A stretch of 64,000 bases of DNA from a virus, in IMG/VR virus record IMGVR_UViG_3300020183_000020, positions 1 to 64,000 of that record; one strand, 5' to 3'. Made by a program: the position numbers and the translations under genes. The notes below the pieces were generated by a model, which had not been told where the DNA came from, did not search any database, and saw nothing but the letters and a program-made list of their open reading frames with translations. Position 1 is the stretch's first letter. Each line of letters starts with the position of its first letter. This document shows positions 1-64,000 of this stretch, piece by piece.

Positions 1-38
1 TCAGACATAACCCGCATATGTCTCAGACATAACCCAAG

Positions 39-614
39 ATGGAGAAAAAAATGACAAACATACTCAGAGAACTGATGGTGAGAGTAGCCCACCTAGAGAA
101 AAAGGCAGGACTCTCCGCCCCCATCGACCTAAGTGAAAAATATCTCGCAGGTATCGACCTGAAAGGGGCTAACCTCTCGGATATGAACCTATCAGGTAAA
201 AATCTATATGGGGCTGATTGCTCGGGTGCGAACCTAAAGCACGCAGAACTCATTGATTCTATTCTCGTTCAAGCTAACTTTGAGAAGGCGAACCTCGGCG
301 GTGCTGATCTCAGAAAGGCTAAGATCATGAATACTAACCTCAAGGGGGCTAGCCTACCTATCGCTGACCTCGAAAGGGCGGACCTATCGGGGGCTAACCT
401 CACGGGGGCTAACCTACATGGGGCGATCCTCGAAGGTGCTCGCCTTGAGAAAACCATTCTCGTGAAGGCTGATCTCTCATCTGCTATCCTAGATGGAGCG
501 AATCTGAAGGGGGCGATCCTCAAGGGGGCAAACCTCAAGCGGGCTACCTATAACGACTCAACCAGACTCCCCGCCCTCGACGCGGACCAGCTCGCCGTCA
601 TGATAAAAGTGTAA
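39..614 (+). CDS. Pentapeptide-repeat protein with N-terminal LRELMVRVAHLEKKAG tag
   Basis: Long A(D/N)LxG pentapeptide run; N-terminus matches the recurrent tag. Confidence 0.9.
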   Translation: MEKKMTNILRELMVRVAHLEKKAGLSAPIDLSEKYLAGIDLKGANLSDMNLSGKNLYGADCSGANLKHAELIDSILVQANFEKANLGGADLRKAKIMNTNLKGASLPIADLERADLSGANLTGANLHGAILEGARLEKTILVKADLSSAILDGANLKGAILKGANLKRATYNDSTRLPALDADQLAVMIKV

Positions 615-620
615 GACACC

Positions 621-880
621 TACACTCAGAGAACTGATGGTGAGAGTAGCCCACCTAGAGAGAAGGGCTGCCCTAGTAGGGGAACCTGACAGGGGCAGAC
701 CTCTCGGGTCGAGATTTGAAGGGGCGAATCTCTCCTACGCGAACCTAAAGGGGGGCTGATCTTAGGGGGCTAACCTCAAGGGGCTCGACCTGAGCAGGGG
801 CTAACCTATTGGGGGCGGTCCTAGAGATGGCTGACCTAGAGGATCATGGGGGCGAACCTCAGAGCGGGCTGGTCTCAAGG
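621..880 (+). pseudogene. Frameshifted tandem copy of the pentapeptide gene
   Basis: 624-661 is identical to 62-99; followed by broken GGGGCTAACCTC/GGGGCGAACCTC units with no start codon or long ORF. Confidence 0.8.
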
Positions 881-905
881 ATTTCAAATAGGGGGGTTAG
901 ATTAA

Positions 906-935
906 GTATCCCAAGTGGGATTATCCGATATTAGT
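906..935 (+). promoter_or_regulatory. Phage promoter class E (GTATCCCA-N15-TATTAGT)
   Basis: One of 7 copies with an exact 15-nt spacer, each upstream of a gene. Confidence 0.75.
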
Positions 936-972
936 TAGGTGTGAGAGATAACCCCAACTAAGGAAAGAGAAG

Positions 973-1572
973 ATGGATAATCTAACATTCAACGCCCACA
1001 GCACCATCGTCAAGTTCACGACCACCAAGAAGGGGACCCCCGATCTCAAGGTCGAGGGGGGGCAGGTTCGTGGTAAGCATAAGGTGGTGGTCACCTTGAT
1101 GGTGGGTGTGGATCACAAGGTGGTGGCGGCACTTGATCTATTGAGGGTCAAGGGGGCAGACCTCTCCGCCCTGCGGAGGGATATAGAGAGTGAGATGGGG
1201 GAGTTAACGGATTCAGATTGGGGGGATGCCCTTCATGGCACCCTGCCGAGGAAGAAAGGGCTTCTGATTGCACTTCAACAATCAGCTTGTGGTGAGAACG
1301 AGTCGGTGGGGCATTTAAATGCGTATGAGGCACACCCGATTGGGGTTTCGGGAGTCGTAAGGCACAAGGCGACAGGGGAGACCCATGTGAGAGGGTTGGT
1401 AGTGTCTGAGACAATCCTTGAGGCAGACCCACTTGGCGACTCTCGGCAGGTTGAGAGTGGGGTTCATGTAAACATAAAGAATCGGATTGTGAAGAACCTA
1501 GGGTTGGCTACGGGGAAGTGGAGGCAGTACACGCTTCCCGCAGATGTGACGCTCACCAAAGCTGGCTTCTAA
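973..1572 (+). CDS. Hypothetical protein (putative early gene)
   Basis: 199-aa ORF, AAGGA RBS, class E promoter. Confidence 0.8.
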   Translation: MDNLTFNAHSTIVKFTTTKKGTPDLKVEGGQVRGKHKVVVTLMVGVDHKVVAALDLLRVKGADLSALRRDIESEMGELTDSDWGDALHGTLPRKKGLLIALQQSACGENESVGHLNAYEAHPIGVSGVVRHKATGETHVRGLVVSETILEADPLGDSRQVESGVHVNIKNRIVKNLGLATGKWRQYTLPADVTLTKAGF

Positions 1573-1598
1573 AGGGTGGCGGGGTGGCGGAGAATCGT

Positions 1599-1647
1599 TA
1601 GACTTTTTATTTATTGGATAGTGTGAATTCACACGGGGTTATCCAAT
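1599..1647 (+). promoter_or_regulatory. Class L motif (TA-N5-TTTAT) plus hairpin covering RBS and start
   Basis: TAGACTTTTTAT, then ATTGGATA-GTGTG/CACAC-TATCCAAT stem overlapping the ATG at 1646. Confidence 0.7.
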
Positions 1648-1945
1648 GAGCAATCAGCACCAAACTATCTTAGAGTGGGTCTTTAAGGGGCTATCGGCTG
1701 TAGTTTTGCCGATAGCCATTTATGTGTTGAATATGTCAACGACCCTAGCTCTGCAAGACCAAGAGATAAAGGCTTTGCAAGAACAGGTATCCGAACACAA
1801 GAATGAGTTGAAGAAAGTTCAAGAGGGGATGGTGGCGGTGCAGTTATTGAGCCAAGAGCTAAAGCAGATAAAAGATGACCTTCAACGCAACAATCAGATG
1901 ATGAAAGAAGTCTACGACCATATTTTAAGAACAGGTGGTCGCTAA
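1646..1945 (+). CDS. Membrane protein, 1 TM plus coiled coil (holin-like architecture)
   Basis: N-terminal hydrophobic helix followed by heptads. Confidence 0.65.
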   Translation: MSNQHQTILEWVFKGLSAVVLPIAIYVLNMSTTLALQDQEIKALQEQVSEHKNELKKVQEGMVAVQLLSQELKQIKDDLQRNNQMMKEVYDHILRTGGR

Positions 1946-2315
1946 GATGAAGTCGTTATTATTTTACTGCACAATAGGGTTTTTTGGATTTGTGTTGGTG
2001 AGTGTTGTACCTAGCCCGATAGGGAAGCCCAAAGGTGATCAGAAAACACCGAAAGAGCAAAAAACGGATAAACCATTAATGGGGCAGAGACTAAATAGAC
2101 AATTGCATGGTATTAAGAAAGAGCGAGAGGAGTGGAACACTCGAACTCGCTGTTTACGCCAAGCGATTTTAGGAGATATGAACCATGAGCGAACAGACCA
2201 AACCCGCCCCACAAGAGATGGGACAACTGACGGAACAAGAGCTTCAGACGATTGCCCAACTACGGACAGCCGCGAATCAGCTATTGGGAACACTTGGACA
2301 GTTGGAAATCCGTAA
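1935..2315 (+). CDS. Hypothetical membrane-anchored protein
   Basis: Hydrophobic N-terminus; 3' part overlaps the next gene. Confidence 0.4.
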   Translation: MVAKMKSLLFYCTIGFFGFVLVSVVPSPIGKPKGDQKTPKEQKTDKPLMGQRLNRQLHGIKKEREEWNTRTRCLRQAILGDMNHERTDQTRPTRDGTTDGTRASDDCPTTDSRESAIGNTWTVGNP

Positions 2316-2472
2316 GTCTCGTGTAGTTGCTCTATTAGAACGCAATGAGGTACAGGCACAACAGATTCTATCTGAGGCTCGTAAGCGTAGTGGTGTATCT
2401 GATGATATGCCGTGGCAGATTCAAGAGGATGGGAAAATCCTAGCTATCCCAACCAATACGCCTGAGGGGTAA
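2185..2472 (+). CDS. Small coiled-coil protein
   Basis: AGGAG RBS, helical composition. Confidence 0.75.
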   Translation: MSEQTKPAPQEMGQLTEQELQTIAQLRTAANQLLGTLGQLEIRKSRVVALLERNEVQAQQILSEARKRSGVSDDMPWQIQEDGKILAIPTNTPEG

Positions 2473-2502
2473 TATCTTCCCCTCTAGAGAGGGAGAAGTC
2501 GA

Positions 2503-3894
2503 ATGTCACATGGGTGGTACGAAGCTAGATCAGCTTATCCAATACCACCAACGAATACATCAGCGACTTCTCCTTTTCTAAAGGGAGAGATGGATGTGCG
2601 TTGGGACAATCCCGCTCTGTTACATGGGAACGAGGGTTGGATTATCCGTGGTGCAAATATTTATCGTTCGGGGGACTCGGATAGAGGACCTTATCGAAGG
2701 GTAAATATGACACCTGTAGGTGGGACTTTCTATCGTGATCGGGTTGATTCATGGCTTGTCTATGAGGAACCCATTACGGCTGAAAAATGGATAAGTAAGG
2801 GTGACCAAGAAGAAGACCCATATCGCTTCAGGACTGAATATCCGATAGCGAGGATAGGGGAGACTTCGGAAGCCTCTTTTTCAGGTAGGGATGTCATAGT
2901 GACGATAGATGGTGAAATAGTCCCTGTGGCAAGAACTATGGGTCAAATCAAAGAAGTAGTCTTATTGTACACGGGAGTGAAACTTGCTCAACCCCTTGAA
3001 CAAAGGGGCATCAGCTATCCTCCTGCCATAACGGAGGACTCTGAGGTGAAGGTTACTTATGTGGCTTATGATCCCACTTTTAGGTTGAGAGTGGGGACGG
3101 ATAAGAGGGACTTCTACAGGGTAACTACTGTGGCGGAAGACCCTAAGACGGGGGAGCTGCATGAGACCCCCTTAGATTATTGCCAGCCGTTTTCGGATAG
3201 AGAGATAGAACGGGTGGACTATATGTGGCGAGAGGGCATGAGAAGAAATAATTGGATACTTGATCAGGGAGGGGAGCGGGTTAAGTTATTTACGAGGAGG
3301 GTAGTTGGGATACCTTGTATTTGTGGAGCGTTTAATAGAGAAACCCTTATTTATGCCAAACAACCTGATTCTTTGTGCATGATTTGTTTTGGAACGGGAG
3401 TGAGAGGAGGATATGATGGTCCATATGACATAATCATTGGACCTGATGAGGGGGATAAGAGGGTAAGCCAAGATGTGAGAGGTAGGCGTAAAGAACACTC
3501 ATATGAGGTATGGATTGGACCTAGCCCGATTGTTTCTCAGCGTGACTTCATTGTAAAAATGAACAACGACAGGTATTCAATAGGTGGCGTGAGATATCCC
3601 TCAAACAGAGGGAATGTACTTCAACAACACTTTCAAATAGCGTATTTGGATAGTGGGGACATCAGATATAAAGTGCCGATTGATGGAGTTCCCGTTTCTT
3701 GGCCAAAGACTAACTTTGGATACTTGCCTTATAGAGACACCTATACGGCAAGGGGGGACTCTAACTTCCCAATCACGCCTGACACGGGGTATCCGATGGA
3801 TTCGGATAGACCTGATATTCCGACAGCTTTAGAACAAAGGGGTCGGACGGCAACATGGGAAAATCATCATGGACGAGGCGGCAAGAACTCCTAG
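2503..3894 (+). CDS. Putative virion neck/head-closure protein with FN3-like N-terminus and Zn motif
   Basis: VRWD..GANIYRS (FN3-like); CICG..CMICFGTG..GGY; RDFIV..RYSI; structural operon context. Confidence 0.5.
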   Translation: MSHGWYEARSAYPIPPTNTSATSPFLKGEMDVRWDNPALLHGNEGWIIRGANIYRSGDSDRGPYRRVNMTPVGGTFYRDRVDSWLVYEEPITAEKWISKGDQEEDPYRFRTEYPIARIGETSEASFSGRDVIVTIDGEIVPVARTMGQIKEVVLLYTGVKLAQPLEQRGISYPPAITEDSEVKVTYVAYDPTFRLRVGTDKRDFYRVTTVAEDPKTGELHETPLDYCQPFSDREIERVDYMWREGMRRNNWILDQGGERVKLFTRRVVGIPCICGAFNRETLIYAKQPDSLCMICFGTGVRGGYDGPYDIIIGPDEGDKRVSQDVRGRRKEHSYEVWIGPSPIVSQRDFIVKMNNDRYSIGGVRYPSNRGNVLQQHFQIAYLDSGDIRYKVPIDGVPVSWPKTNFGYLPYRDTYTARGDSNFPITPDTGYPMDSDRPDIPTALEQRGRTATWENHHGRGGKNS

Positions 3895-3911
3895 TCTTAG
3901 GTGGATGACTC

Positions 3912-4436
3912 ATGAATGAACGAAATCCCAAGAAGAAATGGAACCTTCTCAAGTACAAGGTTCAAAAGACTTCTTTTCAGTCTCCCCTGATGAGACAGGC
4001 TAAAATAACACGCAGGATGCTAGAGATCATCGGTGAAGAAATGGTCAAGGGTGTCCGATATGAAGCCATGAGAGCCGCAGGCTTAGGTACAGGTATGCCT
4101 TCTACCTCTGACTTCTTGGATAGTTTTGGTTATGAAATAGTCGGAGATGATTCAATACGGATAACATCGGATTGGAAGTGGGTAGCCAAGTATCTAAAGG
4201 CTAAAGAACCCTACAAGATGGATTGGCTCACTCAACAAAAAGGGGCTCCCAAAATCATTCCAATGAAAGACAAATATGGTGAGATTGTATTTCGTACAGC
4301 ACCTTTATTGGTGCGGGATTCTTGGATACATCCTGCCATACACAAATACAACTTCATAGATCGAGGCGTAGAACGGGGAATACGAAGCTCCACAAGCAGA
4401 ATCCTATTTGAACTCAAAGAGGAGTTTCTACAATGA
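3912..4436 (+). CDS. Putative neck/tail-completion protein
   Basis: C-terminal IHPA..NFIDRG resembles HK97 gp10-type neck proteins; context. Confidence 0.4.
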   Translation: MNERNPKKKWNLLKYKVQKTSFQSPLMRQAKITRRMLEIIGEEMVKGVRYEAMRAAGLGTGMPSTSDFLDSFGYEIVGDDSIRITSDWKWVAKYLKAKEPYKMDWLTQQKGAPKIIPMKDKYGEIVFRTAPLLVRDSWIHPAIHKYNFIDRGVERGIRSSTSRILFELKEEFLQ

Positions 4437-4996
4437 CCTATCGTCTCACATCCACTAGTGCAATACGGATAAACACGCTCAACTTGGGCTTAGGGGTAGG
4501 GCAGGTTTACGAGTGCAGTAAGAACTCATACGACACCAATACTGAACTACAGGCTCTCGTGAAACAAGGATTACTCAAGTTATCCATTAAGAGCGAAGGA
4601 TTGGTAGCACGGACAGGTATCCCCAAATCTGTTCCCCGTAGCTCACAGCCTACTCAAGAGGTTCATCATCATCATCACCAAGAGCTAGATATGGAGGCGT
4701 TGGCATCTTTACTCATTAATCGTCTCAGCGGCATCTTGACCAATCCCATATCCTCCAACCCCATATCCTCCAATCCCATATCCTCCAATCCCATATCCTC
4801 CAATCCTGCCACCCAATCCACAACAAAAATGGATAGTGGATTAGAGGAGCCCTTGGTATTTATCCCATCTAGGATACTATCCAATACGGACAAAGTATCG
4901 GAGACTCCTTTGGCATCACAATCGGAGTCTTTGGATAGTGAGCTTGCGGATGCCTTGTCCGCATTGAAAGCCCTAAGAAGAGCCAATAAACCCTAA
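4433..4996 (+). CDS. Hypothetical protein with His6 run and NPISS repeats
   Basis: ATGA overlap with the upstream gene. Confidence 0.75.
   Translation: MTYRLTSTSAIRINTLNLGLGVGQVYECSKNSYDTNTELQALVKQGLLKLSIKSEGLVARTGIPKSVPRSSQPTQEVHHHHHQELDMEALASLLINRLSGILTNPISSNPISSNPISSNPISSNPATQSTTKMDSGLEEPLVFIPSRILSNTDKVSETPLASQSESLDSELADALSALKALRRANKP
4741..4806 (+). repeat. 15-bp tandem repeat x4 (CAATCCCATATCCTC)
   Basis: Directly visible; encodes NPISS. Confidence 0.95.
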
Positions 4997-5016
4997 CCCC
5001 CCCAGCATAAAGGATA

Positions 5017-6015
5017 ATGCTCATGCGTAAAGGAATCGGATTAGACATAGGAACAATGAACTTGGTTTCCGCTCGTAAAGCGGAAAAGAACAACATCACA
5101 CTCAGACAGATGAGAGATTTGTTCATAGACCTCCCGACCACGGCAAAGAAGATGTTGAAGTTGGGATCAGTCTCTTACATTGAGTCTGGAGATCATCTTT
5201 TGGTCTTAGGTGATGAGGCGATGGAAGTGGCTAATATGTTCGGCAGGGAAGGTAGAAGACCCCTGAAGGCAGGTCTTATTTCCGCAGAGGAAGTGGACTC
5301 TTTGACGGTTCTTGGTCACATGATTAAGGATGTGTTGGGTGAGCCGACACATGAGGGGGAACATTGCTATTTTTCTATCCCTGCCGCCCCTGTAGATGTG
5401 AATATGGATGTGGTCTATCACAAGGGTGTGTTTACACGGATAGTTCAAGAGTGTGGTTTCACACCTCATGCTGCGAATGAGGCGATGGCTATCATTTTTG
5501 CTGAAACCGCTAAGGAAGGTTTCTCAGGTATTGGCATCTCTTTTGGTAGCGGGATGACAAATATCGCACTATCCATTTCCACTATTGAAGGACTTAGCTT
5601 TTCAGTTGCGAGAGGAGGGGATTGGATAGATCAGGGAGCAGCCAAGTCCGTAGGTGGTACTGCATCTAAGATGTGTGCCATCAAAGAAAAGGGTATCGAC
5701 TTAAATAACCCCAAAAGCCGAGAAGAAGAAGCGATCAGCTTTTACTACAAAGCCCTGATTGAACACGCATTGGATAACATTACACAGCAGTTCATGATGA
5801 AGGGAGGACACCTTGTCTTGAACAAGCCCATCCCAATCGTGGTTGGGGGCGGGACTTCCTTAGCGGGCGGCTTTATGGACTTCTTTAAACAAGTCTTTGA
5901 GTCGAAGCGTAAGAGGTTCCCCATTCAAATCTCTGAAGTCCGTCATGCAGGTGATCCATTTTATGCGGTGAGCAAGGGTATGTTGGTCTTGGCACAGCAA
6001 GAGTACGATGACTAG
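5017..6015 (+). CDS. Actin-fold ATPase (MreB/MamK/FtsA superfamily)
   Basis: Phosphate-1 GLDIGT, connect-1 NEAMA, phosphate-2 SFGSGMT, adenosine VGGGTS. Confidence 0.88.
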   Translation: MLMRKGIGLDIGTMNLVSARKAEKNNITLRQMRDLFIDLPTTAKKMLKLGSVSYIESGDHLLVLGDEAMEVANMFGREGRRPLKAGLISAEEVDSLTVLGHMIKDVLGEPTHEGEHCYFSIPAAPVDVNMDVVYHKGVFTRIVQECGFTPHAANEAMAIIFAETAKEGFSGIGISFGSGMTNIALSISTIEGLSFSVARGGDWIDQGAAKSVGGTASKMCAIKEKGIDLNNPKSREEEAISFYYKALIEHALDNITQQFMMKGGHLVLNKPIPIVVGGGTSLAGGFMDFFKQVFESKRKRFPIQISEVRHAGDPFYAVSKGMLVLAQQEYDD

Positions 6016-6141
6016 TGATCAACGCTGATGTGTCATCATATTACAACTTTGATGTCGAATAAATAGCCCACACTTGACAATCCCATTTTATCCACTTAGC
6101 CTGTGGTTGTGTTTAACTTTTGACTAAATGGATAAGTTGGA

Positions 6142-6360
6142 ATGAAAGATAATGTATCTGTAGATGAACTCGTAGAGGTTTTCCTCCGTCCGAAGTCTGA
6201 GGATGAATCCCCTGCCTCAGAACAATGGGAAGATTTCTCACTTGTGTGTCTAGATGTTAATGGCGTGAACATTGTGGACTTGAAGGGTAAGGCTTTTAAG
6301 TTCCCAGGCAGTTATTCGCTCTCTTTGATCGGTGATAGCGTATACCTGAGGGCTAAGTAA
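6142..6360 (+). CDS. Hypothetical protein
   Basis: Preceded by TTGACA-N17-TAGCCT. Confidence 0.55.
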   Translation: MKDNVSVDELVEVFLRPKSEDESPASEQWEDFSLVCLDVNGVNIVDLKGKAFKFPGSYSLSLIGDSVYLRAK

Positions 6361-6371
6361 AACCTATTTTG

Positions 6372-6431
6372 TAATCCTTTTATCAGCTCCAAAGGATTAA
6401 TGGATAAATCCTATCTATTAATCCTTTGGAG
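6372..6431 (+). promoter_or_regulatory. Class L motif plus 15-bp perfect hairpin hiding the GGAG RBS
   Basis: CTCCAAAGGATTAAT...ATTAATCCTTTGGAG at 6387-6431. Confidence 0.75.
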
Positions 6432-6439
6432 TGAAAATC

Positions 6440-6766
6440 ATGATCAGAAGAACAGCATCGGAAGTTTTACAGAGCCTCGAAGCCCGTATAGCCCGTCTCG
6501 AAGGTCGTACTGCATCGACAAGAAGAGCGGCTATGGATTTAAGTGCGTATGACGATAATATCGACCCTGAAACCCTCCCTGAGAGCGTTCAGGACAAGCT
6601 CCTCTCTGTCGGAGCGATTGAGTACAAATCCTATTATGGCACAAAGCACAATCTATCTCAGTTCTCCCCCTATGAGGATGACGAGGTTGATGTAATAGTG
6701 TGGACAGCTAAAGCCTATGCGTTAGGTCTAAGAAAAGGTCGCCGCAGGAACACGGGTTGGAATTGA
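6440..6766 (+). CDS. Tag-bearing small protein (MIRRTASEVLQSLEARIARLEGRTAS)
   Basis: ATG at 6440 by homology to the 28043 and 56082 starts. Confidence 0.85.
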   Translation: MIRRTASEVLQSLEARIARLEGRTASTRRAAMDLSAYDDNIDPETLPESVQDKLLSVGAIEYKSYYGTKHNLSQFSPYEDDEVDVIVWTAKAYALGLRKGRRRNTGWN

Positions 6767-6808
6767 TTAGGTCTTGACTTAAACTATCCTATCCGCTATC
6801 GTGCGGAT

Positions 6809-7126
6809 ATGTGGATTGTGTATGTCATACAGAGTCAGATGCCCCGAAAGACCGCGAGCGGTAAGCCCGCTGAGGGGTTTTATTATGTGGGGTCAACCAC
6901 GGATGTTAATAGAAGGCTCCGCCAACACAATGGGGAGATTGTGGGAGGTGGGAAGTACACATCTCAATATCGACCTTGGGTCTTGAGGTGTACTTATGGG
7001 CCTTATGCAAACAGGTCTGAAGCCCTTAAAGCGGAGCTAGCCCTTAAGAAGAAGCGGGGTAAGGCTAGGCTGAATTGGACGACTGATGACTCCCCTTGGT
7101 GTAGGGGTCGTCAAATATTATCGTGA
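6809..7126 (+). CDS. GIY-YIG nuclease, SLX1-like
   Basis: IVYVIQS..FYYVGST..RRLRQHNGEIVGGGKYT..RPW; TTGACT-N17-TATCGT at 6774-6802. Confidence 0.9.
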   Translation: MWIVYVIQSQMPRKTASGKPAEGFYYVGSTTDVNRRLRQHNGEIVGGGKYTSQYRPWVLRCTYGPYANRSEALKAELALKKKRGKARLNWTTDDSPWCRGRQILS

Positions 7127-8311
7127 AGATTCAAGTCGGGAGATTCTCATCTCAAGGCTTCTTAAGGCTTGAGATGCTGATGCCAATCTAGGGGTAGAGT
7201 TAAATATAATCTTATATGCCTCTGCAACTGCCTTCTTCCATTTGTCGGGTGCATTCTCTTTCAGAGATTGGAAGAATCTGTAGAGATAATCAGAGTTAAT
7301 TCTTCTTATCTCTGAAGAAACTTCACGCATATCTTCTTTGCTGATGGGGAGACCCACAAATTGCTTAAAAATAAGATTCCTCTTATCAGCAGTTATCCCC
7401 CGCCTATCGAATTCCCCCACTAAATAAGCGATTGCATCTCTTAGTAAAGTGTGAAACTCCCTGTCGTCCAAGAAGTAATCATCATTATCCTCTCCTCTTT
7501 GAGAGTATTGTGGGGTTCTAATCTTTCTTGAGAGTAAATCTCTATCCGAAACATCCTCTTCCGTTATCATCATCCTGCTCCGTGTAATCATAGACTGAGC
7601 GACATGACCCATTTCATGAACTAGTATCTTCCATACTTCTCTCTCCAAATCTTGGGGGCTCATGTAATTTCGGTAAATTACGGTCAGCACCCGACGATAG
7701 CCCCCCCAAGACCCCCCGGACTCCCCCTCAGTCTTTTCCACATTCACATCAAAGGTATAGGGGGGGACACCACTTGGAACCCTTCCGATGAGGTCGGGGT
7801 ACCAATCTTCATCCTTAAATTCAAATGTTTTGCTTGCCACTACCCCACTAGAGGAACCACCCCTTAGTGATACTTTTTGGGTGATTAATGTTTTGAATCT
7901 TGCTGTTTTGGGGTCTTCTACCCCAACTAATTCTTCCGTACAGAACTTAATCACTCTTTCAAAAAGCGGCACAAATTGAGCTTTAATCTCCGCTCTCCGA
8001 GCTGGATTAGCGACTCCGCTAAACAAGGATTGTTTGGCTTGTGGCAGAGTTATGGGAGCAACCTGCGTTAGGAGGCGTTCTAAGGGCTCGTACTCGTTGT
8101 ACAATTCCCTTGTTCCCTTTGTGTCGAGGCTCTTAAGAAAAGTCTGAGAAACCTCGATTGCTTTTCTTAGCCATTTATCCACACCCTCGTCACTCTCCTT
8201 GGGTTTTTGGAGTGACGCTACAATATCTGTAGCAATTACGGAGACGACAAACTCATATATCTCTCGGGTCAAGTTCGGTGGGACTTTAATGATCCCCGCG
8301 TTTCTTCTCAT
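7118..8311 (-). CDS. Zincin-like metallopeptidase with C-terminal tag
   Basis: LVHEMGH..YFLDDREF; ends RLASASQALRSLEMRISRLESSR. Confidence 0.75.
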   Translation of the reverse strand: MRRNAGIIKVPPNLTREIYEFVVSVIATDIVASLQKPKESDEGVDKWLRKAIEVSQTFLKSLDTKGTRELYNEYEPLERLLTQVAPITLPQAKQSLFSGVANPARRAEIKAQFVPLFERVIKFCTEELVGVEDPKTARFKTLITQKVSLRGGSSSGVVASKTFEFKDEDWYPDLIGRVPSGVPPYTFDVNVEKTEGESGGSWGGYRRVLTVIYRNYMSPQDLEREVWKILVHEMGHVAQSMITRSRMMITEEDVSDRDLLSRKIRTPQYSQRGEDNDDYFLDDREFHTLLRDAIAYLVGEFDRRGITADKRNLIFKQFVGLPISKEDMREVSSEIRRINSDYLYRFFQSLKENAPDKWKKAVAEAYKIIFNSTPRLASASQALRSLEMRISRLESSR

Positions 8312-8419
8312 TTTCTCTAATCCTTTGGGTGGGATGTCTATCTGAGAGGATTAATAAAGTATCTATTTATAAAGAGGGGGTTATGTCTATCCAAAAACCG
8401 ACCCTATGGAGTCACAATC

Positions 8420-8746
8420 ATAATAAGAAGAACCGCTAGTGAAGTTTTAAGAAGCCTTGAGATGAGGATCGCTCGCCTTGAAAAGGCGGCAGGGTATCCT
8501 CCTGCAAGAGAAGCCGATATCGAAAAAGCTAAAAAGCTCCTGCAAGAGTATTTGATATCAAAGGGTGATCGAAACGAGTGGTGGGACGGAGAACTAAACT
8601 TTAAAACACCTAATTTTAAGAGCATCAAGGGCAGTAATGTGGTCTTTTCGGTCGAGTGGTTTGGTACCCTTGTTTATAACTCAGCGGGAAGGGAAGTTGC
8701 GGAGTACGAGGTGGATGTAGAAAAAGAGACCGTAAAATTACTCTAG
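8420..8746 (+). CDS. Tag-bearing small protein whose start codon is ATA
   Basis: 8393-8466 equals 56055-56128 except ATG>ATA; in frame with the 8462 ORF. Confidence 0.7.
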   Translation: MIRRTASEVLRSLEMRIARLEKAAGYPPAREADIEKAKKLLQEYLISKGDRNEWWDGELNFKTPNFKSIKGSNVVFSVEWFGTLVYNSAGREVAEYEVDVEKETVKLL

Positions 8747-8896
8747 CAATCAGCCTTAAGGTGTTAAGTTTTGACCTCTAGGGGGGGTCAAAACGCAGCA
8801 AAAGGGACACCTAAGATCGGGTGTATGCCTGAGCCACACACAATGGGTCTAGACTACTAACTCGGATTCGAGTGTCTTGATTCGGATTAAAATCCA

Positions 8897-9988
8897 TCAT
8901 GACTTCGGGTTTAATTTCTCAAAAAGTTTAAGAGCTTTCTGTTTGAACCCAATCTGAGGTTCAATCCTGATTACATAGTTATGATATCTCGTCCCATCTG
9001 TATCCTCATCGTGCCATAGTTTCTTAAATACCCCTATAGGGAGCCTCACCAACTTTCTCCTAGAGGGATCGGACAAAATAATATGTCCATCTTTTATGTC
9101 TTTTACTATGCAGTAGTGACCCTCAGACCAAGTTTCTTCCCAATTTCTTTTGGCTTCCCGATCCCACATTTGCATAGAAACTATAGAATAGACCCCATCC
9201 GAAATCGCATCCTTTAAGTCTGATATGCCCTGCTCAGACATATCTACCTCACACCCAAGTCTCTTGAAGAAATACATTATATTCGGGAGCGGAGTACCCT
9301 CCTCAGGGTTTGTGCCAATAGCCTGTCGGACTTCCTTCTCAGAAACCCAAACCCCTTCAGTATTTAAGATTGCTGTTACACAAGCAGCCCCACACGAATA
9401 TTTGGTCTCCTGTATCCGATGTTGGATACTCATACCTGCCCCGTTAAGCCGTCTTAAAACTTCAGAGGCTGATCTGTTCATAGACCTAAACTCCTCTTCA
9501 GAACACTCAGCCGTGGAATAGTTATCAGGTACAGCGTGGGGGATACCAACGCCTCCATTCATTTCTATGTGCTGCATAAAGGAAGAAAGGTGGTGGTGTC
9601 TGTCTTCCCACATATGAACAATAGCGTTCGGGAATTTAGACATGAGATCATCTATAACTCTTTTCTTAAAAGACTCCGTTCCACCCATGTCTTTCAAGAT
9701 GACATCATCGAACTTCAAACCTTTTTTGCGTAAGAGTCCTTCGACAACCTTTTGGAGGTGCTTTCTTCGACCCGTACAGACAACGGCATATACATCCTTA
9801 GATGCTATGCTTTTCCTAGCCTCCTCTACAACAGACTTTACCCATTGCTCCCCTTTAGGTAGACAAATCTCACCGAGGCTTAATGGGTTTTGGTGCCATT
9901 CACCATCTCTATCATTGTCATACCACGCGGGTGCTTTGGGTGATCTAAACAAGGTAGCATCAAAGTCATATATGTGAATTTGATTCAC
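8897..9988 (-). CDS. Swiss-army-knife-type HAD phosphatase fused to a C39 peptidase
   Basis: IHIYDFDATLFRSP..CTGR..MWEDR, then QETKYSCGAAC..GHY..DP; likely GTG start at 9988. Confidence 0.8.
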   Translation of the reverse strand: MNQIHIYDFDATLFRSPKAPAWYDNDRDGEWHQNPLSLGEICLPKGEQWVKSVVEEARKSIASKDVYAVVCTGRRKHLQKVVEGLLRKKGLKFDDVILKDMGGTESFKKRVIDDLMSKFPNAIVHMWEDRHHHLSSFMQHIEMNGGVGIPHAVPDNYSTAECSEEEFRSMNRSASEVLRRLNGAGMSIQHRIQETKYSCGAACVTAILNTEGVWVSEKEVRQAIGTNPEEGTPLPNIMYFFKRLGCEVDMSEQGISDLKDAISDGVYSIVSMQMWDREAKRNWEETWSEGHYCIVKDIKDGHIILSDPSRRKLVRLPIGVFKKLWHDEDTDGTRYHNYVIRIEPQIGFKQKALKLFEKLNPKS

Positions 9989-9989
9989 T

Positions 9990-10556
9990 TCACAGACCTT
10001 CCCGATTAAGGTGAGTAGATGCGATACGGCTCGCCATGATTTGTCTTCCATCAGGGGAAACCTCTCGCTCTATTTTGAGGGCGGGTCTACGCACGAGGTA
10101 GTTTGGCCATTTTTCAAACCACTTTGAGTAGAAGTCATCTTCGTTAACTTCTCGGGTGGTTTTGTCGGGGTTGGGGATATTAGGGTCTGCCACATGGACG
10201 ACATAATTTCCCTTTTCGCCCGTCACATCGAATATGAGGCTTGCATGGCTCCATTCGCGACCTTCAGGGTTCCATGCGATTAAAACGGGAAACCCTGCGT
10301 CCGTCCATTCCTTAACCTGAGTAAGGGTAGAGGGAGTGGTGAGTGTAGCCCTACACCCGAAGTATTGAGCACAAGCCAATACTTCTTCCCAACGAGCCCC
10401 TTGCATAGGCTTCGCCCCGATGACTTCATTTACTTCATCTTCTGTGCATTTAACACCAACGGCATTGAGAGCCATACAGGTGCTAGTAGCGACACAAGAG
10501 AATTGTGTTCTCTGCCTTATAGCGGAGATATTTGCCTTAGCTTGAATGCGTCTCAC
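9990..10556 (-). CDS. C39-like cysteine peptidase
   Basis: RQRTQFSCVAT..WSHASL..ADPN. Confidence 0.8.
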   Translation of the reverse strand: MRRIQAKANISAIRQRTQFSCVATSTCMALNAVGVKCTEDEVNEVIGAKPMQGARWEEVLACAQYFGCRATLTTPSTLTQVKEWTDAGFPVLIAWNPEGREWSHASLIFDVTGEKGNYVVHVADPNIPNPDKTTREVNEDDFYSKWFEKWPNYLVRRPALKIEREVSPDGRQIMASRIASTHLNREGL

Positions 10557-10607
10557 TTTATGTTCCCCAAGGTAGCAGACTGACTACCTAGGAATATAAA
10601 GGATATA

Positions 10608-11066
10608 TTAGTGCGTCTCTAAAGGGACAACGAAGGGGTCAAAAGAGTGTTCGGGGAACAGCTTGCTCGCAGGGATCATCTTAGGGTTGTGGTTAAATTC
10701 TAGTGTGGTGTAGAGGCACACTATGGGTTCTCCCCTCTGATACACTACAACGAGAGCGTGTGGGTTAGGTGTATCGGTCTGAATGGGGAGATCAACAACT
10801 CCCCAAAAGACACCACCTTCAGCCCGAGGCATTTTATCCAATGCCATATTAGCCCAAGACCCCCAATATTCAGTCTCCAAACTATCCAATAAGGTAGGCT
10901 TTTCAATTTTAAGGGAAAGGGTATCTTCATCTTTATTGGTTGTAGAATAAAGGGAGAAGTGTGGGGGCATTTTATTGATAGGCAAGTTGCCCGTCATAGC
11001 CTCTGCGAAGTATTGCTTCACAAACAGGTACAAAGCGGCAACAGCATCACTATTGAGGTTTTCCAT
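10608..11066 (-). CDS. Hypothetical protein, likely paralog of 13525-13950
   Basis: Shared PIxxMPP and WG motifs; start MENLNS. Confidence 0.65.
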   Translation of the reverse strand: MENLNSDAVAALYLFVKQYFAEAMTGNLPINKMPPHFSLYSTTNKDEDTLSLKIEKPTLLDSLETEYWGSWANMALDKMPRAEGGVFWGVVDLPIQTDTPNPHALVVVYQRGEPIVCLYTTLEFNHNPKMIPASKLFPEHSFDPFVVPLETH

Positions 11067-11280
11067 GTCTGATGACCCCATAAAAGAGAGTAGAAGAAAC
11101 AAAGAGGATTTAATCTTCGCCCTTAGGGGCATTAATTCCATCCTCTCTAGGTCTAGATATAAGAACCCCATATTGGATATGCTTCTATTGCGTAGAATAA
11201 GACGCGATCTAGAGGGTTTGCTCGCCTTACAGGATAAAGCACTAAGGGATAACCCCCCAACCAAGACAAAGGATAAGTAA
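11065..11280 (+). CDS. Hypothetical basic protein
   Basis: GAGG RBS; abuts the next gene. Confidence 0.5.
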   Translation: MSDDPIKESRRNKEDLIFALRGINSILSRSRYKNPILDMLLLRRIRRDLEGLLALQDKALRDNPPTKTKDK

Positions 11281-11460
11281 ATGCCCATGTATGTCTTTAG
11301 ATGCAAAGACACGGAGTGTCAGCACACACAGAACAAACTTCAAAAGTTTGAAGACCCACCACCACCCTGCGAAAAGTGCAAAAAAGAAACGGAACGGATA
11401 CTCGGACAGAGTTCTTTTATCCTAAAGGGTAGCGGTTGGTTCAAGTCCGGCGGGTACTAG
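11281..11460 (+). CDS. FmdB-family zinc-ribbon protein (59 aa, not in ORF track)
   Basis: MPMYVFRCKDTEC..CEKC..SSFILKGSGWF. Confidence 0.88.
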   Translation: MPMYVFRCKDTECQHTQNKLQKFEDPPPPCEKCKKETERILGQSSFILKGSGWFKSGGY

Positions 11461-11461
11461 A

Positions 11462-11785
11462 TTGAAAATCTATTTCGTCCCGATTTTATCCATCACTTTG
11501 TGCTGCCTCTTATATTGGTTTAAGGCTAATAGTCGAGATGTTTGTGACTTTGAGTGGGGGCCGTTCAAGTGGTGGCTCTACACAGGATTGTTAACTAACT
11601 ATCTTAGCCTGTGGGCGTGGTGGAAGTTGGTCGATGTCTCTGATGTATGGAGAGCAGGAGTTATTTGGCTAATCACAAGCCTTTGTGTCGATCTCTGCCT
11701 CAATAGCTTTTATTTCGGATACAACCCGAAAGGGATTGTGGCTTTGATGTTATGTGCCTTAGCCGCCTATGTGGTTCACCACTAG
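11462..11785 (+). CDS. Small 4-TM membrane protein
   Basis: Four hydrophobic segments. Confidence 0.7.
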   Translation: MKIYFVPILSITLCCLLYWFKANSRDVCDFEWGPFKWWLYTGLLTNYLSLWAWWKLVDVSDVWRAGVIWLITSLCVDLCLNSFYFGYNPKGIVALMLCALAAYVVHH

Positions 11786-12978
11786 ACCAAGAACAAGTCC
11801 ACTTCTTTGGTTCTCTTGGATACCTGTAAGCTCGCGGGAAACCTAAGCGTCTCTTTCCCTGTGATAATGAGTATATTGAAATCAATCTCCCAACTTGTCG
11901 CCGTCTCGGACGGAGAGTGGTTGCTAAAAGATATTTCAGAAGCGGGGTAGCTAAAAGATGTTCTTGATACCTTGGGCAGGATGCTTGTCGTAATCAAATG
12001 CTCTAACTCCCCTTTGATGCGAGCGGGTGTAACAGCATTACTTGGAGCCTCAAACAAATTGTAGAAGAGCCTCGAAAAACGGAGTGGTACTTCTCTACTT
12101 GCCCCTCCCATCAGGGCTAGGTTGATCTCCTCATAACCTAACCCTAAGTTCTCTAGACGGGCGATACGCACTTCTAGCTCTCTTAGAGTATCGCTCGCCG
12201 TCCTCCCTGAATCACCACCAAAGATACTGCGGATAACTTCTTTGTCGGGAATACCACTTAAGCGTCTCCCCTGAGAATAAAGGATATGACGGATACGCTT
12301 GAGACCTTCCTCAGGTGCTCCTTTGACTCCCCAAGCGAGGAGCTTCTTAATAAAGTCTCTTTCATCAGCCGAAAGAACAGCGTTATTAAGCATCTCTTGG
12401 AGAATGATCTTCTCCTGACTAAGTTCTTCCGTAGGGAAACGATCCAATGCGGCAATCTGTTTAGGGCTTAGTAAACGACCGCTTTGCGTTTGCTCTAGCA
12501 GGCTCTTTAGGAAGCTGTTATTGGGACTGACTTTCAGAGCGGATTGTATCCGCTCAAACAAAGGATTCCCTTCGGAAGAGCGTTCCTCGATCTCCTTTAT
12601 TACTTCTAGCTGCCTCTCGGATAAGTCATACCCTCCCATGACTTGTTCTAACAAGCTAGACAAGAACTCGCTTCTCGGAGACTTCTTTAAAAGAGCCTCT
12701 ATTCTTGCCTTTAGTTCTTCATCTACAGGGGGCGATAGGTATTTGTAAATGCGGCTGTTCACATAAGCCAAACCATCTGATATGTCATCATCCCCCTTAG
12801 ACCTAGGGTCATCTAGGGTAATGGTGACACCGCCACCTCCACCTTTCAACTCAAGGGTGAAAGGTGAGACAATATCCCAATCATCCTCGGAAGTAAAGGT
12901 GTATGGGTTTTTAGGCATCCCCAATAGTTTCTTCAGTTGTGGGACGCTGATTGCGTATGCTTTGTACTTGTATCTCAT
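11782..12978 (-). CDS. Protein with two FLxSLLEQ..LSx(R/K)Q repeats and an internal tag
   Basis: Internal GRTASDTLRELEVRIARLE at about 12148-12204. Confidence 0.8.
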   Translation of the reverse strand: MRYKYKAYAISVPQLKKLLGMPKNPYTFTSEDDWDIVSPFTLELKGGGGGVTITLDDPRSKGDDDISDGLAYVNSRIYKYLSPPVDEELKARIEALLKKSPRSEFLSSLLEQVMGGYDLSERQLEVIKEIEERSSEGNPLFERIQSALKVSPNNSFLKSLLEQTQSGRLLSPKQIAALDRFPTEELSQEKIILQEMLNNAVLSADERDFIKKLLAWGVKGAPEEGLKRIRHILYSQGRRLSGIPDKEVIRSIFGGDSGRTASDTLRELEVRIARLENLGLGYEEINLALMGGASREVPLRFSRLFYNLFEAPSNAVTPARIKGELEHLITTSILPKVSRTSFSYPASEISFSNHSPSETATSWEIDFNILIITGKETLRFPASLQVSKRTKEVDLFLV

Positions 12979-13036
12979 GTTTATTCCCCCTAGTTTGATT
13001 CATCACTAGGTGAGGGAACATAAAAGAATAAAAATA

Positions 13037-13480
13037 TTATTTAGCAGCCCCCGATCTCTCGTCCCATCTTGCACCCTGCTTGTGTCCCGTAGGCTCACCA
13101 CGGACATCATAGTGGCAGAAGTCATCATAGACCCCTAGCCCCCCATTATAGAGCTTGCCGTCTTTGATGAGCTTTGAGATAAGGGTGTGAACCTGTGTGG
13201 AAGTCATACCCTTAATCTTAATATCAGCCGCCGCCGCCTGTATGTGGAGGGATTTATCCTTTCCACCTACAGCAGCATTCCTTGCCTCTGACCTGTATCC
13301 GCTGATGATGGTGATAGGGGCATTCGCCGCATCTCGGATAACTTGCAGGTTCTCCAAAAGTAAGGTCGCGTTCGCCATATACTTAGGAGGAATCACATCA
13401 TAGAACTCAAGTTCCGAAAACTTGAAGTTCTTGGTGGCTTGGATATTCGTTTTTTCGGTCTGATTGAGAGGTGTCGTCAT
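13037..13480 (-). CDS. Peptidase M15A (candidate endolysin)
   Basis: ISGYRS..N..VGG..SLH..AADI..GLGVY..HYDVRG. Confidence 0.9.
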   Translation of the reverse strand: MTTPLNQTEKTNIQATKNFKFSELEFYDVIPPKYMANATLLLENLQVIRDAANAPITIISGYRSEARNAAVGGKDKSLHIQAAAADIKIKGMTSTQVHTLISKLIKDGKLYNGGLGVYDDFCHYDVRGEPTGHKQGARWDERSGAAK

Positions 13481-13524
13481 GGTTTATCCTTTTTCATGGT
13501 CGCAAAGGATAGGCCATAAACTAT

Positions 13525-13950
13525 TTAGTGATACTGAACACCAAATGTCGGACACACATCTCTAATATCGAAACCCAAATCTTTTGGGTTTTCGTTCTTT
13601 TTAAAGTCTTTTAGGTCGTACCTGTACGATTCTACAGTTCCCTCGCCTATATTCTTATGTATAACTATAATAATGTTCTCAGACCATTCTTTTCCGTCTT
13701 CCGTGACTACTGCAACTAGTAAAAACCCTGCTCCTTTATTGAGATGGGGTCTAACAACATCCCCCCATTCAGGCAGTTGAACCTTTATTTCTTCGGGTGA
13801 GTTGAACATAAACCCCTTCTCCCCCCCCTCTTCTATACGGACGCTTTGAAGTAGAAACAAGAACGGAGGCATATCCTCAATTGGAGGGGCATCAGGCCCT
13901 AGAACTATTTCTCTCAAACACTCAAGTATTTCTTTATTGGTTGGGTTCAT
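13525..13950 (-). CDS. Hypothetical protein
   Basis: AGGAG RBS. Confidence 0.75.
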   Translation of the reverse strand: MNPTNKEILECLREIVLGPDAPPIEDMPPFLFLLQSVRIEEGGEKGFMFNSPEEIKVQLPEWGDVVRPHLNKGAGFLLVAVVTEDGKEWSENIIIVIHKNIGEGTVESYRYDLKDFKKNENPKDLGFDIRDVCPTFGVQYH

Positions 13951-13991
13951 TAAATGTCTCCTTTATTACTTTTATTAAATGTCCCCTCTAG

Positions 13992-14075
13992 TACCTAGAG
14001 CGGGACTCGAACCCGCAAGACTTTTAGGTCGGGGGATTTTAAGTCCCCTGTGTCTACCTATTCCACCATCTAGGC
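13992..14075 (-). tRNA. tRNA-Leu(UAA)
   Basis: Cloverleaf with long variable arm; loop CTTAAAA; no CCA. Confidence 0.95.
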
Positions 14076-14168
14076 TTATGTTCCCCCCCACTATACCGAA
14101 GTCCCATCAACTCTTAAAACTAAGGGGAAGTAAATCAGCCTACTCGGCTGACCACATCCCCATCTAAG

Positions 14169-14241
14169 TGGGTCCTCTGGGGCTCGAACCCAGGACCTAC
14201 GGATTAAAAGTCCGCTGCTCTACCGACTGAGCTAAGAACCC
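14169..14241 (-). tRNA. tRNA-Lys(UUU)
   Basis: Loop CTTTTAA; upstream TTGCTT-N17-TATAAG. Confidence 0.95.
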
Positions 14242-14303
14242 TTAGTGATCCTTCTTATACCGACTGACTTTGGAGGAAGCAAGAAAAAAACGCCTTCTAA
14301 GTA

Positions 14304-14644
14304 ATAAAGTGACCCCCACTAATCGACCGAAGAGGATCGGTGGGGGTCACTTGAGGGTGAAGCTATGCCCTCGGTCTATCTGAGTCAACATGGAGCCTCG
14401 TGGTCAACTATAACATATTGCCTTATCGTCTAACCTACAGAGATTGAGGGTTCAGACTTCCCACAGTCTGTAGGACTATCTATCCTTGGTTGACCTTCCA
14501 CAATATATTTCAGGGCTAGTTAAAGCGGTGAGCTTTTGTGGGATAGATAGTATCGAAAAGACTCACGCCTGAGCTAGTAGCCCTCAGGCGAGGTACAAAC
14601 CTGCTACTAGGTTTAAGAAGCCTCCGTGCGGAGGACATTCTTAA
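14304..14644 (-). ncRNA. Candidate ~340-nt multi-pseudoknot RNA ending in a terminator-like hairpin
   Basis: No ORF; many helices and loop-loop pairings; directly follows tRNA-Thr. Confidence 0.7.
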
Positions 14645-14717
<73 letters not shown>

Positions 14718-14729
14718 TTATGTGTTAAG

Positions 14730-14803
14730 TACGCCCGACAGGATTTGAACCTGTGACCCCCTCTTTAGGAAAGAGGTGCTCTATCCAACTGAGCTACGAG
14801 CGT
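14730..14803 (-). tRNA. tRNA-Arg(CCU)
   Basis: Loop TTCCTAA; cloverleaf. Confidence 0.95.
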
Positions 14804-14855
14804 TCATGTCTTTCTATATATAGGAGGACGGCATAAAACGCAAGGGGAAAATTTA

Positions 14856-15323
14856 ATGGCGTATGTACGGAGACCTTGGACTGATGAAGACATCAAGCTA
14901 CTAAGAGCTATGGCTCAGTATTTACCTGCAACACTCATAGCGGAAAGACTAAATCGAGGGCTAAGTTCCATAAAGTTTAAACTATCCAATTTGGGTATCC
15001 GTTTGAGAGATCGCGGTTGGGTCTGCCAAGGTAGCCCACGACATTGGACACCTAAAGAAATATCCATTTTGAAGAGGCACGCAGGTAAGTTAACTTCTTT
15101 GGAGTTACAGAAGCACTTGCCCCAAAGATCAAGTAAGTCCATCAAGATTAAAGCTAGTGCTTTAGGGCTTACGCTTTTCAAGACCCCTTGGTCTTCCGAA
15201 GATTTGGATAATCTTCTCTCCCTTAGAGAACAGGGTAAGTCTTTTGTCGAAATAGCTAAGGTCTTCAAGAGAAGTCCAGAGGCTTGCAGGGCGAAGTACT
15301 CATACTTGACCAAGTTTGACTAA
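14856..15323 (+). CDS. Myb/SANT-like HTH repeat protein
   Basis: Three repeats: WTDED, WTPKE, WSSED. Confidence 0.75.
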   Translation: MAYVRRPWTDEDIKLLRAMAQYLPATLIAERLNRGLSSIKFKLSNLGIRLRDRGWVCQGSPRHWTPKEISILKRHAGKLTSLELQKHLPQRSSKSIKIKASALGLTLFKTPWSSEDLDNLLSLREQGKSFVEIAKVFKRSPEACRAKYSYLTKFD

Positions 15324-15952
15324 TGGATAACTAGGATGGCATCCATCTTTAGTCGGAGTTGTTCATAGTCGATGCGATAAACTCCCCTGAATGGATCAAG
15401 TATCGTCACATCCCAAGTGGAGCCATACTCAGTTCGGTGTTCTTGCATGGCTCCCGCCACTACGAAATGTCCTCCTCCTTCTATAGTGTGTATCCCTATC
15501 GGACCACCCCTCAACTTCCGAAAAAATCTTTTCGGAGTGGGTGGTGCCTCCACATTGGATAACCTGATACCAAAGCGAGCCACAAGGGCTTGTATTTCTA
15601 CTATGTGTCCAACACGGGAACACATATGAGGTGCGATACAACAGGGAGCATTGTACTGAAGAGCCAGCATTTCACATTGAGTAGGTGCAGGTTGTTTTGT
15701 GTGTCCCTCTATCAACATCTTTGCCGTTGCTACCCAACACCACACCATCGTTTGTTGGGGGGAAAACACCAAATTGTGATCTACGCTGTCACCTAGTCTA
15801 GACCTCGGTCTTTGTAATGGCGGGGTAGGTGGTGGCTGTACATATATTGGAGAGTAGGCAAAAGGCGGTGGAGGTGGCGGGTAAAAAAAAGGTTGTGCCT
15901 GTGCTGCATTACTTAGTAGCACACACAAGACTATCCAATAGGGTGTCTTCAT
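15320..15952 (-). CDS. Secreted papain-like (C39-like) protease
   Basis: Signal peptide, Pro linker, QQTMVWCW..GHF..LDP. Confidence 0.75.
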   Translation of the reverse strand: MKTPYWIVLCVLLSNAAQAQPFFYPPPPPPFAYSPIYVQPPPTPPLQRPRSRLGDSVDHNLVFSPQQTMVWCWVATAKMLIEGHTKQPAPTQCEMLALQYNAPCCIAPHMCSRVGHIVEIQALVARFGIRLSNVEAPPTPKRFFRKLRGGPIGIHTIEGGGHFVVAGAMQEHRTEYGSTWDVTILDPFRGVYRIDYEQLRLKMDAILVIH

Positions 15953-16019
15953 GGTTGAGTTATCCCTTAATAAAGGTTAAATACACGCAGGTACATGGAT
16001 AAATAATACCCTATGGAGA

Positions 16020-17594
16020 ATGAACATGGCAGACATATTCGATCAGATCACAAATAGATATCTAAACGAGAAAACCGCCGCCCAAAATAAGTCGGCGGCA
16101 TCCGTGGCATCAAAATATGCTTCCCTCACCCAACCTCTCATGACCCGCAGAGACTATGGGAGTGTCCATGCGGAGAAGGCGGCGGCAGACTTCTTGGGAA
16201 CAACCGAACCCGCACTATCCGATTTTGACATGATGGCGGATGACATGATGGCGGATGACTTAGAGGCTGACAACGCGGTTCAGGTCAATACAGGTTATGA
16301 TAATGGTCTTGACTTCACAGGGCCTGGAAATGCCGAGGAGGAACTTGTTGCTTGTGGTGAGAATTGGTCGGACGAGGATATCCTTTCCATGGGTCTAGAT
16401 GATGGGACACTCATGGCTGACGATCTTGAGGCTGATGACCTTGAGGCTGATGACCTTGAGGCTGATGATATGTTCGCGGATGACCTTGAAGCTGACGATC
16501 TTGAGGCTGACGATCTTGAGGCTGACGATATGTGGGGGGAGATGGTGGCTGACGACCTAGAAGCTGACGACCTAGAAGCTGATTTCATCAAGCACTCTCG
16601 CTTCAAGGAAGGTCCTGAGGGTTCTAAGGCTTACGAACAAGCTAAGAAGGATGGGGATATCCCTGAAGAGTTCTTGGAGTATGAGGGTGCCTATGATCCA
16701 TCAAGTGGGGAAATGAACACACAAAGGATTAAGGAGAACAGGGAGTCTCTTGGGAAGACTGCGAGGAGGCTCGCCTCTTACGGAGATTTTGGCGGGATTG
16801 TCGATGATATGGGTTTTGACGATGATATGGGTCTTGAGATGGTGGGTGGAGGGGATGAGCATAAAGATGGTTCTTACATGAGCCTTCAGAACCTCCATGA
16901 GATGGAAGATCAGCTAGAGATGTTAACGGATAGTTTAGATGAGGGAGATGAGTTAGAAGATTGGGTTGAGGATAAGATTTCCCATGCTCACTCTGCTTTA
17001 TCCGATGTATCCCGTTATGTTGGATATGGGGAGCATGGTGCTCTCAAGGATAAGGAAGAAGATGAAGATGAGATCATTGACGACTTGGGTCTGCCTACAA
17101 AGGGAGGATACGATGAGACAAGCCATTTCAGGTTTGCCTCAGCTAGAAATATTAGGACGGGAAAGGAGGCGGGGGGTCTGTTTGGCTACCCAAAAGGCAT
17201 ACAAAATGCGGTCGAATCCGCAATTAGAAAGATCGAGAATAGGCGGGAATTACTGACAAGAGCGGTAGAGGATAAGTACCCCGAAGCGGGTACTTATTTT
17301 GCCAAAAGGTTTGAAACTAGTGGGTGTAATGCCGCAGGTGCATTATCCAAAACCTGTGTCTTCAATAAGGTTCCCGCAAGGACTCTTGGAGGGGGTTTGG
17401 GGTTTAAGCCCTCTTGTGTGAAGGCTTGCCAAAAATCCATTACGGACTTGATCCTTTATAGCGGCGAAGTATCTCATGGGTTATTTCTAAAGAATAAAGA
17501 TTACAGACCATTCTTGGTCACTTACGCCAAGAAGAAGAGATGCCCTGTAGCAAGGCTATTGCTTGAGACTATGCCTTTCACCATAGAGGGCTAA
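16020..17594 (+). CDS. Acidic repeat protein, putative prohead core/scaffold
   Basis: ADDLE repeats; many [KR]xA sites; SYMS..LEDWVEDKI module. Confidence 0.6.
   Translation: MNMADIFDQITNRYLNEKTAAQNKSAASVASKYASLTQPLMTRRDYGSVHAEKAAADFLGTTEPALSDFDMMADDMMADDLEADNAVQVNTGYDNGLDFTGPGNAEEELVACGENWSDEDILSMGLDDGTLMADDLEADDLEADDLEADDMFADDLEADDLEADDLEADDMWGEMVADDLEADDLEADFIKHSRFKEGPEGSKAYEQAKKDGDIPEEFLEYEGAYDPSSGEMNTQRIKENRESLGKTARRLASYGDFGGIVDDMGFDDDMGLEMVGGGDEHKDGSYMSLQNLHEMEDQLEMLTDSLDEGDELEDWVEDKISHAHSALSDVSRYVGYGEHGALKDKEEDEDEIIDDLGLPTKGGYDETSHFRFASARNIRTGKEAGGLFGYPKGIQNAVESAIRKIENRRELLTRAVEDKYPEAGTYFAKRFETSGCNAAGALSKTCVFNKVPARTLGGGLGFKPSCVKACQKSITDLILYSGEVSHGLFLKNKDYRPFLVTYAKKKRCPVARLLLETMPFTIEG
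16415..16583 (+). repeat. 15-bp coding tandem repeat (ADDLE)
   Basis: GCTGAYGAYCTWGAR units. Confidence 0.9.
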
Positions 17595-17642
17595 CTCCTA
17601 GCTTATATATTTATATGTTGTGTTTGGGATAAGGAGGCTTCA

Positions 17643-18713
17643 ATGCTAACACCCAAACACTTCATGTATGCAATCTACGCCTTAGCAGGATTAACTCTTG
17701 TAAGTGTAGGTGCTAACGCATATCAAACTTATCGGATAAATACGCTTTCGGATACTATCCAAAAACAGCTAAGGGGAGAACTATCCGAAGCTGCGATGGG
17801 GATATCCCAAACAAGACAAGATATAAAGACCCTTGAGTCTCAAATGGTAACAGGGCGGGAGTTATCCTCAAGGATAGAAAATATCCTTGAGGGATTGGAT
17901 AAGTCCACGCGGGATAGCATAGAGAGATTTCAAGCCGAGACGGGTGCGAAGATAGATTCCATATCAGTCCGTATGACTTCTATTGAGGCAAAACTAAAGG
18001 GCAAAGCAAAAGTGGGGACAGAGCCCACAACACCGATCCAACCTCCTCCTGCAAGTTGGCAGGGCATCACTAATGAAGATGCTGCGAGGTGTGTATCGTT
18101 CCCCTCGTTTTGTGACCCCTTAGAGTTCACATGGTCTACGCCATATGGGAAACCTCTTGCCTCTTTCTTTACGGATAACTTTTGGGGTGGCGATTACACC
18201 TTAGAGTTAAAACTAGAGTTCAAAGCCATAGTGATTGAATATGCTGAGGATCAGTCTTCAATAGGTTCAGGTGCTGTTAGAAACCAAGGACTTCATATCC
18301 TAGCGGGCTACACCAATGAGAAGGGCGACTTTATCCCTATTGCTGAAGATAAACTTATGCAGGGAAACCCTAATTTGGATAGTCGATTTTTCTACACGCC
18401 CAAAGTAGACCCACAGAACATCAAGCTGAAGAAACTCCGATTATTTGAGCCAAGTTTATTGGTGGGGATATCCTATTTGGATAAGTTATCCGCCTTTTCA
18501 GCAGGTGCGAGCTTGTTGAACCTTCAAGGTGGGGATTATCGACTAGGTGTTCAAATGGCTCTGACAAACAAACAACCCTATTTGGCAGGTGTTGTATCTT
18601 ATCACCCTTATGTACTAGGGAAACATCTAAACATATCTCCCGCTGTCGGTTGGGCAGTAGGTATGGATGGGTCTAATACATGGGTGGCAGGTTTATACTT
18701 TCAGGTTTGGTAG
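17643..18713 (+). CDS. Envelope protein: TM anchor, coiled coil, beta-rich C-terminus ending FQVW
   Basis: Sequence architecture; AGGAGG RBS. Confidence 0.7.
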   Translation: MLTPKHFMYAIYALAGLTLVSVGANAYQTYRINTLSDTIQKQLRGELSEAAMGISQTRQDIKTLESQMVTGRELSSRIENILEGLDKSTRDSIERFQAETGAKIDSISVRMTSIEAKLKGKAKVGTEPTTPIQPPPASWQGITNEDAARCVSFPSFCDPLEFTWSTPYGKPLASFFTDNFWGGDYTLELKLEFKAIVIEYAEDQSSIGSGAVRNQGLHILAGYTNEKGDFIPIAEDKLMQGNPNLDSRFFYTPKVDPQNIKLKKLRLFEPSLLVGISYLDKLSAFSAGASLLNLQGGDYRLGVQMALTNKQPYLAGVVSYHPYVLGKHLNISPAVGWAVGMDGSNTWVAGLYFQVW

Positions 18714-18759
18714 TTCTTTTATAGACCTGCACCCAACGACACTTAATGGAGTAAACATC

Positions 18760-19347
18760 ATGCTCACCGCAGCCGATAGAATCCAAGACTACCTAGACGA
18801 ATATCCTATCATTAAGGGATACTATTCCGTCACTTCTTATTCCACATCTGGCGGAACCATCGAGTTGCGTTCGGATAGCCCGAAAAGGTTAATTCCGATC
18901 TTGGAGAGGGAGTTCCCAAGTATTAACTTTAAGGCAACGCCTAGTTCCATCTTCTTCGATCTTGATCGTTCAGGGTGGGATAGATATGCCTCTCAGCCAA
19001 AGAGAGCAGGGAACCCCCCCTTGTTCTATGATGCAGAGAAATTCAGGGATTGGTTGATCCTTGGTGAGAGGATTGCGGAGGATTGGTCTAGACACATACT
19101 TAAAAACAGACAAGCTATCATCTTCGTTTTGGATGAAAATAAGCGTATCCGTCCACATGAGATTCAATATGGGATATTGAGAGCGGCTGAGAAGTCTAGC
19201 AAGGAGGTCGCTGCTGGCGATGAATCAAACTATCATCGCGGAATAAGTTTAGCTGAAGGTATTTGGCGTAGAGCCAATTTTGTGGTTGAGGGAGTAACCT
19301 CACCGACTACGGGTAAATTTGGATACCGCATCACCGTAACGAGATAA
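18760..19347 (+). CDS. Hypothetical late protein
   Basis: Class L motif at 18711-18722 and GGAG RBS place the start at 18760. Confidence 0.75.
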   Translation: MLTAADRIQDYLDEYPIIKGYYSVTSYSTSGGTIELRSDSPKRLIPILEREFPSINFKATPSSIFFDLDRSGWDRYASQPKRAGNPPLFYDAEKFRDWLILGERIAEDWSRHILKNRQAIIFVLDENKRIRPHEIQYGILRAAEKSSKEVAAGDESNYHRGISLAEGIWRRANFVVEGVTSPTTGKFGYRITVTR

Positions 19348-19812
19348 TCAGGTGGGTTGATGCTCCACGGAGATAACAACACCTCGCACAATAGGCTGAT
19401 GCGAGATGGATAGATTGGGGATTGGGGGGGTGGGGATACACACTTTTCCATTGTTGAGAGGGTTATCCATTTCAGCGTATGTAACCTGTATGCTTCCATC
19501 AGGAGTATAGGTTACATCTTGCACGGGTTGTGGGAGCGTCAAAACCCATTCAGCTTTGGAGGGGCTTTTTACCCTAAACTCCTGAATAAAGGGTTCGTGA
19601 TGCCTTCTCAAAAGTTCATGACATTGAACAAGAGATAGATACAGAATTGGATACTTCGAGAAGTCCACATTATGATTGATTACTTCCTCAGCGACATCTT
19701 CGAGGAGTTGTTCTCTTGTGGCTTCGTCTGTTTCTTCCGATTTAAGAAACAGACAAACCTCAACGCAGAGCCCAAAGTAGTAAAGAATGGGTAGTGGATG
19801 TTGGTGGGGCAT
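19348..19812 (-). CDS. Hypothetical protein
   Basis: AGGAG RBS. Confidence 0.7.
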   Translation of the reverse strand: MPHQHPLPILYYFGLCVEVCLFLKSEETDEATREQLLEDVAEEVINHNVDFSKYPILYLSLVQCHELLRRHHEPFIQEFRVKSPSKAEWVLTLPQPVQDVTYTPDGSIQVTYAEMDNPLNNGKVCIPTPPIPNLSISHQPIVRGVVISVEHQPT

Positions 19813-19914
19813 GGTCAGTCTCCTTTACCATGTGTGGTGGGTGGTGCTGATCTTATATATGAAGAGCACCATCCACCAAAGTGGTAGGTGGCATACAGAA
19901 AGGGAGGGTTGATT

Positions 19915-22557
19915 ATGTTAATGGATATGTTGGAGGCGTTGCGTAGACCACAAATCTCGCAGAAGCTGTGGATGAAGGATTGTGAACTGATCCTCGGCAC
20001 ACGCGATAATCTAGATAGGGCAATAGATGAGTGCATAAATGCCCCTAGTGGCACATACGGATTGGATACGGAGACCACAGGGTTAGACCTGAGGGTTTTT
20101 AATGGACGCACAAGAGAATCAATTGTGGGGGTGTGTCTTGCCCCTACTAAGAATAAGGGATATTATTTTCCCATCGCTCATCAAGAAGGACAAGAACACA
20201 ATGTACCTTGGCGGTTGATTGGACCTGCCCTTGAGAGGTTATTTGATTTATCTGTAGAAGCACAGCCTGTATTTCACAATGCTGGCTTTGACCAAGAGGT
20301 TTTGGAGTTTAATGGATACCACAAGGGTTTGGGGGAAGCCCGTTGGGATAGTGGCAAGTGGCATGACACCTACATTTTGAAGTATCTTCTTGATCCTCGC
20401 ACCAAGGGAGGACGCGGCTTAAAGCATTTGAGTAAGGAGTTACTTGAGCGTGAGATGATAGAGTTGGATGATCTCATGCCTGATAGTCCGAATAAGAACT
20501 ACTCCAAGATAGACCCAAGTTGGGAACCTTGTAAGTGGTATGGGGCTGCGGATGCCATGTGTACGCTTGCTTTGTATGAGGTGCTGAATAAGCAATACAC
20601 AAACAGCGGTTATCACACTAACACAATCTACGCACTAGAGAAGTCAACTCTTGTCTCTGTTAGATGGGTTCATCGTAACAGGGTTTATGTCGATCAAAAG
20701 ACGGCGTTGAGGTTTTGCCAAGATGGACAGAAGGAGTGGTTTGATTCTCTGTTAGATGTGTACAAGGGAGCTTCTGATCTTGTGGGCAGAGATATACTGC
20801 CCAACTATATACGGATACTTAAGGGCGACATTAAAGGTCTAAATCGCTTCGACCACACGGAAGTGGGAAATGGATACAACTACAAAATCCGTGTAGACGA
20901 AGCCCGCAAGGAAGCGGATAGAATGTATCCTGATATAAAGGGAACAATCACCAAATCCGTTCGCGTACTAAGCACGGCTAGTTTTCAAACCGATGAAGAA
21001 GGAGAGCTAGAGATAGATGGAGATATTCAGGGAGGGGCAGGTATGGAGGATGTGGACTTCCCGATTGTTTACGATCTACTCAGTCCACAGCAACTCGGAT
21101 TGTTATTTAGAGAACTGCAAGTCCCGAATCTCATCGCAACAGAGAAGTCGGGTCAGGTAGCCACCTCAGGCGATGTTCTTGATGAAGTTATTAAAAAGGC
21201 GAGCGAGAGCTTTCCCTTTATGGATAAGGTGAAGCGTTATCGTATGCTTGGGAAGTCCCTTGGGCAATATCTTATTCCCTTTGTGGAAGATATTGCAGAA
21301 GATGGGACGCTCATGCCTAAGTTTGATCAGTTTGCCGCTGATACAGGTCGTTTCTCGTGTAAAACTACTAGTGACCCCAAAAAGACAAAAGATGGTGGTT
21401 GCCGTGTACCCTTTCAAGGCATCCCTGCCACCTATGATCCTACGAAACCTGAGTGCATCTCAAACCTCCGTAAGTGCATAGCGGTGAGACACCCTGATTG
21501 GTATCTCGCCGCTATCGACTACTCAGGTGTTGAGCTACGACTTGTCACCAATCTCTCAGGCGAGCCAAAATGGATAAAAGCATTTTTTGAGTGTTCAGAG
21601 TGCGGGAATCAGTTTCCAAGAGAAATGGACGACCAAGGCTTTAGAGCCGCACCACCTCCTGTTTGTATTTGTGGTTCGGATAAGATTGGTGATTTGCACA
21701 CCATTACTGCCGTAGCCTTCTATGGGGAAGCCTCTAAATCTCGCCCCGATTGGAAAGCCCTTCGTGGTAACGGCAAAGCCTGTAACTTCGCTCTCTCATA
21801 TGGCGGTACAGGCAAAGCAGTTCAACGCTCCATCGGCTGTAATGAAGAGGAAGGGAATGAAAAGTACAAGGTCTTCACCAAGACCTATGATGTACTAACT
21901 GCCTGGTGGGATCATCAGCATCAGTTCGGTCGTAAAAACGGATATGTCAAAACCGCTATGGGGCGTGTACAACCCCTGCCCTCCATCAAGGATAAAAACT
22001 TCCGTCATCGCTCTAAAGATGAACGCAAGGCGGTGAATGGACCCGTTCAGGGAACCTCCGCAGATGTCACTAAACTCGCTATGAGCCTCATCTACAAGAC
22101 GGTTAAAAAGAACGGATGGCTCGACCGATTTAAAATGATCCTCACCGTCCACGATGAAATAGTCTTTGAAATCCACAAAGACCTTCTGACTGAGGCAATC
22201 CCCGTGGTCTGCGAAATCATGACCCGCAATAAAATCATCCAACGCATGAATTGGGATGTCCCCCTACTTGTCGATGTTGAGCTAGGTAAGGATTGGACAG
22301 TCCCTGATAACCTACGCGACATTCAACAAGGTGAAGGTGACCCCGAACTTATCCGTATCTTCGGTGGGAAAAAGCCTGAGCCAAAACCCAAAGCCCCTCC
22401 CAAGCCCGCTGAACCTCCAAAACCCACCTATGAGTTAACTGAACTATCCGAAAAGTCTGCTCAAGATGTGGCTTATTGGATAAAGTCGCAGGCGGGATTA
22501 TCTTTTGTCGTTAAATATCAGGGCAGGGATATATCCGCCCTTTTCAGGCCTAGCTAA
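19915..22557 (+). CDS. polA: Family A DNA polymerase with 3'-5' exonuclease
   Basis: LDTETTG, HNAGFD, YGAAD; motif A DYSGVELR, motif B KACNFALSYG, motif C VHDE. Confidence 0.96.
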   Translation: MLMDMLEALRRPQISQKLWMKDCELILGTRDNLDRAIDECINAPSGTYGLDTETTGLDLRVFNGRTRESIVGVCLAPTKNKGYYFPIAHQEGQEHNVPWRLIGPALERLFDLSVEAQPVFHNAGFDQEVLEFNGYHKGLGEARWDSGKWHDTYILKYLLDPRTKGGRGLKHLSKELLEREMIELDDLMPDSPNKNYSKIDPSWEPCKWYGAADAMCTLALYEVLNKQYTNSGYHTNTIYALEKSTLVSVRWVHRNRVYVDQKTALRFCQDGQKEWFDSLLDVYKGASDLVGRDILPNYIRILKGDIKGLNRFDHTEVGNGYNYKIRVDEARKEADRMYPDIKGTITKSVRVLSTASFQTDEEGELEIDGDIQGGAGMEDVDFPIVYDLLSPQQLGLLFRELQVPNLIATEKSGQVATSGDVLDEVIKKASESFPFMDKVKRYRMLGKSLGQYLIPFVEDIAEDGTLMPKFDQFAADTGRFSCKTTSDPKKTKDGGCRVPFQGIPATYDPTKPECISNLRKCIAVRHPDWYLAAIDYSGVELRLVTNLSGEPKWIKAFFECSECGNQFPREMDDQGFRAAPPPVCICGSDKIGDLHTITAVAFYGEASKSRPDWKALRGNGKACNFALSYGGTGKAVQRSIGCNEEEGNEKYKVFTKTYDVLTAWWDHQHQFGRKNGYVKTAMGRVQPLPSIKDKNFRHRSKDERKAVNGPVQGTSADVTKLAMSLIYKTVKKNGWLDRFKMILTVHDEIVFEIHKDLLTEAIPVVCEIMTRNKIIQRMNWDVPLLVDVELGKDWTVPDNLRDIQQGEGDPELIRIFGGKKPEPKPKAPPKPAEPPKPTYELTELSEKSAQDVAYWIKSQAGLSFVVKYQGRDISALFRPS

Positions 22558-22596
22558 ACCTTCTCCCCAAAGGGGGGAAAGGATAATCCCCCCTCT

Positions 22597-23103
22597 ATGA
22601 AAAAAGACCTCTTCTCCGCTTGTTTTGAAGACGCTAAAAAAGCTGATCCCTCTGTCACCAACACTCAGGTACAGGAAATCTTCTGCCGTGTGTGCAAAAA
22701 TAGAGAGTGCGGTCGGGCATCTTGGGCTACTTCAACTTGGGATACACGCATCTCCACTCAGGTAGACCGACTTATCCTAAACCCTAATATCACTTCAGCC
22801 ACGGATAGCTCTCGATGGCAAGGACTATCCAATTTCGAGAACTTCGTAGAGCCCAATAAGATAGAAGTGTGGGGGAACACGCCCAAAGAAACACCCCCCT
22901 TAATTATAATAGACCCTAGCCCAATTCCTCCTCAGGTCCAACCGAATACTTCGCAGGTACAATCGCCTAAGGCGAGTGCTTTTAATACGCCACCACCTAA
23001 TGGAAGCCTTCTGCTAGGTGGAAACACACAACCTAAACCCGATCCTTGGGCTGCCCCTACACCTAAACTAAAGGTGGGGGGGACTTTCAAGATGGGAGGA
23101 TAA
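22597..23103 (+). CDS. Hypothetical protein (CxxCxxxxC, Pro-rich tail)
   Basis: ORF in the replication cluster. Confidence 0.75.
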   Translation: MKKDLFSACFEDAKKADPSVTNTQVQEIFCRVCKNRECGRASWATSTWDTRISTQVDRLILNPNITSATDSSRWQGLSNFENFVEPNKIEVWGNTPKETPPLIIIDPSPIPPQVQPNTSQVQSPKASAFNTPPPNGSLLLGGNTQPKPDPWAAPTPKLKVGGTFKMGG

Positions 23104-23104
23104 T

Positions 23105-23320
23105 ATGATAGAACTAGTTATTACTCAGATGTATCGAGACGGATATAAAGTAGTAGTCCCAACCCAACTGAAGCCTAAACTACGCTTACTGCCTTATGTA
23201 GATAAGTGCGTCTACACAGACCCCGAAGAAATTAAAACAGGTGATCGCTTGGTCTTTGTTGATTGGGTCAACTCGACCGATACCGACAAGGCGAAGTGGA
23301 TGAAGCACTTTGTATCTTGA
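23105..23320 (+). CDS. Hypothetical protein
   Basis: GGAGG RBS. Confidence 0.65.
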   Translation: MIELVITQMYRDGYKVVVPTQLKPKLRLLPYVDKCVYTDPEEIKTGDRLVFVDWVNSTDTDKAKWMKHFVS

Positions 23321-23651
23321 GTGGAAAGTGTCCCCGCAGGGCTTGATACCCACCGACATACTCTTAGACTTCTTAGCTAAGAAACCCGAAGCTATCCAAG
23401 AAGCCAAAGATTGGGTCAACAGGAACGGACGGATTATCCTATTTACCAAGAGCAAAATAAATGGGGATGAGGATATTTGGGTCACAGATCAGGGTGAGAT
23501 AATCCTGCGTACCAAGAACCATTGTAAAATCCCTCAACTCAGAATCCTCGCCTTTCATACCAACATGGATGTCTACCGACAAGTCTTAGCTCTCGGACAA
23601 GACCTGAACGAAGTCATAAATTTGTTAAAAAAACATGAACCCTTGTTTTAA
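23310..23651 (+). CDS. Hypothetical protein
   Basis: Overlapping operon gene. Confidence 0.6.
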   Translation: MYLEWKVSPQGLIPTDILLDFLAKKPEAIQEAKDWVNRNGRIILFTKSKINGDEDIWVTDQGEIILRTKNHCKIPQLRILAFHTNMDVYRQVLALGQDLNEVINLLKKHEPLF

Positions 23652-23709
23652 GGGTATTATAAGGGTACTTGAGGGGTTATCAACCCACCCCCCCTCTTTG
23701 GAGTTAGTC

Positions 23710-23901
23710 ATGAGTGCAACCATGTCTCAGCGTATCGCGTCCCTTAAGAACCTAATCATCGAGATCGAGAGCGATGCTCAGAAGTCCGACAACGGCAACA
23801 AGGCAGCAGGTGTCCGTGTCCGTAAGGCTCTTCTTGAGGCTGTTAATCAGATCAAGGATGCTCGCAAGGCTTCTCTTGAGGGTCGTACAGAGAACGAGTA
23901 A
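23710..23901 (+). CDS. Hc1-family histone H1-like protein
   Basis: DAQKSDNGNKAAGVRVRKAL; GGAG RBS before ATG 23710. Confidence 0.82.
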   Translation: MSATMSQRIASLKNLIIEIESDAQKSDNGNKAAGVRVRKALLEAVNQIKDARKASLEGRTENE

Positions 23902-23923
23902 TACCCAACAAGATTAAGTGCCG

Positions 23924-23969
23924 AGACAAACCCCCCTTGAGGTTATAAGTCCTCAAGGGGGGTTTGTCT
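23924..23969 (+). terminator. Bidirectional terminator hairpin
   Basis: 19-bp perfect inverted repeat between convergent genes. Confidence 0.85.
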
Positions 23970-24335
23970 TTATAAGACACCCCAAGAGCCATCCCATAAG
24001 GTGTACTTCACTCGACTAAGCTGGCTAGCCCTTATGTGTTTAAGACAATGAACACAAGGTCTAGCCATCGTTGTGGAACCATCCTTTAAAAACCTCAAGA
24101 CCTCAAGGGTATCCCCAGGTTGGGAGAACCTCAAAGCGGACATCTCAGCATGAAGTGTACAAACTACCGTACCATCAGCCGCTATTCTCCTGAACCTAGG
24201 GTGTGTCTTATCTGTGTTCACTCCAATATAGACAGGCTTACCCCTTCTGTATAGCACACAGGCTACATGATACTTCCCCCCATTCGACAGGGCTAATTCC
24301 ATAGCTTGTTTATGTATGGGTTTCATCTGTCTCAC
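23970..24335 (-). CDS. Cytidine/dCMP deaminase-like protein
   Basis: HAE...PCxxC zinc motif. Confidence 0.85.
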   Translation of the reverse strand: MRQMKPIHKQAMELALSNGGKYHVACVLYRRGKPVYIGVNTDKTHPRFRRIAADGTVVCTLHAEMSALRFSQPGDTLEVLRFLKDGSTTMARPCVHCLKHIRASQLSRVKYTLWDGSWGVL

Positions 24336-24349
24336 ACTAAGGTTGCCAT

Positions 24350-24766
24350 ATGGATATCTCTCGGGTCATCCAAGATTGTCTTGACCTCACTTGGACTCCA
24401 CAACAAGCCCGCGTTAGAGTTATAGAGTACAACCCCGCAAAGGAATCCCTGTCCTTATCTTTTGAAGCACAACTCACAATCATCCACACCCACCACACAA
24501 TATCCATTTCAGCCCACAACGCATACTACACCTACATCTATACCTTCTTCCCCAAAGGTAAACCAAGAAATATAAAAGGTAACGGACTAGTCCACCACCA
24601 ACACGACTTGGACACACAACTAGACGCTTTATTGTTGGAAGTTATCCGTGAGGCAGCGGAACACGCTACAAACTCTACGAATATCAAAATCCTAAAAGCA
24701 CTTATCCAAGCTCAACCCAACAAGTCCTTCCTGCGGAGGATATATGATAGGCTCTGTCACCGATAG
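24350..24766 (+). CDS. Hypothetical protein
   Basis: 138-aa ORF. Confidence 0.65.
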   Translation: MDISRVIQDCLDLTWTPQQARVRVIEYNPAKESLSLSFEAQLTIIHTHHTISISAHNAYYTYIYTFFPKGKPRNIKGNGLVHHQHDLDTQLDALLLEVIREAAEHATNSTNIKILKALIQAQPNKSFLRRIYDRLCHR

Positions 24767-24902
24767 TCTGATCTCCCTTTTTCCCCTCATCTATCAGAAA
24801 GTATCGAGGTTTAAAATGTGGGACTGTTTCTATAGTGAAGAACTGCTAATGTGTGTCTGCATTTTGATTGATACACTCACTCTCGCTTAGAATTCAAAGA
24901 AC

Positions 24903-25349
24903 ATGAAAACATACGCTTTCTTATCCAATAAGTCGCAGCTCTCCGAAAAAGATGTTAGACGGATACCCAAACTAGCCCTATTTTTATCCAATAAGGGTTT
25001 CACGCTGTGTACTCGAAATGAGCATCCCGCTGAAATGCTCATACAGGAAGCAACACCTAACAAGGTCATCCTAGAGCACGGCGTAAACTACTGCGGATAC
25101 TTTTCCGATAAAACACTTAAACTAGGCTCCGAGATTTGTCCTATTACCCTCAATACGCCTAGTATTGAGATATCCAACAAGCTCAAGAACATCCTTCTCC
25201 TTGAGGGGCGAGACTTCTTTGTTTATCTAGCAGACACTCCCGATGAACATCTAGCAGTCTCACTTAGTGCCGCTTCCTCCTTCGGCATCCCCACCTATTC
25301 CATGTCTACTCAGGAAACGGAGTTGGCTCTGTTTCTCAACAGCCTATAA
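24903..25349 (+). CDS. Hypothetical protein
   Basis: 148-aa ORF. Confidence 0.7.
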   Translation: MKTYAFLSNKSQLSEKDVRRIPKLALFLSNKGFTLCTRNEHPAEMLIQEATPNKVILEHGVNYCGYFSDKTLKLGSEICPITLNTPSIEISNKLKNILLLEGRDFFVYLADTPDEHLAVSLSAASSFGIPTYSMSTQETELALFLNSL

Positions 25350-25353
25350 AATC

Positions 25354-25399
25354 GTAAGGGATTTGACCCTTGGTTTTACCCTTGGGTCAAATCCCTTAC
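25354..25399. terminator. 16-bp perfect hairpin between a CDS and tRNA-Val
   Basis: GTAAGGGATTTGACCC...GGGTCAAATCCCTTAC. Confidence 0.75.
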
Positions 25400-25461
25400 A
25401 ACACCACGCACACCAACCTAGGGCTGGTGGCTCTGCCCACACGGAATTATGCAGGTCAGAG

Positions 25462-25534
25462 TACGACCAACAGGACTTGAACCTGTGACATTCACGGTGT
25501 AAGCGTGACGCTCTACCAACTGAGCTATAGTCGC
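25462..25534 (-). tRNA. tRNA-Val(UAC)
   Basis: Loop CTTACAC; upstream TTGAAA-N16-TATAAG. Confidence 0.95.
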
Positions 25535-25965
25535 ATCTCCACACTTATACCAAATTTAAATTCTCTTTCAATCTTTTTCAGGTTATCCGAACTACAAATC
25601 CGAATCCTTTGGGGGTTTTATTGACTTGGAGAATAAAACCCCAAGGGAGAGTGCAGGTGAACGATCTATTTTGGGTTTGGTGGTGCGATAGACTTTGGGA
25701 TAACCTAATCGTTTCGGACGAGGCTCGGTTTAAAGAAGCCCTTAATAAAGGCATTCTGCCGCTTATTGAAGACAAAGTATTTAAGATACTAAGCGAGTGT
25801 AGCGGAAACCACACTTGGAGAGCCGAGAGAGTCCTACAGAGGGCATCAGCTATTCATAATGATCCATATAGAGCCTGTGATCTGCTGTCTGCGATCTTAG
25901 ACCTCTCTTGTGATAGGGCGTTTATAGCTGAATTCCACAATGATATATATCGAGAGGATCAAATC

Positions 25966-26592
25966 ATGAGTTGCACCATATCGCCCGCCTCCGTTATTAC
26001 AAGAGAAGGCAACCTTTGGGTGATTGACGGAAAGACAAAGGTCTCGGATTTAGACCAATGCAAAACACTCAAGTCTATCCCTAAATCGGATGTCGAAGCC
26101 GCTCCCTCAGAACCTTTGAGCCCTGTAGTCATTCAGCCTCCACCACAACCTATTGTTCAAACCCAACCTATTGTTCAAACCCAACCGATTGTTCAGCAAC
26201 CAAGCCAAGACCCGCTAGAGCTAGACCTTGTACAAGTTATCCGCTTGGCAGGAGACAATGTATGGCTCGCCGCTTTACTTGTCATGGCTGTCCTAGCTAA
26301 GAAATACATCGACAAGCTAGAACTATCCAAAGCCACACAAGAACAGTTAAACTCTCAATGTCACGAAAGACACCAAGAAGCACTTAATCAGGTTGGCACC
26401 ATCAACCAAGGCTTATCCAATGTCACTAGAGAAGCCAAGGAATTGGATAGTAAGGTACGGGGCGAATTGGGGAAGCAAATGTCCGACCTAGAGAAAAGAC
26501 TTCTCGCTGTAGAGATGGAGCTAAGATATCAGAAACCCGCTGCATCTCCCGTAGGTCGTCCGAAGAAAAATCCAACCGAGGATAACACCTAA
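25966..26592 (+). CDS. Membrane/coiled-coil protein, paralog of 61803-62402
   Basis: Class L motif at 25914-25925 and GAGG RBS; GDN-TM-KK..CxxRHQ shared with the paralog. Confidence 0.72.
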   Translation: MSCTISPASVITREGNLWVIDGKTKVSDLDQCKTLKSIPKSDVEAAPSEPLSPVVIQPPPQPIVQTQPIVQTQPIVQQPSQDPLELDLVQVIRLAGDNVWLAALLVMAVLAKKYIDKLELSKATQEQLNSQCHERHQEALNQVGTINQGLSNVTREAKELDSKVRGELGKQMSDLEKRLLAVEMELRYQKPAASPVGRPKKNPTEDNT

Positions 26593-26593
26593 A

Positions 26594-27490
26594 TCACAGG
26601 AAGTTTCGGGGCGAAAGAACGCCGCGTCCCGTGTGAGGTCCAAAGGCAGACCTGATGCCCACACCGTATTTGGGTTGTTGCAGTCCACGCATGAATTTTG
26701 TTGTGCGTGTTTTTGCTTCAACGGAAGATTGCCACATAGATTCGGCGGATGATTTTAGTCCTTCATATTTGGAGGATTTGTCAATACTGAGAGAGATGCC
26801 TCCTATGGAGTAATCAAACTCATCTACTATCCAATTCGCTTGTAAAGCCATAGCCGCGAATTGGATAGCTCCTTGTAAGATGGGAGTTCTCCAAGCGGGT
26901 TTTTGTAGGATGAGTTGATCGAGATTGGAAATATCTTCAGTTTCAGGGGGCTGCATATTCCACCAATCGAGCGATCTTTCTAGGTACTCTAGAAGTTCTT
27001 CATCTTCCCAAACTTGCCCGAAGACTCTGTTGTAGTTGTTGATGTGGGATTCGTTTTCAGGGGGTCTAAAGTGATAAAACTTATCGGGATTAGAATCTCT
27101 TAAAAGCATACGGAGCTTATAGACCATGGTCTTTTGACCTTCGGTCATGGAAACACCAAGAACAACAGCATCGGATACCACTTCAAACTCTTGAACTACG
27201 GTTTGAGGTGGGGAATTAACTAGTTCTTTAAGCGTCCATCTTATCCTATATCGTCCAAAAGTCGCGGTTGTGGGGATACGGACGGAGGCATAGTATTCAC
27301 CTACTGACGGGTTTTCGGGTATCCGTGCGGGGTCACCTATCAACACATCTGTTTCAGGTGGTCCAATATCCACAAAGTAAAGTGCGTAAGTAATCTCTGC
27401 CGCATTGGATACATTCCCTGCGGAGTTGGTTAAAAATATATCCAAATCTCCCCGACCAAGAATTTGATCCCTTTTGAATACAACAGCCAT
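26594..27490 (-). CDS. Putative head-tail adaptor with Ig-like N-terminus
   Basis: KLRMLLRD..WEDEEL..YSIGGISLS; class L motif and hairpin upstream. Confidence 0.55.
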   Translation of the reverse strand: MAVVFKRDQILGRGDLDIFLTNSAGNVSNAAEITYALYFVDIGPPETDVLIGDPARIPENPSVGEYYASVRIPTTATFGRYRIRWTLKELVNSPPQTVVQEFEVVSDAVVLGVSMTEGQKTMVYKLRMLLRDSNPDKFYHFRPPENESHINNYNRVFGQVWEDEELLEYLERSLDWWNMQPPETEDISNLDQLILQKPAWRTPILQGAIQFAAMALQANWIVDEFDYSIGGISLSIDKSSKYEGLKSSAESMWQSSVEAKTRTTKFMRGLQQPKYGVGIRSAFGPHTGRGVLSPRNFL

Positions 27491-27584
27491 TATTTACCTC
27501 CTGTAATTCCTAACAAAGGAGGTTTAATAAATGCTTTAACGCTCAACCCCGACCGCCAGCACTTAAAACTTAGTCATAGAGGGA

Positions 27585-28043
27585 TCAGTAGCTCATATCT
27601 AACCCAAATTTGGCATTACCGTTCTTGTCAGTCTCCATTCTAAGGGATAAGCGGCGTGTAGTTGCACCGGCCAAGGAGTTGGTAAAAGTGACCTCAACAG
27701 CGATGGTCGGTTCCTCTTGGGACCAGCCATCATAGCTATGTCCAGGGTGGGTGGAGATACCCGTCACCGCAGCATAGATGCTATTGAGATCGCTCCAATC
27801 CTCAATCTCTAGCTCGGAGTCAAGCTTCCCATATACGAAATTCTCAAGACTCTCACCTACGGATTTCCAATAGACGGTCTTGCCGTGGCTCCTGCGGAAC
27901 GCGGCTATGTACTTTTCACCCATTAACTGAGCCAGTTCTTGGAGGGTCTTGGCACCACGAGCTGAGGTCTTGGTACGACCTTCGAGGCGAGCAACGCGAG
28001 CCTCAAGGCTCTGTAAAACTTCCGATGCGGTTCTTCTGATCAT
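27585..28043 (-). CDS. Tag-bearing protein (MIRRTASEVLQSLEARVARLEGRTKTSA)
   Basis: 5' region homologous to the 6440 gene. Confidence 0.85.
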   Translation of the reverse strand: MIRRTASEVLQSLEARVARLEGRTKTSARGAKTLQELAQLMGEKYIAAFRRSHGKTVYWKSVGESLENFVYGKLDSELEIEDWSDLNSIYAAVTGISTHPGHSYDGWSQEEPTIAVEVTFTNSLAGATTRRLSLRMETDKNGNAKFGLDMSY

Positions 28044-28166
28044 GATCAAATCTCCAAAGGATTAATGGATAGGGGATTATCCATTTACGCCCTTGGCGGG
28101 TACTATAAATAAACTATAAGTTTTCCGACTATGTGTCGGTAATCTGAGACGGCAACCATTGACTGA

Positions 28167-28391
28167 GTGAGGTATCTTATGGTGATTGACTTGGCGGAGG
28201 GTTCATTTAACGCGAGGAAGGTAGCGTTGCAGATAGCGTTAGAATTTGTAACGAGAACAAGACCAGCGGGTAAAATGACAGAGGTGGAAGAACTTGTAAG
28301 AGTAGCGGCTGTGATAGAGGATTATCTACAGCCTATGAGCGAGGATTGTTCAGGTGATGTGGATGGATATGAGGATGGCATCACAGACTAG
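28167..28391 (+). CDS. Hypothetical protein
   Basis: ORF; GAGG RBS before the ATG at 28179. Confidence 0.6.
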   Translation: MRYLMVIDLAEGSFNARKVALQIALEFVTRTRPAGKMTEVEELVRVAAVIEDYLQPMSEDCSGDVDGYEDGITD

Positions 28392-28904
28392 TTAGTCCTT
28401 GGGCTCTTCTGTTTTGGGTATCCATTCATTAACGATGTTGGGAAGGACAACATCTTGTTCTTTCTTTGTCCTGATCGGGGGCTGTCCATTTGCGAAAATG
28501 GACAATCTTTCAATAACGGCATTTTGTAGTTCAAAGACTTGTTCCCTTAAGAGTTGCATTTGGATTTGGGCATCTCTTAGGCGAGCGATGAGAGCGGCAC
28601 GATCAGCATTAGCTGTGGAGAGTTTATCTTTAAGGTCTTCGACTTCGCTTGGGTCTCTTCCGCTAGCGATGGCGAGCATACTAGAAATAGACCCTGTAAG
28701 CATTCCGATGATGCCGATCAAAATATCCCTGTTTTGTTCTACTATCTGAACATAGGATAAAAAGATGATAAGGGCGACAATAAGGAACATGAAAACTACA
28801 CTTGCCCACCAGCCCCGTTTCGCCTTTTCTGTTTGTGTGAATTGCTTATTGTTCATGGTGGGTTTGTTTATTGGTGGAGCGGGGGTCTTTTGCGGCGTGT
28901 TCAT
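28392..28904 (-). CDS. 2-TM plus coiled-coil protein
   Basis: Two hydrophobic helices; ATGA-coupled to the cyclase gene. Confidence 0.78.
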   Translation of the reverse strand: MNTPQKTPAPPINKPTMNNKQFTQTEKAKRGWWASVVFMFLIVALIIFLSYVQIVEQNRDILIGIIGMLTGSISSMLAIASGRDPSEVEDLKDKLSTANADRAALIARLRDAQIQMQLLREQVFELQNAVIERLSIFANGQPPIRTKKEQDVVLPNIVNEWIPKTEEPKD

Positions 28905-29770
28905 TTGATACTCTTCCTGAGTAGATTGAGGACTTGTGTATACACGGCTTTGACGAAGTTGTTGACATCATCAATCCAATCGAATGACTGAAGTCCCGAA
29001 ACTTCTCGAAGGAAAGGGCTTGAGAGCAGGAAGTAGATAAGACATATCCATAGAAATCCGCATATCCACAAGAGTTTGTAATAGAGAAACCAAAGTCGTT
29101 CTTTTCGTGTAAGGTTAACCCAACGGATTTTTGATTTTTTGAGCCCTTTTATTCTCTTTGCCTTTTCCGTATCGGGGGGAGGATCAAGGCTTTCAAGTGT
29201 TTCCCCTACGGCATAAATCTCTTGGGCTTGTCGAACACCCTTAAACTTGTACCTGCCTACACAAACATATCGGGTATTGGGTGGAGTGTCTTTATTGGTG
29301 CGGAAACGGATAACATTCATGGCTTCTCTTGTCAGGAGAACCTGTCCCGATACGCATAAGGACATGGTACGAGCAGCGATGTTTTTAGCCAATCCCTCTA
29401 GCTCTATCCGTTTTGCATTTGCAGCTACCCACACATCATCCTGATGGACTTCGATGATTTTATCCCAATGGATACCTACCCTAGCCCCAATCCCTGTGAC
29501 AGGCGGGATTGTCTTTTGGTAGACGAGAGCGAAGTTGACTGCATCTATGACATTTTCAAAGGAGCATAAGAAACCATCGGAGCGGTCTATTTCTCTACCC
29601 CTGAAGCGATATAACAATGACCTAGTTGCTCTATCATGCTTTTGAAAGTGAAGTGCTGCGGCTTTTGCTCCATACTTTTGGACAAATGCTGTTGAACCTA
29701 TTAGGTCTAGCAACAAAATCGCTAGCTTACGCTCCTCCATCCACACACCACTTTTCGGTGGTTCTACCAT
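28901..29770 (-). CDS. Class III nucleotide cyclase with C-terminal TM
   Basis: LLDLIGST..EIDRSDGF..RVGIH..NIAART..GQVLLT..FKG; GGAGG RBS before 29770. Confidence 0.88.
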   Translation of the reverse strand: MVEPPKSGVWMEERKLAILLLDLIGSTAFVQKYGAKAAALHFQKHDRATRSLLYRFRGREIDRSDGFLCSFENVIDAVNFALVYQKTIPPVTGIGARVGIHWDKIIEVHQDDVWVAANAKRIELEGLAKNIAARTMSLCVSGQVLLTREAMNVIRFRTNKDTPPNTRYVCVGRYKFKGVRQAQEIYAVGETLESLDPPPDTEKAKRIKGLKKSKIRWVNLTRKERLWFLYYKLLWICGFLWICLIYFLLSSPFLREVSGLQSFDWIDDVNNFVKAVYTQVLNLLRKSIK

Positions 29771-29861
29771 TTTTACACCTCCACCGCTATTAGATAAAAC
29801 CATCCAATAATAGAAGCTCTATCGGGGTTGTGCGTATGTGATCATAGGGGGGCAAGAACAG

Positions 29862-30272
29862 ATGAACCAACCTGCCTTGATAGACTTCTTAGCCGACTTG
29901 AAGACTCAAATAAGTCCTCACAATGGTCGGCTTGTTCAGACACAAGAAGAAGTGTCGCTTAAAGGAATATCTGTATCCAAAATGGATAAGTCTGCATATG
30001 GGCTTACATTATCCATAAAACTCTTGAACCCACCTCGCTTATCCATTACACATAAGAATAAGGTCTTAGTTGAGACGGATAATTGGAGGGACATAACTGA
30101 TCCCACGAGAGACCCTAGATTTAAGCATCTTATAACGAGCTATCTACACAAAGCCTTTGATAAAGTATCCGATAAGGATAAATACATGGGATTGAGTTCA
30201 ATAGAAGGGGAAGGAACGATGAAGAGGGCGGAAAGTATCCGCAGGGTAGTTAAGGCTTACTTAGGAGACTGA
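29862..30272 (+). CDS. Hypothetical late protein with C-terminal KRAESIRRVVKAYL
   Basis: TA-N5-TCTAT at 29811-29822. Confidence 0.72.
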   Translation: MNQPALIDFLADLKTQISPHNGRLVQTQEEVSLKGISVSKMDKSAYGLTLSIKLLNPPRLSITHKNKVLVETDNWRDITDPTRDPRFKHLITSYLHKAFDKVSDKDKYMGLSSIEGEGTMKRAESIRRVVKAYLGD

Positions 30273-30813
30273 TCCTTAACTCTTGGGAGGGGATGTCCCA
30301 AGATACATCTTCAACCAACTCAGGGAAGTTATCGTAGAGCTTCTTAAAATCACCAAAACTTGGTGTTACCTCCAACAAGGGAGCAAAGACAAGATATCGG
30401 TCTTGTTTATCCAAGACCTGCCACGCCTGCACCAAGTATCCATTCTGATCTGTCCAAAGCCCTCCAAACTCGTACTGCGTATATTGGATAAGTTCCTCGA
30501 TATTGGCAGGTTGTGTACTCGATTGGGAGAACACTTCCCATCCCCAAGGTTTGTTATCACCTGAGACAATCAGATGAAACAAGCGGTCAAAAGATTGAGC
30601 ACAGAAATCTTTTAGTTGTTCCCGCTCCTTTTCACATCCATCGAGTGCAGTTATTTGATTGGACACTATGTACTGCCCAAGACACTTCAGCACAAGATCA
30701 AGAACCTGATCCTGTTGCTCTGCGGTTAGCTTAGTCCTATGAAACATATTATCCATTCCTTCTCCATCCTTATGCGTGTGGTATGATGTGTAGTCCCCCT
30801 GTCCCCCACCCAC
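30250..30813 (-). CDS. Hypothetical protein
   Basis: ORF; true start is probably the internal MDNMF. Confidence 0.65.
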   Translation of the reverse strand: MGGGQGDYTSYHTHKDGEGMDNMFHRTKLTAEQQDQVLDLVLKCLGQYIVSNQITALDGCEKEREQLKDFCAQSFDRLFHLIVSGDNKPWGWEVFSQSSTQPANIEELIQYTQYEFGGLWTDQNGYLVQAWQVLDKQDRYLVFAPLLEVTPSFGDFKKLYDNFPELVEDVSWDIPSQELRISLLSKP

Positions 30814-30825
30814 ATCTCAAAGGTT

Positions 30826-31017
30826 ATGTTTATGTCCGAGACTGCACTTTATATTTATGCGATTCTTCTACCTAGCGGTGACATAGCTTCAACACCAAGC
30901 GGCTCTTTTTTTACTAGCAGGGAAACGGCTCGTCAAGCCAAGAAACTTCTCTCCTTCGAGAACGCTCAGGTTGTTCGAGTTCCTGTGAAGAGTTCGTCTT
31001 GGGAGCGTGTTCGATAG
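30826..31017 (+). CDS. Hypothetical protein
   Basis: 63-aa ORF. Confidence 0.55.
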   Translation: MFMSETALYIYAILLPSGDIASTPSGSFFTSRETARQAKKLLSFENAQVVRVPVKSSSWERVR

Positions 31018-31065
31018 TATTTTTATTATTTCTCTCTCTAGGAAATCATCACTAGGAGAGATAAA

Positions 31066-33123
31066 TTGCACGGATATTTCCGCAGGATCGCAAGTCATAC
31101 GCACTTACAAGGTGTTAAAGTTAAGTATACTGATTTTGGGATAAGATACCCCGGTACATTCGATATGGGGGAAACCGTAGAGAGAGCAAAAAAGGTCTTA
31201 AATGGAGCCTCAATATCCGTTTTCAATAGCGATATTGAGGCAGTTCATAGGCTGTTCCTCTTTGTCTATACTAGAGTAGCTTTTCCATCAAATAAACTCA
31301 GCTTCATGAAGAAGTTTAGTAAGACTGAGGGTTTCGGTAAGAGGTTCAAAAAAATTACAACTGCGAAGGCTGCCGATTTTCTGGATAATCCGGACAAGAG
31401 GGAAGCGTTGAAGGCTCTATTAGAGTTGGCAACCTATCCTTTGGTAACGGATCACGAAATAACGGCAGGTCCGTTTAAAATCCAAAACCCAACGAATCTT
31501 CCTAGACAGGATGTCGAAACTGCCCAAAAGGTTATTGCCAAACTAGCCAAATACGCAACCAACGATGTTATCCCAAACTTCACAAAAGTCTTGTACGGAG
31601 ATGTAATTATTACACATCCGCTAGCAGCCTCAGGGGTTCTTGCCACCTATGACCCTTCTTTGGATTTCATCACTTTTTACACGCATAAAACATTATTTGG
31701 AGGGAAGATAGGTCTAAGGACCCTTTTACATGAGCTAGGACATCGCTACTATAGAACAATGGAAGCCCCAAAAAAAATGGAGTGGGCTCAATGGCACATA
31801 CAGGCTTTAAAAGGTGGTTCGGGTGCCGCTAATTTTGAGGCGAACAAAACCGCCATGCTAGGCGTTCAGGTGAAGGCTTCTTTTGTTGTTAACGACGACC
31901 CTCGTCCCTCCGCCCCCCCGAGTTTTATACAGGCTCTTTCCTTTGTAGGAAAGGGAAAACTATATTATATAGTCTCTGCTTCGACAGCGGAACAAACTAA
32001 CCCTGGGTGTACTCGGAGGATACTTTCATCTAGAGATTACGAAGGAAAAGGGATGGATAATACCTATGGGATAGTACAAAACAATAAGTTGGGGGGCTTT
32101 TTTCATCCCATATCCACTCGTGAGTTAGACAGGTTAACCCGCATGGCAATAGAACTAACTTTGATAGAGGGTGCAATAGACCGTGGTCTCTTGCCCACCC
32201 GATACGCGAGAACTAACTCGGAAGAACACTTTTGTGAGGCTTTGTCTTTTAGAGCAGTTGGTGACCTGCCTGAGATTATGTCTGAGAAGTTTGAGATGAT
32301 ATTCTTTGGTTCTCGGAAACATTTGGTTGTTCCGTCTGAAACAGAGTTAACCGTTGACATTCCAACCCCCACAGCCCCAATAGCTCCCACAGCCCCCACA
32401 GAAGTATCCGCTGCTGTAGGCTCAAAGAGCGAAATGGATAAGAAAGGGAATGGACTTGCCCAAGGGCTTGGGTTATCCTATGTGAGTGGGCGTAAGTACG
32501 GAACCTTCGTGTACACGAACAATGAGACACTAAGCACTCATGCCTATATGTTCTTGGACTATGCTTCAGGCAACCTGTTTGTACCCAAGACAAAAGCCTT
32601 CCCCAACCTTGATGTGAATATCGCTAACCTATTGGATAAGGATGTGGCAGACGCTACTTCATTTACCCGTATGAGTAAACTCCGCCCCAAGTGGAGAACA
32701 CAAGCGACCATAGAAGAAGGCATCGCTCCTGCTCACGACCCTCAGACTCCTGTAGTCCCTGATCTGACACCTCAAGTCTCAGATCAGGAGATGGAGCCTG
32801 ATCTACCACAACCCCCTGAGCAAGTATCCGTTGATGTGGTAACGGCTTCAACTAATGCGGCTAAGTTGTTGGGGATGTCTGCCGAAGTGTTGCGTAAATA
32901 TGTACGCATCAGATATCTGAACGAACAACTAGGTGACCCTCATGCTTATTTGTTTGTAGCCAAATCCGATGGTGCCATCTATACGCCCAAAGCGGGACAC
33001 CAAGCCTCTACTGAGATGATTGGGAATATCTTTGAACCCAACATCATCAGCAAGATATTGCCCACTTCTTTGTACAAAAACGATAAGTGGAAAACCAAGT
33101 TCACCATAGTGGAGACCGTCTAA
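31066..33123 (+). CDS. Zincin metallopeptidase (lethal-factor-like) with duplicated C-terminal module
   Basis: LLHELGH..PTRYARTNSEEHFCEA; two RKY..HAY(M/L)F..PK repeats; class L motif at 31015. Confidence 0.8.
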   Translation: MHGYFRRIASHTHLQGVKVKYTDFGIRYPGTFDMGETVERAKKVLNGASISVFNSDIEAVHRLFLFVYTRVAFPSNKLSFMKKFSKTEGFGKRFKKITTAKAADFLDNPDKREALKALLELATYPLVTDHEITAGPFKIQNPTNLPRQDVETAQKVIAKLAKYATNDVIPNFTKVLYGDVIITHPLAASGVLATYDPSLDFITFYTHKTLFGGKIGLRTLLHELGHRYYRTMEAPKKMEWAQWHIQALKGGSGAANFEANKTAMLGVQVKASFVVNDDPRPSAPPSFIQALSFVGKGKLYYIVSASTAEQTNPGCTRRILSSRDYEGKGMDNTYGIVQNNKLGGFFHPISTRELDRLTRMAIELTLIEGAIDRGLLPTRYARTNSEEHFCEALSFRAVGDLPEIMSEKFEMIFFGSRKHLVVPSETELTVDIPTPTAPIAPTAPTEVSAAVGSKSEMDKKGNGLAQGLGLSYVSGRKYGTFVYTNNETLSTHAYMFLDYASGNLFVPKTKAFPNLDVNIANLLDKDVADATSFTRMSKLRPKWRTQATIEEGIAPAHDPQTPVVPDLTPQVSDQEMEPDLPQPPEQVSVDVVTASTNAAKLLGMSAEVLRKYVRIRYLNEQLGDPHAYLFVAKSDGAIYTPKAGHQASTEMIGNIFEPNIISKILPTSLYKNDKWKTKFTIVETV

Positions 33124-33593
33124 TGGATACCGATTTAGTCACTAAAATATCTAGTCTAGTAGCGGAAGTGAACGACCCCGAGTCTCTGCTTGAGTGGTGG
33201 GACTCTGTTCCCAACACGCCTGCTATTCCAACTTATTGGAAACGCAAAGGTGAAAGGGCTGTTCTTCTGTCCTTTGGCTCAAGGGGTTCTATTATTGACC
33301 TTCGGCAATACACCACAATATTGGGCAGGGAGAAAACGCTCATCATAAATGGATGGATCAGTACCCCCACCTTTATCGCTCTCACCATAGACCCAAATGG
33401 GCTCCCTTCACAGGCTCTCTATCCGTTTCTCATCGTAGCCACATCAAGTGATTTCTTTGACCCTGAACGGATGGACTATGATGTTAAGACTCTCAAGCGT
33501 AATCCTATAAATCACTCCGTCCAAGCCACTATTGGATATGCTGATAGGATGCGTAAGAAAGTCCGCTTTGATGTGCCTCAAGACTTGTTCTAA
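33123..33593 (+). CDS. Hypothetical protein, possibly a degenerate 2H-phosphoesterase fold
   Basis: TAATG coupling; LGREKTL..YPFLIVAT without the catalytic His. Confidence 0.6.
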   Translation: MDTDLVTKISSLVAEVNDPESLLEWWDSVPNTPAIPTYWKRKGERAVLLSFGSRGSIIDLRQYTTILGREKTLIINGWISTPTFIALTIDPNGLPSQALYPFLIVATSSDFFDPERMDYDVKTLKRNPINHSVQATIGYADRMRKKVRFDVPQDLF

Positions 33594-33603
33594 GGACAAG
33601 CGA

Positions 33604-33633
33604 GTATCCCAAACATCACTATCCAATATTAGT
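33604..33633 (+). promoter_or_regulatory. Class E promoter
   Basis: GTATCCCA-N15-TATTAGT. Confidence 0.75.
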
Positions 33634-33667
33634 GAGGTGAACGACCCATCTTAACAAGGATTTTCCC

Positions 33668-34108
33668 ATGTTGGTCAATTGCCCCCATTGTCAGTTGCCT
33701 TATGTCAAAGAGCAGTCTTATCAGCGTTCCTGCATCTATTGTTGGAGAGAAGAACAAGGACACAAGCTCGGAACCGTGGATGCGGCTTTCCGCCGCCTTC
33801 AAGAAGAAGCTAAGAAGAAGATCAATACTCCCCCTCTCCAACAGGTTGATATAAGGTCTCCTGACGCTTCGTTACAAATGAAGCTCCAAGCCACACAATT
33901 GCTGGTCAATTCTCTCGAAAAGGAGGTCAGCGAGTTAAAGCGGAAACTCGCTGAACGACCCGTTCCTCCGCCTCCTCCACCCTCTGCTGGTTCTCTCACA
34001 CAAGATTCTATCCGTGAGTTAATCACACTTTGTCACCCCGATAAACACTCGAACTCTCCTCTAGCCACCAAGATAACGCAATGGTTAGTTTCTCTTAGGA
34101 GAAGATAG
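33668..34108 (+). CDS. Zn-ribbon/coiled-coil protein with J-domain-like HPD motif
   Basis: CPHC..CIYC; LCHPDKH. Confidence 0.7.
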   Translation: MLVNCPHCQLPYVKEQSYQRSCIYCWREEQGHKLGTVDAAFRRLQEEAKKKINTPPLQQVDIRSPDASLQMKLQATQLLVNSLEKEVSELKRKLAERPVPPPPPPSAGSLTQDSIRELITLCHPDKHSNSPLATKITQWLVSLRRR

Positions 34109-34116
34109 GATAAGAA

Positions 34117-34338
34117 ATGATAACCTGTGATCTCTGCCAAAAGACCTGTAACGAGTACTATGTACACGAGCTAGCTCCTGATATTATGCTTTGTCCCGTC
34201 TGTAGACGGATGAGTGCGGCAGAAGTCGTGAGACACTATCTTAGTGCCTCATGGTCGAAGTGTCATAAGACAGGATTAGCCTGTAGGACGGGAACCTGTG
34301 AAACCTGTAAGGACATTGAGGTTAGCCAAGAGAAATGA
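34117..34338 (+). CDS. Cys-rich zinc-finger protein
   Basis: Several CxxC motifs. Confidence 0.7.
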   Translation: MITCDLCQKTCNEYYVHELAPDIMLCPVCRRMSAAEVVRHYLSASWSKCHKTGLACRTGTCETCKDIEVSQEK

Positions 34339-34793
34339 GTTCTCTCAAAGCGTCGGATACTTCACGCCACTCTGCCGTAGCGGCAGAGAAGGCAATAGAA
34401 TTCGTGGAGGCTCGCCTTCCTGAGATACATGACCTGTTCTCCATAGAGAAGGCTAATAATGCCATCAAGGAAGCCCGCGATGCTATCTTATCCGTAGATA
34501 GAGCAATCGCGAATGTGGTAAGGGCATCTCAAGCCTTGGACGAAGCCCGAGCCTCTTTACAAGATGCCGTTCGATCTTGTAGGATCGCGAGCGAAAGAGC
34601 TTTCAGTTCCACCCCTGTTATCCTATCTGACACAACACCTTCAGAAGACCTTGTTGTCGGGCAGAAGGTGATTGTTCAAAATAGGTACAGAACCACCATA
34701 TCTGAAGGTTTTGTAACTGATGTAAATGACGACTTTGTTTGGGTAAGGGGCGAGATTTTTAGCACGGAAGATCATATCTTCGTAGCCGTGTAA
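34335..34793 (+). CDS. Coiled-coil protein with SH3-like C-terminus
   Basis: ATGA overlap. Confidence 0.7.
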   Translation: MSSLKASDTSRHSAVAAEKAIEFVEARLPEIHDLFSIEKANNAIKEARDAILSVDRAIANVVRASQALDEARASLQDAVRSCRIASERAFSSTPVILSDTTPSEDLVVGQKVIVQNRYRTTISEGFVTDVNDDFVWVRGEIFSTEDHIFVAV

Positions 34794-34798
34794 ATAGA

Positions 34799-34828
34799 GT
34801 ATCCCAAGGGGGGTTATCCATTATTAGT
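34799..34828 (+). promoter_or_regulatory. Class E promoter
   Basis: Near copy of 906-950 including TTAGTTAGGTGTGAGAGATA. Confidence 0.8.
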
Positions 34829-34884
34829 TAGGTGTGAGAGATAGATACCTAACCCCCCCCCAACAAAGAGAGAGATAAGACATC

Positions 34885-35127
34885 ATGCAGAACATCAGCT
34901 TCAACATCCGTCGCCCCTTCGGCCCCGTCAGCCTGACCCTCAACACCACCACGGGCGAGGTGACCCGCCAGGGTGATGGGTGGGTTCCCACCACCACCCG
35001 CACCCTGCCCCTTGAGGGGCTGGCGGAGGGGCTGAAGATGTGGGAGGGCGGCAACCTGATCCAGACCTCCCTGCCCCGCCTCCCTGCGGAGGATCGGGAG
35101 TGGCTGATGACGGGTCTGACGGACTGA
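34885..35127 (+). CDS. Small early protein with very high GC3
   Basis: LIQ..LP.L.AEDREWLMTGLT. Confidence 0.8.
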   Translation: MQNISFNIRRPFGPVSLTLNTTTGEVTRQGDGWVPTTTRTLPLEGLAEGLKMWEGGNLIQTSLPRLPAEDREWLMTGLTD

Positions 35128-35178
35128 GAAAGGGGGGGGGCAACCCCCCCACCAACCAACCCTAAGAAAGGAATACAG

Positions 35179-35397
35179 ATGAAGGTTTATCCCCCCAAGG
35201 TGATTAAGGCGGCTGTAGCCGCCCATGAGGAGACTCTTCTCGGCAAGATTGTCACGCTGATGGGGCGTGAGTTAACCGAAGAGGAGTTGGACACGATCAA
35301 GGACTCGATCTACATGATCAAGATGGATTCACGCGAGTGGGGAGAGGCTCGCGTGTATAAGCGTCATAATCTTGTGACCGAGTATCACGAGGACTGA
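35179..35397 (+). CDS. Hypothetical early protein
   Basis: AAGGA RBS. Confidence 0.75.
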   Translation: MKVYPPKVIKAAVAAHEETLLGKIVTLMGRELTEEELDTIKDSIYMIKMDSREWGEARVYKRHNLVTEYHED

Positions 35398-36450
35398 TCA
35401 GCCCTCAAGGTTGGCGAGATCGGCAAGTCTAGCTCTCAAGTCCTCGCCCCAAGTAGAGGGAAGCTCGGATAAGGGAGCTATGAAGTAAACCTTGCCCTTA
35501 GAAGGCGAGAAGAAAGTGTCCGTTCCTGCGGATAGTTTTGTATCCATTGCGAAGTAGAGACTTCCGTCTTTACCCGTCATGCCATATTTGATTGGACCGA
35601 TGTAGTAACGGCTAGAGAATGCCTCTACATGGTCAATAATGTCGGCAAACTCGCCCAACATCTGAGTTTTCCTTGTTCTAGCCCCAACGGAAGTACTAAC
35701 AAAGTCTTTACGGATAGCGGGAGTAGGTGCAGAGCCTCCTCTCTCATATACGACCACAAATTGGGTCTGTCCCTCAAACATGGCGAGATACTTCTGATAG
35801 GAGGCAAGGTTTTTGAACCCTGATCTATAAATGCCGAGTCCGTCATGGGGAGTAAGGCTCTTTTCACGCAGTTCTCTTTTTACCTCCAAGACCTTATCCA
35901 AATCGCCCTTCTTTGTAGCCCTCTCTAAATCCTTAAGAAGTCCTGCGATGCGGGTAGGCAACGCGGCTTCAAAGTTAAAAGTCCTAGAACCAACCTTACC
36001 ATCAAGTAGCGGGGAAATGACGACTGTGCATTTCTCATCCATATCCTCAGGGCAGATCACATCTTTTACAATGAAGTAAACGGGATTAGCTGGATTGAAT
36101 CCAAGTGCTTCGCAGTTCTTCTTATTGGTGGGGTTCACGCACTTAGAAGCATCAACAAGCACAATCTCTCCCACACTTAAAGGACCTCTGACCGCAGAAG
36201 GAATATCTGCGGCAGGTTCCTTAATGGATACTCCGTTACTCACAAGAGCACTCTTCACATTGTTTTCTGTCATGCCGATTGGATTGGATAAAATCGCCCA
36301 ACAAGCAAAAGCACCCGTGTCGGCAGGTGAAGCCGACTTATCTACAGATGCTGTGTGTCCCTCTCCCTTCAGGATGGGGATTAGAAAGGGACGGATATCA
36401 GGGTTCTCGTTCGCGAGACGGATAACGGCTTTTCTTAGGTCGTTCATCAT
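35398..36450 (-). CDS. Late protein with LRKAVIRLANENPDIRPFLIPIL leader
   Basis: Class L motif at 36487-36498; HTAS and KSAS sites. Confidence 0.8.
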   Translation of the reverse strand: MMNDLRKAVIRLANENPDIRPFLIPILKGEGHTASVDKSASPADTGAFACWAILSNPIGMTENNVKSALVSNGVSIKEPAADIPSAVRGPLSVGEIVLVDASKCVNPTNKKNCEALGFNPANPVYFIVKDVICPEDMDEKCTVVISPLLDGKVGSRTFNFEAALPTRIAGLLKDLERATKKGDLDKVLEVKRELREKSLTPHDGLGIYRSGFKNLASYQKYLAMFEGQTQFVVVYERGGSAPTPAIRKDFVSTSVGARTRKTQMLGEFADIIDHVEAFSSRYYIGPIKYGMTGKDGSLYFAMDTKLSAGTDTFFSPSKGKVYFIAPLSELPSTWGEDLRARLADLANLEG

Positions 36451-36498
36451 CTACTCCAAAGTTGGGTTCAGACATATTCTGTCCCCATAAAAAAAGTA

Positions 36499-36870
36499 TT
36501 AAACCGAGGTTATCCGTTCTAGCTCTGCCTGTAGGTGATATTCGGTATTGGATAGTTGGTTGAGTAGAAGTGCCACGAGTGCATTGTTTAGGTGTGTGGA
36601 TAGGGGGAAGGCTTTTTGTACTTCCACTAGAGAGAGGGAGGGGGTTGTTGTGATTGATGTATGGGCTTGCATTTGAATTTGGCGTTGCGTGTACCAAAGG
36701 GCTTTCCTCAGGTCTTCTAGTGTGTTCTCGCCAGGTTTCTTACCTGCACGGAGGATGTATTTGACGGCTGAACCCAAAGAGAAGTTCAGCCCATACGCCT
36801 CAATCACATCAATCGCTTTTAATCCATTCCCATCGTAGTGATTAGGATTGTTTATCTTTTCATAACTCAT
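36499..36870 (-). CDS. DUF3310-family protein
   Basis: INNPNHY..IDVIEA..KYILRAGKK..DLRKALWY. Confidence 0.88.
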   Translation of the reverse strand: MSYEKINNPNHYDGNGLKAIDVIEAYGLNFSLGSAVKYILRAGKKPGENTLEDLRKALWYTQRQIQMQAHTSITTTPSLSLVEVQKAFPLSTHLNNALVALLLNQLSNTEYHLQAELERITSV

Positions 36871-36925
36871 TAGTAGGCTCTTTATCATTTGTAGTGGTGT
36901 GGACATTTCTATTACCGAGGTCAAC

Positions 36926-39070
36926 ATGGCAAATCTATCCTCATTTTATCAGCTTTTCGGTGAACTGCCCACTAGAACTCTAAAGGGACTAGACCCCACA
37001 TCTTCGTCTTCGCTTTTCGCTAATGCCCGAGGACAAGATATCTCTCTCCTTGCCTCTAGCGGGATTGAACAAAGAGGTGGTGTCGTCCTCATCAGCGGAG
37101 GTCGCGGTGGTTCCACTTCAGGTAGTAATGGAGGCGGTGTTTCCCTCTATGGCGGAGACTCGATTGCTGCTTCTTCTCAAGGAGGGGGTATCCAAATTTA
37201 TGGCGGTGATTCAGATGTCCAAACAGGATATGTGACAATAAGTGCTTATTATGCACAGGGAGCACCTGATGTCGCTCCCACTATCACACTCGGCAGTTTT
37301 AGTGGCACCACAGGGGGGGTGGTATCCATTACAAGCGGGAAACCTGCAAGCGGTTCTACTTCGGGCGACATATCCATAACATCTGCAAATGGTGTTGGTT
37401 CTAATAGCGGTAGTGGAGACATCTCATTCAGTACAGGGAACGCCCAAACTAATGCCTCTAGTGGAGAGATTTCTGTCTCAACAGGCACCTCAACAGGAAA
37501 CCAACCCACAGGTCGGATAGTTACCAAAACGGGTAGCTCATCAGGTTCTGCCGACTCAGGCTATGTCGAGTTCTCTACAGGTCTTACCTATGGAACGGGA
37601 AACTCAGGTTTTGTTCTCCTCTCTTCGGGTGATAGCAACCAATCTTCGGGCTATATTTCACTTAACTCAGGTTATGGCAGTACTGAAAGCGGATATATAC
37701 TTATCCAATCAGGCTTTTCGGACACCATAAGCGGAGAAGTATCCATTATTAGTGGAGATGGTGGCTCGAATAGTGGTGATGTGTCTATTTCTACAGGGTC
37801 GGCAGAGAGCACAGGGGATTGGATAGCTACAACAGGTCAAGCTACTAGTGGTTCTTCGGGAAGCATATATCTAAATACAGGCACGGCAACGACCCAATCG
37901 GGATCGCTTGATGTATTTACGGAAGACGCTCCTATTACGGGAGACTTGACTATCCAAACAGGTACTGCTTCCTCAGGTAATGCGGGCGATATTTATCTCA
38001 TAGCTGGCTCAGGTACTACCCATGCAAAAAGCGGTAGTTTGGACCTAACGGCTAAGAGTGTTATTTGGGGAACAAACAGTCCGACTAACTCTGATGTTCT
38101 ACTACAGGTATCCGATGGTGGACTAAATATCTCTTCTTCCGCTACCATTAACATGACTTCTCTCAATGGACAGCTCAAGATTGAATCCTCAGATTCTATC
38201 CTATTTCAGGCTCCATACTACACTTTTGACACTCCCGAATCGACACATGACCCTGTAGAGATTGGCATAGGTGGAAATAACCAACTACTTCTCCCCGATC
38301 TCACCTCTCTCACTACTGAGAACTTATCCAATATCAACCTCACATTCACCAATGTGGACATAGACCTAGAGACAGGATTCTACCTCGGTGTCTCTGCTGA
38401 TCAAACTATCCTAAATACGGATAACGCTACTATCCGTAGTAGAACACCCGACCAAGCCGTTCAACTCACAATAGGTGATGGTGTTTATACAGGGCTCGCT
38501 TTGAACGCCATTTCAAAAGGGTCACTCTCGGGGGTGGCGGAGGGGGATGTCTCGATTACATCTACTACGGGTGAAGTATCTCTTATCGCACCACAAGGTG
38601 TTAACCTTATTTCCACCTTGGGCGAAATAGATATTGCTGGGGCAAATATCAACCTGACCGGTTTCCACCCCACCAATCCCACATACATTAATGTCTCTAG
38701 CACCAATATACCCACCACAGGTCCTACCGCTGTGGATAATAGACTTCTCCAAGTAGGTGCTAGCGGCATCTTGTCCGCTCTCGGATTTAAGTTTCAAATT
38801 TTGGAAGTCGGGGTTTCAGCTACAGTAGCCTTAGGCAATATCACGGACCTCTATTTCAACATAGGTGCCGCGTACACAACACCCAAAGACAGGCTAATCT
38901 ATAGTCTTGAGATAAACGGAGATGTCGCTTTAGATCATCAGTTCTACTTTAGGGGATACACCACAAATCCCGTTGGATCATCCCCTTGTATCCAGCTTCA
39001 TTCAGGTACTAACAACTTTGGCAGCCTCGGCAAAGTTGTTAGGATTTATTATCTCATCTTCAACTCATAA
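36926..39070 (+). CDS. Ser/Gly/Thr-rich beta-repeat virion fibre-like protein
   Basis: Many SGxIxIxTG repeats; class L motif at 36874 and GAGG RBS. Confidence 0.7.
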   Translation: MANLSSFYQLFGELPTRTLKGLDPTSSSSLFANARGQDISLLASSGIEQRGGVVLISGGRGGSTSGSNGGGVSLYGGDSIAASSQGGGIQIYGGDSDVQTGYVTISAYYAQGAPDVAPTITLGSFSGTTGGVVSITSGKPASGSTSGDISITSANGVGSNSGSGDISFSTGNAQTNASSGEISVSTGTSTGNQPTGRIVTKTGSSSGSADSGYVEFSTGLTYGTGNSGFVLLSSGDSNQSSGYISLNSGYGSTESGYILIQSGFSDTISGEVSIISGDGGSNSGDVSISTGSAESTGDWIATTGQATSGSSGSIYLNTGTATTQSGSLDVFTEDAPITGDLTIQTGTASSGNAGDIYLIAGSGTTHAKSGSLDLTAKSVIWGTNSPTNSDVLLQVSDGGLNISSSATINMTSLNGQLKIESSDSILFQAPYYTFDTPESTHDPVEIGIGGNNQLLLPDLTSLTTENLSNINLTFTNVDIDLETGFYLGVSADQTILNTDNATIRSRTPDQAVQLTIGDGVYTGLALNAISKGSLSGVAEGDVSITSTTGEVSLIAPQGVNLISTLGEIDIAGANINLTGFHPTNPTYINVSSTNIPTTGPTAVDNRLLQVGASGILSALGFKFQILEVGVSATVALGNITDLYFNIGAAYTTPKDRLIYSLEINGDVALDHQFYFRGYTTNPVGSSPCIQLHSGTNNFGSLGKVVRIYYLIFNS

Positions 39071-39123
39071 CTTTTATTCATTTATAATGCTCAATGAATG
39101 GATACAACACAAAGGATAGTGCA

Positions 39124-39435
39124 ATGAGAAATGAGATAATCCGCCTCCACAGAAGAATAGCCCGTCTAGAGCGTATTGCAGGTACAACCAAGTCCGCAGG
39201 GGGAGTGAAAGAACTCCTTATGGATTCGGTGGCAAAGAACAAGAATAAGCTGATTAAGGCGTGGGGGGGCAATCCCAACGATATAGACCTTGAGTTATGG
39301 TTTCAAAGTCTAGACGGTGGTGATGTCTATGGAGCCCTTAGGGATGCTCCCAACAGGGAGGTTGCCAAGATCATCAAGAACGACATCATCAAACCCATCG
39401 AGGATGACTCGATGGATGAGGATGTTCCCTTTTAA
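39124..39435 (+). CDS. Tag-bearing protein (MRNEIIRLHRRIARLERIAG..KSAG)
   Basis: AAGGA RBS; tag variant. Confidence 0.8.
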   Translation: MRNEIIRLHRRIARLERIAGTTKSAGGVKELLMDSVAKNKNKLIKAWGGNPNDIDLELWFQSLDGGDVYGALRDAPNREVAKIIKNDIIKPIEDDSMDEDVPF

Positions 39436-40205
39436 GCCCCTGCGATAATCACATCGAACAACTTACCATTCCCCACCTTCCCGACACTCAAGAGTACGCC
39501 ACCTGAGGCGGAGAGGTCGTTACACTCAATCTCTCCGATACAGATTTTAGCCCTTGGGTCGGAGACCTTGAAGGTCAAGCCCCCAATCGAGACGGAGCTA
39601 TCCAATTTCGGGGTTTCGGTAGTAACCTGCGGGGGAGGGCTGATGGACTCCACTCGATAGGGGGTAAGAATAACAGGTTCATCGTTGACGATAGGTTCGA
39701 CAGGTTCATCGTTGACCACAGGGGTAACCTTTGGGGAGATCACCCTACGACTCTTACCATCGATTTTGGTCAAATTAGAAGTTAAATTGCGAAAGTGGTC
39801 GGGAACCCGAGTGCCGAACACGCAGACAAAATGGCGATTAAAATCCGCCGCGTTTAGGAACTTGTGTGCGTTGGCTTCGATGTAGGATAAGTACAACGAA
39901 TCAAAAGATTCTTTATCCTTAGTCTTAAGGGATGCCTTTAACCGCAGTTCTTTCCAAGCCTCAACATAATCCTTTAAAGGGATAGACTTATCCGTGTACT
40001 GATACATGAGGGAAGGGGGGATCGGCAACTCGGTGATCTGAGGTTTCAGATTGGGGTTTGCAGACGATAAATTTCCACGATAATCCACCCGAAAGTCAAT
40101 AAAAGGGACTTGAGTGTTGGGGTTGTCGAGGAAGTGTTGGATAAACTTCGACCTAATACGCATCGGGGGGACTAACCTTATTGAAGAGAGTAAGGGAGGG
40201 TTCAT
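39432..40205 (-). CDS. Hypothetical protein sharing a C-terminal module with 40235-41491
   Basis: TPK..G.(T/S)FK..S(V/I)GKV similarity. Confidence 0.75.
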   Translation of the reverse strand: MNPPLLSSIRLVPPMRIRSKFIQHFLDNPNTQVPFIDFRVDYRGNLSSANPNLKPQITELPIPPSLMYQYTDKSIPLKDYVEAWKELRLKASLKTKDKESFDSLYLSYIEANAHKFLNAADFNRHFVCVFGTRVPDHFRNLTSNLTKIDGKSRRVISPKVTPVVNDEPVEPIVNDEPVILTPYRVESISPPPQVTTETPKLDSSVSIGGLTFKVSDPRAKICIGEIECNDLSASGGVLLSVGKVGNGKLFDVIIAGA

Positions 40206-40234
40206 TTTATCTCCAAGGTGGGAATTGTGGGTGG

Positions 40235-41491
40235 TTACTTACGGATAGTCACATTGTGCAAGCCGAGAGAGTCTACCTTGCCAATAGACAACTCGACTGA
40301 CCCGTGAACGGATACCTCTGAAAAGTCCACCTGAACGAGTGTGAGGTGTATGGGAGCTGTAGCTGGCGTGATCTTGAATGAGCCGAGGAGTACATAATCC
40401 TTGGGGGTTGTGGTCTCCACCTTCGGGATCAAGGGCATATCTTCCACTAGGGTTTCCTTCTCAATCACAGCAGGGGTGGCAGGGAGATCATGCTCAATCT
40501 CAGCAGGGGTATCTTCCTCAGTCTTAGGGGCATCTTCCTCAGTCTTAGGGGCATCTTCCTCAACCGCAGGGGCATCCACATCAATCTCAGCAGGGGCATC
40601 CTGCTCAGTCTTAGGGAGATCATGCTCAGTCTCAGGGGTGTCCCCTTGGGTGTTTGAAACTCTACGAGATTCGAGAGCCGCGATAGAAGGGAGGTCGGAG
40701 GATTTAAGCCCAAAGATGGTATCGAGGGCAAAGTCCAAAGCCTTCTTCTTTAAGTGAACGCCGCTCGTGAATGTCCAAGACTCTGCGAGAGAGACAAGAT
40801 TCTCATAGGCAAGAGAAGTGGGGTCTTTGGATACTTTCTGAAAGAGAGCGAGCATGGTGTAGTATCCGCTTCTGCCCGCATTAGAAGCCCACTCCCTTTC
40901 GAGAAAGCTAGATACAGACACAGATGGGAGCGATCCATGGTCACGATTAGGATCGTGCTTTAGGATGACCTTCTTGACGAGAGAGAAGTAAATCTTATCC
41001 CATTTAGCGACAAGTGACCTCTTTGAGCCGAGAACATATGGCAGGGACTCGGAGAGTTTGATCCCGATGCCCCACTTATGGGGGAGAGGTAAATGCCACC
41101 CGTGCTGTTGGGTGATTTCGTCCCACATCTCTTCGAGGGACTTATCATCTTCTTCGTGATTTACTTGAGAGATGGGAAGAGAGAGCATCTTACGGATGTC
41201 TTTTTCCGCCACAGCCACCTTGTGTACACACTCAATCCACAGGGTGTCTGATGTGGTGGCGTAATGGATAGCGGCATCGCGTAGGCGGTGGCTGATGTTA
41301 GACTTGAGAATAAGGATAAGATCGGTCTTGACCGATGGCAGTCCCCCCTTGTTGGGGTTAGTGTCCCAACAATGGTGTCCGACGAGGTTCATTTGAACCT
41401 CATCGCCTGCGAGTCGGGCATTCAGTTTGTTGATGAACGCTTCAGCGAACTTCAACTCTGAGCCGAATATGAATGTATTGAGTTCAAGCAC
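40235..41491 (-). CDS. Early protein with DUF2325-like N-terminus and PKTEED repeats
   Basis: DLILILKSNISH; AAGGAG RBS before GTG 41491. Confidence 0.72.
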   Translation of the reverse strand: MLELNTFIFGSELKFAEAFINKLNARLAGDEVQMNLVGHHCWDTNPNKGGLPSVKTDLILILKSNISHRLRDAAIHYATTSDTLWIECVHKVAVAEKDIRKMLSLPISQVNHEEDDKSLEEMWDEITQQHGWHLPLPHKWGIGIKLSESLPYVLGSKRSLVAKWDKIYFSLVKKVILKHDPNRDHGSLPSVSVSSFLEREWASNAGRSGYYTMLALFQKVSKDPTSLAYENLVSLAESWTFTSGVHLKKKALDFALDTIFGLKSSDLPSIAALESRRVSNTQGDTPETEHDLPKTEQDAPAEIDVDAPAVEEDAPKTEEDAPKTEEDTPAEIEHDLPATPAVIEKETLVEDMPLIPKVETTTPKDYVLLGSFKITPATAPIHLTLVQVDFSEVSVHGSVELSIGKVDSLGLHNVTIRK

Positions 41492-41528
41492 GGATGATAA
41501 CTCCTTGTTTAAGTGTGTCCGTCTCACC

Positions 41529-41558
41529 ATTTATATGGAGTGGCGGCGGTTGGGATAC
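41529..41558 (-). promoter_or_regulatory. Class E promoter
   Basis: GTATCCCA-N15-TATAAAT. Confidence 0.7.
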
Positions 41559-41610
41559 TCTTTTTAAACCTTAAATAAGTGGGGGGGTTTTACGATAGGA
41601 GGGACGCTCT

Positions 41611-41814
41611 ATGTATGTCCTAGAGAACACACTTACAGGCAGACTTCTTTACCCTGCGTTAATCGGAAGGGTAAAGAAGGCATATCTGTTCAAATCCGAA
41701 GCGGAGCAGGTCGCTAAGAGCCTAGCCCCCATCGTCCATCCAAAACGGATAGATGTGGTCGAGTTATCCAAGTCTGCCCAACTATGGATGGAGAACCAAA
41801 AGAGAAATGGATAA
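41611..41814 (+). CDS. Hypothetical protein
   Basis: GGAGG RBS. Confidence 0.65.
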   Translation: MYVLENTLTGRLLYPALIGRVKKAYLFKSEAEQVAKSLAPIVHPKRIDVVELSKSAQLWMENQKRNG

Positions 41815-42118
41815 CATGACGAAGGCGGATCGGATAGTATCCGAAATCCAAGCTGGAAGAAAGATGGGTTTGGATTTATTCTTGCCGATAGATACTTATC
41901 AAGGTAGGGGGGATGAAACTTCTGTGTATGAGTTATGGGTAGCCAATCCCTGTAAAGAAGTAATCATCATAACAGCAGGGTTCGTTGAACCATATTATGG
42001 GATAAGGCTATCCGAAGAATTGATGTGGAACAAAACAGAAAAGTGTTATGGGACGAATGACTTTTTTAAGGTTCTTGAAGGTGTGTCAGAGCTATTAGAT
42101 TTATTTAGGTCTAGGTAA
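41807..42118 (+). CDS. Hypothetical protein
   Basis: Start MDNM within the 41753 ORF. Confidence 0.65.
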   Translation: MDNMTKADRIVSEIQAGRKMGLDLFLPIDTYQGRGDETSVYELWVANPCKEVIIITAGFVEPYYGIRLSEELMWNKTEKCYGTNDFFKVLEGVSELLDLFRSR

Positions 42119-42122
42119 GGTT

Positions 42123-44858
42123 CTATTTCTTAGCTAGGGAAGCAACCCTGAGAGCGGAGGCTTTAAGAGAAGCGATTCTAGCGGGGTTCCAATTGAAAGG
42201 AGCCTGTTCAAACTTGCCCTTTTCATCGAACTCAGAATATTGGATAACCTCTAGTTTACAGATGGGTTCTTCATCGGATTCAAAGCGTTTCTCATAACCC
42301 AAGAAGTCCACATCATTAGGGATAAGGTAAACCACCATTTTCTTTTGCTGTGGGTCGAACATGATTTGAGATGTGGAGTATAGACCATTAGGGACTTTCC
42401 TAACAGGGATAAAGGGGTCGTCCATTTTATCCCAGCGGTATCCGTAAAGTGCAGGGGCTGCATCTTTAATATCGGTCACATTGGATAGTATTTCTGTGGC
42501 GAGTTCTCTTCTTCTTAGGGAGGATTGGCGATCATCTCCGCTTTGATAACCTGCATCAGGATGGTTGATGCCGTGATTTGTGCGTACATGGAGTTTGTGT
42601 CTTTGTAGAGTTTTAACAACAGGTTGGTGGATGGAAGTTTGTTCTATGATTTTTGCCCGCGTCCCATCTGATATGATGGTATGTCCATGTACGGGTACAT
42701 GGAACGAGTTACCTGCGATGCACTTTAGGGCTTCTTCAATCGTTTTGCACTTGAGTGCATTTAGCAGGTAGAAGCCATCTTGAGAAATCATGGGTTCTTT
42801 CTTTTGATTACGGCTTGAACCTTCTTCTTCATCTTCGCGTACATTGAGAGCGGAGTTGACAATGGATATTCCATAGCTGTTTACGCCTTCTAGCCAACCT
42901 GTCACATTGTCGATGTAATAAAGAACCTCAACTCCGTCATACAGGTCGTGATAGATTTTGATTTCGGGGTTGTAGTTTCTATCCCTTATTTTCAGTAGGT
43001 AACGCTTGTCGTCTAGATCGAGGCAGGATATGACACAGGCGGATTTATTCATGGACGATTTCCTTTTGGATAGTTTCATTACTCTAGCTCCTGTTGAGTC
43101 GGATAGCCCTAAAGTTCTGCCCATTCTCCACCTCGCAGTTTGAGACAGCTTGCTTGGGTCTAAGACAAACTGCACAAATGTTTCGGCAAAATCTTCTTTC
43201 TCATTTGTCTTCCCGTAATCCGTGGGTATCCCCAAAGCCTGTTTCATTTCTTCGATAGTTCTCAGGTGTAGTTCTCTATCGGCTAGGGCGAACTCTTTTG
43301 TTTTATCCGATTCGAGTTGTAGTCCAACATCTTCCCACAATCCACTAAGCATAAAGATTCTGTTAATGTTTTCTGTAGCTCTTTCTAGAGCATCTTGTTC
43401 ATTCCAATCTTCACGGGAGTGTCCTCTAACTTCGTAGAAGTAGTGGAGAGGGTCTTTAAAGAACTCCATGACCACCTTGCCCTCGGCGGTGAGTCTAAAG
43501 TTAGAGGGTGTCATGAGTGGTTTACGCCCTGACAACTGAGTAAACAGTCCGTGTATTTTCAGAATATCTAAGGGCGAAGCATTGCTCTTGACGATTTTGG
43601 GGTCGCCCTTGGCTTCTTGAAACATAGTGAAGTATCGAGACCTGTCCTCAGGAGTGATTGTGAACTTTTTGAGGTTCTTTTCAAAGAAGTCTTCTTTCTC
43701 TCTGTTGATATATTCCCAACCGCTATCCCAAAACTCTCTTGCCTCTCTTGTGATGTAGTTTAGATGCACCCAATGTCCTATTTCATGGAGCAGTACTTCA
43801 TGGACAAAGTTAGCTAAGACTCGACCTTTTACGCCGAAGCTGTTTGTAAACATCTTTAAGGTTCGAGTAGTAGATATCCATTCACCTGCCGTACTTGAGC
43901 CCTGCTCTTGGCGGAGCAATTGGATAGAAGTAATCGAATCACGCATGATGGGGGTCATGTCGCGTTCTTTGAAGATTGCTTCTATGAAGTCGATCCCATC
44001 AAGGAAACTACGGACTTCATTATCCGAAAGGTCAAAGCTCTCAACATTGAAGCCTTTGTATTTGAATTTCTGATAGTCGATTTTCACGCTGTGTCTCTCT
44101 ATGTCTAGAGAAGCCAGCTTCATTTTGTCAATGGCGGTGTTGAGGCGTGCGATGTTAGGTAAACTTACTGCATCGGGCAGTTCAAGGATTTGTGAAATAA
44201 GTTGGCGATACTTCCCAACGGCTCTATTTAGCCCAAGATACTCTATTCTAGCTTCCGTACCTACGATGTTTTGTAGTACAGAGTCTCTTAGCCGACTAGT
44301 GAATTCCATGTATAGCTCTTGGAGAGCTTGTGCATTCCTAGTTGTCCGCAGGATTTTCCAAACATCGGTTTTAAAGTTTTCGATGATGATGTGAGGGAGT
44401 TCTATGGTTGCAGAAGACTTCTTAGATGGGGTGTGTTTAATCTTCCATGCTTTCCATTTAGCGTGTTGGGGGCTAGACTTCAAAGACGGATCGTGACCCC
44501 AATTTCTGAGACTTATTTCCCACTTGGACATTCCGCTTTCGCCCACAGGATCACCAGGCTTGCCACCGAGCATCCTAGAGTTAAATCCATTTTCTTGGGC
44601 TGCATTATCGAAGTCATCATTTGTCCAATCCTTAAAGGGTTTCTCTTTCCGTCTTTTGATTCGATGAAAAGAGTCATAACCTGATTGGATATCTCCTGAT
44701 TCTTTGGCCTCTTCTCTATTTATGGAAGCCAATAATCTATTGTCGTTTTCAGCCCAATCATCGAGGGCTTTTTGACTCATGTTAATAAGATCGTGCCACT
44801 TGTTGTATACTTCTTTTTTCTCTTCTTCAGACCTAGTTTTTGCGTATTTCATCATCAA
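42123..44858 (-). CDS. Multidomain protein: DUF3140-like, zincin, Ntn-hydrolase
   Basis: INMS..SLRNWGHDP; LLHEIGH..YGKTNEKEDFAE; CV..KIRDR..EGVNSYGISIVN..RTNH. Confidence 0.8.
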   Translation of the reverse strand: MMMKYAKTRSEEEKKEVYNKWHDLINMSQKALDDWAENDNRLLASINREEAKESGDIQSGYDSFHRIKRRKEKPFKDWTNDDFDNAAQENGFNSRMLGGKPGDPVGESGMSKWEISLRNWGHDPSLKSSPQHAKWKAWKIKHTPSKKSSATIELPHIIIENFKTDVWKILRTTRNAQALQELYMEFTSRLRDSVLQNIVGTEARIEYLGLNRAVGKYRQLISQILELPDAVSLPNIARLNTAIDKMKLASLDIERHSVKIDYQKFKYKGFNVESFDLSDNEVRSFLDGIDFIEAIFKERDMTPIMRDSITSIQLLRQEQGSSTAGEWISTTRTLKMFTNSFGVKGRVLANFVHEVLLHEIGHWVHLNYITREAREFWDSGWEYINREKEDFFEKNLKKFTITPEDRSRYFTMFQEAKGDPKIVKSNASPLDILKIHGLFTQLSGRKPLMTPSNFRLTAEGKVVMEFFKDPLHYFYEVRGHSREDWNEQDALERATENINRIFMLSGLWEDVGLQLESDKTKEFALADRELHLRTIEEMKQALGIPTDYGKTNEKEDFAETFVQFVLDPSKLSQTARWRMGRTLGLSDSTGARVMKLSKRKSSMNKSACVISCLDLDDKRYLLKIRDRNYNPEIKIYHDLYDGVEVLYYIDNVTGWLEGVNSYGISIVNSALNVREDEEEGSSRNQKKEPMISQDGFYLLNALKCKTIEEALKCIAGNSFHVPVHGHTIISDGTRAKIIEQTSIHQPVVKTLQRHKLHVRTNHGINHPDAGYQSGDDRQSSLRRRELATEILSNVTDIKDAAPALYGYRWDKMDDPFIPVRKVPNGLYSTSQIMFDPQQKKMVVYLIPNDVDFLGYEKRFESDEEPICKLEVIQYSEFDEKGKFEQAPFNWNPARIASLKASALRVASLAKK

Positions 44859-44906
44859 CCTACCTAGCGTATATTAGATACTAGGTAGGTTGATATAAAT
44901 AGATTA
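44854..44906 (-). promoter_or_regulatory. Class L motif plus 14-bp perfect hairpin over RBS and start
   Basis: ATCAACCTACCTAG...CTAGGTAGGTTGAT. Confidence 0.75.
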
Positions 44907-44908
44907 CT

Positions 44909-45280
44909 TCATCTCCAAGATGTATTGGTGCTGAACCTTGTAAAGCGTGGGATAACTAAGTCAACACCTGTGGTGATGGGGGCATCAGGATCGACCCCCA
45001 CACCAATTTTGAGTGGATTATTTCCGTCACCAATCACTTTGGATATTTTCGCACCAAAAGATAATGTCGGGGGAGTGATCGTGTCATCGGCGGATTTCAC
45101 CCCCTTGTTCAAAATGGATAACACCACAAATCCAGCGGGGACAGAACCTCCACCCATATCAACGGATTTTCCGAGAGTCGCGGGTAGGAAGAGTTGGTCG
45201 CCTGTAGAGCCTTCAAAACGCACTCTAGCTTCAATAGCCGTGGTGTAGACCTTGATGAAAGGCGGGATGATATCCGACAT
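44909..45280 (-). CDS. Putative tail-fibre-associated protein
   Basis: AGGAG RBS; operon context. Confidence 0.65.
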   Translation of the reverse strand: MSDIIPPFIKVYTTAIEARVRFEGSTGDQLFLPATLGKSVDMGGGSVPAGFVVLSILNKGVKSADDTITPPTLSFGAKISKVIGDGNNPLKIGVGVDPDAPITTGVDLVIPRFTRFSTNTSWR

Positions 45281-45292
45281 CGTGGTCTCCTT

Positions 45293-47353
45293 TTAGATTT
45301 GGAACGAGGCGGAAATGTTAATGAAGCCCGCACCTGAGATAGTAACGGGGATGAGGGTATCACCTGCGGCAGAAGTTGTGGTGGTGAGTGTAGTTGTTCC
45401 GTTGGATGTGAACACAGCATGGGTAGCTGTAATCTCTAGACGGACGCTCTTGGCAACTCTATCCCCATCTGAGTCATAAGTATTGACCACAAGGTTTTTC
45501 GACAAGTTAGCCCCTGTGAACACAAAGTCTCCTGAGTCTTGCCACACGCAGGAAACTAGATTGGGTAAAGAGGAAGAAATGACATGGGTATTCACTTCAA
45601 AGGTTTTGAAAGACCCTGAGGCGAAGTTACCATCCGCAGACTGAGCAGGGATATCGGTACTGCTAACGGATACTGCCCAATATCTACCTTGATCATCAAA
45701 AGTCATACCTGTGAAGTATCCCGCTTCGTATGCAGTCTTTGTCCATCCACCTGCTGTCCAATCATAAATGGATGCTTCGTTCTCAAAGAGACACATAAGA
45801 CGGGTGTTGTTTATGTTCTGAGGAGCCCAACCCAAAACAGGGAAGGTATCTGAACTATGATAGGTCAAGGAGCTAAAGTCGGAGGAGTCGATGGCAAAAG
45901 TGGTGATCTTCTTCCATGTGGCGGTTGTGTTAAGTGCCAACATGGCAGGGGAAGTGTGTGAATAAAAGACACTTAGATAATAATCCGCTCCGCTTTTGGT
46001 CAAAACGCAGTTTAAACGCATCTGTTGATTTGTGGTGTCGTTGTATTGCTTATAGGTCACATAGTCAGAAATCGTATCAATCCCTGCCATTGTCACAGAG
46101 CAAATTTCCATTGTCAGCGTATCGTTGGCTTTGTTCCAAACCAAGAGCAAGAAACTAAGGGTTGGAGTATCTGCCTTTGGTCCAAAGCAAGGCACATAGG
46201 CATAATAGATATCCGTTTCACCACCTATGGGAGAAGCCTCGAAATGAGTAGGTGTGTATGTATTTAATTGGGCATCAGCGATGTTTGTAGTTAACGCCAC
46301 ATTTCCAACGAAACCTTGATTGCCCCTGCGGTCAGCTAAAAGAGTTAAGATATTTGTGCCAGCGTTATACTTGTAGAACAAGTATTGTCCCAAGTTGGTC
46401 TTGGTGTAGTTGGATGCGTTATATACGGTGGTGTGACCAAATCCATTTCCATCTAAGTTGATTTGTCCATTATTCTCGATGGACATTAAGAAACAATATT
46501 CCCCTGCATTGTTTGTCCCTGCATAGAAAATCGGATTGGAGTCCATGTACCAAGCCGATCCTCCGTAAGAAAGAGAGAGTTTTGTAGGTGTACCTATGGT
46601 GATAGACCCATTGTCTCCGCTAGTGGTGTAGGTAGCCTTCCACAGACTAGTCTTTCTGAAGTTTTGGAGCGTTCTTTGAGAAGAGCCGTATGTGGCGTAA
46701 TCCCTGTTGGCAAAATAGGTCTGTCTACCCGCACCTCTTAATAAAAGAGTCTTGTTTGTCGTATCCACGGCAAGGACTGCAAACTGAGAAATCCAACTTG
46801 GACTTGAGGCGTTGTATGCAGCTAGCGTAGCTCCTGATTCGGATTGAAAGTTGTACGCTCCCACATCTTCAAAGTCTGTATCGGATACTTCATGTATTGT
46901 TCCGTCATACATGAACAGCCCATTGACGGTTTCTCCTGCATTGAAGTTCATTACATTGATGTTGGCTCCCGTATTATCCGTAAATGAAATGAGTGACCCA
47001 ATATCTATCCTATCCGACTTATCCATTACATGAAGTTGGCTAGCATTTATCCATTCCGACAAATTCTCGCCGTATGTAACTTCAGAGTCGGTGCCATTGG
47101 TGAAGGGGGAAAACACACTAGACTTGTTAGAGACTAGTGTTGCCCTTACAGGGTAAACCGTGCGTGTCCCCCCTATTGGATAAAAGGCTTCATTAGGTTT
47201 ATCAAAGACGGGAGATAGCGTGGTGTAGTCATATGCCTGATCTCCTATCCAAATGTAGTCTTGATCAGGGGAGATAACCAAACCACAAGTGGTTTTGGAG
47301 ATGTGGAAGTTAGTTCCATCATATAGACCGAATAGACTTTTGATCTTGGGCAT
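45293..47353 (-). CDS. Large beta-rich virion/receptor-binding protein
   Basis: Thr/Asn/Tyr-rich; Ig-like C-terminus; start MPKIK. Confidence 0.65.
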   Translation of the reverse strand: MPKIKSLFGLYDGTNFHISKTTCGLVISPDQDYIWIGDQAYDYTTLSPVFDKPNEAFYPIGGTRTVYPVRATLVSNKSSVFSPFTNGTDSEVTYGENLSEWINASQLHVMDKSDRIDIGSLISFTDNTGANINVMNFNAGETVNGLFMYDGTIHEVSDTDFEDVGAYNFQSESGATLAAYNASSPSWISQFAVLAVDTTNKTLLLRGAGRQTYFANRDYATYGSSQRTLQNFRKTSLWKATYTTSGDNGSITIGTPTKLSLSYGGSAWYMDSNPIFYAGTNNAGEYCFLMSIENNGQINLDGNGFGHTTVYNASNYTKTNLGQYLFYKYNAGTNILTLLADRRGNQGFVGNVALTTNIADAQLNTYTPTHFEASPIGGETDIYYAYVPCFGPKADTPTLSFLLLVWNKANDTLTMEICSVTMAGIDTISDYVTYKQYNDTTNQQMRLNCVLTKSGADYYLSVFYSHTSPAMLALNTTATWKKITTFAIDSSDFSSLTYHSSDTFPVLGWAPQNINNTRLMCLFENEASIYDWTAGGWTKTAYEAGYFTGMTFDDQGRYWAVSVSSTDIPAQSADGNFASGSFKTFEVNTHVISSSLPNLVSCVWQDSGDFVFTGANLSKNLVVNTYDSDGDRVAKSVRLEITATHAVFTSNGTTTLTTTTSAAGDTLIPVTISGAGFINISASFQI

Positions 47354-47357
47354 TTCT

Positions 47358-47567
47358 TTACTCCTCCCCACCTATGGGTTGGGCTTCTGTGGTTGTTTGG
47401 AAATAGGATAACGCCTCTTCTTCGGAAAGAAAGGGAGCGTTATTGGGACTCGTAGGATTCCCTTTGGTCTGATACAACACCTGTCCGTCTTTGGATACCT
47501 TCAAGTCCCCCTCTTCCAAAGCCAAGGTGAAGTTGCCCTTGCCAATTACACTTACGATCATGCTCAT
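47358..47567 (-). CDS. Small tail-associated protein
   Basis: YQ..NP..PF..EEAL motif; AGGAG RBS. Confidence 0.65.
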   Translation of the reverse strand: MSMIVSVIGKGNFTLALEEGDLKVSKDGQVLYQTKGNPTSPNNAPFLSEEEALSYFQTTTEAQPIGGEE

Positions 47568-47581
47568 CTCTAACTCCTAGT

Positions 47582-47932
47582 TCAGTTGTGGTAGTTCATA
47601 GAGAAGATCAAATCTGCACCCCCATAGTTGGCACAGACTGCACTCACTATCAGACTCATTGTATCTCCAGCTTCCAACAAGGCTTCCGTACTCGCCGTGA
47701 CCACATACTCTCCCGCCTCAAAAGACACCTGATAAATCACATCAGTAGGGTCAAAATTACGGATAAGTTTTATGGTCGTAAACCCTGCCCCCTCAGGGGC
47801 TTGATCCAACGATACTCTGTATCCCTTGAGGTACATATCTCTCAAGGGCTTGTATGGCGTAGATGAAGCTAAGGGGATTATTTCCCCCACTATGTAGGCA
47901 TGGACTTCTAGCTTAGTTGTCAGCCGACTCAT
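47582..47932 (-). CDS. Putative tail-fibre-associated beta-sandwich protein
   Basis: TAATG coupling. Confidence 0.65.
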   Translation of the reverse strand: MSRLTTKLEVHAYIVGEIIPLASSTPYKPLRDMYLKGYRVSLDQAPEGAGFTTIKLIRNFDPTDVIYQVSFEAGEYVVTASTEALLEAGDTMSLIVSAVCANYGGADLIFSMNYHN

Positions 47933-48633
47933 TACACAACCTCCCATGTGTTATCCGTAGTGTTCGCCACTAGTGTGATGGAGTCATATTGCACATCTAA
48001 GGTGAAACTCGTGGCTCCATTGATCAAATCCCCACCCGATCTTTGAACCACTAAGTTATTCCCTGCCGCTCGACCCCTTAGATAAAATCGGATAGTATCG
48101 CCATCATCGACACCTGACAATAAAGGCAAGGTAGCCGTGATTGTCCCTGCCGCACTATTGACAGAGTAGTGATATCCCACAGCCGCATTAAAACTCACAG
48201 CTTGTCTTGAGAACTCTAACCCACCTGCTGTCGATAATACGCTGTCGATTGCGGATAAATGTGTACTGATACTATCCGTATTTAGTGCCACATAGTTGGT
48301 CGGACTCACATTAGCCGTTATGTCGTCCGATGTGATGACCGAGTTTATCCAATTTGTCCCATCGAATGAGAGCAAGTCCCCTTCATTTATTCCGCCCCCA
48401 ATCACCACATCGGAAAGTGTGTTTATGCTCCCCAAGCTCGTGAGATTGACTCCACTTAGTGCGGGTAAAGTCTCCGCTACGGATAGTTGCAGTACTTCTC
48501 CCGCTCCCACCCCCGCATCAAGGGAGGCACTTGTTCCTGCATCCGTAATGTCGGCAAGACTAAGGGAAACACCCTCTAAGTATCCATTTGAAAACTTGAG
48601 GTGGTTCCCCCCATTTAGTTTTAGAACCCACAT
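47932..48633 (-). CDS. Tail-fibre-like protein
   Basis: LSDV..GDLLSFDGTNWIN; ITATLP..GDTIRF..INGATS; class L motif at 48677. Confidence 0.7.
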   Translation of the reverse strand: MWVLKLNGGNHLKFSNGYLEGVSLSLADITDAGTSASLDAGVGAGEVLQLSVAETLPALSGVNLTSLGSINTLSDVVIGGGINEGDLLSFDGTNWINSVITSDDITANVSPTNYVALNTDSISTHLSAIDSVLSTAGGLEFSRQAVSFNAAVGYHYSVNSAAGTITATLPLLSGVDDGDTIRFYLRGRAAGNNLVVQRSGGDLINGATSFTLDVQYDSITLVANTTDNTWEVV

Positions 48634-48691
48634 TGTGCTTCCCCCTTAGTGTTTGTAAGCAAACACTAAGGGAAACATAAAAGGTTTAGGG

Positions 48692-48898
48692 CTAGTCTTC
48701 CGTGGGCAAGTCGCCCACAAAGAAGTACCCCGTCCCACCACCCTTATTCAGCCACTCGTCAAGGAGGGCGTGGAGCATACCCCGCGTCTTGTCATCAGGG
48801 TTGACCGCCACGAACCCAAAATCCGAATGGACACCCTCGCCGTCCTCGCGGGTGTACTGAATCTCGCCGTGAACAATGGGGACTTCGATGTTCTTCAT
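48692..48898 (-). CDS. Hypothetical early protein
   Basis: Class E promoter upstream. Confidence 0.75.
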   Translation of the reverse strand: MKNIEVPIVHGEIQYTREDGEGVHSDFGFVAVNPDDKTRGMLHALLDEWLNKGGGTGYFFVGDLPTED

Positions 48899-48935
48899 AA
48901 TGTAATCTCTCTTTCTGTTTCAGGGGTCTCGCCTA

Positions 48936-48965
48936 ACTAATAATGGAGAACCCCCTTTGGGATAC
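48936..48965 (-). promoter_or_regulatory. Class E promoter
   Basis: GTATCCCA-N15-TATTAGT. Confidence 0.8.
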
Positions 48966-48966
48966 T

Positions 48967-49551
48967 CTAAAGATTCTTTACGATTCTAAATCCAACCATC
49001 GTAGATGGAACATGAGCATAGTGTGTCCGTCTATTGCAGGGTAAACGACACATCATGCTCGGATCGCTCCAACCCCCTCCCAAGATATACTTCTTTCCAT
49101 ATTCATCTCCATCCCACATCCACTCAGATACATTTCCGCACATATCATATAAACCCAAGGCGTTCGGCTTTTTGAAGCCGACTTCATGTGTTGTACCCCC
49201 CGAGTTATCCCAATACCATGCCAAGTTGCCCAAATCATTCCCGCCTGAAAAAGCGTACCTCTTGTTATTAAACCTAGCGGCATGAAGCCACTCCGCCCTT
49301 GTGGGGAGGCGATACCCTTTAGATTTGGAACAGCGTGTAATCCGACCCGTCTTATGAAAATTGTAATAAGGCGTTAGCCCTTCTTTAACGCTTTTGGCAT
49401 TACAGAACTCAAGAGCCTCTTTCCAAGTGACACTCTCTACAGGGAGATCATCTCCCCTGAACACGCTGTTATTGGACATGAACTCGCTGTACTCCTTCTG
49501 TGTCACCAAACAAGGCGACATGGAGATACGCTTCTTTGGCAGGTCAATCAT
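48967..49551 (-). CDS. FGE-sulfatase (SUMF1/CLec) domain protein
   Basis: PVESVTW..YRLPT.AEW..PNALGLYDMCGNVSEW..GFR. Confidence 0.9.
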   Translation of the reverse strand: MIDLPKKRISMSPCLVTQKEYSEFMSNNSVFRGDDLPVESVTWKEALEFCNAKSVKEGLTPYYNFHKTGRITRCSKSKGYRLPTRAEWLHAARFNNKRYAFSGGNDLGNLAWYWDNSGGTTHEVGFKKPNALGLYDMCGNVSEWMWDGDEYGKKYILGGGWSDPSMMCRLPCNRRTHYAHVPSTMVGFRIVKNL

Positions 49552-49596
49552 TGAAAAACCTCGTTTCTCTAGATGGTGGGGGGGGGTTGCCCACTT

Positions 49597-50115
49597 CTAT
49601 CCTTTATAGAAGTGATGGGCTACATACTGCATGAGAATCCCGCTAGCGGTACCCACATTGACCGACCTAACGCTTCCATATTGTTGAATGTACACACAAG
49701 CGTCACAAATGGATAAAACATCTTGAGAGATGCCCATCATTTCCTCTCCAAAGATAAATATATCATTTGGCTCAGGCTTGAAGTCCATGAGATTTATGGC
49801 TGTAGAAATCCCGTTCTCTACTGCCACTAGCCTGTGTTTATCCTTAAGGGCTTTGATCTCTTCGATCCCATCCAAATGGATAAGCTGTGTGTAGTTGTGA
49901 GTACCCACAGCTCCTCTTCTGTCCCATTTACGCTTTCCGTAGTAGTAAACGCACTCCACTCCAAACGCATTACCATTACGGATAAAGGTGGAGATATTAA
50001 AATCTCCCTGTATGTGTTGCATCATCACCCGATAAGGGAACGCCTTTCGCTCCAAGTCCTCCCTGATTTTAATCAGTTCCCAATCTTTGTATGCGTCTAT
50101 AACATTTTTATCCAT
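49597..50115 (-). CDS. SpoU/TrmH-family RNA methyltransferase
   Basis: NISTFIR..FGEE..GIS..SVNVGTASGI. Confidence 0.88.
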   Translation of the reverse strand: MDKNVIDAYKDWELIKIREDLERKAFPYRVMMQHIQGDFNISTFIRNGNAFGVECVYYYGKRKWDRRGAVGTHNYTQLIHLDGIEEIKALKDKHRLVAVENGISTAINLMDFKPEPNDIFIFGEEMMGISQDVLSICDACVYIQQYGSVRSVNVGTASGILMQYVAHHFYKG

Positions 50116-50185
50116 TTGCGGTGCCTTTTTTTACTCTATTTATGGGGCGTACCTACTTGAACCTACTATAGAAAGGTAGAGAACG

Positions 50186-51286
50186 ATGTTTAAGACTTCT
50201 ATGATCCGCAGAGCCTTTTTGATGCGTCAGGCTGCCCACAAGCATCTCATGAAGAATGCAGGGCCTTTGACGGATGTGAGTCATCTCCGCCATCAGGCTG
50301 TGTTTTTGATGGGTGCTCCCGGTTCAGGTAAGGGATTCGTCAGCAAGAGGCTGTATCTCAAGTATATGCCCGGTGGCGGTGCTGGTGGCTCTTTAGACCC
50401 CCAAATGTTTCAGCGTGAGCTTTCGGAGCAAGAGAGAGGACTCACCAACCTAAACTTTGAGAGCGTCAGAGACCGTATTGAGACTTATGGTTTTAGGTTA
50501 GAGGTGAATGAGGGGGGGAATTCCGCGACTATCCCTTTCCGCATTTATGACAACAACGAAGTCCTTATTCCGAGAGACCAATGGGAGGAGAAGGCTCCTG
50601 ATATTGTCGATATGATTGAGGGACTAGAAGAAGTGGTTTTCGCAGCCCCCAAGCATGAGCTTCCCTCATATTGGAGAGTTGTAGACCCTGATATGTACAA
50701 GGAAGAGCTTGAAGGCTACTTAGAGACCAAGCCTGGTTATGTTCACGAAATGTCTTCTGAGATGTCCAAGGCGTACTTCGAGGCGGCTATTGCCACAGGT
50801 GACCCCGTTATCGTTGACGGCACGGGTGCAAAAGCTGCCAAGTATGTCGAACAAATTAAAGTCGCAAGAGATGCTGGCTACAGCATCACACTTGTTTGGA
50901 TTTATGTGCCTCTTGTCGCCAACATCATCCGTAACTGCACAAGAGCTAGAGTTGTGCATATCAGCCATGTGACTCGCCTCTTTAAGCAGATGGCGATTAC
51001 TTGGAAAGCCTTAAGCCCCTATCTCGATAAATCAAAGGTGATTAATACCTTTGACCCTAGCTCTTCGGGTGGTGATGCTAAGTCCTACCTCTCAAAGAAG
51101 AGCCTTGTGGACGGATATGTCCAAGAGCATATGGGATATCCTGATCTCTACACCTATATGACCCAATCGCCCGATGTCCCTCAGGATCAGAAAGACCTAG
51201 CGATGGGACTGAGATGGCTAAGTGGTGGAGCGATGAGCGATAAAGAAAGACGGATGCAGGAACTCCGCAATAAGTTTAACCGTTAA
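50186..51286 (+). CDS. Zeta-toxin/AAA_33-like P-loop kinase with basic leader
   Basis: GAPGSGKG..VDPD..IVDGTG..RNCTRAR; class L motif at 50132. Confidence 0.8.
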   Translation: MFKTSMIRRAFLMRQAAHKHLMKNAGPLTDVSHLRHQAVFLMGAPGSGKGFVSKRLYLKYMPGGGAGGSLDPQMFQRELSEQERGLTNLNFESVRDRIETYGFRLEVNEGGNSATIPFRIYDNNEVLIPRDQWEEKAPDIVDMIEGLEEVVFAAPKHELPSYWRVVDPDMYKEELEGYLETKPGYVHEMSSEMSKAYFEAAIATGDPVIVDGTGAKAAKYVEQIKVARDAGYSITLVWIYVPLVANIIRNCTRARVVHISHVTRLFKQMAITWKALSPYLDKSKVINTFDPSSSGGDAKSYLSKKSLVDGYVQEHMGYPDLYTYMTQSPDVPQDQKDLAMGLRWLSGGAMSDKERRMQELRNKFNR

Positions 51287-51308
51287 TAAATCAGCCCCCT
51301 CCTCCCCG

Positions 51309-51686
51309 CTAATAAATCAGTCCCCCTCCGTCCGTTGGACTGCCCTCATTAAAAAAGAACACAAGTTCCTTCGCAAGATAGCCGAGTAAGAACAAATCAA
51401 ACGAATCGGCAAAATGACGGTGTTCTATCTTTGAGTATGTCCTCTCATATATCCGATATATCCTAGGCATATCACCTCGATAGATACGCCTAAATTCCTC
51501 GTTGAATACTTTATAAAAGTAGTTCCCCCAAGTAGGACGGACAAGCATCTTAGATGCAAACTCCTCCTCCAACATCTCAAGAACTAGGTTCTCTGTCTCC
51601 CTATAGTACTGAAAACTCTCCATCTTCGCATAAACATCCTCCCTAGTAAGAAGCGGGGTCTGCTTTTTATTCGATCTCCTGTACAT
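51309..51686 (-). CDS. Hypothetical protein
   Basis: GAGGAG RBS. Confidence 0.7.
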   Translation of the reverse strand: MYRRSNKKQTPLLTREDVYAKMESFQYYRETENLVLEMLEEEFASKMLVRPTWGNYFYKVFNEEFRRIYRGDMPRIYRIYERTYSKIEHRHFADSFDLFLLGYLAKELVFFFNEGSPTDGGGLIY

Positions 51687-51724
51687 TCTAGGCTCCTCTT
51701 AGTCTCACTTATAGTGAATGATCA

Positions 51725-52141
51725 TTAAGAACCTAGCGACTTTTTATCCATTAAGAACTGCCCTAAAGATGCACGAACGGATAACCACACACTCACATCA
51801 CAAGGGTCACCTAGGTTTTCTTTACCCATCTGATCTATTTCGGAACAAATACGCTGAACAGTACTCACGGCAAATTGCTCTTTGTTTTTCATGATGTATC
51901 TAGCTACATCAGAAACTACATAAGTTCGCCTTCCTAATGCGTACCTAAAAGATAGGAACAACAACTGATCTAGTTCTTGTACAGATATCAGAGCCATTTG
52001 CTCTACACTTCTATTGTCCAAGACCGCAGCCTCCCCATCGGAGTTGACGGCATTAATCTTATTACTTAAAGGCACCTGATCTTCAGTAATAAGATATGTG
52101 TGTGAACCCGACATAACCACGGTTGCTTTTCTAAGCGTCAT
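51725..52141 (-). CDS. Hypothetical protein
   Basis: FRYALGRRTY module; N-terminus resembles the C-terminus of 52548-53006. Confidence 0.72.
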   Translation of the reverse strand: MTLRKATVVMSGSHTYLITEDQVPLSNKINAVNSDGEAAVLDNRSVEQMALISVQELDQLLFLSFRYALGRRTYVVSDVARYIMKNKEQFAVSTVQRICSEIDQMGKENLGDPCDVSVWLSVRASLGQFLMDKKSLGS

Positions 52142-52267
52142 TACTCACTCTTTCTCTTTCAGGGTATTGGATAGTGCTTTACCGATCCTAGTGCAGAGAC
52201 ACAATCAAATCGTAGTCGCTGATTTCCTTTATAAGGATGATTCCCTCAAAAGGGGGTCAATGCCCGA

Positions 52268-52606
52268 TTATATAGAATCTGTTTTCGCCCATCCAACACT
52301 TAGTGCGAAAGCCTGTTCTTTCAGCTTGAAGGCTTCCCGCTCCATCTCCATTATTTCTCGCGTGTGGAAGCCATGCGGACCCGACTCAAACACGAGCAGA
52401 AATAGAGCTATGCTGTAGTTAGTTACTCTGTTTACCGCCCGAGTAGCCTTCTTGTTATCCCCACAAGCCACAGCTAGCTCGACATCTTTGAAAGCCCTTT
52501 TGGTCAGGGCGAGATAATGCTTTGCTTTTAGGTGTTCCTCGTTTGGGCTACTTAGGGAGGGCGTGGAGTTTGAGGTATCGAATGTCGAGGACACAGGATT
52601 CTCCAT
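52268..52606 (-). CDS. Hypothetical protein
   Basis: 3' end duplicated at 53721-53821. Confidence 0.6.
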   Translation of the reverse strand: MENPVSSTFDTSNSTPSLSSPNEEHLKAKHYLALTKRAFKDVELAVACGDNKKATRAVNRVTNYSIALFLLVFESGPHGFHTREIMEMEREAFKLKEQAFALSVGWAKTDSI

Positions 52607-53006
52607 TTGCGTTCCTAGCGTGGATTTTATGCGACTGAGGTACTTGGTCTTCGCTTAGTGTGTAGAGATGTACATCCTCGGAGACAACCATGTCTTTCTT
52701 AAAGACAAAGTTTTTGCTGACGATGGGTAAGAGGCTCAGGAAATGATTTATGGGGAGATAAGGATATATCTCCCCATCCCATATGGGGAACCCAAAAGGC
52801 AGGTACGGAGGGCAGGTGTACTGCATATCCTTCAAACAAAAAAATAACTCAACTGAGAGATATCTCCCATCTTGGTCTTCTTCTGAGTATGATCCTTCTC
52901 CCGCATAAATAAAAAGATCATGGTCTTGATCTACTTCAATCTTATAGAGCTTGCTTATGGGTCTGATACATTCAAATCCATAATCGAGTAAAACTCGTAA
53001 TTCCAT
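52548..53006 (-). CDS. Hypothetical protein
   Basis: 152-aa ORF. Confidence 0.7.
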   Translation of the reverse strand: MELRVLLDYGFECIRPISKLYKIEVDQDHDLFIYAGEGSYSEEDQDGRYLSVELFFCLKDMQYTCPPYLPFGFPIWDGEIYPYLPINHFLSLLPIVSKNFVFKKDMVVSEDVHLYTLSEDQVPQSHKIHARNANGESCVLDIRYLKLHALPK

Positions 53007-53045
53007 TTGGAGTGCCTTTCAAGTTTATTCCCTGTTCTCAGGGAT

Positions 53046-53489
53046 TTAACAGGTTGCGTTATCTTCCAACAGCACCACATCCCCCCCCTTCACCACATGG
53101 AGCAACATCGCCATCACACCGATGTCGGGGATGTCGCAATCCTTAACGAACACGCGATACATCCCTATACGAGAGTATAGAGAAAAGACCTTCCCTTCAG
53201 TTGTCACAAAAGTCCACCCATGTGAGTCTCCCTCAACACGATGAGGGGTGCCAAACGCCTTGAGAAAGTTCCCCTCCTCGTCTGTGAGCAAGCCACCATA
53301 ACCCTGAGTCGTGGTCATAGTAGCCTTCCTCAGAAAAGGGGTCGAGGAAAAGTTTCCCATAGAGACTTCAGATAAAGCGAGCTTGAAGGCGGCGGAAGTC
53401 GCCTCGTTACGAACTGCAAGGTCAGCGTCGGAGACGACATGACCGGGCGGGATGGGGGAAACGCTTAATACAACAAACGGCTTACTCAT
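53046..53489 (-). CDS. Hypothetical protein
   Basis: 147-aa ORF. Confidence 0.7.
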   Translation of the reverse strand: MSKPFVVLSVSPIPPGHVVSDADLAVRNEATSAAFKLALSEVSMGNFSSTPFLRKATMTTTQGYGGLLTDEEGNFLKAFGTPHRVEGDSHGWTFVTTEGKVFSLYSRIGMYRVFVKDCDIPDIGVMAMLLHVVKGGDVVLLEDNATC

Positions 53490-53720
53490 ATCTGAACTAC
53501 CTTTTGACCCTTGAGGGGTCTAATGTGGTCTATTAGACGGAAGCCTTTTGAGTACAAAGGCTCGCATCATCGGGACACACGGACTAATGGAATATCTTCG
53601 CTCGTCATACACTTCATCAAAAGGGGAAAGTTCTGCAATCAGCACTTTCAGCACATTTTGGATAAGTTCACACGAACTCACAGATTGGACAATCTTCACG
53701 GATTGATCCTTATGCTGTGG

Positions 53721-53821
53721 GAATCTGTTTTTGCCCATCCAACACTTAGTTCGAAAGCCTGTTCTTTCAGCTTGAAGGCTCCCCGCTCCATCTCCATTAT
53801 TTCTCGGATATGGAAGCCATG
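53721..53821. repeat. ~100-bp direct repeat of 52275-52375
   Basis: GAATCTGTTTT.GCCCATCCAACACTTAGT...GGAAGCCATG with few mismatches. Confidence 0.9.
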
Positions 53822-54998
53822 TGTTCTTTCAAGGAGTGTTTGATATTCTTGGCAATTTCTTGAAAGATAACAGTAGGAACCGATTCACCAAGCGATTGCC
53901 TAATCTTAAGCTCTTCTTTTTTTAAGAATTTTGTTTTATCAGCCAATGAGAGATTGTTTAGATATTCTAAATCATGAACTGCCCATTTGAAAGATGATGG
54001 AACCGTCATCATGCACATCAACTCTCGGATACTAAATACGCGGTCATCCGCAGGATGTATCGTATTTTGACTAGCGAGTTGGTCATTTCGAGTGTGAATG
54101 CAAGGGCCAATTTTATCCCAATATTGACGCTTATATTTGTCACCATTTTTTTGTTGATTAATAACAATGCTTCCGTCTTTCACTTGGTGTGGTTTTTTAT
54201 GATTGTCCTTGTTTTCAAATGCAGATTGCCCCTCTTTTAAATCACAAATCCACTCCCTCATGTGTTTTGGATAGACTCTAAAAGCATGATAAATATCATT
54301 TGAGTCAATTTCTCCGAGGATTTTAAGTGGTCTTAGGTGACCGATTACCTCTCTTAAAGTATTCTCTTTTTTTAACGATGGATATAAGTCATATGGTGAT
54401 ATATCATCTGCTAACTCATTCAAAACGCCAATAACTAATGTTCTTTGCCTACTTGAGCACGCTCCATGATTTTTGAAATTTATTGTTTTGGATATGTAAG
54501 AGTATTGTCCACCCAAGGCGTTTTTAATTGCACTCTCAATCGTTTTGTCCACATAATCAATATCCGTACAAATGGTTTTCATAAAAGCTGGGACATTTTC
54601 AAATATAAAAATTCTCGGCTTAATTTTACTGATTAGTTTAATAGACTCTACCACCAAAGAATTTCTAATAATTTCATCACCTTTCTTATTATGATTGGCG
54701 ACCGACATCCCTTGGCAAGGTGGAGTTGCGATAACAACATCAATCTGATTAACTTTCTCTTTTTTTTCCCACAGATCAATTTCTGCGATCACTTGAGATT
54801 TGATTTCATCAGTAGATATGTCCCCATAGATATATCCACTTCCATACTTACACTTAGTATTAAATCTTTGAATATCCAATCGTCTTTGAATTAATTCATT
54901 AGTAGCTACGCATTCAAAACCCTCTGATTTAAAACCATAACATCCGATGCCCGCACCGCTGAAAAGACTAATATATGTTAGTTTGTTTTTTTTTTCAT
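53797..54998 (-). CDS. DNA cytosine-5 methyltransferase, out of frame at an A10 tract after the ATG
   Basis: ISLFSGAG, PPCQG, ENV, RQR, GESVP; ATG-A10 gives MKKKTN*. Confidence 0.88.
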
Positions 54999-55098
54999 TT
55001 GTCTGTTTCTCCGTCGTTCGGTTGTGGGGGCTTTAACAACTAGTCAGTATAGTCTGAACACTCATAGGTCTTTCGTTCGGGTTCTCATTTCTTATGAA

Positions 55099-55172
55099 TG
55101 GGCAATCTGGGGCTTGAACCCAGGACCGACCGTTTATGAGACGGGTGCTCTAACCAACTGAGCTAAATGCCC
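55099..55172 (-). tRNA. tRNA-CAU (Ile2 or elongator Met)
   Basis: Loop CTCATAA; paired 1:72, so not an initiator. Confidence 0.9.
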
Positions 55173-55178
55173 TTAGAT

Positions 55179-55267
55179 TCAATGTCCCATCTGACTGTGC
55201 CGCTTCTATACGGCTGCCACCAGATTGTACGATTTAAGCTGAGGTTCACGACCGTAGAGAACATTGA
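55179..55267 (-). ncRNA. Candidate 89-nt three-way-junction RNA between tRNAs
   Basis: UCAAUGUUC/GGACAUUGA closing stem plus two internal stems. Confidence 0.45.
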
Positions 55268-55268
55268 G

Positions 55269-55342
<74 letters not shown>

Positions 55343-55390
55343 TTATATGAACACTATACCACGCCGACGGGGGCGTTATAACATTTCAAA

Positions 55391-55472
55391 TGCCCAAGGT
55401 CGGACTTGAACCGACACTCCCGAAGGAAACGGATTTTGAATCCGCCGCGTCTACCAATTCCACCACTCGGGC
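55391..55472 (-). tRNA. tRNA-Leu(CAA)
   Basis: Loop TTCAAAA; long variable arm. Confidence 0.95.
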
Positions 55473-55569
55473 TAATGTCCCCATCCGTTGATGGGGAGGG
55501 GAGGTTTGAACCGCTGTTCTCCTACACTAGTATAGAAACCTGACTAGGACTTCAAGGAAAAAAGAAGCA

Positions 55570-55959
55570 TCAGCCCCATTTTAACAGAAAAGGTTTTTTA
55601 TCCTTGGGGTGTAGAGGATATCTCAGAACATCTGAGATAGGAACCCACTTCCAATCCATGTGTTCGTCATTGATGGTGGGCGTAAACTTTACATCTACTT
55701 CGGCTAGATAGAGCGTGTACCCACTACAGTAGATTTCGTCATAGATTTGATACGGCACCCCGCTGCCAATAAGTTGCCGTTCTTCATCTCCTCCTAGCTC
55801 TTCATATGTTTCTCTGAGAGCTGTGGTGTAGTGATCTTCGCCTTCTTCAGTCTTCCCCCCTGGGAAGTTCCATGTACCGCCCCACTTGTCGTGTGGAGAT
55901 AAGACCCTCTTTAGGATAAGCGTATCACTTCCACATATGAACATAACTCCTGCACCCAT
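55570..55959 (-). CDS. NUDIX hydrolase
   Basis: GGKTEEGEDHYTTALRETYEELG Nudix box. Confidence 0.92.
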   Translation of the reverse strand: MGAGVMFICGSDTLILKRVLSPHDKWGGTWNFPGGKTEEGEDHYTTALRETYEELGGDEERQLIGSGVPYQIYDEIYCSGYTLYLAEVDVKFTPTINDEHMDWKWVPISDVLRYPLHPKDKKPFLLKWG

Positions 55960-56081
55960 ACTAGTTCTCCTTCTTATGGTGTCGATTAGGTCTAGGTTTT
56001 ACCAAGTGGGCTGAGTTTTCTTATTTCTTTTATACTAGTTGCATATGTCGGTCAAAAAACCGACCCTATGGAGTCACAATC

Positions 56082-56474
56082 ATGATAAGAAGAACCGCTA
56101 GTGAAGTTTTAAGAAGCCTTGAGATGAGAGTCTCCCGCCTTGAGGGTAAGACAGCGACTCGCAGAACCGCTGCCAAGAAAATCCGTTTGGATAGAAATGT
56201 GGAGCAGAGGGTGATGAGAGAGATCGCTGATCGGTTTGACATAGAAATGGATGAAGACTCATATTATTGGCACAACCCTGTTTTTGAGGTTTTAGCTGAA
56301 GAAAAGGGTAGCCGCAATGTGTCCGAAGGTTCAATATTTCAGCTTCTAAAGCTAGCGAATGACGACTACTATGTGGTGCTACAGGTCATCCCTTTCGCAA
56401 ATGACTCGGACATCATAGGTGTTTACGACAGCATCTCTGATGCCCTGCGTGATTTCAAGCTAGCCAACCGCTAA
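56082..56474 (+). CDS. Tag-bearing protein (MIRRTASEVLRSLEMRVSRLEGKTATRRTAA)
   Basis: Class L motif at 56022; GGAG RBS. Confidence 0.85.
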   Translation: MIRRTASEVLRSLEMRVSRLEGKTATRRTAAKKIRLDRNVEQRVMREIADRFDIEMDEDSYYWHNPVFEVLAEEKGSRNVSEGSIFQLLKLANDDYYVVLQVIPFANDSDIIGVYDSISDALRDFKLANR

Positions 56475-56525
56475 TAAGCCTTCTATTATCTAATGTAGCT
56501 CCATACCGACAATGGAGCTACATAG

Positions 56526-56897
56526 ATGAAGTACCTGTATCACTACGAAGCTGAGGTTTTATCCGTATATGACGGAGATACCTGCACTCTTCAAATAGCC
56601 TGTGGGTTTGATATGTTCACGCGGGTGACATTTAGGCTGACGGGGATAGACACGCCTGAGATGAAGTCCAAAGACGCGACCAAGAAAGAGGCGGCAGTAT
56701 CTGCGAGAGACCACTTAAGAAGTCGTATCATGGGGAAGAAAGTAATAGTGAACACGAAGGAGAGAGAGAAGTACGGAAGGTGGCTCGGTTATTTGTGGGT
56801 GGATGAAAATGGGGATGAACTTGGGGAGTCTCTTAATGAGGAGATGATCCGTCTAGGTCACGCTTCTCCCTATGATGGTGGAAAGAAGACCCTATGA
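56526..56897 (+). CDS. Thermonuclease (SNase family)
   Basis: DGDT..RLTGIDTPE..KYGRWL; 12-bp RBS hairpin at 56493-56523. Confidence 0.92.
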   Translation: MKYLYHYEAEVLSVYDGDTCTLQIACGFDMFTRVTFRLTGIDTPEMKSKDATKKEAAVSARDHLRSRIMGKKVIVNTKEREKYGRWLGYLWVDENGDELGESLNEEMIRLGHASPYDGGKKTL

Positions 56898-56914
56898 TGG
56901 GGGAAAGAAGAGCG

Positions 56915-57295
56915 TTATTCCTTTTCAGGTGCGGTTTGGATAACCAAACCATCTAAGTCCATGAGGTCAACAGGTTCATCAAAAGACGGCTCATCGGGTA
57001 CCTCAGGGATAAAGTCGAAAAGCCCCTGAGTTTCGTTCATCCAATCCTCGTACTTCTCTGCCTTGTCGGACTCGTGCCAAGAGTCGGACAACCCATCAAA
57101 GTAGTCTTGCTGTGCGTCTACCACATCTTGGATGGCGTTGATGAGGTCGTCACTCTTGGACGAGACCTGCAAGAGAAGGTTCTCCAACTTGTCCCGAGCC
57201 TCAGCGAGGGCTGTGTTGTATGCCTCGATAGAGGCGTTGAGGTCAGCGAATCCATTTTGGATATCCTTTTGCTGTGCCATATTGAACTTGATCAT
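56915..57295 (-). CDS. Acidic coiled-coil early protein
   Basis: Class E promoter upstream. Confidence 0.8.
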   Translation of the reverse strand: MIKFNMAQQKDIQNGFADLNASIEAYNTALAEARDKLENLLLQVSSKSDDLINAIQDVVDAQQDYFDGLSDSWHESDKAEKYEDWMNETQGLFDFIPEVPDEPSFDEPVDLMDLDGLVIQTAPEKE

Positions 57296-57333
57296 GCTGA
57301 TCTCCCCGTTTGGTTGGGTGGTGGTTGCCCCTC

Positions 57334-57363
57334 TCTAATGCACCACTAGAGGGTTTGGGATAC
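57334..57363 (-). promoter_or_regulatory. Class E promoter
   Basis: GTATCCCA-N15-CATTAGA. Confidence 0.7.
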
Positions 57364-57391
57364 AAAATTTGTAGTCTTTAATTAGGAAGAG

Positions 57392-58276
57392 CTAGTTCTT
57401 TACTATAAGGATTTCGTGAGAAGCCTTCGGCGTATTTCCTATTTCCTGCTTATTTTTGCCGACGCGGGTTTCACCTTGTCCATATGAATATGCCCATTCA
57501 GGAAAGTAAAACTCGAACCCCTCATAGTAATTACGGATTTCTTCGCAGTCGTTGTATGAGAGAACGAACCGACCTTTATGGGAGTGGAGCAAGTCTCTCA
57601 GCTTCTCATGGTCGAAGGAGTTATGGTGAACCGCGAAGTTTCCATTGGGGTATAGCCCCTTGAACATCTTGTTGTCCTCAGACTCCTCTAAGAAATAAGG
57701 AGGGTCTAGGTAGAGGACATCATTTGGGTGAGCCTCGATGACTTTCTCGAAGCTGCTTTCTTCTACTATGAGGGAAGGGTTGCGGTAGTTTCTGAGCTTA
57801 TAACACATATCCTCCCATTTCTTGGGGGTATATATCGAGGAGAGCCAACCGAGATATTGAGGTCCGTAGGACAGGTTATGGTTGAAGAAATAATAGGCTG
57901 CTCCGATGATAGGGTCGAGTTCGATAGGGTTTCGAGCATAGTGGTTGGTATGCCAACCCACGAAGAGAGCTTGGCTTTTGTTCCAAGAGAGGAGCTGTTC
58001 TTTGATGGTGTCGTAGTCTGACAGGCTGAGTTTAGAGGCTTCCTCGTAGAGTTTCTGAGGTTCTGTGAGAAGAACTCGCCAAAAGTTTACGAGGATTGAG
58101 AATATGTCGAAGCCTAAAACTTGAACCATTTTCTCACTTGCCCACCGAGACTCAAGGCTCCCTCCACCGAGAAAGGGAGAAACGATAGTTTTGGGATAGC
58201 TCTTGGAGAATAAGTGTGGGGTGATTAGCTCATACGCTTTTGACTTACCACCAGGGTATCTTAAGGGAGTCTTCAC
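57392..58276 (-). CDS. Dam-like (D12 class) N6-adenine methyltransferase
   Basis: LRYPGGKS, PFLGGGS, YLDPPY, LSYN. Confidence 0.92.
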   Translation of the reverse strand: MKTPLRYPGGKSKAYELITPHLFSKSYPKTIVSPFLGGGSLESRWASEKMVQVLGFDIFSILVNFWRVLLTEPQKLYEEASKLSLSDYDTIKEQLLSWNKSQALFVGWHTNHYARNPIELDPIIGAAYYFFNHNLSYGPQYLGWLSSIYTPKKWEDMCYKLRNYRNPSLIVEESSFEKVIEAHPNDVLYLDPPYFLEESEDNKMFKGLYPNGNFAVHHNSFDHEKLRDLLHSHKGRFVLSYNDCEEIRNYYEGFEFYFPEWAYSYGQGETRVGKNKQEIGNTPKASHEILIVKN

Positions 58277-58369
58277 GGAGGTTCCTTAACGCTTTAGACT
58301 TTTTATAGTGGTTTATACCACACCCATCCATTAGGGGTATGTCCCTAGTCCATCAGTTCTGAGTGTTTT

Positions 58370-59023
58370 TCAGAAGACTATCCGATACGGATAAATGGAT
58401 TGGATAGTTAGGGGCTGAAGTTTATCTATTGCGATAAATGCGGATTTTCCTTTGTCCCTTGCCGCGTGAGCTCGGACAAACTCACGCCTAAAGTTGTTGG
58501 GGTCTGTTAAGTCGTTTGGGCTAGAGAGACCTGCTATGTAGAACATCTCCCGATCATTAGAGGTTTCCCTGAAGACAATCACCTCAGGTGAAGAGCCTTG
58601 TCGGTTGGGGTACATTATGGGATAGTTCCCCCAGCAGACGCTCTTTACTCCGACCGCATATCCCGCTTGGCTAAGATCGGAAGAGAATTCTTGCGAGCAC
58701 CTAACGGATAAGTCCAACACTTCGGTGAAGTCCAAACCCAAGAACTTGCAGACCGCAGCTTCGCCGTACAGCCCCGTCCTCCATCTTTTTTCTTCCTCGT
58801 TGGGGTCTTTCTGATGGTCTGCTTCGGTCTTCTTCTTTTTTATGATTTTAAAAATACGCTCATCGAGGTAGTCCACCTCCCCTTTATCCAATTCGACTTT
58901 TGGATATGTGTTCTTGAGTGGTGCGACACAGATTTGAAAGTGCTGTTCGGCATCACCCCACTTCACAAGTTTTTCGGGTGTAACTGCGACATCTGCATCG
59001 TCAAAGTCTTTTATCCAATTCAT
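58370..59023 (-). CDS. Hypothetical protein, possible PD-(D/E)xK-like nuclease
   Basis: GLYGEAAV..D..VGVKS; adjacent to the methyltransferase. Confidence 0.55.
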   Translation of the reverse strand: MNWIKDFDDADVAVTPEKLVKWGDAEQHFQICVAPLKNTYPKVELDKGEVDYLDERIFKIIKKKKTEADHQKDPNEEEKRWRTGLYGEAAVCKFLGLDFTEVLDLSVRCSQEFSSDLSQAGYAVGVKSVCWGNYPIMYPNRQGSSPEVIVFRETSNDREMFYIAGLSSPNDLTDPNNFRREFVRAHAARDKGKSAFIAIDKLQPLTIQSIYPYRIVF

Positions 59024-59111
59024 GTTATTCCTCCGTTGTGTGTTCTCTTACATATAGGAATTGTAATGGTTCTATGAATCCTAAAAGGTATCTCGATATT
59101 AGGTGAGAAAT

Positions 59112-61028
59112 ATGAAATACGCATACAGAACACCCAAGTTATTTAGCCTACAGCCTCTTCTTAGGCTGTTTAGATCGAAAGGTATTGGATACTCCGTCGA
59201 CAGGTTCAAGGGTGAAAGGGAAGACCGTTTCTTTTCGGTTATTTCAGTTGCCTTAAACGCTGAGGATTGGATAGTTCGCCCGCAGGCTATAGGATTAAAG
59301 AGCGAAGAAGGCTTAGAGTTTATGGATATTAGATTTACTAAGGTGAACTACAAGAAGTTCCACGAGTACATGATGGAGACCAAGGCTGAGTTAGCTCTCC
59401 CCCGTTTGGAAGATAGCTACATGGAACAGCGAGTAGAACTATCCAAAGAAGTCTTGATTGTTGTAGTGCGTGAGGACAGATCAGGATATAGGGGTATTTC
59501 AAATCTAATGGAGGATTGGGGCATCCGCACGGATCGACTTCTAAAAACCAAAGCTCTTTTACTTAAAAAGGCTGAGGGTGAGTCTATTGAACAAGACTTA
59601 AGGGGAGTACCTGCCACGGATATTTCGGGTAATACTTCAGCTAAGGAAGATAAAGCCATCGACCAAAGGTTCATTCAACCGATGCTTGAAAAGCATCGGC
59701 TCTCTGCTGAGATAATGGAAAAGAAGGCAGGTATTTTCAAAACGCACAAATCGAGTTTTGGTCGTCGGATTATTGCCGCCACCCACTCTTATTCCAAAAC
59801 AACGGGGCGACCCCTGTATGTAGAGTTGGACAACATACTTGGAGATACCTCCATAAACTACGCGGGCTCTTTACTAGAGAGATATGCCTGTCAGCACCTA
59901 TCGGAAACTACGCTGCCCGATTTCCTTTTAAAGGCAGAGCTAGAACTGAAAGACGCTATCTATTTACCATCAGGGCGGAAAAGAAATGAGAGTGTCTATG
60001 ACGAGATGGCTAAGAAGATAAAGAAAGATACCGAGGAAAGTCTAAAGGCTTGGCTCGATCTCAATGGTGTACAACTTGGTCTCTCAATGGATACTTTTAT
60101 CGACAGGGGCTTCCGTTCAACTGCAACGGAATATCTCTCAAGATTGAGAGATAAGATATCCGTAGCAATCAAGCCCAAAAGGAAACTCGTAGATGGCATC
60201 CCTGATATGTACGAAACTAAGACTAAATCTGAGTACATATCAGGACTAATGGAGCTAAATGGATTACTTGGTGGACACACAGACATAGAAACAGAAATAG
60301 CAAGGGCGGAGGGACACCCACATTTAGTTTACGCCAGCCATGTACCCAAATCCATATTGGAACTGAACAAGACGGAAATGGTTAAGAGACAGGAAAAAGA
60401 TGAAACCATACTTCTCGACACACTTACTTCCCTTACACCTCAAACAATAGCCCCTCAAACAATAACAAGGGATGGACATAACCTTATCGTGTGTTCGGAG
60501 TATCCGGGTTTTGGAGTTATTTATGATGAGTTAGGTGTTACGCCTGAGAAGGTTCATTTGGAGGGGATTTTTTATGCTCTGAAAATCATGAGCCACTATA
60601 CGGATAAAAGGGTGATACAGCTCAAATATGAGAAGGGAGTTAGGGCAAACTATCTTGTGGCGGGATTGGGGGGGTTAGGTAGAATTGAAATGGATAGAAA
60701 AGATGACCTAAGAGTTGCTATCCATGAGGCGATGCACGCACTTGAATGGCACTCTCCGTCTATATGTTCCCTTGTGACAGCGTTTTGTGCTAGTCGCTTC
60801 AATCCTTTCGAGGAAAAGAACATAGGGAGAGGCGAAAAAGCCTTCTCAGGTCTTTGGGATATTTACGCAGGTAAAATGTATGATGGCGATACAATGAGTG
60901 AGTTTATTACAATGGGGGTTCAGGAGTTCAGAAGTGCAAAAACAATCGTAGGACTCGCTAAGAAAGACTACCCACACTTCCTCTTTACCCACGCTCTAGT
61001 CACAGGGAAGCTGAAGGAATATCTATGA
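59112..61028 (+). CDS. Large protein with C-terminal zincin domain
   Basis: IHEAMHALE..YAGKMY..EFITMG; TA-N5-TCTAT at 59064. Confidence 0.78.
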   Translation: MKYAYRTPKLFSLQPLLRLFRSKGIGYSVDRFKGEREDRFFSVISVALNAEDWIVRPQAIGLKSEEGLEFMDIRFTKVNYKKFHEYMMETKAELALPRLEDSYMEQRVELSKEVLIVVVREDRSGYRGISNLMEDWGIRTDRLLKTKALLLKKAEGESIEQDLRGVPATDISGNTSAKEDKAIDQRFIQPMLEKHRLSAEIMEKKAGIFKTHKSSFGRRIIAATHSYSKTTGRPLYVELDNILGDTSINYAGSLLERYACQHLSETTLPDFLLKAELELKDAIYLPSGRKRNESVYDEMAKKIKKDTEESLKAWLDLNGVQLGLSMDTFIDRGFRSTATEYLSRLRDKISVAIKPKRKLVDGIPDMYETKTKSEYISGLMELNGLLGGHTDIETEIARAEGHPHLVYASHVPKSILELNKTEMVKRQEKDETILLDTLTSLTPQTIAPQTITRDGHNLIVCSEYPGFGVIYDELGVTPEKVHLEGIFYALKIMSHYTDKRVIQLKYEKGVRANYLVAGLGGLGRIEMDRKDDLRVAIHEAMHALEWHSPSICSLVTAFCASRFNPFEEKNIGRGEKAFSGLWDIYAGKMYDGDTMSEFITMGVQEFRSAKTIVGLAKKDYPHFLFTHALVTGKLKEYL

Positions 61029-61333
61029 CCACCACCACTATCCATTTTCGGTACGGAAGTGTGAAAGCCCAAGTCTTAATCTTTTACAGCGATCCGTTTA
61101 TGATTGAGGGTTATGAGTTCTCAGGGGATGGGACAATCATAAACATCTACAAAAGCAAACTAGGGGGAGAACCTTCAGGTTACTTCATCGGTTCTGCCTC
61201 TGTAGATAACATAGAATACTTCATCAATGCGGCATATGATGCCAAAAGAGATTTCGAGCGGCTAGAGTATGCCATAGTCAACCCTCCCAACCTTAGCAGG
61301 AACAACTCAGACAACCCTGATGCCGTCTACTAA
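61025..61333 (+). CDS. Hypothetical protein coupled to the zincin gene
   Basis: ATGA overlap. Confidence 0.7.
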   Translation: MTTTTIHFRYGSVKAQVLIFYSDPFMIEGYEFSGDGTIINIYKSKLGGEPSGYFIGSASVDNIEYFINAAYDAKRDFERLEYAIVNPPNLSRNNSDNPDAVY

Positions 61334-61412
61334 GGATAGCTGATTAATAGTTTGTTTATGGGGGTACTCAAACGGATACTAACCCTCCCGACCCTTTTGA
61401 GGTACACAGAGT

Positions 61413-61799
61413 ATGCCCCTAGTTCATCAGCACATTGTGATTCGTTCCCATGTCATGAAGCCTCCCATGAGCGAGGAACAGACGAAGAATTGGCTCAAAG
61501 AGCTTATTTCCAAGATTGACATGAAGATTCTTAATGGACCTCATGCGACATATTTGGATAAAGAGGGAAATAGGGGCGTAACAGGGGTCTGCATTATTGA
61601 GACTTCTCATATCGCCATCCATGTGTGGGACGAGGAGTCACCGGGGCTGATTCAGCTTGATGTGTACTCATGTAAGGACTTCGATAAGGAAGTGGTATTT
61701 GACCACTTCAAGTGTTTCGAGCCTGTGTCCACCGAGTGGTTCATGCTCGACCGCACGGACAAGCTGTCCATCACGGATGATATTCAGGCAAAGAAATAA
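61413..61799 (+). CDS. speD: S-adenosylmethionine decarboxylase proenzyme
   Basis: GVTG..IETSHIAIHVW..LDVYSCKDFD. Confidence 0.88.
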   Translation: MPLVHQHIVIRSHVMKPPMSEEQTKNWLKELISKIDMKILNGPHATYLDKEGNRGVTGVCIIETSHIAIHVWDEESPGLIQLDVYSCKDFDKEVVFDHFKCFEPVSTEWFMLDRTDKLSITDDIQAKK

Positions 61800-61802
61800 G
61801 AA

Positions 61803-62402
61803 ATGGCAGACGGAGAGTGCATAATAGGGGGTGATGTATCTCTCGTCTTTTGGAAAGATGGCGGATGGTATGCTGATGGGGAGTATCTAACGGACGATAT
61901 AGGGAAGTGCAAAATCCTCCCATCGAGTGAAGACAGGAAGATTGTCTTATCGGTGGGAGAACCTCCCCGCATATTTGTCCCCAAGAAGTTACCTGAGCCT
62001 GAGCCTGTGAGGGCAATTGAGAAATCGTCCGTTCAAGAGGTTCAGCCCATAGCGGAAGTACTTCAGGTGGTAGAGGACACTATTTTAGAGAAAGTTTTGG
62101 ATAAACTAGGCGACAATCCATTAGCTGTTGTTGTCGCGATTGGATTTGTGGTCTTTAAGAAGATGATCGAGGGTAAACAGACCAAATCTGAAAGTGAAAT
62201 GGATAAAAGGTGTAGCGGTCGTCATCAGGGTTCAGATGTTCAGACCAAAGAGCTAGAGAAGCAGGTTGAAGATTTGAAACAGAGATTGGAAGAAGTGAGT
62301 TCTAACTACGAGCTAAGTAAATCTAGCTCTGTGTCCCGCAGGGATTACAACAAGCTACTTGATCGGATGGAAGCACTTGAAAATTTATTGGATAATAAAT
62401 AG
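61803..62402 (+). CDS. Membrane/coiled-coil protein, paralog of 25966-26592
   Basis: GDN-TM-KK..CSGRHQ. Confidence 0.75.
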   Translation: MADGECIIGGDVSLVFWKDGGWYADGEYLTDDIGKCKILPSSEDRKIVLSVGEPPRIFVPKKLPEPEPVRAIEKSSVQEVQPIAEVLQVVEDTILEKVLDKLGDNPLAVVVAIGFVVFKKMIEGKQTKSESEMDKRCSGRHQGSDVQTKELEKQVEDLKQRLEEVSSNYELSKSSSVSRRDYNKLLDRMEALENLLDNK

Positions 62403-62407
62403 TCAGC

Positions 62408-63187
62408 TTATAGCGTATCTGTACTAAGGCTTAGGACTACAAAATCTTCGCTTTTGACCCCTATTTGACACTCGATGAGCCAATCAATAAACATCTTTCC
62501 ATCAACTAGGGCGATGGGTTTATTATCTTTACGGCTGGCTTCTTCAATTGCCTCTTTGGTGAAGCCCGAGGTGCAGATGATCATCCCGCTTTCATGCTTG
62601 AGGCTTCCTCTTAGCTCCCTAACTTCCTTTGATCCGACTTTGTTTTTCCCTGCGTATCTCTTAACCTGTATAGCAACCTCAGTATTGATTAAGCCTATAT
62701 AAATGGCTCTTATGTCTATACCCTTATCTTTAGTGGGTGGTGTGACTCGAACATCACGACAGCCCTTTCGAGACAAGACACCTGCCACAAAATGTTCAAA
62801 CTGAGTCCCATTATACTTACCCAATACATTATCCAAAAGTTGCTTTCTTACCTTGTCGTTGTGGGCTTTGATCTCAGATAAGAAGTTGTCTTGGTGAGGG
62901 TGAGCGGGGGACGGCTTTGGATTGGTCTTGGGAGTCTTGGTGGTGGGGGGGTGGGTAGCCTGAGCGGTTTTTATCCAATAAAGACCTGCCTTATCTAAGG
63001 TGAAGTCGCCATGCCTCTTCATGTGCTTATACAAAGCGGCTTGGATTGTAGCTTTGGGTCTCTTTCCGCCCAAGGGGGGAGACCCCTTCTTTTCTAGAAT
63101 CTTATCCGTGAGGTCATCGAGAGTCAGACCTTGAGATTGTTCTTGGAGAACCTTGATGGCGAGGGAAACATAGGAGTCTTGTTGCAT
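62408..63187 (-). CDS. Mrr-family endonuclease with HARE-HTH-like N-terminus
   Basis: FEHFV..DKGID..IQVKR..TSGFT..LVDG. Confidence 0.88.
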   Translation of the reverse strand: MQQDSYVSLAIKVLQEQSQGLTLDDLTDKILEKKGSPPLGGKRPKATIQAALYKHMKRHGDFTLDKAGLYWIKTAQATHPPTTKTPKTNPKPSPAHPHQDNFLSEIKAHNDKVRKQLLDNVLGKYNGTQFEHFVAGVLSRKGCRDVRVTPPTKDKGIDIRAIYIGLINTEVAIQVKRYAGKNKVGSKEVRELRGSLKHESGMIICTSGFTKEAIEEASRKDNKPIALVDGKMFIDWLIECQIGVKSEDFVVLSLSTDTL

Positions 63188-63237
63188 AATGGAGGTAACT
63201 TCTCTTTTGGATTTTGGGTTCTATCTCTCACTCGCCA

Positions 63238-63267
63238 TACAATAATTGTATAACCCGAATGGGATAC
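63238..63267 (-). promoter_or_regulatory. Class E promoter
   Basis: GTATCCCA-N15-TATTGTA. Confidence 0.7.
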
Positions 63268-63318
63268 TAAATATAAGTGTTTTACTAGGGAAGTGTTCCC
63301 CCGTTGGGGATCGCTCTT

Positions 63319-64000
63319 TCAGTATCCGAAATCGGTGGGGTTTTGGGCGATGACCTTTTCGATCACTTCGATGTGTTTCTTTAGGTGTATGGTGGTGATG
63401 CCTTTAGCCTCAGCCCACTCTTGGTGGGTTTGATAGGTGCCTTCGACCTTATCACGATATATTCCATATCGGATAAGACCTGTCTCCTGACCGAACTTGG
63501 AGGTGAGGAGGTGTTTGACATGATTTGAGATGGAATCAGCTTCAGCTAGCTTTTCAGCTTCGGAGGTGTAGTCGTAAAAGTAGTCTACTTCGGTGTTTTC
63601 GGGGTTATCCTCGTCCACCTTTGTCACCACTTTAGCGGAGTCTTCGGACTGATAGTGATACCGAGAACCACGCTTACACTCTTGTTGAGTCTTACGCCCG
63701 CGTTGGCGTTGCAGGGCATCTTGTCCCTCGACCATACTTGCCCGCCACACGAACTGCTTAAAATGGTAGAAGATTGAGTTTTGTGTGGGTTCTTTGCCTT
63801 TATCCACCATAGCGGAAAGATTGTTCTTGTCGCAGATGAAGACGATAAAATCTTGAAAATAATCTTCCAAGTCGCCTAGAGCAAAGTTTATAGCTGTGTC
63901 CCTGCCCCCATGACGGAGGCAAAACTCTCTCAGCTTTTCGTAGTTGGCGGACTTTCCGTCATACAGCCACTTCTCTGTGGAGTTGTAAGTCCTCCTTGAG
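63319..64000 (-). CDS. Sigma-70-like protein (5'-truncated by window edge)
   Basis: Frame open to the window end; DLEDYFQDF (region-2-like); C-terminal HTH THQEWAEAKGIT. Confidence 0.5.
   Translation of the reverse strand, partial: SRRTYNSTEKWLYDGKSANYEKLREFCLRHGGRDTAINFALGDLEDYFQDFIVFICDKNNLSAMVDKGKEPTQNSIFYHFKQFVWRASMVEGQDALQRQRGRKTQQECKRGSRYHYQSEDSAKVVTKVDEDNPENTEVDYFYDYTSEAEKLAEADSISNHVKHLLTSKFGQETGLIRYGIYRDKVEGTYQTHQEWAEAKGITTIHLKKHIEVIEKVIAQNPTDFGY

Follow-up and report, generated by a model that had tools for sequence, protein, structure and literature searches.

The spacer between tRNA-Thr(UGU) and tRNA-Lys(UUU) in a jumbo phage probably holds the gene for a stable and compact non-coding RNA of ~300-340 nt, hereafter called X, of a family not yet catalogued, and it appears likely to very likely that X is a functional structured RNA. 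Comparison with a homologue in a related phage showed that compensatory changes have preserved the predicted helices H1, H3, P4, P5, P6 and P7, as well as the loop-loop pair of the 5' domain and one or more long-range pseudoknots. An earlier note, made from the letters of this DNA, had spoken of a possibly new RNA class. The absence of an Rfam family and the existence of a covarying homologue support this suggestion, in the sense that X is an uncatalogued family (with respect to Rfam 15) within a known kind, the structured RNAs of phage tRNA islands.

The window, i.e., the whole stretch of 64,000 nt that was analysed, corresponds to the initial 64 kb of an IMG/VR virus record of 110 kb (G000) judged 35% complete; since 110 kb make up only 35% of the genome, the source is a jumbo phage. 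DNA of this phage was present in 20 lake-water metagenome runs. Eight tRNA genes were found in the window by ARAGORN, and its proteins mostly fall outside known families, the recognisable ones being a DNA polymerase of family-A type, an M15 endolysin and a NUDIX hydrolase. X occupies the 403-nt spacer that follows tRNA-Thr(UGU) (Table 1). Its placement on the minus strand directly after tRNA-Thr, as the earlier note had it, agrees with the ARAGORN coordinates, which leave 0 nt between the two (1-2 nt in the homologue). CCA is encoded neither by tRNA-Thr(UGU) nor by tRNA-Arg(CCU). X is devoid of coding potential: the claim that it contains no ORF must be amended for one frame of 40 codons (14516-14638), the sole one present, but this frame has no counterpart in the homologue. 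The downstream neighbour, ORF141, matched no Pfam or PHROG family, and its AlphaFold model was poor (pLDDT 53.7). As a separate observation, the acceptor stem of tRNA-Thr(UGU) carries a non-Watson-Crick 4:69 combination (C-C here and in L017, C-U in the related phage G001), a mismatch kept in three phages (14645-14717 in the window; L011 1772-1845; L017 8479-8551), one of which is without X. Another concerns a 384-aa protein encoded ~4.5 kb from the tRNA cluster (8897-10051, minus strand), which combines a HAD 'Swiss Army Knife' RNA-repair domain (PF10307) with a C39 peptidase domain.

Table 1. Features of the X locus, in window coordinates unless L011 is named; the RNA position p equals 14645 minus the window coordinate.
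Feature	Coordinates	RNA position p	Strand	Remarks
tRNA-Arg(CCU)	14729-14803		minus	ARAGORN, Rfam tRNA
tRNA-Thr(UGU)	14645-14717		minus	ARAGORN, Rfam tRNA; 11 nt from tRNA-Arg(CCU)
X, whole	14296-14644		minus	begins with the base that follows the discriminator of tRNA-Thr; includes the terminal hairpin and its U-rich tail
X, conserved core	14350-14644		minus	295 nt; ~340 nt with the terminator hairpin
H1	14638-44/14613-19	1-7/26-32	minus	7 bp + inner 5 bp; homologue 7 bp, 1 compensatory pair
H2	14609-12/14599-602	33-36/43-46	minus	weak, several alternative registers
Kissing pair, H2 loop/H3 loop	14603-10/14574-81	35-42/64-71	minus	recurs in homologue
H3	14583-90/14566-73	55-62/72-79	minus	8 bp; 5 of 8 pairs changed on both sides
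P4	14554-60/14421-28	85-91/217-224	minus	CUUUUCG/CGAUAAGG; closes a three-way junction holding P5 and P6
P5	14541-51/14475-85	94-104/160-170	minus	11 bp; homologue 8 bp, 1 compensatory and 1 G.U change
PK-D (candidate)	14537-43/14459-65		minus	UCCCACA (P5 top)/UGUGGGA (P6 apical part); repeat finder
PK-B, long-range pseudoknot	14489-95/14402-08	150-156/237-243	minus	GGUCAAC/GUUGACC; P5 interior to P4-P7 linker
P6	14467-74/14434-41	171-178/204-211	minus	8 bp; 6 of 8 pairs changed on both sides
P7	14394-99/14359-64	246-251/281-286	minus	6 bp; 2 compensatory pairs and a conserved G.U
Terminal hairpin	14307-14352	295-337	minus	13 bp, G+C-rich, then UUUAUUACUU; -29.5 kcal/mol, z -5.2
-10-like box GGTATAAG	14254-14261		minus	upstream of tRNA-Lys(UUU), behind X
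tRNA-Lys(UUU)	14168-14241		minus	ARAGORN; next unit of the conserved cassette, putatively with a promoter of its own
tRNA-Leu(UAA)	13991-14075		minus	same tRNA cluster
Other -10-like boxes, window	25544-25552; ~55352-55360		minus
Other -10-like boxes, L011	~1422-1430; ~1860-1868

On the minus strand, X folds with a minimum free energy of -123.3 kcal/mol (z = -4.1 against dinucleotide shuffles). The fold of the plus strand is no less stable (z = -4.8), and folding energy therefore does not pick the strand. The minus strand was assigned because of the orientation of the tRNAs, the G.U pairs and the U-rich tail; G.U pairs that fit the minus strand only number two here and four in the homologue.

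The homologue lies in G001, a phage of 290 kb (93% complete) that was found through its DNA polymerase, 87% identical to that of the window. The two copies of X are ~60% identical and the fold is kept. A covariance model built from the X of the window alone matched the G001 RNA over its full length with 66.8 bits (E 5e-16), versus 33.1 bits for a sequence-only model from the same alignment. In the alignment of the two RNAs, for which a structure obtained from only one of them served as template, 97.3% of the cells of 58 nested pairs were paired, and all 13 helices were confirmed base by base in both RNAs. Covariation in homologues, which the earlier note had named as a check on its proposal, was present: 17 pairs had changed on both sides (six in P6, five in H3, two each in H2 and P7, one each in H1 and P5), versus 0-2 in six slid controls and 8.5 +/- 2.1 in column shuffles. 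All of these covariation figures come from one pairwise comparison, because only two distinct members of the family were found.

The surroundings of X are partly shared as well. The cassette of tRNA-Thr, X, hairpin, promoter-like box and tRNA-Lys is common to both jumbo phages, the order in G001 being tRNA-Thr(UGU), ~330 nt, a hairpin with a U8 tail, a TGGTATAAG box and tRNA-Lys(UUU). The Arg(CCU) cluster of G001 that is syntenic with ours is without X, which stands 40 kb away. Downstream genes are held in common, namely ORF141 and its counterpart ORF133 (42% identical) and the M15 endolysin (88% identical). The upstream neighbour in G001 is a NUDIX gene; the corresponding gene of the window (55579-55959) precedes a second tRNA cluster at 55.6 kb. 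Since the downstream genes are common and the NUDIX gene is displaced, the X loci of the two phages are orthologous at the 3' side, and rearrangement has taken place at the tRNA clusters, which look like recombination points. Read along the locus, the gene order in G001 (L032) is NUDIX, tRNA-Thr, X, tRNA-Lys, ORF133 and endolysin; in the window, ORF141 and the endolysin follow the first cluster (13525-15000) and the NUDIX gene heads the second (55000-56000).

Most of the hairpins and long-range pairings drawn in the earlier note were recovered by a repeat finder and have support in the homologue. This holds for the hairpin at 14613-14644 (H1), which locks the 5' end of X, for the one at 14566-14590 (H3), and for the stems P6 and PK-B; the 13-bp terminal hairpin was likewise recovered, and the homologue has a hairpin at the same place. 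The hairpin at 14597-14614 (H2) is present with 4-6 bp, but its support in the homologue is weak. Regarding the hairpin at 14528-14566, the perfect 11-nt complement of its loop stands and constitutes P5, whereas the hairpin itself (GUGAG/CUCAC) finds no counterpart in the homologue. The crossing helix 14412-20/14501-09 can be formed in this phage (9 bp, one of them G.U) but not at a corresponding place in G001. To these elements the present analysis adds P4, P7, PK-D and three invariant unpaired or junction blocks, i.e., AGACGAUAAGG, GACUCAGAUAGAC and the CUGAA loop.

In the 5' domain, the loops of H2 and H3 carry complementary sequences (CTAGTAGC/GCTACTAG), and the kissing pair that had been proposed from them was found both by the repeat finder and through a matched change in the homologue: AGUAGC/GCUACU here corresponds to GUAAGC/GCUUAC in G001, with the matched insertion of an A-U pair. 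In shuffled sequences such a pairing arose at a frequency of 0.0004 for the window and 0.012 for G001, and in both together in 0 of 5000. The three-way junction that follows is closed by P4, whose CGAUAAGG strand lies within the invariant block AGACGAUAAGG (14421-31). The sequence of P4 is identical in both phages despite the divergence of the neighbouring helices, and a U that is bulged here is replaced by an extra A-U pair in G001. When DNA contigs from four lake-water runs were compared, the sole SNP of X in the population (14425 A>C, plus strand; one contig of one run) fell on this bulged U, X being otherwise identical.

The interior of P5 is variable and its fold ambiguous; it contains a small apical hairpin and the 5' strand of PK-B. 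The latter reads UGUGUC/GACACA in the homologue, with the GUC/GAC core in common (joint shuffles 0.0012). P6 is prolonged by an apical extension, UGUGGG/CCCUCA, with the loop A-R-G-U-(U)-CUGAA, of which the loop and GGG/CCC are invariant. PK-D has its equivalent at the same places in G001, CCCAA/UUGGG, with a matched one-pair indel, and gave 0.0004 in joint shuffles before correction for the ~10 pairings inspected. It can form neither together with the P6 apical extension nor together with the top of P5. The partner strand of the P6 apical extension has changed in the same way as that of PK-D; a conformational switch between PK-D and the P6 apex is possible. The loop of P7 measures 29 nt and carries the invariant GACUCAGAUAGAC (14374-86), a motif whose exact form occurs once in the window. 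A candidate match between the P6 and P7 loops, UCUGA/UCAGA, is invariant in both RNAs. Three tertiary candidates lack support: PK-C (GAGGG 14368-72/CCCUC 14353-57) was not significant in shuffles (0.06), the homologue has beside PK-B a tetraloop-receptor-like UAUGG/CUAAG that this phage does not share, and complements of the H3 loop at 14512-18 fall at non-homologous places in the two phages. At the 3' end, the hairpin of the homologue has 9 bp and its U8 begins 5 nt after the stem. A consensus scanner called neither terminal hairpin as an intrinsic terminator, and they are not textbook terminators; it is nevertheless plausible that the hairpin with UUUAUUACUU acts both as intrinsic terminator and as 3'-end lock.

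Known RNA families were searched with the 4227 models of Rfam 15, at gathering scores and then at E<=10 with relaxed filters, on both copies of X. At gathering scores only the tRNAs were matched and nothing on X, and at E<=10 no match overlapped the core, in the window (14350-14644) or in the homologue; two sub-threshold chance matches on the opposite strand touched the terminal hairpin only. Neither ROOL nor GOLLD gave a covariance-model match to either copy at E<=10, and the same was true of bacterial RNase P RNA. A tmRNA was rejected: ARAGORN found no tRNA-like or tmRNA gene in the stretch, in agreement with the earlier note that a tRNA-like domain is absent, Rfam gave no match, the 3' end is a plain G+C hairpin, no ORF is common to both copies, and SmpB (PF01668) was found neither in G000 nor in the 93%-complete G001 by a search whose control was positive in 10 genomes. 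For a group I intron there was no Rfam match, and X stands between two complete tRNA genes. By eye only, GGGAAGUC resembles CR-I of RNase P, the homologue reading GGGAGGUUC, and GAUAGUCC and GACUCAGAUAGAC resemble the S and R elements of group I introns; these resemblances were discounted because they are not kept in the homologue. The sole match to Y RNA/YrlA (23.2 bits against a gathering score of 69) lay on the tRNAs and not on X, and a search for TROVE (Ro/Rsr) genes, with positive controls, returned none in this fragment or in G001. Retron msr/msd, group II introns and TnpB/IscB guide RNAs were set aside, PF00078 and PF07282 being absent from both phage records, as was a Type III antitoxin of ToxI type, no tandem repeat being present in 13900-14900. 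No 3-bp YGAD hairpin with conserved spacer, as in coremin-type mini-pseudoknots (PMC6546385), was seen by eye in X.

The family is small. No match to X was obtained in the phage GenBank collection (blastn in distant mode). Searches of IMG/VR viral contigs with motif pairs, the 3' end of tRNA-Thr, neighbour proteins and the P7-loop motif recovered nothing beyond the G001 phage (twice) and chance matches, which the covariance model rejected. Apart from an identical copy of the window (L019), a scan of JGI metagenomes returned just two chance matches; GTDB prokaryote genomes yielded 11 chance matches, all rejected. X is single-copy per genome. Covariance models did not find it in a set of seven related phage records that included a 100%-complete one; it is absent from the phages whose polymerase is 63% identical, of which one is complete, and is therefore dispensable for the lineage. 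A third relative phage probably exists, as suggested by P0001, a homologue of ORF141 (85% identical) encoded on a 29-kb contig.

Regarding expression, a (T)GGTATAAG or TGGTATAGT box occurs 8-16 nt upstream of tRNA-Lys, tRNA-Val and tRNA-Arg(UCU) in the window, and the same box upstream of tRNA-Thr and tRNA-Lys in G001; it probably serves the tRNA units as promoter. From such a promoter, X would thus be transcribed along with tRNA-Arg and tRNA-Thr in this phage, and along with no tRNA other than tRNA-Thr in G001. Its 5' end would be made by the host tRNA 3'-end endonuclease, cutting behind the CCA-less tRNA, and its 3' end would be set by the terminal G+C hairpin, both ends being held in helices as in stable RNAs. 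We propose that X acts in trans, the invariant single-stranded blocks forming a working face that would most likely bind a protein or an RNA of the tRNA/translation sphere during infection, like other tRNA-island RNAs.

Other readings of the same data deserve consideration. X could be a self-assembling 'ornate' RNA, whose loop-loop pair would operate in trans to build dimers, rings or cages, or a pseudoknotted ribozyme. Like ROOL and GOLLD, it stands beside phage tRNAs, and it combines a covarying kissing pair, several pseudoknots and invariant unpaired blocks with one strand that can pair in either of two conserved ways, as PK-D or as the P6 apical extension. Pairings B4 of ROOL and B7 of GOLLD, first assigned as tertiary by covariation, proved to be intermolecular in cryo-EM (bioRxiv 10.1101/2024.12.08.627333). 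X is however at most half the size of ROOL, there is no homology, an intramolecular kiss is sterically possible with the 12-15 nt that link the partners (sequence being unable to tell cis from trans), and no cleavage-site signature or known ribozyme motif was found in X, which makes this reading quite unlikely. If it is widened to a new class of ornate RNA, i.e., a small cousin of ROOL and GOLLD that self-assembles via a trans loop-loop pair, possibly tethered to tRNA-Thr, or else a ribozyme or switch, we regard it as unlikely; the switch form has in its favour that U(G)UGGG has two partners, at the P5 top and the P6 apex, both kept by matched changes. The locus could also be a cis-acting trailer that serves to process or delay tRNA-Thr, to stabilise the precursor or to insulate the two units, or that forms a domain tethered to tRNA-Thr: X abuts tRNA-Thr and H1 begins at once and could stack on the acceptor stem, X ends in a hairpin before a new promoter-like box, and the order tRNA-Thr, X, tRNA-Lys is conserved. 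Yet an RNA of 300 nt that combines long-range pseudoknots, a three-way junction and three invariant unpaired blocks goes far beyond the requirements of termination or processing. In another phage, nothing more than a short hairpin and a terminator comes after a nearly identical tRNA-Thr, and other tRNAs in both phages do without X. A trailer function is accordingly improbable.

Descent from a known family, as a very diverged fragment of GOLLD or ROOL, an mRNA domain of tmRNA type, a group I intron shell, RNase P RNA or Y RNA, would fit the niche shared with GOLLD and ROOL, the richness in pseudoknots that recalls tmRNA and the short resemblances seen by eye. We consider it very improbable in view of the lack of any match to the core of either copy in the Rfam search, the absence of a tRNA-like domain and a tag frame, and the absence of SmpB, Ro/TROVE, reverse transcriptase and TnpB-type genes from the fragment and the 93%-complete relative. 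It is still harder to credit that X is a non-functional spacer or decaying sequence with fortuitous hairpins. Such a reading could call upon its occurrence in two closely related phages only, its absence from their cousins and the equally good folding of the plus strand, but double changes at 17 pairs keep the pairing and unpaired blocks of 11-13 nt are invariant, where neutral decay predicts the opposite.

As a stable trans-acting RNA, which is the reading we prefer, X can be set beside several known systems. ROOL and GOLLD, two large pseudoknotted RNAs of unknown function, are encoded by phages and prophages, in many cases close to tRNA islands (PMC5737381; bioRxiv 10.1101/2024.12.08.627333), and both assemble into cages via kissing loops (bioRxiv 10.1101/2024.12.08.627333). 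X shares with them the non-coding nature, a multi-junction fold, pseudoknots, kissing loops and a place beside phage tRNAs. Unlike them, it has ~300 nt, versus ~580 for ROOL and >800 nt for GOLLD, no Rfam match, other conserved motifs and two members versus hundreds. [quoted passage not shown] X resembles these as a non-tRNA RNA within a phage tRNA cluster, presumably freed by tRNA processing, and belongs with them by position and strand, which is a functional grouping and not a homology family. RNAC and RNAD measure ~120-140 nt; X, compared with them by description only, is much larger and has long-range pseudoknots. Its size, its pseudoknots and its link to tRNA also recall tmRNA (SsrA), which has ~300-400 nt and several pseudoknots and is sometimes phage-encoded, but X lacks a tRNA-like domain, an Rfam match and a conserved tag frame, and neither phage has SmpB. 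A survey of IMG/VR has listed 10,006 candidate structured RNAs (PMC10690425).

For the time being, the value of X is limited by its tiny family, its uncultured host and an expression that is so far a prediction. It nevertheless offers a further and compact example, ~300 nt long, with a clear transcription context, which is tractable for in vitro structure work, and the structural hypotheses it raises (the kissing pair, PK-B, and PK-D versus the P6 apex) are amenable to test. Large multi-pseudoknot RNAs with invariant unpaired blocks are rare in bacteria and phages, the known ones being ribozymes, riboswitch-like sensors or self-assembling cages. Such RNAs turn up repeatedly in phage tRNA islands (GOLLD, ROOL, T4 RNAC/RNAD), and we know of no function for any of them; X may help to ask what tRNA-island RNAs do for large phages.

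Finally, a second conserved small RNA of ~90-115 nt was observed in tRNA spacers, at 55173-55267 of the window (minus strand) and at 5267-5383 of L002 (minus strand). It sits between tRNA-Arg(UCU) and tRNA-Met here and between tRNA-Asn and tRNA-Leu(UAA) in the related phage, and had no Rfam match at gathering scores. The two copies have in common the blocks CUCUACGGU, CUUAAAUC.GUAC.AUCUGGUGGCA and ACAGUCAGAUGG, as well as an AUCUG/CAGAU stem with a covarying inner stem, GCCG/CGGC versus UUGCAAG/CUUGCAG.
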